Of a stretch of 64,000 nt of DNA, positions 1 to 64,000 are shown in pieces. This DNA is from Octopus vulgaris (Eukaryota): contig OX597831.1 of assembly GCA_951406725.2 (NCBI GenBank), positions 72,540,001 to 72,604,000 of the forward strand, read 5' to 3'. Below the pieces are notes generated by a model that was given only the letters and a program-made list of their open reading frames with translations, was not told the DNA's origin and did not search any database. The translations under genes and the position numbers were made by a program. The stretch's first letter is position 1; every line of letters begins with the position of its first letter.

Positions 1-12
1 TATATATATATA

Positions 13-180
13 TTTACGGCGAGCTTCTTTCGGTTTCCGTCAACCAAATCCACTCACACGTCTTTGCTTGGCCAAAGTCTATAATTGAAGACTCTAACCC
101 AAGGTACCGTACAGTAAAATTGAACTTGAAGTCATGTGGTTGGGAAGCAAACTTCTCACCACACAGCCTCGGCTACGCCA
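13..180 (-). mobile_element. Partial octopus-type tRNA-derived SINE (family A)
   Basis: Diverged reverse complement of the family A head (ggcgtagccgaggctgtgtgg...ggaaaccgaaagaagc). Confidence 0.7.
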
Positions 181-314
181 TATTTATTTTTATGTTCACT
201 ACTGGCATTGGTGAGTAGATCTGTAAACCCGAAGTGCATTGCCTCTTAACGTTTCGGGGATTTTACACACCTCAAGAATATTATTCATATCATCTAACTT
301 ACCAAAATATTTAC

Positions 315-670
315 CTACATGGTACATGGATACATGCAGGCATACATACATTCATACATGCATAGATACATACATGCAGGCATGCATACATACATACATG
401 CTCCCATACATAAATATATATATACATATATACAAGCATGCATGCATACATATATGCATGCATACATACATACATTCATGCATGCACACACAGACATACA
501 TGCGTGCGTACATACATATATGCATACATACATGCGTGCATACATACATACATGATGCATGCATACATACATGCACACATATATTTATATATACATACAA
601 GCATGCACACATGAATATATACATACATGCATACATATATACATGCATACATATATACATGCATACATAC
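315..670. repeat. Degenerate (TACA)n/(CATG) microsatellite
   Basis: Directly visible; explains the overlapping spurious ORFs. Confidence 0.9.
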
Positions 671-1689
671 ATGTTGGCTGCCCCCTCGTTATCGAGTATG
701 GCCATTGCATGAAGCTTAATCAATGTTGTTATCGTGCAATGCCTGTGCAAGAAGATTTTTTTTAAAGTGAGGAAAGGCTGTGCACTGAGTCAATCCCACT
801 CACTAAGCAACAACAGTCATAATCCGAAAAGAAGAACAAGTCATCGGTAACCACTGAACCGCAGGTTTTATGTCGGAGTTATCCCAGTTTCCTGAGTTAC
901 CTTCTCCTAGAAGGATTCCCTAACAAAGGCTAGGAGTCCTTCACTCCCAATGGTTTAACCGCGCGATCGAGTATTCAGTCCGATTATTTCTATGTTCCCG
1001 CGCATGATACAACCTTAAGACATTTATTGGATGGCCGTTGACTCTCAAGAGTTCCTCCGCCCTTTGACGGGTTTTGTTTTTCCTCCCGCAGTCCTAATAA
1101 TAATAAACACCCTCCTCACCAAGCATGCATACATACATAGACACATACACACATGCATACATACGTAGGTACATACAAGCATACATACATGCATACATGC
1201 GTACATACATACATGCATATGTTTTCAGAAAATGTAATGCAGTTTTTAAATTCGTCTTCGATAGATCTTTCTTAAGTTCTTTTGCATTTTATGGAAATGA
1301 GTGTCTTTTAAATTTGAATTCCAAATATATTCAGTATCTTCTGCCATCTTACTCGTCTTTTTTATTAAATAGTCATTAATCTATCAATTATGCCCCTTCA
1401 GTTCTATTCCGTTGGACGATGCTGAAAAGCTACAAGTCCACCATCTTGACTCTTATAGCAGATATGTATTGGAAAGAGACGACATATTCAAGACAGAACA
1501 CATCCATCTTTTACTATTTGCTGGAATGAAACGTTAGAAATAACAGTTGGTAAATTAATTTTAGTAATCTCTTCAAATTATTTGCTGAACCAAAGTTAAA
1601 TTGCATTTTTCTCTTTAATCAATATTCGAACGTACCCTAGGAATAATTTTTACTGGCCCTCATTAATGTTCAATGAGCTATTCTTACTT

Positions 1690-1734
1690 TCTCTCTGCCT
1701 CTGTCTCTCTCTCTCCTTCTGTGTGTGTGTGTCA

Positions 1735-1825
<91 letters not shown>
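1690..1825. repeat. (CT)n/(GT)n/(CTGT)n microsatellite
   Basis: Directly visible. Confidence 0.95.
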
Positions 1826-1827
<2 letters not shown>

Positions 1828-2330
1828 GGTATCATACTGAGCAAATATCAAACTGGCAACTTTATAACGAGTCAAAAAAATTATTTCTTTCATTCCAGTT
1901 CTCACTCCTCTCTCTCTCCTTCTCACTCTCTCCCCCCTCTCTCTCTCTCTCTCAGCTCCCTTTTCCCTTCTCCTTTCTCGCTTTTTCTCCCCAGCCTTCT
2001 TGTTTTCTTTTTGGTTGTCTTCTAAAGCTATATATAATTGTAAACAAGCTGCCGTTACAAATATATGAAACAATATGTATACCAACCAGTTAATTTCACA
2101 TGCAAATATTGTATGGCGATGAAGCAATAACAAGAAATAATATTTTCTTAAAATATATATTAAAACAAACAATTTTTAGTCGTTGCTAATTGGTGTACGG
2201 AAAAGTCAAAACAAACGCTTCACTTTCAGAGAAATTCATTCCAAATAGTGACAGTTTCAATAAATACTATGATTGATTTGACTAAATATCATGATTGATG
2301 TTTCAAATAAAAATAGAAATAGGAAGAGAT

Positions 2331-4334
2331 TTACCACATATCATCATATGTCTGGTTTAGGTAAGCACCCGTAGAATTGATAGATGTCGTTTTTAAACCT
2401 AAAGTCAGACTGCTAGTACTTCCAAGAACACTAACTTGTAGGTGCTGCTTTGAAGTTGAAATTACACTTCGGGAGGATTTCAGGTCCATAGTTAGTGATG
2501 TTAGCCCAGTAAACAGCGGAAGAAGAAATAAAGTGATCAACATACAGAGAATAATGCTTGAACTTGGGACAAAAATCACTACCACCGGAGCAACAACAGC
2601 GGCCAATAAAGTGTACATCCATAAGTGTTTCAGACTGGAGAGGAAAGGATTACAGTTTTTAAATTCTTCTTCGACAGATCTTTGTGGAATCCATTTACAA
2701 TTGGCGGAAATATTCGCCTGGATTGCACGAAAGATGCGTACGCAACCAACAATGGCTTCAGGCGTAAATTGTAAAAATGATGTCAAAATTTCTATAATGA
2801 TGTATTTAGCGTTTGATTTGGTACACGTAGCAAATTTAGGGAAAACAAGAACCAAGAACATGATTATAAAGATTGGTGCATGCGGATACCTTAGGTCTAT
2901 ACCAACGTGTAAACAAATAAATATAAGTAAGAAAGGTTTCATCAGCATCTGCCTTAATGCCGAATGGGCAATATAAGCCGTAACGAAATCAAGTTTACTT
3001 TCGGTCCTCAGAACTGTTTTATTAAACTTATCCCTTTGAAAAACTTTCTGTAAGCTCCTAAAAATTACACCAATCGTATTTTTCCAGAAGTACATGGATA
3101 ATATAACCTCACCTCGATTCCAACGTCGTTCTCGAATGTTCCATGTAACGTAATTAAAACTGGGAGCTTCCAGTAAGAACACTGAGCCGGCATAGTAAGG
3201 TTTGAGTAAAGCTGCTTCAAATGTGTCGTGACTAAGAACATCGATAGGAACACGTTCGATTAGATTGTCTCTATCCCCGATTATATTTTCGATGTATATA
3301 CGGTTTTTGATGAGCCCTTTTCCGAAGAAACCACACTGACCAAGTAATGCTGTGACAGCATTTGTCATTGGCTCGTAGATCATTTGTCTCATCGCTTCCA
3401 GCCTCATGTAAATGGTATCGTTTTCATCGCGACTTAGTTTTATAGATGGTTGAATGATCCCTTTCTCTGGGTTTGCTGCAGCTATCCCGAGAAGCTTTTC
3501 TACCGTTCCATCGGGAACCCCTGTATCGGCATCCAATACTAAGGTGTAATCAAATCGCCGGTTAAATATATTTTGCACGTCAGCTGAATAGTAAAAGGTG
3601 GGCTGGTTATAAGGACGGGCCATCTTTCCATAGTATTTCGTATCAGTATATGTATAAGCAAAAGATTCTCCCTCAGATAGCAACATTAGGTCTTGATATT
3701 GTCCACATTTACGTAAAACTTTACTGGTGCGGTGAATTACCATAAATTCTCGTGCAAATCGATCACATATTGAATCAAGGTGTTGATGAATGAAAATATT
3801 CCCTGGACAGTATTGGTAATACATCCATACGTTCTTAAAACGGTCTTGGTTGATATCGTCATAGTAGCCATTAGCGAAACAGACACCTTCTTTGAAAAGT
3901 TCATCGTATATTAACTTCCGGTATTTATCGCGGCATTCTAACTCACGTGATATGAGATTTTCTTTCGAAGTTGCACTAACAAGAACAGCAGATACATTGA
4001 AACATAAATTGCCCATGAATGCTTGAAACATTGTCTGGAAACATTCTTCAATATCATCAACTGTAACTGCTAACAAGTTATAGTTGAGAATGAGCGTTAA
4101 ATTGTCGCCTTCAGCCGTTGGGTTTTTCCTTCTGTTGCCGCCGACAATCAATGTGGCGATCGTCTGCACGGGGAATTCGTAAACAGATCCTTGTAGGATT
4201 CCAAGCACAATGACAAGAATAATACCTTGTGGTATGCTTGTCTTGTGCCAGTCAATATTGAAAATATTTAGAGCGGCACTACACAGAGCAAAAACGATCC
4301 ATAACATAAAATACAAAAAACTTCCTATATTCAT
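2331..4334 (-). CDS. Intronless membrane-embedded processive GT-A glycosyltransferase, OpgH/MdoH-like (beta-1,2-glucan synthase-like, GT2; some Cgs/NdvB-like motifs)
   Basis: Uninterrupted 667-aa ORF. Two N-terminal hydrophobic segments, a soluble domain with HRTSKVLRKCG, YTLVLDADT, ANPEKGIIQP, LGQCGFFGKGLI, VLSHDTFEAALL, LLEAP..RERRWNRGE, then several C-terminal TM segments with WIPQR. Order and spacing match OpgH (RKxGN, VLDADS, ANPxAGIIQ, LSHDFVEAALM, RDRRWCxGN) as recalled. The ATG has A at -3. Confidence 0.85.
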   Translation of the reverse strand: MNIGSFLYFMLWIVFALCSAALNIFNIDWHKTSIPQGIILVIVLGILQGSVYEFPVQTIATLIVGGNRRKNPTAEGDNLTLILNYNLLAVTVDDIEECFQTMFQAFMGNLCFNVSAVLVSATSKENLISRELECRDKYRKLIYDELFKEGVCFANGYYDDINQDRFKNVWMYYQYCPGNIFIHQHLDSICDRFAREFMVIHRTSKVLRKCGQYQDLMLLSEGESFAYTYTDTKYYGKMARPYNQPTFYYSADVQNIFNRRFDYTLVLDADTGVPDGTVEKLLGIAAANPEKGIIQPSIKLSRDENDTIYMRLEAMRQMIYEPMTNAVTALLGQCGFFGKGLIKNRIYIENIIGDRDNLIERVPIDVLSHDTFEAALLKPYYAGSVFLLEAPSFNYVTWNIRERRWNRGEVILSMYFWKNTIGVIFRSLQKVFQRDKFNKTVLRTESKLDFVTAYIAHSALRQMLMKPFLLIFICLHVGIDLRYPHAPIFIIMFLVLVFPKFATCTKSNAKYIIIEILTSFLQFTPEAIVGCVRIFRAIQANISANCKWIPQRSVEEEFKNCNPFLSSLKHLWMYTLLAAVVAPVVVIFVPSSSIILCMLITLFLLPLFTGLTSLTMDLKSSRSVISTSKQHLQVSVLGSTSSLTLGLKTTSINSTGAYLNQTYDDMW

Positions 4335-4677
4335 TGTACATAATTCTCTTTTGTCAATCTTTTACTATTTTATAGTTTTACATGTTCTCTTAAATTCTTT
4401 TTGTATATCATTTTTATAGTTTAATTTGTTTTGTTGCTTTAAATTTTCTTGTAATTACTTTATTCTATATTCGTTTTTCATCTGTGTCCTTCTTGGTTAC
4501 AATTTCTTTCGTTCCTTCTTCGTTATGATTATTTGCGCTTCAATGGCTGTTCTTTCCTGTTTACTTCTTTACATTTCGTCGCATTTTATTTTAGAGCACT
4601 TCGACAGATTTCCATCTAAAGTACTTCCTCGCTCGGGTTTTCTTCAGACACCATTTTGGTTACATTCTGCCAAGAAT

Positions 4678-5019
<342 letters not shown>

Positions 5020-5030
<11 letters not shown>

Positions 5031-5370
5031 GTGAATAAAAAAGAAAGAACATGCATGATAATTGGCGTAGCATATCCTGATGACAACAGGATCAAAGAGA
5101 AAGAAGAAGAAAAAAATGAACAACTATGACGATTTGAAGTGGGAAATACGAAGGTTGTGGTCAATGAGGAAAGTAGACGTGGTAACGACCAACACGGCTC
5201 CAAAAGATTGGTACAAATGTAAAGGTAGAACACCGACAAAAATCAGCATTGCTTGGAGCTGCAAGAATTCTTTTCAGGGTTCTTGAAGCGTGACCGGTAA
5301 ACAAATGTCACCTTGGTCCGCTGACAGTGGATCGATGACGCTTTCTATCATACTCAGTAAAATAAACTGT
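5020..5370 (+). mobile_element. 3' fragment of an R4/Dong-like non-LTR retrotransposon (restriction-like endonuclease region)
   Basis: VVVNKKERTCMIIGVAYPDDNRIKEKEEEK / YDDLKWEIRRLWSM and KSALLG resemble the RLE C-terminus; embedded in trinucleotide repeats. Confidence 0.6.
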
Positions 5371-5439
5371 GAGTTTTCAGTAAAGAACAACAACAACTAC
5401 TATTACTACTACAATACCAACAACAACAGCAACAACAGT

Positions 5440-5795
5440 GGAGGCGCAATGGCCCAGTGGTTAGGGCAGCGGACTCACGGTCGGAGGATCGCAGTTTCGA
5501 TTCCCAGACCGGGCGTTGTGTGTGTTTATTGAGCGAAAACACCTAAAGCTCCATGAGGCTCCGGCAGGGGGTGGTGGCGACCCCTGTTGTACTCTTTCGC
5601 TCCAACTTTCTGTCACTCTTTCTTCCTGTTTCTTGTCCCCGACTCCCCACGCAACCGCTGAGCCTGGATGCGCATTCATCCATCCGTCGATGCTCTCGGT
5701 GTCGGGGGTTGACCTGCTTTCTGTTCTGCGGGTCTTACGAATAGCAAAAGGACCTCGTTTCGGACTTCTCCCAAACGCTCAACAGCAACAACAAT
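5440..5795 (+). mobile_element. tRNA-derived SINE (family C) with (CAA)n tail
   Basis: Head ggaggcgcaatggcccagtggttagggc...gtttcgattccc has A- and B-box-like motifs; flanked by caacagcaacaaca on both sides. Confidence 0.7.
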
Positions 5796-6739
5796 AAAGA
5801 AAATGGTATGCAGAAGAAGAGGAGAATAAACATTGTAAGAGGCGAATTGAAACAAAGAGTGAGAGCAAAGATTCGAGAAGATAAAACAATATTGGAATTA
5901 AGTGCTTTAAAATAATCAGAAGAAATTGTTTGAAAAACATTGTGGTCGGCGGGAAAATTAGAAATACATGGAGATGAAGTATTAAATATAGAGAAAAATA
6001 GAAAGTGCTGAGGTGATTAATGGAGCAAGAAAAATATCTACGCACAGGATGTAGATCTGTGGTCCCTGAGGGTACATATAAGATTTTTTAGGATCCGCGT
6101 AACAAAATAATAAACTGAGGATCTATATTAGAATTTTAAGGGACCCTGAACAATGTTTACTTTAGATGTATGTATTGGTGTGTATTGCAAGAAAACCCGG
6201 GTTTCTTTCTCAAACATAGTTCAATCTACACAACTTAAAGTGTGAAAAACAAAATAGGAATTTTCTAAGTTTCTATAAAACTAGTTTTTAAATATCGAAT
6301 GGTTACGGGGGTCTACCAGAATAAAACAGCAATCAAGGGGTCCATAGATTTGTCCTGTCTATATAACTACTACATAGGTTACACATACATACATATCACG
6401 CACATCATAAGCAGTTGTCCGAAAATGTCATCACAGTTTTATCTACCGATGAGACATGGTGTTGCAGCTAGGACACTCTATAATGAAATCCGTCGGAAGG
6501 ATAATCCCGAGGACAAAGAAATAAAAACCCACAATCGAAGACTACAGATCCAATCCATCACTGGAACTGTAAAAATCTGTAAAACTTACCAGAAGTTTAT
6601 CATTTAAATATATATGAGCATATCTAGACATGCAACTATATGCATGAGAATACATACATAAAACAAAACATACAAATCTGCATGCATACATACAAACATA
6701 CATACATACATACATACATACATACATACATACACAGTA

Positions 6740-7000
6740 TTCGTCACACGATTGTAAGGTCGTGAGTTCAGTTCCTGGCGATGCATTGTGTCCTTGAGCA
6801 AGACACTTTACATCACATTGCTCCATTCGGCTGTAATGTAGCAAGGGACCAGCTTTGTCGCATTCTGGATCTCTATGAGAACTGAGTTAAGGGTACACGT
6901 GTCTGTGGAGTGCTCAGCCACCAGCACGTTGGTTTCATGTGAGGGTTGTTCCATTGATTGGACCAATTGGAACCCTCGTCGTCGTAACTGACGGAATGCC
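6740..7000 (+). mobile_element. SINE fragment (family D; similar copy at about 18188-18470)
   Basis: Shared gagttcagttcc...gagcaagacacttt...gtgtctgtggagtgctcagccac sequence. Confidence 0.6.
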
Positions 7001-7017
7001 AGTTTTATATATATCAG

Positions 7018-7118
<101 letters not shown>

Positions 7119-7149
7119 GACTATATATATATATATATATATATATAAC

Positions 7150-8185
7150 GGGAAGCTTTATGAAAATAGACAAAAGACGAAGGCAGGTTTACGGAAATAA
7201 ACAAAAGACGAAGGCAGGTGGAATACAAACAAACAATTGTATTAGTATGGCGCTCAGGAAATATAAATAAAACAAGTCTTTAACGTTTCGAGCCTACGCT
7301 CTTCAACAGAAAGATACACAGAGAAGAAACACAGAAAGAAGGAGAGAAAAAAAAAGGCGTGCAGAGGCTAGCGAATCAACATGGCGATCTGATTTCGGCC
7401 AGAAGTCAAAGATCAAACGTGAGACGCAAGAGCGAAATTAGGGGAGATAATAGGGTTAAATGACCTCGCTCCAACACAAGAGTGTGTGTGCGTGTATGAG
7501 AAGAGTGTGTGTGTGTGTATGAGAGAGTATTAGTGCGTATGAGAGGTCTGGACGTGTGTATGTATATATGATGTGATGTGTAAAGTCGTATGGTGTAGTG
7601 TAGAGAGAGGAGATGAGGGAAGAGGGGGTAAGGGGGAGAGAGAGGGGAGGGGGAGAAAGAAAGGGGAGAAGGAAAGGGGAGAAGAGGAGGGGAAGGGGGA
7701 GAAGGAAGGAGAGGAGAAGAGGAGGGGAGAGAAGGGGGAGAAGGAAGGAGAGGAGAAGAGGAGGGGAGAGGAGAAGAGGAGGGGAGAGGAGGAGGGAGGA
7801 TAGAGAGAGAGGGGAGAGAGAGAGAGAAGGGGAGTGAGGGAGCAGAGAGAAAGAGGGAAGGGGAAGAGGGAAGAAGGAGGGAGGGAGAAAGGGAAGAAGG
7901 GAAGAGAAGTAGGGGTGAAAGGATGAAGGACTGAAGAGAAGTAGGGGTCGGGGGGGAGGTTAGATGAGGAGGGGGAGAGGGGTTAGATGAGGAGGGGGGA
8001 GAGGGGGAGTTAGATGAGGAGGGGGGAGAGTTGAGACCAAATGGCGTATAAGAGCGAAGAGAGAAGATTAATTCCTGTTCACGGCGCAAACGGGAATCCG
8101 GATGGCCTCTGTGCAAGGACAAACCGAACACAGGCAGGTGTTGCAAGGAGTGACCGGTAGAGCGGAAAAATGCATGTAAACACAA
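7150..8185 (-). mobile_element. Penelope-like element 3' fragment (GIY-YIG C-terminus, pyrimidine-rich tract, hammerhead-like motif)
   Basis: FFRSTGHSLQHLPVFGL...RLRREQELIFSLRSYTPFGLN resembles the end of a PLE endonuclease; HHR-like motif downstream at 7277-7314. Confidence 0.7.
7277..7314 (-). ncRNA. Minimal type I hammerhead-like motif (degenerate core)
   Basis: Minus strand UCUUU-CUGUUGA-A-GAGC-GUAG-GCUC-GAA-ACGU-U-AAAGA: stems I and II plus palindromic stem III; A6 changed to U. Confidence 0.55.
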
Positions 8186-8236
8186 CGTTTTCAAGGCGAT
8201 CCAAAATTAGTTGAATTCAAAGTGAACACATACGCA

Positions 8237-8274
<38 letters not shown>

Positions 8275-8329
8275 CACTTTGGATTTCACTAGTTTTGGAT
8301 CGCCATGAAAACGTTAACATGTATTTTCG

Positions 8330-9290
8330 GAAATATGGGTCACACGGGCGCCTCAAAAGCGGAAGATCGCCCCGGGAAGACGATGAGCGATCTGGAAGAC
8401 CTGCCATGAGCGTCACCCCCGGAAATAGGGAGGAAATTCACCCGCTTGTGTTTAAGGATCGTCGAAGGACAATCAACGACATTGCTGACATTTTTGGTCT
8501 GTCGTATGGGTCCGTGCAGGCAATCCTCGCGTCTGGATTGAACATGCGGCGTGTCACTTCTACGTTTGTCCCTCACCTACTGACCATTGAGCAGAAAGAA
8601 CGTCGAAGTCTGTCAAGATCTCCGTCGGCCTATCGCTGATGACCCCCGTCCTTCATGTCGACCATCATCCCAGGTGACGGGAGTTGGGTCTACGAGTACG
8701 ACCCTGAGATGAAGCAGCAGTCGTCACAATGGAAGAGGTGTTCATCTCCACGATCGAAGAAGGCACAACAGAGCTGCAACTCAATCAAAAGCATGCTCCT
8801 CGTTTTTTTCCCCGACATCCGCGGTATTGTGCATCGAGAATTCTGCCACCCACCCACCTCCCCCGGGCCAGGCCGTCAATAGAGTGATCTAATGCGACGT
8901 TTTGTCGCGTTCGAGGGAGGACATTCGGCGAAAACGACCGGATTTGTGGAGCGCAAAGAATTGGATCCTTTACGACGACAGGGCACCCTGTCGCCAAGCC
9001 CTCCTCAATCGTCAGGTTCTTGCCAAAAGCAACATGATATTGCTTCAGCACCTGCCCTGTTCGTCAGATTTATCACCTTCGGACTTCCACCTCTTCCCCC
9101 AACATGAAAATGAAGCTGAAAGGTTGCCGCTTTAACATTGTTGTCGGGATCCAGAGCGAATCGTAGAAGGTCCTCTACTCGCTTATGGAAAACGACTTCC
9201 AGGCCGGATTCCAAAAGTGGCAGGAACGCTGGGACCCGTGGACCGCTGCGCAAGGCGACTATTTCGAAGGAGATGATGTTAATACTTAGG
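8330..9290 (+). mobile_element. Degenerate mariner (DD34D) transposase
   Basis: EDDERSGRP, IIPGDGSWVYEYDPEMKQQSSQWK, WILYDDRAP and SSDLSPSDFHLFP across frameshifts. Confidence 0.9.
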
Positions 9291-9295
9291 TAAAT

Positions 9296-9655
9296 AGCCA
9301 GCTAGAAACGATGTTTCCTGGGGCTAAACAACAGTAACAATCGTCCTATTTAGGGCAGCCACATTATGTTAGCAAATAGTTTTTACTTTAATGGACTGTT
9401 ACTGAATATCTCTCTTTGAGAGATTTAGAAATGATAACGTTTCTTTTAATAGTTATCGCCAAGCTAATATGGTAGTCCATAAATATAGGTTGAAAGCTGC
9501 CGTTGATTAGCTCCGAGAGGCCATCGCCTCTAGCTAGCTATATGACACACGAACCTGTGTCCATTATAACCTTCGAACAGAGGGGGTCAGCCGCTTCCAC
9601 TTGCAGATCATTCGTAGTCTCCTTTAGAGAGACTTAGAAATAATATTTCTATTAA
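9296..9655. repeat. Rearranged copy of the hammerhead-associated repeat family
   Basis: 9447-9600 is reverse-complement-similar to 63500-63655; 9628-9654 is similar to 63677-63714; 9297-9335 is similar to the reverse complement of 41600-41640. Confidence 0.65.
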
Positions 9656-9661
9656 TATTTC

Positions 9662-9695
<34 letters not shown>

Positions 9696-9921
9696 ACCAT
9701 AACTAGTTTGGGAACTTTTTGCCACCATCCTGGATGTGTCTGTGCGTCGCGCCGTGCATTTGTCGTCATAAATAACATTCTTTGTTACTTTTTTAATTTA
9801 TTTTGAAGGAGGGATAGGTGTATTATCAAAATATCTGCTGTCACGTTGGTATTCATATTAACAAATTGTTCTGCCGGGGTCTTTTATTTATATATTTGTC
9901 GTTTTATTTTTAACGTACAGC

Positions 9922-9956
<35 letters not shown>

Positions 9957-10329
9957 GGATAATAGCACTAATAATACACTATCTGCAACAATAACTACAG
10001 GTGCCGAAAATAGTCACTGAGTATGACAACAACAGCAACAACAAAGAAAACGATAGGTTACAAGACACATGAAACAACCCAAACGAAAATGTCAAGAAGC
10101 CAAGATGACGCCGTTCAGTGAAGCGTGAAAATGAGGTTGTAATCTCTGTTATTGTTCTTGTTTATTCTGTTATTGCTGTGGTTGTTGTTGTTGTTGTGGA
10201 TGTTGCTTAGTCTCAAGAACGGAACCTGCAGATCTACGGTCTACACTCCAACATGACGATCCTACATCTCTCCCTCGATGAATAAACCCAGAGCCTTACT
10301 GTTCGAGATGTTCTCTTTTTATCGTTATC

Positions 10330-10730
10330 TTTTACTAGTTTCGGTCATTAGACTGCGGCCATGCTGGGGCACCGCCTTGAAGGGTTTCAGTCGAAATCAT
10401 TGACTGCAGTACTTCTATTTCTTCTTTTTTTCTTTTTTTTGTTACAAAAAAGAAAAAGAAAAAGTGTTTAGTACTTATTCTATCGGTGTCTTATGCAGAA
10501 TAGCTGAGTTACGGAAACATAAACAAACCAACAGCGGTTGTCAAGCGGTACGGGGATGGTGGGAAACAAAAATAAACAGACATATACACCATAGACTTCC
10601 ACACAGTTTCCATCTGCCAAATTTGCTCATAAGGCATTACTCGGCCCGGGACTATTGTAAAAGACACTTGCCTAAGGAGGCTGTGCAGTAGGACCGAACC
10701 TGAAACCACACAGTCATGCCTATACATATT
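10330..10730 (-). mobile_element. SINE family A (diverged)
   Basis: Reverse complement of the family A body and tail. Confidence 0.75.
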
Positions 10731-10768
10731 TAAAACGGTAAGACGTCATTTGTAGCAAGCTTGGTTGC

Positions 10769-10935
10769 TAGGAGTGGCTGTGTGGTAAGTAGCTTGCTAA
10801 CCAACCACATGGTTCCGGATTCAGTCCCACTGCGTGGCATCTTGGGCAAGTGTCTTCTGCTATAGCCCCGGGCCGACCAATGCCTTGTGAGTGGATTTGG
10901 TAGACGGAAACTGAAAGAAGCCTGTCGTATGTATG

Positions 10936-10970
<35 letters not shown>

Positions 10971-11195
10971 ATGTGTGTGTGTTTGTGTGTCTGTGTTTGT
11001 CCCCCTAGCATTGCTTGACAACCGATGCTAGTGTGTTTACGTCCCCGTCACTTAGCGGTTCGGCATAAGAGACCGATAGAATAAGTACTGGGCTTACAAA
11101 GAATAAGTCCCGGGGTCGATTTGCTCGACTAAAGGCGGTGCTCCAGCATGGCCGCAGTCAAATGACTGAAACAAGTAAAAGAGTAAAAGAGAGTA
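10769..11195 (+). mobile_element. SINE family A (octopus OK/OR-type tRNA-derived)
   Basis: ggagtggctgtgtggtaag...ggttccggattcagtccc head, internal (TA)/(TG)n, aagagtaa tail. Confidence 0.9.
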
Positions 11196-11590
11196 GAGAG
11201 TTAAAGGGTTAAAGAGACCGAATGACAGAGTAAATGCTGTTTCGTTGAATCGCAAGCTGGAAGGTGTGGTGGGACGGTGACGCAAAACAGTATCGATTTA
11301 CATTGTCTGATACGGTGTGATGAACAGGATACCAGTTTATGATATCGTTTAACGTCATTTCAAGACCTACTGAAGCACAAACAAGTAAGGGTGTTGACAT
11401 TAATGCTTTTAGTGCCAGCGATGGAGGGCGAGTGCGGGGGGTTTCAACAGGCTATCGAAAAATAATCTGTTGACCAAAACACAATATTACGCAACGACTA
11501 GAGAGAGAGAGAGAGAGAGATACACCTGTTTGTTTTTGTGCGGTTTTACATACACAGGCCCACGTACACACACACAGACACATTTACACA

Positions 11591-11652
<62 letters not shown>

Positions 11653-11894
11653 ATGATAAATCTCATATATATATATATGTAAATGTAATATGTGACAATT
11701 ATTCGGTAGCCAAGATAAAACTCCGAGTTTCGGATGCCGAGGTGGAAATCCACGCCGCCATCTCTTCAATTATCTTGGCTACCGAATAATTGCCACATAT
11801 TACATTTACAGATAAATTCCTCTATTTACATAATATCGAGGTCTCTTTCATTCTTTTATTGTCTTACCATTTTTATCAATATATATATATACAT

Positions 11895-12835
11895 GATGGC
11901 CGTCCACTCGTGACCGAGGAAGACCATTGCCGACCTTCAGGAACATTGTGCGCTCTAGGACTAACTTATATTTTGCATTTGCGGCTCTGTTGGTGGCTAA
12001 TGAGCCCTGCTCTTGACAAGCAAACACGACTGCAAACATTGCAAACCAAGCTTTCCCCATTCACTATCCTAGCAACGCACTTTCGAGCAGCACGCTTAAG
12101 TTCTTCATACAGAATACATGCTCTCTCAAAAGTGTTAACCCCCTCCTTAACTTGCTTCCTTCATCTCTGGCGATGACAGGCATTGCTCTCCCAGTCAGTC
12201 ACCTGCTTATTACAGGCCTTTAATGAGGACTTAACACAGTCCTTAAATCGCAGCCTTGGTTTCTGCCCATATAGCATCTGCTTAAGTATTTTGCTATCCT
12301 TCATTTAAAAATAAGTTGTCCAGTCCAACGCAACCGGTACTTGTGCACCATCGCCTCAAAACTCAGGATATCAGCTGTCCTCATGACCTGTGTCTCTGGA
12401 GTTTTTAAGGTTCAGCCAACATTCAGAATGTGTCTGAGACATCCCTGATGAAAGCGTTCAAGGACCCTAACATGACGTTTGTAAAGGGTCCATGTCTCAC
12501 ATAAGTAAAGAAGCAATGTCAGTACACATGCACGGTGCACAGTAATTTTTGTTTGCTTTGTGATGCCATGCTGGGACCAGACACGAGACTGAAGAGACCG
12601 GAAGGAATCAGTTGCTCTCTGCAGCCTGGAGCAAGAACGGCTGAGTGTGCTGCCCAGGTAGACAAACTTGTCTACCACTTTCAAAATTGTTCCTTCAACC
12701 AAGATAGCTGGTTCCACATATGGATTTCCCGGTGCAGGCTGGAATAGTACAACAGTCTTGTCCAGGCTAATGCTGAGTCCAAATGCCTTGCAAGAAGCAG
12801 AAATACGATCCATAAGTATTTGCATGCCATTTGCA
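11895..12835 (-). mobile_element. RTE/BovB-like LINE, post-RT and 3' part
   Basis: MDRISASCKAFGLSISLDKT, KFVYLGSTLS, LLYLCETWTLYKRH..LERFHQGCLRHIL. Confidence 0.85.
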
Positions 12836-14222
12836 CTTTCAGAGACTCGTAAAGAAGGTGATTGTCAGCTTGAGGAAGTAGGAGGTAGATGCACCTTTTT
12901 TGGAAGGCGAGGCAGGAGGAGCTCAGAGAGGCTGGTGTTGGCTTTGCAGTTTGATCTGATATCCTTAAGAAGTTGGAAGAGCTTCCTGTTCCTATAAATG
13001 AACGTCTAATGACTCTACGATTGCACCCGAAAGGTGGGCGGCTTGCTACTCTAATAAGTGCCTATGCACCTACTTTGACTAGTTATGATGAAGATAAAAC
13101 TATTTGTTATATCCAGCTGAGAACCATACTTAGGAAAATCCCCAATTCTGATAAAGTCATTGTGCTGAGGGATTTCAATGCAGGGTTGAAACAGACTGGC
13201 AAACATGGAACTCTCTGGGACGTTTTGGTTTAGGGAAAATGAATAGCAATAGTCTCATGTTGCTGGAGTTTTGCGATAAACCTAGACTTTACATCGCAAG
13301 CATTGATTTTATGCACAAAGATGTTCACACAACAATGTGGATGCATCCAAGGTCTAAAGTTTGACACTTGCTGGATTTTGTCATCATCCGCAAGCGTGAC
13401 ATATATGTCATTTGTAACATCAAGTCTTTTCATGGATCGGAATGCTAGACAGACCACAGTCTGGTACGAGCAAAGTTCCGGATGATCATTAGAGTGAAAG
13501 AGAGAAGAGGGCCAGTCGGTATTCCCCGGCGTCTGAATTTCCACAAGATATATGATCATCATCATCATTGTTCGACCGTGGTCGAGACAATGGAATTTAC
13601 CATGCTACGCCAGACTTCACGGTCCATCATGGCATTACGGAGGTCCTGTTGCTGGATGCCTGTATCCCTGGAGATTACATCAGGGTAGGAGAGTGTGCGC
13701 CCTCTGGCATTGCGAGTAGATGGCTTCCAGAGGAGGAAGCACATTAGATATATGATGCTGTGCTGAGGTAAGAGCTTCAGACTCGCTTGACCAGCATTGA
13801 AGATACTAGAGTATGTGAAGATTTTCGAGACCAGATTCTTCAATGTGCTGCTAAAGCACTGGGATATGCTACTGCCAGACACAGAGACTGGTTTCATGAA
13901 AATGATGCTGAAGTTCAACGACTATTGGCTCTAAATCGCCATGCCCACAATGCATTGCTGCACAAAGGACATTCCGCTATGCAGCGAAAATCTAGCACTT
14001 GCCCACTATAGCAGTGTAAAATCACTGCTGCAGCGATCTCTCAGGAAGATGCAGAACACTTGGTGGGAGGATCTTGTACGTGATGTTCAGGCCGCTGCTG
14101 ATACAAATGACAGCAAGAAGCTTTACCATCTTATAAAGCAAGATTATGGGCCTAAAGACTCCGCATCAGCTCCTTTGTTTTCCAAGGAGTCTTCTACTCT
14201 ATTTACTAAATCAACAGAAATC
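12836..14222 (+). mobile_element. RTE/BovB-like LINE endonuclease-linker part, opposite orientation, interrupted at about 13555-13740
   Basis: INERLMTLRL, LISAYAPTL, DFNA, RHRDWFHEND, LRKMQNTWW. Confidence 0.8.
13555..13740 (-). mobile_element. RTE 3' end with (TGA)n tail
   Basis: RGRTLSYPDVISRDTG..LRNAMMDREVWRSMV followed by tgatga repeats. Confidence 0.7.
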
Positions 14223-14864
14223 ACATACATACATACATACATACATGCATGTATGTATGTATGTATGTATGTATGTATGTATGTATGTATGTATGTATGT
14301 ATGTATGTATGTATGTATGTATGTATGTATGTATATGTATGTGTGTTTGGGTGGGTGTGTATGCTTGTACGCATGTATGTATGAATGTATATGCTAGTGT
14401 TTGAAAGTGTGTGTGTATGTAGCTATGTAGGCATGAATATATGTATGTATGTGTGTATGTATGTATGTATGTATGTATGTATGTATGTAGGTATGTATGT
14501 AGGTAGGTACGTAGATAGGTACGTACGTACAGACAGACATACATTGCACACACAAATCGATGATAGACAGTCGTCAGACAAGCATGATCGATAGCCTATG
14601 ACCAGTCGAACTGTTAAAATGGAGACATAAGGCAGACGATTGTAGACAAATAGATGATAGATAGGAATACGATAACTAGGTAGGAGCCTGAAAAGAATTT
14701 CGATACATTAGCAATGAATAAATATATATTAAGTTGACTTTCGACGAGTGTTTCCCTACTATTTTTCAGTTATGGAATCTTTTGATTCTTATTTTACCCG
14801 GAAAGACCCTCATCATACCTGCTCAATGTTTTAAAAAATCTCATTGCATTTTTATATTATTTAA

Positions 14865-15262
14865 CTAGCAGTATCGCCCGGCGTTGCTCGGGTTTGTAAG
14901 GGAAATAACTATATAAGCATTTTTAGAGAGTTATAGCCAAAAAATAGCAAAAAAATGCATTAAAAATAGAAAAAAAATGATGGTAAATTTTTTTTTAAAT
15001 CGTTGACTCATCGTAGACATTTTTAGAGAGTTACTTCCCTTATATAATAGCGAAAAATGCATTAAAATGGAAAAAAAATGATGGTAAATTTTTTTAAAAA
15101 TCGTAGACTCATCGTAGATGCGCGCTAATACCCAGAAGGGCTCGATATGAATCACGACTATAAGATACCCGGTTTTGGTTAAACTGCACCGCAAAATGTG
15201 GGAGTAGTTAGGAATCTAAATCGTAGGAGACAGACACACAACCTTACTTTTATATATAAAGA
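14865..15262 (-). mobile_element. Non-autonomous Helitron
   Basis: Minus strand starts A|TCTTTATATATAAA and ends with a CCCG..CGGG hairpin then CTAG|T; internal ~100-bp tandem duplication. Confidence 0.75.
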
Positions 15263-15593
15263 TATCATTAGGAATCGTATTTAAGAAAATTATTGAAACA
15301 CTTTGTGTTTTGTAGAAGCATAAACAATATATCGCAAATAAATTCTAACAACAAAATCTTGACTCCGGTTGAGAACCACTGCGTCAGAGAGACAAAAAGA
15401 TGGCAAAATAGACCCATTGGATATATAGAAGAAAGACAAGCGATGGGTAAGGTGATGATAAATTGACAATGAGACTGGGAAAAAAAACAAACATAATAAT
15501 CAAGCCAGTGGTTATATAGAAGGACAGAAAGAAAGATGATCGACAGATGATCGACAATAGACAGACAAATAGATGACAAACGGACAAAATGAA

Positions 15594-15629
<36 letters not shown>

Positions 15630-15639
15630 TGTATGTGTA

Positions 15640-15863
15640 TACTCTTTTACTCTTTTACTTGTTTCAGTCACTTTGACTGCGGCCATGCTGGAGCACCGCC
15701 TTTCAGTCGAACAAATCGACCCCAGGACTTATTCTTTGTAAGCCTAATACTTATTCTATCGGCCTCTTTCGCCGAAACGCTAAGTTACGGGGGTGTAAAC
15801 ACACCAGCATCGGTTGTCGAGCGATGTTGAGGGGACAAGCATAGACACACATTGCAACAATAC

Positions 15864-15923
<60 letters not shown>

Positions 15924-16090
15924 TACGGCGGGCTTCTTTCAGTTTCCGTCTACCAAATCCACTCACAAGGCTTTGGTCGACCCGAAGATGTAATAGAAGA
16001 CACTTGCCCAAGGTGCCACGCAATGAGACTGAACCCAGAACCATGTGGTTGGTAAGCAAGCTACTTACTACACAACCACTTCTACTCCTA
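15640..16090 (-). mobile_element. SINE family A
   Basis: Reverse complement of the family A consensus. Confidence 0.9.
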
Positions 16091-16112
16091 TATATATATC
16101 TATATCTATCTA

Positions 16113-16185
<73 letters not shown>

Positions 16186-16299
16186 ACATTTCCTAGACTG
16201 TTTTTCTTCTGAAGGTGGGTGTTTGCGCCTGAAATATAAAAATTTTATAAAGCTACCCGCATTGTCAGAAACTTTCTATTTTATCTCTTTTTACCTTCG

Positions 16300-16368
<69 letters not shown>

Positions 16369-17454
16369 CACACATGCACACAAAGGATAAACGTATGATA
16401 CATAGACAATGGAATGGCAAACAGGCGTTAAACAAGGGATGGGTTGACAAATATATAACTAGACAAGGGGCGGACAAATAAATTCTTAATAGGTATTAGA
16501 CAAATACGCAAACTACAGGTAGAAAACGTATAGAGATAGGACTAACGATAAATAGGTGATAAGAATGAGAAAAAAATAGGGCAGACGACAGATAGCCATG
16601 CTGGTCAAAAGACATGTAGGTGTATAGACACACTGAATAACAGATGCATAGTCTAGGTTGACAGACAGACAAAGAGAGAAATAAACGATCGAGAAACAGG
16701 GAAAGACTTGTTGCAAAACCGTAAAACAACGTGGAGATTAACTGATGAATAAATAAAAATGTGGAACAAGCAAAAGATGAGAAAATTGCAACGAAGATAG
16801 AAGAGAGTAAAGCAGACAAATGGAGTCCGCCAAATTCAGAAAAGGAAGTTGGCAGTGACATTGCGGACTCTGAAAACAAAAATATAAAATACCGTTGACT
16901 CCATGAATTCGTTTGGCGTTTACAGAATGTCCATGAACTTCTTGTCAGCGATCACTGCTTTGGACTGACTGATACCGAGTGGACAATCGACAAACTTGAC
17001 CATGGTCATGCATTGCTTCACATTATCGCCACTACAGCTTGCTAATTCTACCACCGCCATCCCCACCAAACTACACGACTACCACCATCATTAGTACAGT
17101 CACCACCATTGCAACAGTACCACGATCAGGACCACCATGACCACAAGCACCACGACGACGACCACCACCACCACCACCATCACCACTACTAATGTTACTA
17201 AGCTTTTCCGGAAAGCTACCTAACAATTTGTTGCTCTGCCACCATTTTACTTCGTCATTCACCGAGGCAAACTTAACATTCGTAAAAATAATTCCAACAC
17301 ACACATACATACACACGCACACACGCTTTCACGCTTGCACGCCCGCATGCACACACACACACTTTCTCTCTCTCGCTCTCGCTCTCTCTCTTTCTCGTGT
17401 AGACTCATTCATACCCAATACATACACATACCTACACACACACACACACACACT

Positions 17455-18180
17455 CAGGGTTGCCTCAAAGTAAATATACACTTTACAATTTATTTATATT
17501 TTAGTATGTTTCATCTCGTAGCTGCTCAAACTGGCTTCCCTCGGACCCTGGGCCCCTTGGCCCCTCGGCTGTGCAGCGTTTCTCAAACCTGTCCAGAACA
17601 TTCTGACGCACACACACACATTGTACGACACGAAGCCCCAACTAACCCCATGATAATAAATGCTCCCGAAATGAACTGTCTTCATTCATCCACAGTCTGG
17701 GACTTTCTCTCATAAACCTTATTCTTTACTACGCCGTCCCCACCCCACTCCAACAGAAGCCCACAGGTGTGAAGTGCGGTGAACTTGATGGTCTTTCGAT
17801 GGTGCCACATCAACCGATCCAGTGCTTTGGGAAGGTCATGTTAAGGTAGTCCCTTACAGCGAAAGCATAATCAGAAGGTATCCCCATCTTGCTGGGAGAG
17901 TAATCCGGGTGAAGTTAGCTCTGGCTTTGTTGAGGCTCTGCCACGTCACACAACATTTGCGTGAATTGTTATTGTCCACAGATCCATCGGGAAAAGCCAA
18001 AACAAAAACACAAACAAAAAAACAAACAGACATACAACACCTTTACTGGGCAGTGGACTCTCCCCCCGTGACTCCTGGCTATTTCAGTTGAGAGGTCATG
18101 ATCAAACGAGGATTTTCATTCATCCAATACACGGAGCTCCACCTGTTCACATGGCTCGACAACTTGAACACAGCCTCGTT
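17455..18180 (-). mobile_element. Degenerate Tc1/Tc3-like transposase 3' part with one TIR
   Basis: Minus strand QDG, RDYLNMTFPKHWIG, SSPHFTP, VKNKVYERK; terminal CAGGGTTGCCTCAAAG at 17456. Confidence 0.65.
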
Positions 18181-18470
18181 TTAGTGAAGGTGTGTGGTAA
18201 AGTGGTTAGGGCATGCGGCTCACGATCGTAAGGTCAGGAGTTCAGTTCCCTGCTGCGTGTTGCGTCCTGGGGCAAAGCTCTTTATTTCGCGATGTTCCAG
18301 TCACTCAGCTGGCGAAAATGAGTAGTTTCTGTATTTCTGTGGGCCAGCTTTGTTACAATCGGTGTGTTACGCTTAACCTCTCTGAGAACTACGTTAAGAT
18401 TACGCGTGTCTGTGGAGTACTCAGCCACTTGCACGTCAATTTCATCAGCGGGTTGTTCCGTTGATCGAAT

Positions 18471-18895
18471 CAGGCGCAGGTGTGGCTGTGTGGTAAGAAG
18501 CTTGCTTCCCAGCCACATGGTTCCGGGTTCAGTCTCACTGTGTGGCACCTTAGGCAAGTGTCTTCTACTATAGCCTCGAGCCGACCAAAGTCTTTGTGTG
18601 GATTTCGTCGTCGGAAACTGAAAGAAGCCCGTCATATATATATATATATGTATGTATGTATGAATGTATGTATGTATGTATGTATGTATGTATTTGTGCG
18701 TCTGTGCCCCCCCCCCTCATCATCGCTTGACAACCGATGTTAATGTGTTTACATTCCCGAAACTTAGCGGTTCGGCAAAAAGAACCGATAGAATAAGTAC
18801 TGGGCTTACACAGAATAAGTCCTGAGGTCGATTTGTTCGACTAAAGGCAGTGCTCCAGCACGGCCGCAGTCAAAATGACTGAAACAAGTAAAAGA
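18471..18895 (+). mobile_element. SINE family A
   Basis: Full head, body and tail. Confidence 0.9.
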
Positions 18896-19059
18896 ATTTT
18901 TTAAATAATTGAAACACTGATCGTCGAAACCGACGGAGTGCCATTTTTTTTAGCCTCCTCTGTCCGAATGATCTTATCAAGAAGTCACTGAGTGTTAAGC
19001 CATGCGCTTTCGGTAAAAAGGTAAACTTGCAAAGCTACCCCTCACATGACGGGTAACAC

Positions 19060-19467
19060 TCTTTACTCTTTACTCTTTTACTTGTTTCAGTCATTTGACT
19101 GCGGCCATGCTGGAGCACCGCCTTTAGTCGAGCAAATCGACCCCGGGACTTATTCTGTGTAAGCCCAGTACTTATTCTATCGGTCTCTTTTGCCGAAACG
19201 CTAAGTGACGGGGACGTAAACACACCAGCATCGCTTGTCAAGCGATGCTAGGGGGACAAACACAGACACACAAACATACACACAAATACATATATATATA
19301 CATATATACGACAGGCTTCTTTCAGTTTCCGTCAACCAAATCCACTCACAAGGCATTGGTCGGCCCGAGGCTATAGCAGAAGACACTTGCCCAAGGTGCC
19401 ACGCAGTGGGACTGAACCCGGAACCATGTGGTTGGTAAGCAAGCTACTTACCACACAGCCACTCCTA
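19060..19467 (-). mobile_element. SINE family A
   Basis: Reverse complement of the consensus. Confidence 0.9.
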
Positions 19468-19504
19468 CACTCTAGTAGCAATTATAATAACTACAGAATA
19501 ATTT

Positions 19505-19957
19505 TTTTCCTACTCAAGGCACAAGGCCCGAAATTTTTTTTTTGGGGGGGGGGAGCCAGTCGATTAGATCGACTCCAGTACGCAACTGGTTCTTAATTTA
19601 TCGACCCCGAAAGGATAAAAGGCAAAAATCGATCTTGGCGGAATATGAACTCAGAACATAAAGACAGACGAAATACCGCTAAGCAATTTTCCCGGTGTGC
19701 TAACGATTCTACCAGCTCGCCGCCTTAAGGACTTGTATAAATATTTTTTTCCACTCAAGGCACAAGGCCTGCATTTTTTGGGCAGGGAGCCAGTCGATGA
19801 GATCGACCCCAGTACGCAACTGGTACTTAATTTATCAACCCCGAAAGGATGAAAGGCAAAGTCGACCTCGCCGGAATTTGAACTCAGAACGTAGCGGCAG
19901 ACGAAATACTGGTAAGCATTTCGCCCGGCGTGCTAACGTTTCTGCCAGCTTGCCGCC
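19505..19957 (-). mobile_element. Two tandem SINE family B copies
   Basis: Each has the reverse complement of ggcggcgagctgg...gagttcaaattcc...gcctttcatcctttcggggtcgataaattaagtaccag. Confidence 0.85.
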
Positions 19958-20079
19958 GAATAACTACAGAATAATATCGTAAAAATGCTGTAAACATATT
20001 TGAAGGAACAGACCAAGTAATTTAATTCATTGATCAAGCAATTAAAATTATATATTTCATTCAATAAAGAAATCAACTA

Positions 20080-20202
20080 TGTGATTTTGGGTCGAGTCCC
20101 ACAGCGCAACACCTTTAGCAGGTGTCTTCTGCTAAATCTTCGGGCCGATCAAAGTCTTGTCAGTGGATTTGGTAGGTGGAAACTGTGTGGTAGCCTGTCA
20201 TA

Positions 20203-20252
<50 letters not shown>

Positions 20253-20470
20253 AGCACATGTATGTGTGTGTATGTGTTTGTGTTGTGTTTGTTCCCACCA
20301 CCGCTTGACAACCGGTATTGGCATACTTACGATTTCGTGACATAGCGGTTTGGCTAGAGAGTCCGATAAAATACATACCACACTGCGGGGGGCGATTTGT
20401 TTGACTTAAAAACAGCCGAAGGTATTGCTCCAGCATGTTCGCAGCCCAATGACTGAAGCAACGGAAAGAC
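20080..20470 (+). mobile_element. SINE family A (diverged, 5'-truncated)
   Basis: Body and tail similarity. Confidence 0.7.
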
Positions 20471-20802
20471 TTTTAAAAAATAATAAAGTTATGTAAATAA
20501 TTAAAATTAATTCCAGTCAAAAGGGTAAGGAGCGACAACCCTTTTAATTTTAAACACTTAACAATTATTTTGAAGGAACTGCGTTGGAGAGTAAGTCTGC
20601 TGTTCAGTAACATGGTAACCAGGTTATGACAACTTATTAAGCTGTGTAGTCAACCGTATTATATTTTATGTGTTTTTGTGGGTCTTTTGTTTCTTTGGTG
20701 TTATAAAAATAACCGCAGTGAAAAATCTAGAAATACTTTCGGACGTTGACCCATGAAAGAAGTCAATGTGCTAACCTCCAATTTTGCTCTTACTTTGATC
20801 GC

Positions 20803-21243
<441 letters not shown>

Positions 21244-21244
<1 letters not shown>

Positions 21245-21390
21245 GACGTCGCACAGTAAACAATATTGTGAGGTCGTTGACTGGAAATATTGTATCTACC
21301 AGAGGTCTGTACTGTTTGACAAGTCACAACAAGGACCTCAGACAGACAGTACTTTACGCAATATGCGTTCAGTTCCAAGTAATGCGTGAC
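21244..21390 (-). mobile_element. R4/Dong-like 3' end running into the (AAT)n array
   Basis: Minus strand ALLGTERILRKVLSV* then a short UTR and (AAT)n. Confidence 0.6.
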
Positions 21391-21425
21391 GTTTAACCAG
21401 ATAATAATATAAATAATATATATAT

Positions 21426-21584
21426 AGGCGCAGGAGTGGCTATGTGGTAAGTGGCTTGCTTACCAACCACATGGTTTGGGGCTCAGTCCCACTGCGTGGT
21501 ATCTTGGGTAAGTGTCTTCTACTATAGCCTCGACGAAAGCCTTGTGAGTGAATTTAGTAGACGGAAACTGAAAGAAGCCTGTCG

Positions 21585-21630
<46 letters not shown>

Positions 21631-21815
21631 TCCGCCCCCCCCCACATCGCTTGACAACCGATGCTGGTTTGTTTATGTTCCCTGTAACTTAGCGGTTCGG
21701 CAAAAAAACCGATTGAATAAGTACTAGGCTTACAAAAATTGTCCTGGGTTCGATTTGCTCGACTAAAAGCGGTGCTTCAGCATGGCCGCAGTCAAATGAC
21801 TGAAACAAGTACAAG
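21426..21815 (+). mobile_element. SINE family A
   Basis: Full head, body and tail. Confidence 0.9.
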
Positions 21816-21915
21816 AATATATATATATGCATATATAGATACAAATATGTACATACATATATATATATATATATACATTAGTTACATTGTTTACAATTGA
21901 CGGATATTTGTCCGT

Positions 21916-21990
21916 GGGCATATGGCGTAGTGGTTAAGAGCCCGCACTACTAACCCCAAGATTCTGAGTTCGATTCCAGGCAGTGACCTG
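21916..21990 (+). mobile_element. tRNA-like SINE head with (AAT)n tail
   Basis: tggcgtagtggtt (A box) and gagttcgattcc (B box); no clean acceptor stem. Confidence 0.55.
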
Positions 21991-22090
21991 AATAATACTA
22001 ATAATACTAATAATAATAATAATAATTAATAATAATAATAATAATAATAACAACAACAACAACGACGACGACATCGAGAAATATCCCCAA

Positions 22091-22136
22091 GATACCCGAT
22101 GAAGGCTGGAGGGTATATCAGCCGAAACGTTGTGTT
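22091..22136 (+). ncRNA. Minimal type I hammerhead-like motif (Penelope-type)
   Basis: GAUAC-CCGAUGA-A-GGCUG-loop-CAGCC-GAA-ACGU-U-GUGUU. Confidence 0.55.
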
Positions 22137-22747
22137 AACAACAAACGAGAGGAGGACAAACACCCGTCAAATGTAAATGTAAATAATGTACATAATTCCC
22201 CATCTCTTAAATATAGAACTGTACACATATATATGTATATAGATATGCATTTAAGGTACAGGACGTCACAAAACGTAAACAACATGAAATACGAAAATAA
22301 AGATGGATACGCAAACAACGAGAGAGAAACAAATGGAAAACAAGCCAAGTAACATAAAGAACGAGCCTTCCTCAATTGTCGGCTGTCCTTCTACTCCTTA
22401 CACACACACATCACACTTCGTTATACTCCGTATTTCAATTCTCATTAAGATGAATTTAAAAAGGAAGACAAAAGGAAAAAAAACTATGTCGTCTGCATAA
22501 TTTAAACATTCTTTATTGTCCGTTCATTGTCAGAAATATAGAAAAGAAGAACAGGTTCATGAAGAGAAGAACATGATTGAGGCAGACACCTACATAATTT
22601 TATGGGATGATTAAATAGTGGAGGACAAGGGCGGTTTAATGCGAACTGTCCGCACGCTCCCTATTTAGCTTTTGTTGTAACGGAGGGTTGTCGATCGGTG
22701 CATTCCTGGAGGCGAAGATGTCGTGGAGTGAAAAAGAAATCTTCTCG

Positions 22748-22788
<41 letters not shown>

Positions 22789-22929
22789 TGTGGGTAATGA
22801 CTCAGGTGCAGAAATGTATAGATACACGTGAATATACACTCACAGCCTGACAGATGTCTCTTTGTGCTTAGTTCTTCATGTTATACTATCATGCGTGCAC
22901 ACACGCGCACGCTCAGAGAAAGAGACTGT

Positions 22930-22975
<46 letters not shown>

Positions 22976-23008
22976 TACTGTTAGAGAGAGAGAGAGAGAG
23001 AGACAGAC

Positions 23009-23043
<35 letters not shown>

Positions 23044-23094
23044 GGGTGAGAGTTGTCAGATAAATTCGTTCGTTTCTTTCCGATATTTGAAGTT

Positions 23095-23531
23095 ACTCTT
23101 TACTCTTTCTCTTTTACTCTTTTTTCTTGTTTCAGTCATTTTGACTGTGGCCATGCTGGAGCATCGCCTTTAGTCGAGCAAATCGACCGCAGGACTTATT
23201 CTTTGTAAGCCCAGTACTTATTCTATCGGTCTCTTTTAGCCGAACCACTAAGTTACGGGGACGTAAACATTCCAGCATCGGTTGTCAAGCGATGTTGGAG
23301 GGGGGGTGACGAACACAGACACACAAACATATACACACACACATACATACACATATATACATATATACGACGGGCTTCTTTCAGTTTCCGTCTACCAGAT
23401 CCACTCACAAGGCTTTGGTCGGCCCGGGGCTATAGCAGAAGACACTTGCCCAAGGTGCCACGCAGTGGGACTGAACCCGGAACCATGTGGTTCATAAGCA
23501 AGCCATTTACCACGCAGCCACTCCTACGCCT
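23095..23531 (-). mobile_element. SINE family A
   Basis: Reverse complement of the consensus. Confidence 0.9.
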
Positions 23532-23649
23532 TTTCGAAATTTTTTTTATGTAGTGCTTTATTTATTTATTTAATTTTCTAATTTTTTTAATCTCTATTCT
23601 TACTATACATCTTATGCTGATCATTTTGAAATTTGATTAAATTTCACCT

Positions 23650-23990
23650 CTTCACCTCTTTTCAGGCACGTGACGATGGAGTGCCAAGTGGAAAAGGAAA
23701 CAAAAATGACCATTTTCGACACTTGCTTCGCTTCGATTTCAGTCAAGGTGCCAAAGCTGCCAGAAACTGTCAACACTACTAGAGGCAATTGTGCCGTGTA
23801 TGGAGAAGTCGTTGAGACCGAAAGAACTGCACAGAAGAGATTCGACGTCACAGACTCTCTGCATTCCGGCCGACCTGTTCAGTTCAATGAGAATTGATTG
23901 AACGAATTCATCCACGAGGACACGCACCAATCCACCAAGGAATTGGCTCAACAAATGCGATGATCCAATGAAATCCGTCGTCCGTCGCCT
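23650..23990 (+). mobile_element. Mariner transposase N-terminal fragment
   Basis: CAVYGEVV..ERTAQKRF..DSLHSGRPVQFNE. Confidence 0.7.
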
Positions 23991-24744
23991 AAATTCAATT
24001 TTCGAATAAAGGAGGGAGTTGTCGATCCGTGTATTCCTTGAGGTGAAAATGTTGGAAAGTTAGAGCTAGGCCCGTCGCTGGACTTTTGGTGCCTACGGAT
24101 GCTTCAGGATATTCTGGTTGGTCACTAATTTGTAGTAATGGTAACATGGAATTTAAAGATATGTGTATCACTGTAAAGTTTTTCGACGATTTCGTTAATT
24201 GGCGGAGTCGTAACTTTAAAATATTTGTGGAGAGGTATTTTCAGAAAATTTTTACGAATTTATGTTCTACACACTATATCTTGTACGATTATGCAAAAAT
24301 GCTTTTAACTAATTCACTCTCCCCATCCCTGTATCCTAAAATCTCGGCTTCTTTTGTAGAATTTCTTTTTAAATCATAATTTTAAAATATGGACAGTCCG
24401 AATTTGCCACCTGTTTCTGTTTATAAGTTCCAAATAATTTTCAGAAGAAAAAGTGAGTGATTTGGGAGATTTAGCTATTATTTCTAGCACAACCCACGAC
24501 CATCTGATACCTTCCTTGTTTCTCTGTCACTCTGACATGTATTGATGTTTTTCTATATTTTTCTCCCCATTAATACATCTTATGGAATGATGATGCGGAA
24601 ATGACACGTGGGTTTTGTCTGGCCCAAGGAGGGTCCATATGCTGGGATCTAAGTAAAAAAGAAGAAATACTTTTTTGTAATTAAAATTTTCAAGACATAC
24701 AGCACCAAATGAGTCCGTGTGTGTGCATGTGTGTGTGTGAGACC

Positions 24745-24788
<44 letters not shown>

Positions 24789-24886
24789 GGGACAGAGGGA
24801 TGTGAGAAAACATATTTACTAACAATTTTCTGTATGTTATTAAAGTGAATTATCTTTCACGTGGGTTTTTTTAATCACACTGGATA

Positions 24887-26482
24887 AATCCCAGCAATAT
24901 TTCGGCTCTTCAATTTAGGTGTGATCGATGCGGGTTCAGTCTAATTTGAGCATCCGTGACGATTTACGGGAGAGGTGAGGTGAATAAAAAGATTTTAATC
25001 AAAAAATATTCTTGGCATAATCGTACGAGAGAGTTTGTAGAACACAAATTCAGAAGAATTTTCCGAAACTACCCAAAACTAAAAACAGTCACGACTGGTT
25101 ACATGGTGTGCTTTGATCCAGAAATGATAATAGGCTGTACGCATGCGCGAGGATTTTTTTTTTTTTTTATAAAAACGCTTCTTGAATTTGGATTTCGAAT
25201 GATTTCAAAAATTATTTTAAAATTATAAGCAGACACAAACGGCGGTTTGGGACTGTCCGTTCTTTAAAACTATGATAAAGAAATTTTTGTTTTAATGATT
25301 GATTTCAAACCGGTAAAAATAGTTGGTCAAAATTTCTATTTTTTTTAAGCTCCTCCACCCTTCCCCTTCCTCCTCCTCCTCCACTTCATCTTATTCCTCC
25401 CTCTGGCCGTAACTTTTCATTTTTGACCTTTTACATCATTCTTTCAGAATCGTTTCAAATAGCAAAGATATTGATGACACAAAAATGTTTTCCCCGACTC
25501 TCCACTGTTTCGAAAGATGCATCAAGCTGTGACCTGTTAAGATGTATGACTTAAGGTTTTTAGGTTTTGCTTTAGGGCAAGGTTCGGCGAACCGGGGTAA
25601 ATTACCCGAAGTGGAGTAAAAATGAAATTCTTTGTGGGTAATAAGGACTCATTAGACATAAATAAAGTTATATAATAAAAAACGTGTTCCTTGTTAGGGC
25701 AGAAATTTTTTTCTCGCACGAGGAGGCAGTCATATGTGTACGTTGCTGCTTTTGTAGTTCCTGCCGAAGAGTGTATCCTTTAGCTCATGTACTCGTGTAT
25801 CCTTGGTGCTTGTATCAGATACTATAGTACAAATCCTTTTTGCCAGGTTTTAAGATTATGCTTTAGGTCAAGGGTCAGCATGAGTAAGTAGTCAAAAATT
25901 GCTGCTTTTGGCAATAATTTGCAAGGATTTGGGATACAGTTTTCGGGGTCCAATCGATTACTCTGCTTTGTTATTCTGAACATAAAATCGAAGAAGAGTA
26001 ATCGATTGGACCCCGAAAACTGTATCCAAATTTCTCGGGAATCAAAATGCCCCAATTATGATTTCATTGTAACAAAATGAAACATCATTTCTCCAAAACG
26101 TGAAGTTTCTAGAAAAATCCTTTTCTTTCATAATGAGGATATTAATTTATTTTATCACATTTGTTTTATAATTTTTATATTATAAATACAGTCCCAAACT
26201 GCCGTTTGTGTCTGCTTATAATTTTAAAATAATTTTTGAAATCATTCGAAATCCAAATTCAAGAAGCGTTTTTATAAAAAAAAAAAAAATCCTTGGCTAT
26301 TTTAAGAAAATTCTTCTGAATTTGTGTTCTACAAACTCTCTCGTACGATTATGCCAAGAATATTTTTTGATTAAAATTTTTTCATCCACCTCACCTCTCC
26401 CGTAAATCGTCACGGATGCTCAAATTAGACTGAACCCGCATCGATCACACCTAAATTGGAGAGCCGAAATATTGCTGGGATT
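24887..26482. repeat. Inverted repeat, arms 24887-25256 and 26188-26482
   Basis: Near-identical reverse complements except about 85 bp extra in the left arm; right arm flanked by a 37-bp direct duplication. Confidence 0.9.
25932..26027. repeat. Perfect 33-bp hairpin with 30-nt loop (MITE-like, TA-CAG...CTG-TA)
   Basis: ggatacagttttcggggtccaatcgattactct and its exact reverse complement. Confidence 0.9.
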
Positions 26483-26712
26483 ATTTATTTTATCACATTT
26501 GTTTTATAATTTTTATATTTATAATATTTTATATTGATAATTGTATTTTCCATATAAACAGATCCAATAAACCTTTTGAATTCCAAGGGTTATGATATAG
26601 GTTTAAGGTTAGGCTTAGCATTTACGATTAGAGATTAAGTTAAATGAAGAAGGGGTGTATGTGTGGAGGGGATCCGAAGCAGTATTGATAAAGTAAAAAA
26701 GAATAAATATGC

Positions 26713-26777
<65 letters not shown>

Positions 26778-26922
26778 CGAGTGCTTTTCAGTGCCTTGTC
26801 GTTGTTGATATTGTCCTTCGTTGTTGCTTTTTCTCTTCCATTTACTATCACTTCTTTCTCAAATTTATTTCCCTGGGGAATTTTTGACCAGTCTCTTTGA
26901 CTCGTCTGCTTTGTCAAACGTA

Positions 26923-27333
26923 TTCTTTTACTCTTTTACTCTTTTACTTGTTTCAGTCATTTGACTGCAGCCATGCTGGAGCACCGCCTTTTAATCGAGC
27001 AACTCGACCCCGGGACTTATTCTTTTGTAAGCCCAGTACTTATTCTATCGGTCTCTTTTTGCCGAACCGCTAAGTTACGGGGGACGTAAACACACCAGCA
27101 TCGGTTGTCGAGCAATGCTAGGGGAACAAACACAGACACACAAACACACACACATACATATATATACATATATACGACAGGCTTCTTTCAGTTTCCGTCC
27201 ACCAAATCCACTCACAAGGCATTGGTCGGCCCGGGGTTATAGCAGAAGACACTTGCCCAAGGTGCCACGCAGTGGGACTGAACCCGGAACAATATGGTTG
27301 GTTAGCAAGCTACTTACCACACAGCCACTCCTG
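26923..27333 (-). mobile_element. SINE family A
   Basis: Reverse complement of the consensus. Confidence 0.9.
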
Positions 27334-27478
27334 CGGAAGATTTTGTGGAAGATTTTTGCAAACTGTATTTTCTAAATCTGGAGGTAGTGCCGTCCGGTAG
27401 AATCTTTTAACGACGGGCGTGATAAGAGTAAACATTCTCAGTTTTGTATAGGTAGGGTTAATGACGTACGTAACCTGT

Positions 27479-27582
27479 GTTGCATACCAAGGCATTTCCG
27501 ACAAAGAACACGGTGGACAAAGAACACCATTGTGTTGAATTAGCCCACCGTGTTCTGTGTCAGAAATACCTTGGCATGCAAC
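27479..27582. repeat. 38-bp imperfect hairpin with 28-nt loop
   Basis: gttgcataccaaggcatttccgacaaagaacacggtgg versus ccaccgtgttctgtgtcagaaataccttggcatgcaac, 4 mismatches. Confidence 0.85.
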
Positions 27583-28018
27583 AACAGGTGCTCACGACCC
27601 TGGAACAAGTTGGAGGAAAAAAAAAGTTGCTATTCAAAAGCTCGGCGTGGTAGTTCTACCGCACCTACCGGGTAATCTTTTTCTTGGTTGCCACCCATTA
27701 GTCTTCGAGGCGTTTCACCAACGCCGTAGAGCTGAAAAAGTAACTCGATGAACTCTTCTAGTTAAGAGCCGATGATTCCAATCACCGACGCTCGCCGAAA
27801 GTTGGCAAGAAGTCACGAACAACTGAGGAGAGTATTCTGGCTTCGAATTTTGGCACGAGGTCAACAGGTTAGGTGCGGGTGGGAGGGGCAGATGGTAAGT
27901 CGATTACATCGGTCCCAACGCTCAAATGGTACTTATTTCATCGACCCCTAAAGGCTGTGATTTGTTTAAATATGTGCGTGCGTGTGTATGTGCACGCATC
28001 ATGCGCATTATTATCCGT

Positions 28019-28049
<31 letters not shown>

Positions 28050-28066
28050 CCGCTTTCCATCTCTCT

Positions 28067-28097
<31 letters not shown>

Positions 28098-28149
28098 CAC
28101 ACACATATATATAAATATATACATATATATGTACACATATATACATGTA

Positions 28150-28198
<49 letters not shown>

Positions 28199-28227
28199 GT
28201 ATATATACATACACGCAATATATATAT

Positions 28228-28281
<54 letters not shown>

Positions 28282-28286
<5 letters not shown>

Positions 28287-29225
28287 TTCTTATATCTATT
28301 TATTTAGTTTTTTTAAATATATATATTTATATATAAAGGGATCTAACGTATTACATTTTAATTTGAGAACTAATTTCCTTAGACAATATATTATTTAATT
28401 ATTAGGTGGCATATTTATTATGTAATATTAAATTTTAAGTTAATTAGGTATTATATTAATTGATATTTAGTCAACTATGTTATAGATTGATATATTAAAT
28501 CTGTAGATACTACACATGTATATTAATTATACAGTTAGCTTTATTTAATGAGTTTGTCTATATTTGAACCATTTCTTATTTTGATTACAATTTAATGACT
28601 TGTACTAGCATTGTGTATTTTAATTAATCTTAAAGTATTTAATAATTTAAGTATTGTTTTAGTTTTCACTTATGTATATTTAGTATTTATATATAAGCGT
28701 GTAAACATGCCCTGGCAAAACCCCTCAAGATTCTCTTCCAGAGCTTTCTTACAAATGGCAAACTGCCAAGCAAGCTGAAGGAGGGAATAATATGCCCAAT
28801 ACATAAAGGGGGAAGTAGAGAAGATGCCAAAAACTATAGGCCTATCTCTCTGACTTCACACATCAGCAAAGTCATGGAACGGATAGTCAGAGGGAAACTA
28901 ATCGCATTCCTTGAAAAAAAAATAACTTGCTAAGTGATACCCAACATGGTTTTCGACCAGGTAGGAGCTACCAGACCCAGCTCTTACAACATTATGACTG
29001 GGTGTTGAGGCAGTTACTCAACAAATCAAATGTGGATGTAATATACGTTGATTTTGCAAAAGCTTTTGACAAGGTGGATCATGGTATGATATGCCACAAA
29101 CTGCGTAACCTCGGTATAGCTGGAAAACTTGGAGTGTGGTTACATGACTTCCTGAAAGATAGGAGTCAGGCAGTAGTGGCTAATGGAGCCACCTCTATGA
29201 ACACACAAATACATACATACATACA

Positions 29226-29256
<31 letters not shown>

Positions 29257-29815
29257 CCATCCAATACATCGACACAGTTTAATGAAATTATTTTGGTGAC
29301 CGATTCCAGAAAACTTAAATTCATTGAAATATCGAACAGCTCTCTTTTAGACTCTTTTGTTGTAGACAAAGCAGTGCTTGTGTTCTTTGTTAAGCCCTCA
29401 TGACTTCCTGGGGTGTGGTTTCTATAACTGTTTGTTCAATATTTTTTACATATTTGCGTGACGGTTATTATTATTTCTGCAGAATTATATACTTAGCGTG
29501 TTACTTAGCACCGAGTAACATAACGTAGGTTGATTTTTGATGAAAGAGATTTACAATCCGTGACATTTACTCTTTTCATGCGTATTTGCGAAAATACAGA
29601 TTATTTTATCGCAATGTATAATTTCCTTTCTTTTATCTAAATATTGTAGTTTTCTATTAAGATGATCGGCGTGCTTTTATTTCTTTCGTTTGCTGTGGTC
29701 TGTCCAGTTTGTTTGTTATGAGAATGTATTGGAGCTGTTGCTGCATATTATAGAAACGGGAATGTTTGTCACGTGTTCGAATATGCCCCAAGTATATTTG
29801 AATTCGTAATAACCT
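28282..29815. repeat. ~1.55-kb segment duplicated at 33331-34892
   Basis: Near-identical direct copy with a few substitutions and a different (TACA)n length. Confidence 0.95.
28709..29207 (+). mobile_element. CR1/L2-like LINE RT fragment (copy at about 33758-34256)
   Basis: NYRPISLTSH, QHGFRPGRS, VDVIYVDFAKAFDKVDHG. Confidence 0.85.
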
Positions 29816-29839
29816 CGGATATATACATATCACTGGTAG

Positions 29840-30005
29840 TTACGTTCTGAGTTCAAATTCCGCCGAGGTCAACTTTGCCTTTCATCCTTTCGGGGTCGAT
29901 AAATAAAGTACCAGTTTCGCACTGGGGACGATATAATCGACTTAATCCCTTCGTCTGTCCTTGTTTTTCCCCTCTATGTTTAGCCCCTTGTGGGCAGTAA
30001 AGAAA
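29840..30005 (+). mobile_element. SINE family B fragment
   Basis: gagttcaaattccgccgaggtc...cagtaaagaaat. Confidence 0.8.
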
Positions 30006-30041
30006 TATATATACATATCACTGCTTAGCGCTGCAGTCCCG

Positions 30042-30121
<80 letters not shown>

Positions 30122-32117
30122 CAAAATAAGCAACAAGGATAACCAAAGGTAATGCAGTACGATTGTTTCATGCAACTCCATTTCATTGAACAATAGAATC
30201 ATTAAATCAATTTAAAATGCAGAGCAATCCTCAGCTGCACAAAGACATAGAGTTTAATTAAATTAGAACAGATGGACACATTAGTATAATTATACCTAAA
30301 ATCTCCAAGAAGTTAAGGAGATAGACAAAGAACATGGTGTCTCGCTCCAGCATAGAAGTTACTGCTTTTCAAGAAGATATACATTGTTACAGACTTTCCC
30401 TGTCACTGAATTTTTTTTGTTGTTTTTATAGGGTCAGTTTTAATTTATAGACTAGTTTATCAAAGCCTTGCATATCTAAGGCTGAGAGAACAGAGGGACA
30501 GTATCTGTTGGGGGTAGGGCTGAGGGAGCAGATAGACATCATAGTTGGTATAGTCATAAAAATCAAGATTTATTATAAGCAATATCATGACGTTTGGTAA
30601 AGGAAAACTTAAAACAAGATGTTAGCTGACAATTAAGGGTGTAGCCCACTAGCAGATCATTGATGATAAAATAGGGGAAATCTTATCATGAGGTACTATA
30701 GTCAAATATTTTAAACAATGTTGCTATATTGCATACAGAGGATTATTAAGAAGAATATTATAACAAAAGGATAGAAATTTATGAATACTTTTGAGTATAT
30801 ACCAAACTTTTACCACAAGAGAGGGAGGAAAAGAAATTATCCAGAATTAGTTTAATATTTATACATATTGTACACTTAAATACTAACTCATCAGATGGTA
30901 TCTGTGAATATTGATTAATTGGTATATACTGGTATTAATAAAGGAGTATTGAGGTAAAGGTACATGCTAATTATATATTGATAAAATTATAATCAAAGCA
31001 GTTTTTTTATAAGTAGTGAATATTCCAGTATGGTTTTATATAAGCTAAGTATGAATTTATAGAGATAAAAAAATTAGATTAATTTTATAAATAAATAAAA
31101 GCTAATTATAAAATAATAAAGAAATAAAATAAAATAATCAAGTAGGGCAGAACATCATAGAAAAGGAAATAAAATGGCTTAATTACTAATACTATGGTAA
31201 AGTATATGTAGCTTATTAACACCATTAGAGAAGATTTTTAGAAAAAGTAAAATAATTCAAAATATATTAGACTAAAATTTATATATTTACTTATTTAGCT
31301 AATATTAATAAAAGACTGATGTCTGGTATATATAAAGGAATATCTAAGTTATGGAACAATCATATTTTACACTAATCTTTTTTTTTAAAATTAAGTGTTA
31401 TATTAAGAGTTTAAGGGTTTAAGAAGTTATTATTGTTACTCCCTGCACGATATTTATAGTTTCTTAGTGGTACTTGTTTAGAAGGGTTATTTCTATAAAG
31501 GCCCTTATAAATACTAAGTTCAGGAGGGTAGAGCCATTTAAGAAAGGGATAAATCAAGTAATTTCTAAAGATCATTTCAAACAATATTGTCTTATTGTAT
31601 AAAGTTAAAATTTAGGGTAATCAAGAAGATTATTAAGAATGAAATTTTAACAAAAGGATAAAACTTCTTTGAATATTTTGAGTATTTACCAAATTTTTAC
31701 CACAAAAGAGGGAGGAAAAGAAAATTGCAAAGAAATAGTTTAATATTTATTTACTAATTATTTATCTAAATACTAACTTATTGTATGGTTACCATGGAGA
31801 TTGATCAAATTGGATTTAACTGGAATTTAATAAGGGAGCAACTGAGGTTAAAGAACATGTTAACTATATATTGATTTAATTAAATTGAACTATTTTAAAT
31901 TGTCAAAATACCGGTATTACCTTATGAGTACGAATTAATAGGGGTACAAAGATAAGATTTATTTAAAGCTACTATGAAATAATAAATTCAATTGATCAAT
32001 CTCCATAGAAGCCATAAAAGTTACTATTTAGATAAATAGTAGGTTTTAAAAAAATATCAAATATTAAATATTAATATTAAAATATTAAACTATTTCTTTG
32101 TAATTTTCTTTTCTTCA

Positions 32118-32319
32118 CTGGTGTTGATGTGGAAGTTTTCAAGGAACGTCTGGACAGGTTTCTATCTGAGATACCAGATGAACTCACATTGTGGCAGGAT
32201 ACGCAAACAAGAGCAGCTCCATCCCCCTGGCTACTTCAACAAAAACAATATCAAAACACCACCGAGTAACTACAGGTGGTGCACCAGCATGACCTCAGCC
32301 CTGGGCTGAAACCAATAAA

Positions 32320-32322
<3 letters not shown>
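32118..32322 (+). mobile_element. CR1-like LINE 3' end
   Basis: VDVEVFKERLDRFLSEIPDE..RAA followed by a stem-loop, aataaa and (TA)n. Confidence 0.65.
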
Positions 32323-32372
<50 letters not shown>

Positions 32373-32749
32373 TCGATATTGTTTTTGTTGAAGTAGCCAG
32401 GGGGATGGAGCTGCTCTTGTTTGCGTATCCTGCCACAATGTGAGTTCATCTGGTATCTCAGATAGAAACCTGTCCAGACGTTCCTTGAAAACTTCCACAT
32501 CAACACCAGTGAAGAAAAGAAAATTACAAAGAAATAGTTTAATATTTTAATATTAATATTTAATATTTGATATTTTTTAAAACCTACTATTTACCTAAAT
32601 AGTAACTTTTATGGCTTCTATGGAGATTGATCAATTGAATTTATTATTTCATAGTAGCTTTAAATAAATCTTATCTTTGTACCACACATATATATAATAC
32701 ACACACATATATATAAATATATACATATATATGTACACATATATACATG

Positions 32750-32782
<33 letters not shown>

Positions 32783-33002
32783 ATAAAATAAATATATATA
32801 TATATATCACTCTAGCACCAGTTTAGGTTACACGAAAATATGTTTATGGGAAACATGTATATATAACATACATGACCACTCTCTTATATTTATTTTGTAA
32901 AAATATTATAATATGTTATAAAATATTATATAATCCAGGTTTCTCGTAGCACTACACTTGGTGTGGAATAAATATACTATTAAATTAGTATCTAATTCTC
33001 TC

Positions 33003-33048
<46 letters not shown>

Positions 33049-33067
33049 ATGCAATATATATATATAT

Positions 33068-33113
<46 letters not shown>

Positions 33114-33152
33114 GTATATATACATACATGCAATATATATAACACACACACA

Positions 33153-33195
<43 letters not shown>

Positions 33196-33212
33196 TACAT
33201 ACACATATATAT

Positions 33213-33271
<59 letters not shown>

Positions 33272-33292
33272 TCATACATGCAATATATATAT

Positions 33293-33330
<38 letters not shown>

Positions 33331-33335
<5 letters not shown>

Positions 33336-34302
33336 TTCTTATATCTATTTATTTAGTTTTTTTAAATATATATATTTATATATAAAGGGATCTAACGTAT
33401 TACATTTTAATTTGAGAACTAATTTCCTTAGACAATATATTATTTAATTATTAGGTGGCATATTTATTATGTAATATTAAATTTTAAGTTAATTAGGTAT
33501 TATATTAATTGATATTTAGTCAACTATGTTATAGATTGATATATTAAATCTGTAGATACTACACATGTATATTAATTATACAGTTAGCTTTATTTAATGA
33601 GTTTGTCTATATTTGAACCATTTCTTATTTTGATTACAATTTAATGACTTGTACTAGCATTGTGTATTTTAATTAATCTTAAAGTATTTAATAATTTAAG
33701 TATTGTTTTAGTTTTCACTTATGTATATTTAGTATTTATATATAAGCGTGTAAACATGCCCTGGCAAAACCCCTCAAGATTCTCTTCCAGAGCTTTCTTA
33801 CAAATGGCAAACTGCCAAGCAAGCTGAAGGAGGGAATAATATGCCCAATACATAAAGGGGGAAGTAGAGAAGATGCCAAAAACTATAGGCCTATCTCTCT
33901 GACTTCACACATCAGCAAAGTCATGGAACGGATAGTCAGAGGGAAACTAATTGCATTCCTTGAAAAAAAAATAACTTGCTAAGTGATACCCAACATGGTT
34001 TTCGACCAGGTAGGAGCTACCAGACCCAGCTCTTACAACATTATGACTGGGTGTTGAGGCAGTTACTCAACAATTCAAATGTGGATGTAATATACGTTGA
34101 TTTTGCAAAAGCTTTTGACAAGGTGGATCATGGTATGATATGCCACAAACTGCGTAACCTCGGTATAGCTGGAAAACTTGGAGTGTGGTTACATGACTTC
34201 CTGAAAGATAGGAGTCAGGCAGTAGTGGCTAATGGAGCCACCTCTATGAACACACAAATACATACATACATACATACATACATACATACATACATACATA
34301 CA

Positions 34303-34333
<31 letters not shown>

Positions 34334-34892
34334 CCATCCAATACATCGACACAGTTTAATGAAATTATTTTGGTGACCGATTCCAGAAGACTTAAATTCA
34401 TTGAAATATCGAACAGCTCTCTTTTAGACTCTTTTGTTGTAGACAAAGCAGTGCTTGTGTTCTTTGTTAAGCCCTCATGACTTCCTGGGGTGTGGTTTCT
34501 ATAACTGTTTGTTCAATATTTTTTACATATTTGCGTGACGGTTATTATTATTTCTGCAGAATTATATACTTAGCGTGTTACTTAGCACCGAGTAACATAA
34601 CGTAGGTTGATTTTTGATGAAAGAGATTTACAATCCGTGACATTTACTCTTTTCATGCGTATTTGCGAAAATACAGATTATTTTATCGCAATGTATAATT
34701 TCCTTTCTTTTATCTAAATATTGTAGTTTTCTATTAAGATGATCGGCGTGCTTTTATTTCTTTCGTTTGCTGTGGTCTGTCCAGTTTGTTTGTTATGAGA
34801 ATGTATTGGAGCTGTTGCTGCATATTATAGAAACGGGAATGTTTGTCACGTGTTCGAATATGCCCCAAGTATATTTGAATTCGTAATAACCT
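33331..34892. repeat. Second copy of the 28282-29815 segment
   Basis: Direct sequence match. Confidence 0.95.
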
Positions 34893-35379
34893 ATGGAGAT
34901 TGATCAATTGAATTTATTATTTCATAGTAGCTTTAAATAAATCTTATCTTTGTACCCCTATTAATTCGTACTCATAAGGTAATACCGGTATTTTGACAAC
35001 TTAAAATAGTTCAATTTAATTAAATCAATATATAGTTAACATGTTCTTTAACCTCAGTTGCTCCCTTATTAAATTCCAGTTAAATCCAATTTGATCAATC
35101 TCCATGGTAACCATATAATAAGTTAATATTTAGATAAATAATAAGTAAATAAATATTAAACTATTTCTTTGCAATTTTCTTTTCCTCCCTCTTTTGTGGT
35201 AAAAATTTGGTAAATACTCAAAATATTCAAAGAAGTTTTATCCTTTTGTTAAAATTTCATTCTTAATAATCTTCTTGATTACCCTAAATTTTAACTTTAT
35301 GCAATAAGACAATATTGTTTGAAATGATCTTATATATATGTAATGATCTTATATATAGGTAATGATCTTATATATAGGT

Positions 35380-36950
35380 AATGAACGTTACGGAGAGGGT
35401 CATAGCCCAACTGATTAGGGAGAGAGTCAACTTGGATGAGATGCAGTTTGGTTTCGTGCCAGGGAAAAGTACCACTGATGCCATATTTCTGGTGAGACAG
35501 CTGCAGGAGAAATACCTAGCCAAAGATAAGCCCCTGTACCTGGCTTTCGTTGACATGGAGAAAGCCTTCGACAGGGTCCCCCGATCCCTTATCTGGTGGT
35601 CAATGAGGAAACTAGGGATAGATGAATGGCTGGTGAGAGCTGTACAAGCCATGTACAGGTTAGGGTTTGCAACGTGTACACTGAACAATTCAAGGTAGAG
35701 GTTGGGGTCCACCAAGGTTCAGTCCTCAGCCCCCTCCTATTTATCATAGTCCTCCAAGTAATTACGGAGGAATTCAAGACAGGATGCCCCTAGGAGCTCC
35801 TCTATGCTGACGACCTTGCTCTAATTGCTGAGTCACTATCAGAACTGGAGGAGAAGTTTCAGGTGTGGAAGGAGGGATTAGAATCGAGGGGCCTTAGAGT
35901 CAACCTAGCTAAAACCAAAGTCGTAATAAGTAGGAAGGTAGACAAACCACAAATGCCTTCAGGTAGATGGCCCTGCTCGATCTTTAGAAAAGGCGTAGGT
36001 AGAAACTCTATAAGATGTACCCAGTGTAAGCTATGGACATATAAGAGGTGCAGCAATGTCAAAGGAAGGCTAACTGGGAAGATAGTTTTTGTATGTGGCA
36101 GATGCTCAGGGGCAATAAACACTGAAAACAACTTCCGTCACTTTCCAGGGGGAAAAACTAGAAGTAGTTGATAGCTTCCGTTATCTAGGTGACTAAGTCA
36201 GTAGCGGGGGTGGGTGTGCTGAAAGTGTAGCTGCTAGAGTAAGAATAGCCTGGGCAAAGTTCAGAGAGCTCTTACCTCTGCTGGTGACTAAAGGCCTCTC
36301 GCTCAGAGTAAAAGGCAGACTGTATGATGCATGTGTACGAACAGCCATGCTACATGGCAGTGAAACATGGGCCGTGACTGCTGAGGAGATGCGTAAGCTC
36401 GCGAGGAATGAAGCCAGTATGCTCCGATGGATGTGTAATGTCAGTGTTTATACTCGACAGAGTGTAAGTACCTTGAGAGAAAAGTTGGACCTAAGAAGCA
36501 TCAGTTGTGGTGTGCAAGAGAGACGATTGCACTGGTATGGTCATGTGGCGAGAATGGATGAAGATAGGTGTGTGAAAAAGTGCCACACCCAAGCGGTTGA
36601 GGGAACCTGTGGAAGAGGTAGACCCAGGAAGACCTAGGAGGAGGTGGTGAAGCACGACCTTCGAACTTTAGGCCTCACCGAGGCAATGACTAGCGACCGA
36701 GACTTTGGAAATATGCTGTGCGTGAGAAGACCCGGCAGGACAAGTGAGTCCAACCCACTTATGCATGTCTTTCCTCCCTTGGACACACAAAGACCTGTTG
36801 AGGCAAGTGAAGTCGAAATCGAACCTCATCCGACGACAGGCACCTATGCCAACCTCCCTTCATTGGACACTAAACTCTGCTTGCGAAGACCTGTTGGGGC
36901 AAGTGAAATCGAAATCGGAATCGAAATTGAACCAATCCTGACTGGTACCC
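35380..36950 (+). mobile_element. 5'-truncated RTE-clade LINE, copy 1
   Basis: QFGFVPGKSTTDAIF, AFVDMEKAFDRVPR, GVHQGSVLSP, LLYADDL, LHGSETW, RGRPRKT; stops and frameshifts. Confidence 0.9.
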
Positions 36951-36954
36951 GGCT

Positions 36955-48952: not shown

Positions 48953-50609
48953 GTCCGCTCTCCCCGCTTTTGTATGTAATGGCTCTTGAGCCATTGCTGC
49001 GAAAATTGAGCGACATCCCGAGATAGCAGGTTATAGAGAGTCGGTTTCAGCGTACGCGGACGACATTACCATCATCGTAACCGAAATGGATCACCTACAG
49101 AGTGTAGGCGAGGCCACTGAGGAATGCGAGACGGTGGCAGGAGCAAAGGTTAATCGCGAAAAGTCAGTCGGCTTGCAGCTCGGCACCTGGAGAGGCAAGT
49201 CGATGCCTCCTGACAGCGTCGTGGGACGTTGGACGGAAGATCCGATTAAGTTGCTATGTTTAGACCAGGCCCCCAAGTAGAGAACTGGGCCGACGTAGCG
49301 AGCAGAGTAGCCCACATATCCAAGACCTGGTCTTGACGGTGGCTATCCCTGAAAGGGAGGGCGGAGGTGGCCAATGTGTCCATCGCATCGGTCATCACCT
49401 ACCGCCTGACCGTCGTTCCCTGCCCTGATTCGTGGTTGAGCAAGCTGGAAAGACAGCTCTTCGACTTCTTGTGAAAGGGTTCGAATCCGCTTGTGAGACG
49501 CTCCATTTGCTGGCAACAACCGTTTAAAGGGTGGGCTAGGGATGCCTTGGCTGATGATGAGCTGGCACGCGCTGAGGTTGAGGCGTCTGTGGCTCCATCT
49601 GGATGGTGATCGGGTGTGGTCTCCGCTGGCGAAACAGATGTTTCCCAAGTTCACTTGTTTCGGTGGATTGAAAACCTGGTTCTATCGTAGATCAAAGTTG
49701 GGTACATGGTGTACGGAGTGCCGTAAGGCTCTCCGGATATTCCATCTCTCAGGCAACGCCAGCGGTAGTGGTTCTACCACATTCTTCTATAGAGGGTTGG
49801 TAGAGGCGAAATGTGACGATAATCAACTGGCCAGTCTGTTCCAACGTACATTAGGGCCGAAGACACTGGATAACTTCCAGAAGTCTTTAGCATCGCAATA
49901 TTACCGGGGAGCCTTACCTGTCCGAGACAAGCTTACAAGGCATGGTGGCCCTGGCCCACCGACCTGGCCAAGATGTGGGCGGGACAGGGAAACCTTCCTG
50001 CACGCTATTGTTCAGTGTTCGGAGGTATCAGATGTGTAGGTTTATGCCGAACAACTGTTGTCAAGTACAGGATGAGTACAGCTGTCAACTGAGTCAATAG
50101 TAAATATTTTCCCACCGGATTTCCTATCGAAAGAAGGTAAGAATTGCTTTCTCATCGTAGTAGCAATTGCGAGAGAGGTGATTTGGAAGACGCGAATGAA
50201 AGGGTTAATCACAGGCATTTTTATCTCTGGCCCTGGCTTGGCAAATTTCTTCACCTTCCACCTAAGGAAGAAAAATAGGGTTAGAGAAAAAATGCCTGTC
50301 CGCGAAAATGTTCCAAGATCGATGGAAGAATGTCACACGAATGTTGCGTGTGGATGGGACCGCATGAATACAAGGCAGGAAGAACCCAAAGTATCAGTAG
50401 TGAGACGGGGCTCGTGGGGTCTGAGCATATCCCGCCTCCCTACTCCATTCTGTATTGTTGTCTTGTATATGTTATCATTCGAACTATTAATATTTATGTA
50501 AAATTTTTAAACTCATATTTTTGTTAACTCATCCGTGAAATCTGACCCCATATCAGATTGTAATGTCCCCTCTTTGTTGTTCCCTTGTAAGAAATAAAAA
50601 AATTTGCAA

Positions 50610-51008
50610 AATGCTTAGTGGTATTTCGTCTGCCGCTATGTTCTGAGTTCAAATTCCTCCGAGGTCGACTTTGCCTCTCATCCTTTCGGGGTCAATTAAA
50701 TAAGTACCAGTTACGCACTGGGGTCGATATAATCGACTTAATCCGTTTGTCTGTCCTTGTTTGTTCCATCTGTGTGTAGCCCCTTGTGGGCAGTAAAGAA
50801 ATAAGAAACGTTAGCGCATCGGGCGAAATGCTTAGCGATATTTCGTCTGCCCTTACGCTCTGTGTTCAGATTCTGCCGAGGTCGACTTTGCCTTTCATCC
50901 TTTGGGGATCGATAAATTAAGTACCAGTTGCGTACTGTTTTCGATCTAATCGACTGATCCCCCCCCCCCAAAAAAAAAAAATTTGTACCTTGTACCTAGA
51001 GTAGAAAA
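50610..51008 (+). mobile_element. Two tandem SINE family B copies
   Basis: Consensus match twice. Confidence 0.85.
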
Positions 51009-52074
51009 GTATATTTTGATAAAAGGGAAAGTTCACCTCGGAGAAAACTGAGTTCGGAATGACCAAATCCCCCAAAACATTTTGCTCGACGTTCAAACGA
51101 TTCTGCCAACCCATCGCCAATGGCTTCATCTCAATATTGATCTTATAATAATTCTGCTTGTCATTGCGTTACTTTACCCGTCGGTAACGCTTTCACGTGA
51201 TTAGAGAAAAAGAGGGAGAGAAAAAAGAGGGAGGGAGAAAAAGAAGGAGAGAGAAGCATCCATGACGTAAGGAAGAAGGAATGTAATTGTAACGCTTTCA
51301 CGCGATTATTTGGAGGAAACGAGAGGAAAGAGAAAAAGAAGATAAGGCAAAGGGTGGTTAGAAAAGTTAGTTGACGATAGAAGAGGCGAGTTAAAAATAT
51401 AATTTTTGCGGAGGGGTGATGTTCTGATGGTGAAGTTAAAGAAAGACAGAGAGAGGGAGAGGGGGAGTGAGAGAGAGGGAGATGATGATGGCAGTGGTGC
51501 TGGTGGAGACGGAAGTGGTTGTGATTGGATACTGAGAAGTGTGTTTTTTAAAATTGAATTAATTTTTTTTTTTGTATCACCTACCACTTATCGCATGCAC
51601 GTAAATACAATTTCGTGAAATATTCACGCTTATTTACGTGGCAGATAAATGCAATTTAATTAAAGATTTATCATATGTACCGGACTTTTTTTTGTCGTTT
51701 ATGGGGGAAAATGGAAAAATAAGAGTGAATATTTATTTTATGTGTGCTGTGCATTAAGTCTATAAAATTGTGCGTATATATAAAGTGTATATATAAAGTG
51801 CATTAAGTAATCATCGTATTCCAATATCCTCCACTTTTCAGTGATTAGCAGATGAGCGACTAACTTTTGATACAGACACAACACAGGCTACACTTTCGGG
51901 ATTTTGGGATAAAGTTTTCAGAAATAACCGAAATAAGTTTACCATTAATTCCGTGAAATATTCATGGGTCCCGCTACTTAGAATCATTCACAGCTTGAGT
52001 ATTAAACATCATATGACGGGTAACTTTATAAGTATAGTTTTACCTCCGTAGGTAATATTAGGAAGTATAATCAT

Positions 52075-52284
52075 ACTCTTTACTCTTTTACTTGTTTCAG
52101 TCATTTGACTGCGGCCATGCTGGAGCACCGCCTTTAATCGAGCAACACGACCCCGGGACTTATTCTTTTGTAAGCCCAGTACTTCTTCTATCGGTCTCTT
52201 TTGCCAAACCGCTAAGTAACGGGGACATAAACACACCAGCATCGGTTGTCAAGCAATGCTAGGGGGACAAACACAGACGCACAA

Positions 52285-52329
<45 letters not shown>

Positions 52330-52490
52330 TACGACAGGCTTCTTTCAGTTTCCGTCTACCAAATCCACTCACAAGGCTTTGGTCGGTCCAAGGCTATAGT
52401 AGAAGACACTTGCCCAAGGTGCCACGCAGTGGGACTGAACCTGGAACCATGTGGTTGGTAAACAAGCTACTTACCACACAGCCACTCCTG
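52075..52490 (-). mobile_element. SINE family A
   Basis: Reverse complement of the consensus. Confidence 0.9.
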
Positions 52491-52924
52491 GCAGACGTAC
52501 AATTTAACTTGTACAAAATTTCTTGATGGTAACGAAAAGGATGAAATGAATACTAATTTTCGAAAATTTGTATACACGCAAGCATGTGTGTGATGTGTAT
52601 CTGGCATCCATCGACTATAAAACTTTTATCATCTTCACCATCAACTTACCACTCTTGACGACTTCAATGTTCTGTCGACGTTAACTTCTCATGTTAACTT
52701 TCTTCCCCCTTTCTCTTTCTCCCCCCTCTCTCTCTCTCTCACTTTCCTTCTCTCTGTACAATGTAAAGCGTGAGATCAACCAATCTATCCATATCGGCTA
52801 TTATCATCATACAGAGATAACGTCTGATGTTGAGACCGACGTTGCGCTGGCATTTACTTCCGCATCACGTCGCTACGGGGCAGCGAATAACACCCTCGGC
52901 ATGGTCTTTGGACATGCTAGAAAT

Positions 52925-53315
52925 ACTCTTTTACTTGTTTCAGTCATTTGACTGCGGCCATGCTGGAGCATCGCCTTTAATCGAGCAACTCGACCCCGGG
53001 ACTTATTCTCTTGTAAGTCCAGTACTTATTCTATCGGTCGAACCGCTAAGTAACGGGGACATAAACACACCAGCATCGGTTGTCAAGCAATGCTAGGGGG
53101 ACAAATACAGACACACAAACACACACACGCATATATATATATACATATATACGACGGGCTTCTTTCAGTTTCTATTTACCAAATCCACTCACAAGGCTTT
53201 GGTCGGCCCAAGGCTAGAGTAGAAGACACTTGCCCAAAGTGCCACAGAGTGGGACTGAACCCGGAACCATGTGGTTGGTAAACAAGCAACCTACCACACA
53301 GCCACTCCTGCGCCC
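52925..53315 (-). mobile_element. SINE family A
   Basis: Reverse complement of the consensus. Confidence 0.9.
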
Positions 53316-53615
53316 TAGTAACTAAAACTTCCTCAAATTAATTTCCTATTGACTTAGAACTACAAGAGATTACATTAGATAGTTTAATCTCAGGTATGCA
53401 AAGAGACAAACGGCCATGGCTGGAACGCTGTTGATTATAGCTCACCTGCAACAAAACTCATTTTGTTGCTAAACACGATCTTCCACACGACTCGGCAACG
53501 TTGAAACAAATGTTTATAAACTCAAGGGAGATAATTATCGCGACACTCATCACCTTTAACGGGGGACAACTCTTCATTTTAATTGCCTTAAACTGGAAAT
53601 AATACGTATATTTAA

Positions 53616-55610
53616 AATAATAATAATAATGAAATTATTGTATACAGTGCTCAGGTGCACTACAACTTGTCAAAAGTGCGTATAAAGCGTATGCAGTAAT
53701 GTACAAATGTCTGGAAAGTGAACAGTGTATGAGTCAGATACATGCTTGCGTGTGTATGGAGGGGAGAAAAGTAAGTGTAGCGTTGGCGAATCTCAGGAAG
53801 GATGGAAGTCATGTTCACAAGAAAACTTTTTGAGATTAGTGTTGTGGAGGGAGTAAGTAGACGCTAAGTTTTTCCTCCTAAAATGCATGGTGGTACATTT
53901 GTCCACAGCCAGCTTGAGTTGCTAGTCCATGATCCACTGCTGCATTGTGTCCAGGTCTGATTGCAATAAAGATCTATAGTGTACAGGATCTGTCCTCCTT
54001 ATTTCGAGGTACAGCTTGATGTCATCTGCATATTTCAGCACTGTGGCACTCTTTAAGTTGGCATCTATGTCATTAACATATGCAACAAATAAAAGGGGGC
54101 CAAGAACAGATCCCTGTGGTACACCAGATGTCATCTCATAGGGTGAAGAATGCTGTCCTAGAACTGTGACAACTTCTTTTTGGCCGATAATGAAGGACTT
54201 CAACCAGTTATAGAGATCATCTCTTACACCCATTGCAGAGAGTTTCACCATAAGTCTTTTGTGTGGTACAGAATTAAAAGCCTTAGCAAAGTCCACGTAA
54301 ACAACATCCACCCAGGATCCGCGATCAGTGATTCGGGTAATGTCCTCAAGAAACTCGATGAGTTGATTACAGCAGCTGGAGTTAGGAATAAATCCAAATT
54401 GTGACGGCTGCATGAGGCTGTAAGACTTCCAGAAGTTCCAGAGGGTTTTTCTGACACATGATTCCATCAGATTGGCGATGCAGCTAGTAAGACTAACGGG
54501 GCGATAGTTGACAGGCGATGTGCGGTCGCCTTTTTTGAACAGATGGATAACACTGGTAGTTTTCCACTGCTCTGGAGTAACACCATTGTCAAGACAGAAT
54601 TGAAAGAATAGTGAAAGTTGGTTTAGAAGAAAGTACCCACCGCGTTTGCGAAGTAGGTATGTAACACCATCGAGACCAGGAGAGGCATAGTTACGTTTAT
54701 TCTTAAGGAGGCGTTGTAGCATTGCTGGTGTAAATTTCATAGTAAGAGAGTCCAGTGTCAGAGGTGATGGAGATGGAACATTTTGATCTTCGACAGTAAA
54801 GATGCCTGCATAGCATCCAGCAATAATTTCTGCACATTCTTTGGATTGTCAATAATCTGGCCTGTGTGGGGATTGCGAAGGGGACCAACTGGAGAGTTAG
54901 GTCTCTGCTTTGAATGTACTGACTTCCAGAACACTTTGCTGTCAGGGCTGGTTGCTATACGCTGTTCGAATTCAAGTACTGCCTTTATTGTCACCTGCTT
55001 GAGATGGTTGGATGATCTATTGCGCTTTTTCCTGTTGATCTCTGATTTGTGCAATTTGTATTCCTGTTCAGCATTTCAGCGTTCTTTCCTGACAAGTCAG
55101 ACTGCTGCAGTCTCCCAAATTGCACTATTGGGTGGGGGGGTTGTGCTTGCGTGGTACCGATGCTGCACATGCCGTCCATATTGAATTCAGAATGTTCTGA
55201 AGTATAGTGTTCACATCTCCAGAGACATAAAATTCAAGCCAGTTCGGGCGTCGCAGCTCAGTACAATAAGAGTTCCAGTCTGCTTTATTCCAGTCAAAGT
55301 GGGCAGTTTGAAGATGGTTGTGGTTTTTGTTACAACCAATCAGAGATAAGTCGGCCATGATCATGGAATGATCAGAGACACCAAAAGGTTCTGCAGTAGT
55401 GACACTAATAACAGTTTCGGGAGAAGTGGTAAATAGCAGATCTAAAGTGTTGTTACCCCTTGTGGGGGAGGTAACGACTTGGAACCAATTTGAATTCAGC
55501 ACCAGTTCAAGGAAATCGTCTGCACTTTGTGGCCAACGGAAGGCCTCCCAGTCAATCTCAGGAAAATTGAAGTCCCCCACAATATAAACATAAGTGGCTG
55601 TTTTCATGGC
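53616..55610 (-). mobile_element. CR1-like LINE ORF2 (EN and RT), frameshifted and internally deleted
   Basis: VGDFNFPEIDW, PTRGNNTLDL, SDHSMI, NYRPVSLTS, DFAKAFNSVPH, GVPQGSVLGP, KYADDIK; (TAT)n tail. Confidence 0.9.
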
Positions 55611-55779
55611 AGCAACCCTGGGGATATCAAAAAGAGTTTTCTGTGCCTCTTAACGTGGATATACTGTAGGAAAGCTGAAACATTGCAGTATTTGTCTTTA
55701 GTAATCATGTCATAGAGACGCTTAGTGTCAGAAAAAGAAGAACCAGTCGTATCCGTAGCAAATTTGTTATCCATTGTCG

Positions 55780-56365
55780 CTGTGTGATGAAAAGTTTGCC
55801 TTCCAGCCACATGGTTCCGGGTACGGTCCTAGTGTATAGCACTTTGAACAAGTGTCTTCAACTATACGCTCGGGACGACCAAAGCCTTGTGGAGGGATAT
55901 AGTGTATGAAAACTGAAAGAAGCCTGCCGTGTGTGTGACTTTGCATCTGTGTCCCACATAACCTCTTTCTTTACTACCCAAAAGGGGCTAAACACAGAAT
56001 GGACAAACAAGGACAGACAAACGGATTAAATCGATTACATCGACCCCAGTACGTAACTGGTACTTATTTAATCGACCCCGAAAGGATGAAAGGCAAAGTC
56101 GACCTCGGCGGAATTTGAACTCAGAATGTAACGGCAGACGAAATACGGCTACGCATTTCGCCCGGCGTGCTAACGTTTCTGCCAGCTCGCCGCATAACCG
56201 TTTGACAACTGGTGTTGGTGTGTTAAATCCCCGTAACTTAGCAGTTCGGCAAAAGATACCGGTGCTTTAAAAGAAAAGTACAGGGAATTATTTATTCGAC
56301 TAAAAGTTCTTCAAAGTGGTGCCCCAGCATGGCCACAGTCTAATGACCGAAACAAATAAAAGATA
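55780..56365 (+). mobile_element. SINE family A interrupted by a minus-strand family B copy (about 55965-56192)
   Basis: Family A head and tail flank family B; cataacc occurs on both sides of the insert. Confidence 0.75.
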
Positions 56366-56645
56366 AACGGTAGAAACGAAATTTGTCAAAGAATGCGCTT
56401 CAAAATGGATACTTGCTGCCGATGACAAGCAAACGCGCAGAAATCCCAGACCGAGCAATTCCACCGCCACTGCTGGATGCTTTGCGTCTGTCACTGAAGC
56501 TTCGGTGCTTTTTAGCACTGTACGTTTTTTCAAGATGCTCTCCTACTGTATATCAACGTTGAGTAAGATATACAGAATGCTTTTCTTAACTGATACTGCT
56601 TCCGTTGCCGTTACGTTCTAACGGCAGACGAAATACCTATTTCTT

Positions 56646-57225
56646 GGACCTTTTCCTTTTGAACGGCAGACAATTTCTAGTTGACTAAACACTTTAAAAC
56701 TTCGTATACTGGTAGAATGTGTCAAAATAAAACATTTTTTTCTCTTTTTTCGAATTTTAACCAATCCTATGCTCTCTTTTGAGCTAAAATCATTTGCTGC
56801 GTCTAAAACTGAGACAACATCCTGTAACTAACCCTAACCCTAACCTAAAATTTTTTTTCTTAATTGTTAAATTAATTTAATTGTTACGCGTGTAAAAAAA
56901 CTAAAGCAATGGAATTAAATTAATTTAACAATTAAGAAAAAAAATTTTAGGGTTAGGGTTAAGGGGGAGGTTTAGGGTTAGTTACAGGATGTTGTCTCAG
57001 TTTTAGACGCAGCAAATGATTTTAGTTGAATGGAGGTAATCGATTAGTTAAAATTGCCGAAATGCTCGGATTTTCAGACGAAATATCTTACAAACTATAT
57101 AATTTTCTCAATAAAACCAAGAGAAAATGATGTTTTATAAACACATTCTACCAGTATACGAAGTTTAAAAGTGTTTAATTAACTAGAAATTGTGTTGACA
57201 TCTGCCGTTCAAAAGGAAAAGATCC
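56646..57225. mobile_element. Foldback non-autonomous DNA transposon with GG-starting TIRs and 8-bp TSD (Merlin-like or hAT)
   Basis: GGACCTTTTCCTTTTGAACGGCAGA / TCTGCCGTTCAAAAGGAAAAGATCC; TSD tatttctt at 56638-56645 and 57226-57233; internal CCCTAA/TTAGGG repeats. Confidence 0.85.
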
Positions 57226-57640
57226 TATTTCTTTACTACCCACAAAGGGCTAAACACAGAGAGGACAAACAGGGACAGACAAAAGGATCAAGTCGATTAT
57301 ATCGACCCCAGTGGGTAACTGGTACTTATTTAATCGACCCCGAAAGGATGAAAGGCAAAGTCGACCTCGGCGGAATTTGAACTCAGAACGTAGAAGCAGA
57401 CGAAATACCTATTTCTTTACTACCCACAAGGGGCTAAACACAGAGAGGACAAACAAGGACAGACAAACGGATTAAGTCGATTATATCGACCTCAGTAGGT
57501 AACTGGTACTTATTTAATCGACCCCGAAAGGATGATAGGCAAAGTCAACCTCTGCGGAATTTGAACTCACAATGTAACGGCAGACGAAATACGGCTACAC
57601 CTTCCGCCCGGCGTGCTAACACTTCTGCCAGCTCGCCGTC
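57226..57640 (-). mobile_element. Tandem SINE family B copies
   Basis: Consensus match. Confidence 0.85.
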
Positions 57641-58544
57641 CTTGTCTCTTTAAATATTGGATTCTACCAGCTCGTCGCCTTGTATGACATTATATTCATT
57701 CAGTAGCAGCCATTAATAAATATGTCTGAATGGTGCATCATGGGAACAAATGGATTAATGTGGTATATTTGTTTTGTTTTTTCTAATTAGTTTTTCTCAT
57801 TACTATTTATGTATTCCTCAAGGTTCAGCGTATCGAACTCATACCATCGAGATTCGTGACATTTATTCATACACCACAGAACCATATTGTTGTAGCAGTG
57901 TAACCCACATTGAACTTTCTTCCAGAGGACCTAATCTTATGGAACAGAGGTCGTCAGCCGAATGACGAATTCTACCCCATGGACCCAACTTCTAAATTCT
58001 ACCATATCTCCGCCAAGTTGAGGACGAGGCCATACTGCACACGCTGATATTCACCAGAGGATCATACAGCGTACAGTATAACAATCTCGACATGTTATAT
58101 TCTATTCTCTTCGCCATTTAGTGTATTTCTGTAGTCTAGCAGATACAACACGTTCCGACATTTTGTGACGAATCATCTGGCGTGCAGTATGACAGTTTGG
58201 ACAAGTTACCTGCTCTCCGTTGTCCAGTTTGTGACAAAGTGAACGAAATGGACAGGGTAAGGGTACAACAATTACTGTTCCTCTGCTCTTATTCTTAGTG
58301 GCGTGCATACTAAAATGGTATTTAATGCTAATGAGGTTATTGATGCTGGAGTTATTTCTGTGTTGATGTTTTTCTTTTATGGTCGACGAAAGTGGTAAAG
58401 ATAACGTTGTTAGTGTTCTGAAATGCTGTGAATATATTTGGATGTTTGTAAGGAATTTTTTTGCAGTCGTCAGGAACTGAAAGTTGTAAGAGTTTGAGAC
58501 AGCAACAATTTTTGTCCCTTGTGTATACGCGTGATTCTCTTGTT

Positions 58545-59886
58545 TACTCTTTTACTCTTTTCAGTCATTTGACTTCGGCCATGCTGGAGCACCGCCTTTA
58601 ATCGAGCAACTCGACCCCGGGACTTATTCTTTTGTAAGCCCAGTACTTATTCTATCGGTTTCTTTTGCCGAACCGCTAAGTAACGGGGACATAAACACAC
58701 CTGCATCGGTTGTCAAGCAATGCTAAGGGGACAAACACACTCACACAAACACGCATATATATATATATAAAACTTAGATATGTTTCGACCAAAGATTGGT
58801 CCAGGCCATGTCTAACTTAATAGCACCACCTGATAGGATTATTCGAATCCTGTTTAAGTCAAGTTTTGTTTAAGTCAAGTTTTGTTCAAGTAGTGAGTTC
58901 TTGTTGGGTGAGTTGTATCCAGTTTTGTTCAAGTAGTGAGTTCTTGTTGGGTGAGTTGTATCCAATTATGGGTGGCTTATCTGGTATTCTTTGAAGGAAT
59001 CTATCCAGACTCTGTTTAAAGTTGATGGGATCCTTTTCCTCTTTGATCTCCCTCGGGACAATGTTAAATAGGGCAGGGCCTGTTAAGGAAAAGAAATTAT
59101 GTTGCAGTGTACATGTATGCTGTGATCTTGAATTGGGCAGGGGCGTATAGCCCGTGGTCCAAGTCTTGGATGAACCTTGAAGCTAATGTTTAGGTCGTTT
59201 GGGCAAAGTTGGCGGTATATTTTCCACATCGTACAAATGATGTACCGCTCACGGCGACGCTGGAGGGAGTAAAGTTTCAAGGCTTTAAGGCGATCCCAAT
59301 AATCGAGAGCAGCCATGCCTTCAATTTGTTTAGTGAGTGCCCTCTGGGGTGACTCAATTCTGGAGATGTTTTGTCTTGTGTGAGGAGACCACAGTGGGCA
59401 GCAGTATTCAAGGTGTGGCCGTACAAAGGAGGAAAAAAGTGGTATGATGACACCTTGTTCTCTGGACCGGAAAGTTCTTAAGATCCAGGAACTCATCCTA
59501 CGAGCTATATCGACCTTCTTGTTGATGTGTGCACTCCAACTGAGATCGTCATCAACAATTACACCCAGGTCTCTGATATTGTTAGAGGCTGTGAGCGGTT
59601 CCCCTGAAGGAAGAGAGTATGGCTGTTTTAGTGAGGAGTTTCTTCCAAAATGCATAAGCTCAAATTTTCCCTCATTCAGTTGCATTTTGTTTCTGTCTGC
59701 CCATTGACTCACAGCATATATACATATATACGACGGGCTTCTTTCAGTTTCCGTCTACCAAATCCACTCACAAGGCTTTGGTCGGCCCGGGGTTATAGTA
59801 GAAGACACTTGCCCAAGGTGCCACGCAGTGGGACTGAACCCTGTGATTGGTAAACAAGCTACTTACCACACATCCACTCCTGCGCC
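58545..59886 (-). mobile_element. SINE family A split by a CR1 insertion
   Basis: Halves at 58545-58760 and 59714-59886; gcatatata on both sides of the insert. Confidence 0.8.
58770..59710 (-). mobile_element. CR1-like LINE 3' portion
   Basis: IRDLGVIVDDDLSW, FVRPHLEYCCPLWSP, LYSLQRRRERY; small tandem duplications near 58855-58964. Confidence 0.9.
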
Positions 59887-60292
59887 TGTTTTGTATTTTT
59901 TCGTTTAAGAGTGGGGTTCGTAGATAGTTTATGGATAGGGTCTATGTATAATACGTAAAGATACAAAGTCACTGTTTTGTGCAGTTTGTTGTGGATAGAT
60001 TAGGGACCGCATAACCAGTTGTACGGCTACGTAGACATTTACCTTACTATTGGTCTTATAATGTTAACTATTGTGAATTACTTATATCAGGTTTACCATT
60101 TTGTCTTTTATTGATGTGTTTTAGTCTTGTTTACATCATGGCCGTTGAATTATGGCATGACACTGTTACACCGGGGATATTTCTCTCGGCTGAGATTTTT
60201 TCTTTTTTTGCCCGTCTCTTTCTCGCGGAACGTCGTTGGAGAAGTTCATTCTCTCTCTTCAACCAGAACTCAGCGAGCGAAGGACCTGTAGA

Positions 60293-60394
60293 ATCTATTC
60301 GTGTAGAATGTGTCTAGCTAGGCTCAGCACATGCAAAGAGATATCTATTCGTGTAGAATGTGTCTAGCTAGGCTCAGCACATGCAAAGAGATAT
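60293..60394. repeat. Exact 50-bp tandem duplication
   Basis: atctattcgtgtagaatgtgtctagctaggctcagcacatgcaaagagat twice. Confidence 0.95.
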
Positions 60395-61439
60395 CGATAT
60401 GCAGCATTTCTTTTCTCCAAGTCAACACACTCGTATGTTGAAATTCATTTAACAATACATTAAACGCAAATCTTTTAATATTAATGTTGCATTCGAAAAA
60501 AGTATTTTTCTCCTTATGAATAATTACTGTCCCATTTAAACAGGTCCTTCACAGACTTTTGGAAGTAAATATCTACTGTTTAACCACAATGAATTATCAT
60601 CCCACCTGGGCCGACAGAGTTCTTTCTTCGATGGTAAGATGTCTTTTCTCTCATTCATATTTCCAACATAGTCGTTGATAAAATTGTTTTACCTCACATT
60701 ATAACTTTTAATAGATAGCTATTTTTATATCCCTGCCTTAAATATTTCAATAATAACTTAAGCATACGAAACTATACTCAAGATTTATTACGCAAATATC
60801 AAATATGTAATTCATATTTTATCATATTTTATCATATTTTTGACACGACTATCATTATATATTTCGAATTACACTACAATAATTCTGTAGCAGAAGCGTG
60901 TTTATCATTCGACTTTTTTAGCTTTAAATACCCAAATATCGACTCATACGCGTGTTTTCTACAAGTGGTCACTTGACCTGGTCGAGTCCTGGTTTTTATA
61001 CGGGCTGTCCAATCCTATCACTTGACCGACCGGCCTAACGCGAGTAAATTTATGTTTGTTCGCTGGAGTCTACTATTAGCTTTAAAAAGAGAAATCTCTC
61101 TTCAATGTAGTGGCGAGATACGGTCGAGTTCCTATGTCGGTAACGAGAGAGGACAGCTACTCAACAAAGAGCTTTTACGCGCTGTTGTGTTCCGTCAAGC
61201 ACACATCACCAAGCTCCAACTGAACGAGAAACTAACATGTATATTTTCTGACAGAATCATTCAAGATGCACCATATTTTGCTGTACTTTTATTGGGCGAT
61301 TGAATAAAGTGTGGCAGTCAATTACAACTCTTGTCCTCGTATTTCTTTTCGCTGTTATACCTGACTCGTTTGAAATCAGGAAATTATAATGTTACCAGGG
61401 CCTGAGCCACGCTACTCAATCTCCCCAAATTCTCTCGAC

Positions 61440-61617
61440 TAGGCCTGGAATTTTCGGGGATGGGAGCTGGGTAGTCGATTACATCGACCCCAGTGCTTAA
61501 CTGGTACTTATTTTATCGACCTCCAAAGGATGAAAGCCAAATTCAATCTCTGCGGATTTTGATCTCAGAACGCAAAGCATTTTATCCGGCGTGCTAAGAA
61601 TTCAACCAGCTCGTCAC
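61440..61617 (-). mobile_element. SINE family B (diverged)
   Basis: Reverse complement of the consensus. Confidence 0.7.
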
Positions 61618-63329
61618 TTTTATTTATAGTAATGAGCTTATTTCGTATCATTAACGTCTATAGAATCTATATTTCCTCGAATTAATAGGCAAGATACCTT
61701 TATTTCTCTAACTTAAAAACTCACTAAACTAAACAAGTGATGTCTTAGTTACGTCCAAGTTTTAAGGGAGATAACTCCAGAAGGCTTACGGGAGATAACT
61801 GTGTCTTTTGAGGCTTGCTTTCTTATCGCAGGCTGTCGTCACATTGTCAACCGGAAAAATCCTTACGTGCTCAGCGGAGCAACGGAAACAACAGCCAAAT
61901 CTCCCTCATACTACATGTAATTGTCTTCATAAAGAAAAGATACATTACATATGTAGTTCTAAATATACTTTGAAAAAGCACTGACGGGACAGGCCCTGCA
62001 TGGGAGCTCCTGGATGTTTAGAGCGATCGGTAGGAACGTTCTGTTGCATTTCTCTCAGATCTCTGAGTTCAAATCCTGCCGAGTTCAACTTAACATTCAT
62101 CCTTCAGGCTAGATTTTACTTTCTCTTTATGAATTGTGTCCGTAATTTAAAGCCCAACCTCGTCGCATTGATTTGACTCGAGACAGTACAGTGTATCTGT
62201 GGTATACACAGCCACTTACACGTTAATTTCCCAAAAGTGAATTGAGTTGGTCCAGCAATACAAAACTCACTGTTGATACCAACGGAATATCCACCATTTA
62301 TATGTGCGCGTGTGTTTCACTGTATTTTTTAAAAACTATTTTTAACATTTTATTTTATATCCTCATCATTATCATTTAACGTCCATTTTTCATGCCGGCA
62401 TGGGTTGGATTTTTCAGCAGGAGTCACAGAAGGTTCCATTGTCAGTTTTAGCTTGATTTCTACTGCTTGATACTCTTCTAGCACTAATCACTTAAGTGTG
62501 TACTGGATGTTTTTTATGTGGCACCAGCACCAACAGGGTAACCAAATAATACACACACACACTAATGTATTTCTTTTCTAAAGTATTTTAAAGCATTATA
62601 CTAATTCCTTAAACATGAGATGTTTCAGGTTATTTGAAATATATCTTTTAACTTTTTCATTACTGTATTTATTTTGAGATGCTCTGTGTTTCTTTCAATT
62701 AATTTTAAATGTAACAAAGAATTTGGTAAAAAAAAAAACAAACTTTGAAATCATTAAGCTAGTGTTAAGAATATAAATTGTGATTAAGATTTGGTGGAAG
62801 ATTTTAATTCAAAACTTTTGTAAACAAGACATTTGTACTACAGAGTCAGAGGTGGTTTCAGCCAGGTTGGTAAGGAAAGAGTTGATTTTTTCTTTTTTTT
62901 CTGCATTGTTTGTGAAACACTATCAGATATGATGTGTGGAGTAATAAAAAAAAAAAACAATATTGGAATGGGATAGGGTGCAAATGTATAAAAAATTAAA
63001 TTTTAGGGACAAAAAAATGCTTTCAGAGAAGAGAAAAAAAAAAACTATCCAATTCCTTGGCCTTTTCCTTCTCCGACATAGTGATAGCTGTTCCGAATGT
63101 TCTTGTGAATTAGACATTATAATACAAATCTACCCACTGTGAATTAAGTTTTATTCTAATACTCGGTACATTTTATTCATGGTATTAAATAGTTTTGGGA
63201 GTATCAAGAGAGAGTATGTTACCAGTACACTTCACATTTTCTTACCAAACTTATATAACCATACAGAATAGTATTGTAGAAAGACCAACACTGAAGTTAA
63301 CTACTCCCTGTTTTAGTTACCACAGTATA

Positions 63330-63716
63330 TTAGTAATTTTAATATTTCTATTATTGAAAACAAGTGAATGTATTCCACTGTAACTAGGTAAATAAAATCT
63401 TCGAACAGATGGTCAGTAGCGACACCTGTGGGTCTGATTATGCTGCATTGATAAAGGGCAACAACCCTGAAACATGTCTGCAGATGTCTGACTAGCAAGG
63501 TGAAGTGGCTGACCTCCCCTGTTCGAAGGTTTGTAATGGACGCAGGTTCGTGTGTCAAATAGCTAGTTAGAGGCGGTGGCCTCTTGGAGCTAATCAGCGA
63601 CAGCTTTAGTCTTATATTTATAGACTGCCATATTAGTATGGCGATAACTATTAATATCCAGTAATGCTGCCGTAATCTCCTTTAGAGAGACTTAGTAATT
63701 TTAATATTTCTATTAT
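63330..63716 (+). mobile_element. Retrozyme-like 362-bp monomer with 25-bp terminal redundancy
   Basis: ttagtaattttaatatttctattat at 63330-63354 and 63692-63716; internal HHR-like motif; related copies at about 9.3 kb and 41.6 kb. Confidence 0.55.
63443..63483 (+). ncRNA. Degenerate minimal type I hammerhead
   Basis: CUGCA-UUGAUAA-AGGG-CAACAA-CCCU-GAA-ACAUGU-C-UGCAG; stems intact, core differs from CUGAUGA at positions 3 and 8. Confidence 0.6.
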
Positions 63717-64000
63717 GTTAGTAATGTTTTACTTAATTAAAATTAATGTGGATCCCAGTTTCAACCAAAAATTGTGTGTGTAGCAATTTGTCTATAATAG
63801 TCACTGAGTTTTAAAAGTAAATGAGAACTGAACTTATAAGTCACAGAAAAGTATCTTAGATCTACTTCAGCCTGGGTCTGGGACATCAGAACACCACTCT
63901 TATGCAAAATCTATGCTTTTATACAAGTCAATGTTGTTTCCAAATCCCCTATACAATGTTATAATTGCCAATTCATATTACCAAAAAGTTTCATGTGGAA

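Follow-up and report, generated by a model that had tools for sequence, protein, structure and literature searches.

The closest described relatives of the enzyme considered here are the bacterial glucan synthases OpgH (MdoH) and Cgs. Both are described as making β-1,2-glucan from UDP-glucose (PMC10901819, PMC11842490, PMC10491104), and OpgH had, as of PMC10491104, not yet been reconstituted from purified protein. For Cgs, PMC10901819 describes a bundle of six transmembrane (TM) helices that forms no export channel; the cyclic glucan leaves the bacteria via an ABC transporter (PMC11842490). A triple mutation of D624, D626 and D739 inactivates Cgs (PMC10901819).

We analyzed a stretch of 64,000 nucleotides from the genome of Octopus vulgaris, referred to as the window. 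An earlier note had described an open reading frame in it as a bacterial-type, OpgH/Cgs-like gene and proposed that it was acquired horizontally and domesticated. The gene is real and is a variant of the OpgH/Cgs kind, and its family is wider and older than that note held; its product is predicted from sequence and structural model. For the coordinates of all features see Table 1.

Table 1. Features of the glycosyltransferase gene in the window (positions in nucleotides, residues of the encoded protein).
Feature	Position	Strand	Basis
Stand-alone Cgs/GT84-like membrane glycosyltransferase ORF, 667 aa (copy A of inverted pair)	2331..4334	-	uninterrupted ATG-to-stop frame
TM1-TM2, residues 7-52	4179..4316	-	family hydropathy; helices in model
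Ala121 at site of first UDP-binding Asp (Cgs D527)	3972..3974	-	alignment
Catalytic-core tract 98-100% identical to copy B; likely gene-conversion tract	2985..3734	-	copy A/B alignment
RKCGQYQD, residues 208-215, aligned with OpgH RKSGN and Cgs RKRGK	3690..3713	-	alignment
DxD motif, D268/D270 (Cgs D624/D626)	3525..3533	-	D268 in 81/81, D270 in 80/81 rows
SHD motif, D370 predicted catalytic base (Cgs D739)	3225..3233	-	81/81 rows
RERRW, residues 401-405; R404 = Cgs R773	3120..3134	-	R404 in 81/81, W405 in 80/81 rows
TM3-TM4, residues 463-504	2823..2948	-	hydropathy; model
TM5-TM6, residues 571-611, after 66-residue interface stretch	2502..2624	-	hydropathy; model

Gene and genomic context

The gene in the window, copy A, is an intronless frame that runs from one ATG to the stop codon over 667 uninterrupted codons. 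Measured from stop to stop it spans 676 residues, more than any other of the 111 frames with 100 residues or more, which bears out the long, clean reading frame described earlier. The runner-up (308 residues) is a reverse-transcriptase remnant; the long frames scanned elsewhere in the window are LINE remnants or have no family assignment, three of nine matching a reverse transcriptase or an endonuclease. The earlier description of copy A as the only long clean frame holds within the 64 kb of the window, but a paralog is located outside it.

Copy A lies on an 84-Mb contig of the 2.8-Gb genome and is flanked by host microsatellite and LINE sequence. Its GC3 of 0.37 is host-like, and the protein is 93–94% identical to named proteins of O. 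vulgaris and O. bimaculoides. Elsewhere in the window, repeated ORF translations mark two near-identical blocks of microsatellite and LINE reverse-transcriptase remnant (about 27900–29400 and 32900–34400), and a degraded fragment of eukaryotic SSU rRNA (3′ part, 128.6 bits) is found at 48373–49600 on the minus strand.

Predicted structure and family assignment

Structure prediction, one of the checks suggested in the earlier note, yielded an AlphaFold2 model of copy A with a mean pLDDT of 86.9 and a pTM of 0.86, confident over residues 1–625. The three best PDB matches of this model are all Cgs (Foldseek E 2.7e-15, TM-score 0.59). A superposition of residues 1–631 with residues 404–991 of Agrobacterium Cgs, comprising the module from TM1 through the GT84 domain to TM6, matched end to end with a Z-score of 24.3 and an r.m.s.d. 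of 3.6 (514 aligned residues, 14–15% identity). BcsA (Z 18.6), PcManGT (Z 17.8) and hyaluronan synthase (Z 16.3) follow at lower scores, and chitin synthases reach TM-scores of 0.25–0.29 only. No OpgH entry occurs among the PDB fold matches, so OpgH is not ranked there; predicted models of OpgH clusters in the Atlas gave TM-scores of 0.66–0.71.

Family-averaged hydropathy indicates six TM segments (residues 7–25, 34–52, 463–481, 486–504, 571–589 and 593–611), that is two at the N-terminus and four towards the C-terminus, in agreement with the two plus several proposed before. Copy A shares with Cgs the predicted TM1–GT–TM6 fold and the 2+2+2 arrangement of the TM helices; the Cgs counterpart of the interface stretch in front of TM5 comprises 76 residues (PMC10901819). 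Cgs is, however, much longer (about 2,800 residues), and copy A is devoid of its N-terminal domain, its cyclase and its phosphorylase: the protein ends at residue 667 without a cyclase or GH94 phosphorylase domain, and the Pfam families in question are likewise missing from the domain lists of all 31 longer homologues. Two insertions in the GT domain are specific to the family and distinguish it further from Cgs. E. coli OpgH comprises 847 residues and is 28% identical to copy A over 170 residues.

Searches with sequence models gave only sub-threshold GT2 matches in Pfam. The sole NCBIfam matches of copy A were eight MdoH models (best E 2.3e-9), all of them below their curated cut-offs (best 36 bits versus 419), whereas no Pfam or NCBIfam model of chitin, hyaluronan or cellulose synthases matched at E-values up to 1. 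The family profile found Cgs as its best PDB matches (E 0.0019). In profile–profile comparisons, whose scores are in part due to the greater depth of the family alignment, the family scored 157 with Cgs over 510 columns (TM1 to TM6) and 127 with OpgH, compared with 91 between OpgH and Cgs. Controls with the family HMM resulted in 54.5 and 48.5 bits for Cgs, 49.5 for OpgH, −1.4 for BcsA and −7.8 for PgaC. In a rapidly built tree of 98 rows, in which long branches were flagged, the family formed a third branch next to OpgH and Cgs.

These results support kinship to the β-1,2-glucan synthases OpgH and Cgs, and not to chitin, cellulose or hyaluronan synthases, as had been read from the motifs alone. 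Judging from the model, the protein is most aptly viewed as a self-contained form of the GT84 module of Cgs, a putative third branch that is a member of neither OpgH nor Cgs. With the cellulose, hyaluronan and chitin synthases it has in common the GT-A fold under a TM bundle (Z 15–18.6 for BcsA, CesA and HAS). The channel-forming GT2 synthases differ, however, in their lower structural scores, in the lack of a profile match to BcsA or PgaC and in their motifs, which are TED/EDR and QxxRW instead of SHD and RxxRW. The analogy to tunicate cellulose synthase drawn in the earlier note is accordingly a weak one, since the TM bundle of the Cgs type is described as forming no export channel (PMC10901819).

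Active site

Conservation was counted in the family alignment of 81 rows, and Cgs residues are numbered according to PMC10901819. All motifs quoted from the first inspection are present in copy A: RKCG (starting at residue 208), LDADT (267), GIIQP (292), GFFGKG (335), LSHDTFE (367) and RERRW (401). Their assignment was also sound. E. coli OpgH carries ILSHDFVEAAL and RDRRW, matching the LSHD..EAAL and RxRRW signature, and Cgs-type proteins carry both LDADT and GxFxGKG. Common to the family and Cgs are the DxD motif, the SHD motif with the catalytic base, the RW, GKG and QP motifs and the equivalent of R586. OpgH shares SHD..EAAL, R.RRW, RK.G and DxD, but has GHN where the family has GKG.

The equivalents of the three residues whose mutation inactivates Cgs (D624, D626 and D739) are retained in 81, 80 and 81 of the 81 rows. 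Arg208, corresponding to R586 of Cgs, is Arg or Lys throughout, and Lys209, Gly211, Tyr213 and Asp215 each occur in 81 of 81 rows. The GQYQD sequence following the RK motif is invariant and specific to this family.

The catalytic residues had been thought to be intact. This is correct for the DxD, SHD and RW motifs, but not for the first UDP-binding aspartate (D527 in Cgs), which is Ala121 in copy A. Asp is found at this position in none of the 81 family rows, where it is replaced by Ala, Val, Thr or Ser, compared with six out of six rows for both OpgH and Cgs. The primer loop of Cgs (the unwound IF1 loop with Tyr694) is absent as well: the family alignment has a three-residue gap at DPY, and the AlphaFold2 model predicts a helix at residues 308–331 where this loop is unwound in Cgs. 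A tyrosine at residue 320 is present in only 23 of 81 rows; the primer could be located elsewhere.

Proposed product and mechanism

Based on the model and on the two flanking families we propose the following mechanism, to which we assign about even chances: copy A would be a cytosol-facing glucosyltransferase that makes linear oligomers of β-1,2-glucan, which a separate transporter would export. UDP-glucose would serve as the donor, and the predicted cytosolic GT domain would join glucose into short, linear β-1,2 chains, because OpgH and Cgs both do so. The chains would be released into the cytosol and subsequently exported by an ABCC-type transporter.

The export step is suggested by the domain architecture of relatives. 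ABC-transporter domains are present in 22 of the 31 longer homologues and an MFS domain in one. In 16 of 23 proteins examined, the first ATPase domain harbors one to three GT modules, which separate its Walker A from its Walker B motif. The 22 fusions are of microbial-eukaryote type, and just one of them is assigned to a species, the dinoflagellate Gymnodinium smaydae. Such ABCC-type transporters with one to three GT copies inside the first ATPase domain are P0154–P0160, P0313–P0328 and L021–L024; the last GT copy of P0154 and P0156 is without catalytic motifs. A synthase inside an ABC transporter is, taken by itself, already an unusual arrangement.

As a Rosetta-stone argument, the fusion of the GT into ABC exporters hints at a soluble, pumped product rather than an extruded fiber. 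The 22 fused homologues echo the export of cyclic glucan by Cgt/NdvA, where a channel-less synthase is likewise combined with an ABC exporter. They differ from it in that a full transporter of the ABCC type contains the GT within its first ATPase domain, whereas the animal and viral family members are unfused. For the unfused animal enzyme an ABCC exporter would be a putative partner by analogy to the fused proteins.

The remote likeness to characterized enzymes (14–15% structural identity to Cgs, 28% over a limited stretch to OpgH) weighs against a β-1,2-glucan. An enzyme with the same fold and processive chemistry, but with another donor or linkage, is a possibility that we take seriously without favoring it; its product could be a β-1,3/1,6-glucan, a galactan or a polymer made from a GDP-sugar. 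GT2-fold enzymes change their linkage readily, and snail galactogen is an example of a galactan. The donor may differ from UDP-glucose because the first UDP-binding Asp is absent from all 81 rows, and the invariant GQYQD, like the low identity to Cgs and OpgH, fits a deviating specificity. In the octopus genome, exon-wise searches for partner enzymes of β-1,2-glucan gave no match to GH144-like (PF10091) or OpgG (PF04349) proteins, both weak negatives. A β-1,2-glucan is favored, on the other hand, by both nearest characterized relatives, which make this polymer and to which the family scores higher than they do to each other. Neither BcsA nor PgaC matched, and the SHD..E and RW..G motifs on the acceptor side are those common to OpgH and Cgs.

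A non-processive transferase, which would transfer a single sugar or a small number of them to a lipid, a protein or a small molecule and whose ABCC fusion would export the conjugate, appears unlikely to us. ABCC transporters do export conjugates, the primer loop is absent, a channel is not expected by analogy to Cgs, and the membrane monosaccharide transferase PcManGT also matches the model. Nevertheless, RxxRW and the complete arrangement of six TM segments seen in Cgs are kept, and the match to Cgs exceeds that to PcManGT by 6.5 in Z-score and by 185 in aligned residues.

Paralogous copies and selection

A protein search of the octopus genome resulted in two matches, copy A and a paralog of 654 residues (copy B); a stricter first look was used in this search, which distant copies could escape. 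Copy B is located outside the window (G000:C18:72530068-72532032, plus strand), tail to tail with copy A and 10,298 bases apart. Over CDS bases 601–1350 the two copies are 98–100% identical, compared with 55–77% at the gene ends. The dS values show the same division, with 0.014–0.067 in codons 201–430 versus 0.24–0.41 elsewhere.

In Argonauta, two proteins likewise agree almost fully in the core and diverge towards their ends. Copy A matches one of the two at its C-terminus (19/42 versus 5/38), and a weaker signal is seen for copy B (9/35 versus 4/39). On the grounds of this shared pattern and the C-terminal matches, the duplication likely predates the split of Octopus and Argonauta, and the catalytic core has likely been homogenized by long-running gene conversion between the copies. 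As an alternative, the near-identical core could stem from assembly cross-talk.

The dN/dS analysis that had been suggested gave a value of 0.30 between copies A and B (codons 1–620). Between the genes of two bivalve-like contigs, pN is 0.075 with saturated dS. Purifying selection in the octopus and in the bivalve-like contigs is supported by these comparisons. That copy A might be a contamination or an inactive relic is very improbable and already contradicted by the host-type flanks on the 84-Mb contig, by orthologues in Argonauta (82% identity) and O. bimaculoides (94%) and by the signs of purifying selection; on the same evidence, its description as a genuine host gene stands.

Distribution of the family

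A total of 166 homologues was found. Among the 120 listed, 45 bear organism names, comprising 40 mollusc rows from 20 genera (cephalopods, gastropods and bivalves) and five rows from three hemichordates; two nemerteans and two dinoflagellates were named as further members. Names of vertebrates, arthropods, nematodes, cnidarians, fungi or plants do not occur among these 45 of 120 rows, most rows being without a name. With the profile, 421 matches were obtained among 1.84 billion representatives, 110 of them below 1e-30.

Near-consecutive locus tags (P0011, P0019, P0043, P0062; P0054, P0055, P0081; P0098, P0102) suggest tandem arrays in Sinanodonta, Dreissena and Glandiceps. One gene model from Batillaria (P0091) combines the enzyme with a PF11790 glycoside-hydrolase domain, possibly by predictor-merged neighbors. 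P0104 and P0108–P0120 form a well-supported, probably microbial-eukaryote clade with long N-termini of low complexity.

Dinoflagellate-type proteins are the closest non-animal relatives (44–50% identity); viral and bacterial proteins are 27–36% identical. Giant-virus contigs contain full-length members with 32–34% identity (three loci, two labelled GVMAG), and the same low-GC giant-virus type was seen in 15 of 38 metagenome loci, three of them on the same contigs. In contigs of the giant-virus type (L011–L013, L028–L031, L033–L041) the members are full-length with intact motifs and often stand, as judged by eye, beside a topoisomerase-II-like gene. No constant sugar-enzyme partner was seen in the viral neighborhoods examined.

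Bacterial members are rare and remote, with one GTDB locus at 27% identity in a pattern-limited search. In the phylum of this locus 11 of 301 genomes match, strongly only in the genome of the locus itself and at an OpgH-like level in the other ten. The bacterial members L014:1-3471 and L042:1102-4482 possess an extra N-terminal GT2 domain and are thus two-transferase proteins of about 1,100 residues. A second subfamily of roughly 1,100 residues on transcript-like contigs (L044–L050) clusters with the rows of bacterial type, and its RxxRW motif is altered; four of these contigs start with what we take to be a spliced-leader-like sequence.

The earlier note had left open whether homologues are annotated in other invertebrates. 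They are, by automatic annotation: NCBI names three listed homologues 'glucans biosynthesis glucosyltransferase H(-like)'. Literature with the phrase 'glucans biosynthesis glucosyltransferase' looks entirely bacterial from titles and the beginnings of abstracts, and the main text of PMC4729200, as far as available, contains neither 'glucan' nor 'glucosyl'. We found no description of the family in animals, dinoflagellates or viruses in a search whose coverage largely excluded subscription journals. The family is thus present in databases under automatic labels and without a description in the literature searched.

Evolutionary history

A mixture-model tree was calculated from 52 rows selected from the alignment of 98, with OpgH and Cgs left out; groups for constrained trees were chosen after this tree had been seen. 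It recovered cephalopods (100/99), gastropods (98/92), two pteriomorph bivalves (100/99) and hemichordates (98/96), together with divergent extra paralogs of bivalves. From the recovered cephalopod, gastropod and pteriomorph groups we infer vertical inheritance in molluscs since at least the common ancestor of cephalopods, gastropods and bivalves.

The dinoflagellate-type clade (100/99) falls among the animal rows, nested with the molluscs (96/98). A single clade of molluscs and hemichordates is, however, not rejected (AU p 0.40), and a transfer from animals to dinoflagellates was for this reason dropped. Grouping the animals with the two bacterial-type rows and the dinoflagellates with the viruses is not rejected either (AU p 0.54); the constrained tree is 1.3 log units better, and the claim of a non-bacterial donor was dropped as well.

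An ancient transfer into animals is possible, and the tree names no donor. The family may go back to a single early acquisition followed by many losses or to repeated transfers, possibly through giant viruses. The reading frame is intronless in the octopus and in two bivalve-like contigs, which fits a foreign or a retroposed origin without proving either. Of the horizontal acquisition proposed earlier, an ancient event may thus survive, while domestication from bacteria at the level of cephalopods is refuted by homologues in gastropods, bivalves, hemichordates and nemerteans. A recent transfer from a bacterium to a cephalopod, with which the intronless frame would agree and for which the AU test leaves at most an ancient bacterial donor, is practically discounted by the 40 mollusc and five hemichordate rows among 120 listed plus two nemerteans, by the recovered mollusc groups, by the host-like GC3 and by the rarity of bacterial relatives, which are 27% identical and of a close type in one of 301 genomes of the phylum.

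Implications

To our knowledge, only a few polysaccharide synthases with the GT2-type fold are attributed to animals, namely those for chitin, hyaluronan and tunicate cellulose. A conserved, often tandemly expanded Cgs-like synthase in molluscs, hemichordates and nemerteans predicts an uncharacterized animal glycan, and the animal gene supplies an enzyme for testing this prediction. The stand-alone module is also a minimal model of 620 residues for GT84 chemistry. Our broadest proposal is a tentative one: molluscs, acorn worms and ribbon worms would make β-1,2-glucan by a third, stand-alone branch of the OpgH/Cgs enzymes, dinoflagellates would have joined synthase and pump in one chain, and giant viruses would carry the module between eukaryotes. 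On our main reading these animals likely make this glucose polymer, which has until now been known chiefly from bacteria. Bacterial β-1,2-glucans serve osmoadaptation and host interaction (PMC11842490), and such a role, if it applies here, would bear directly on invertebrates of marine and estuarine habitats.
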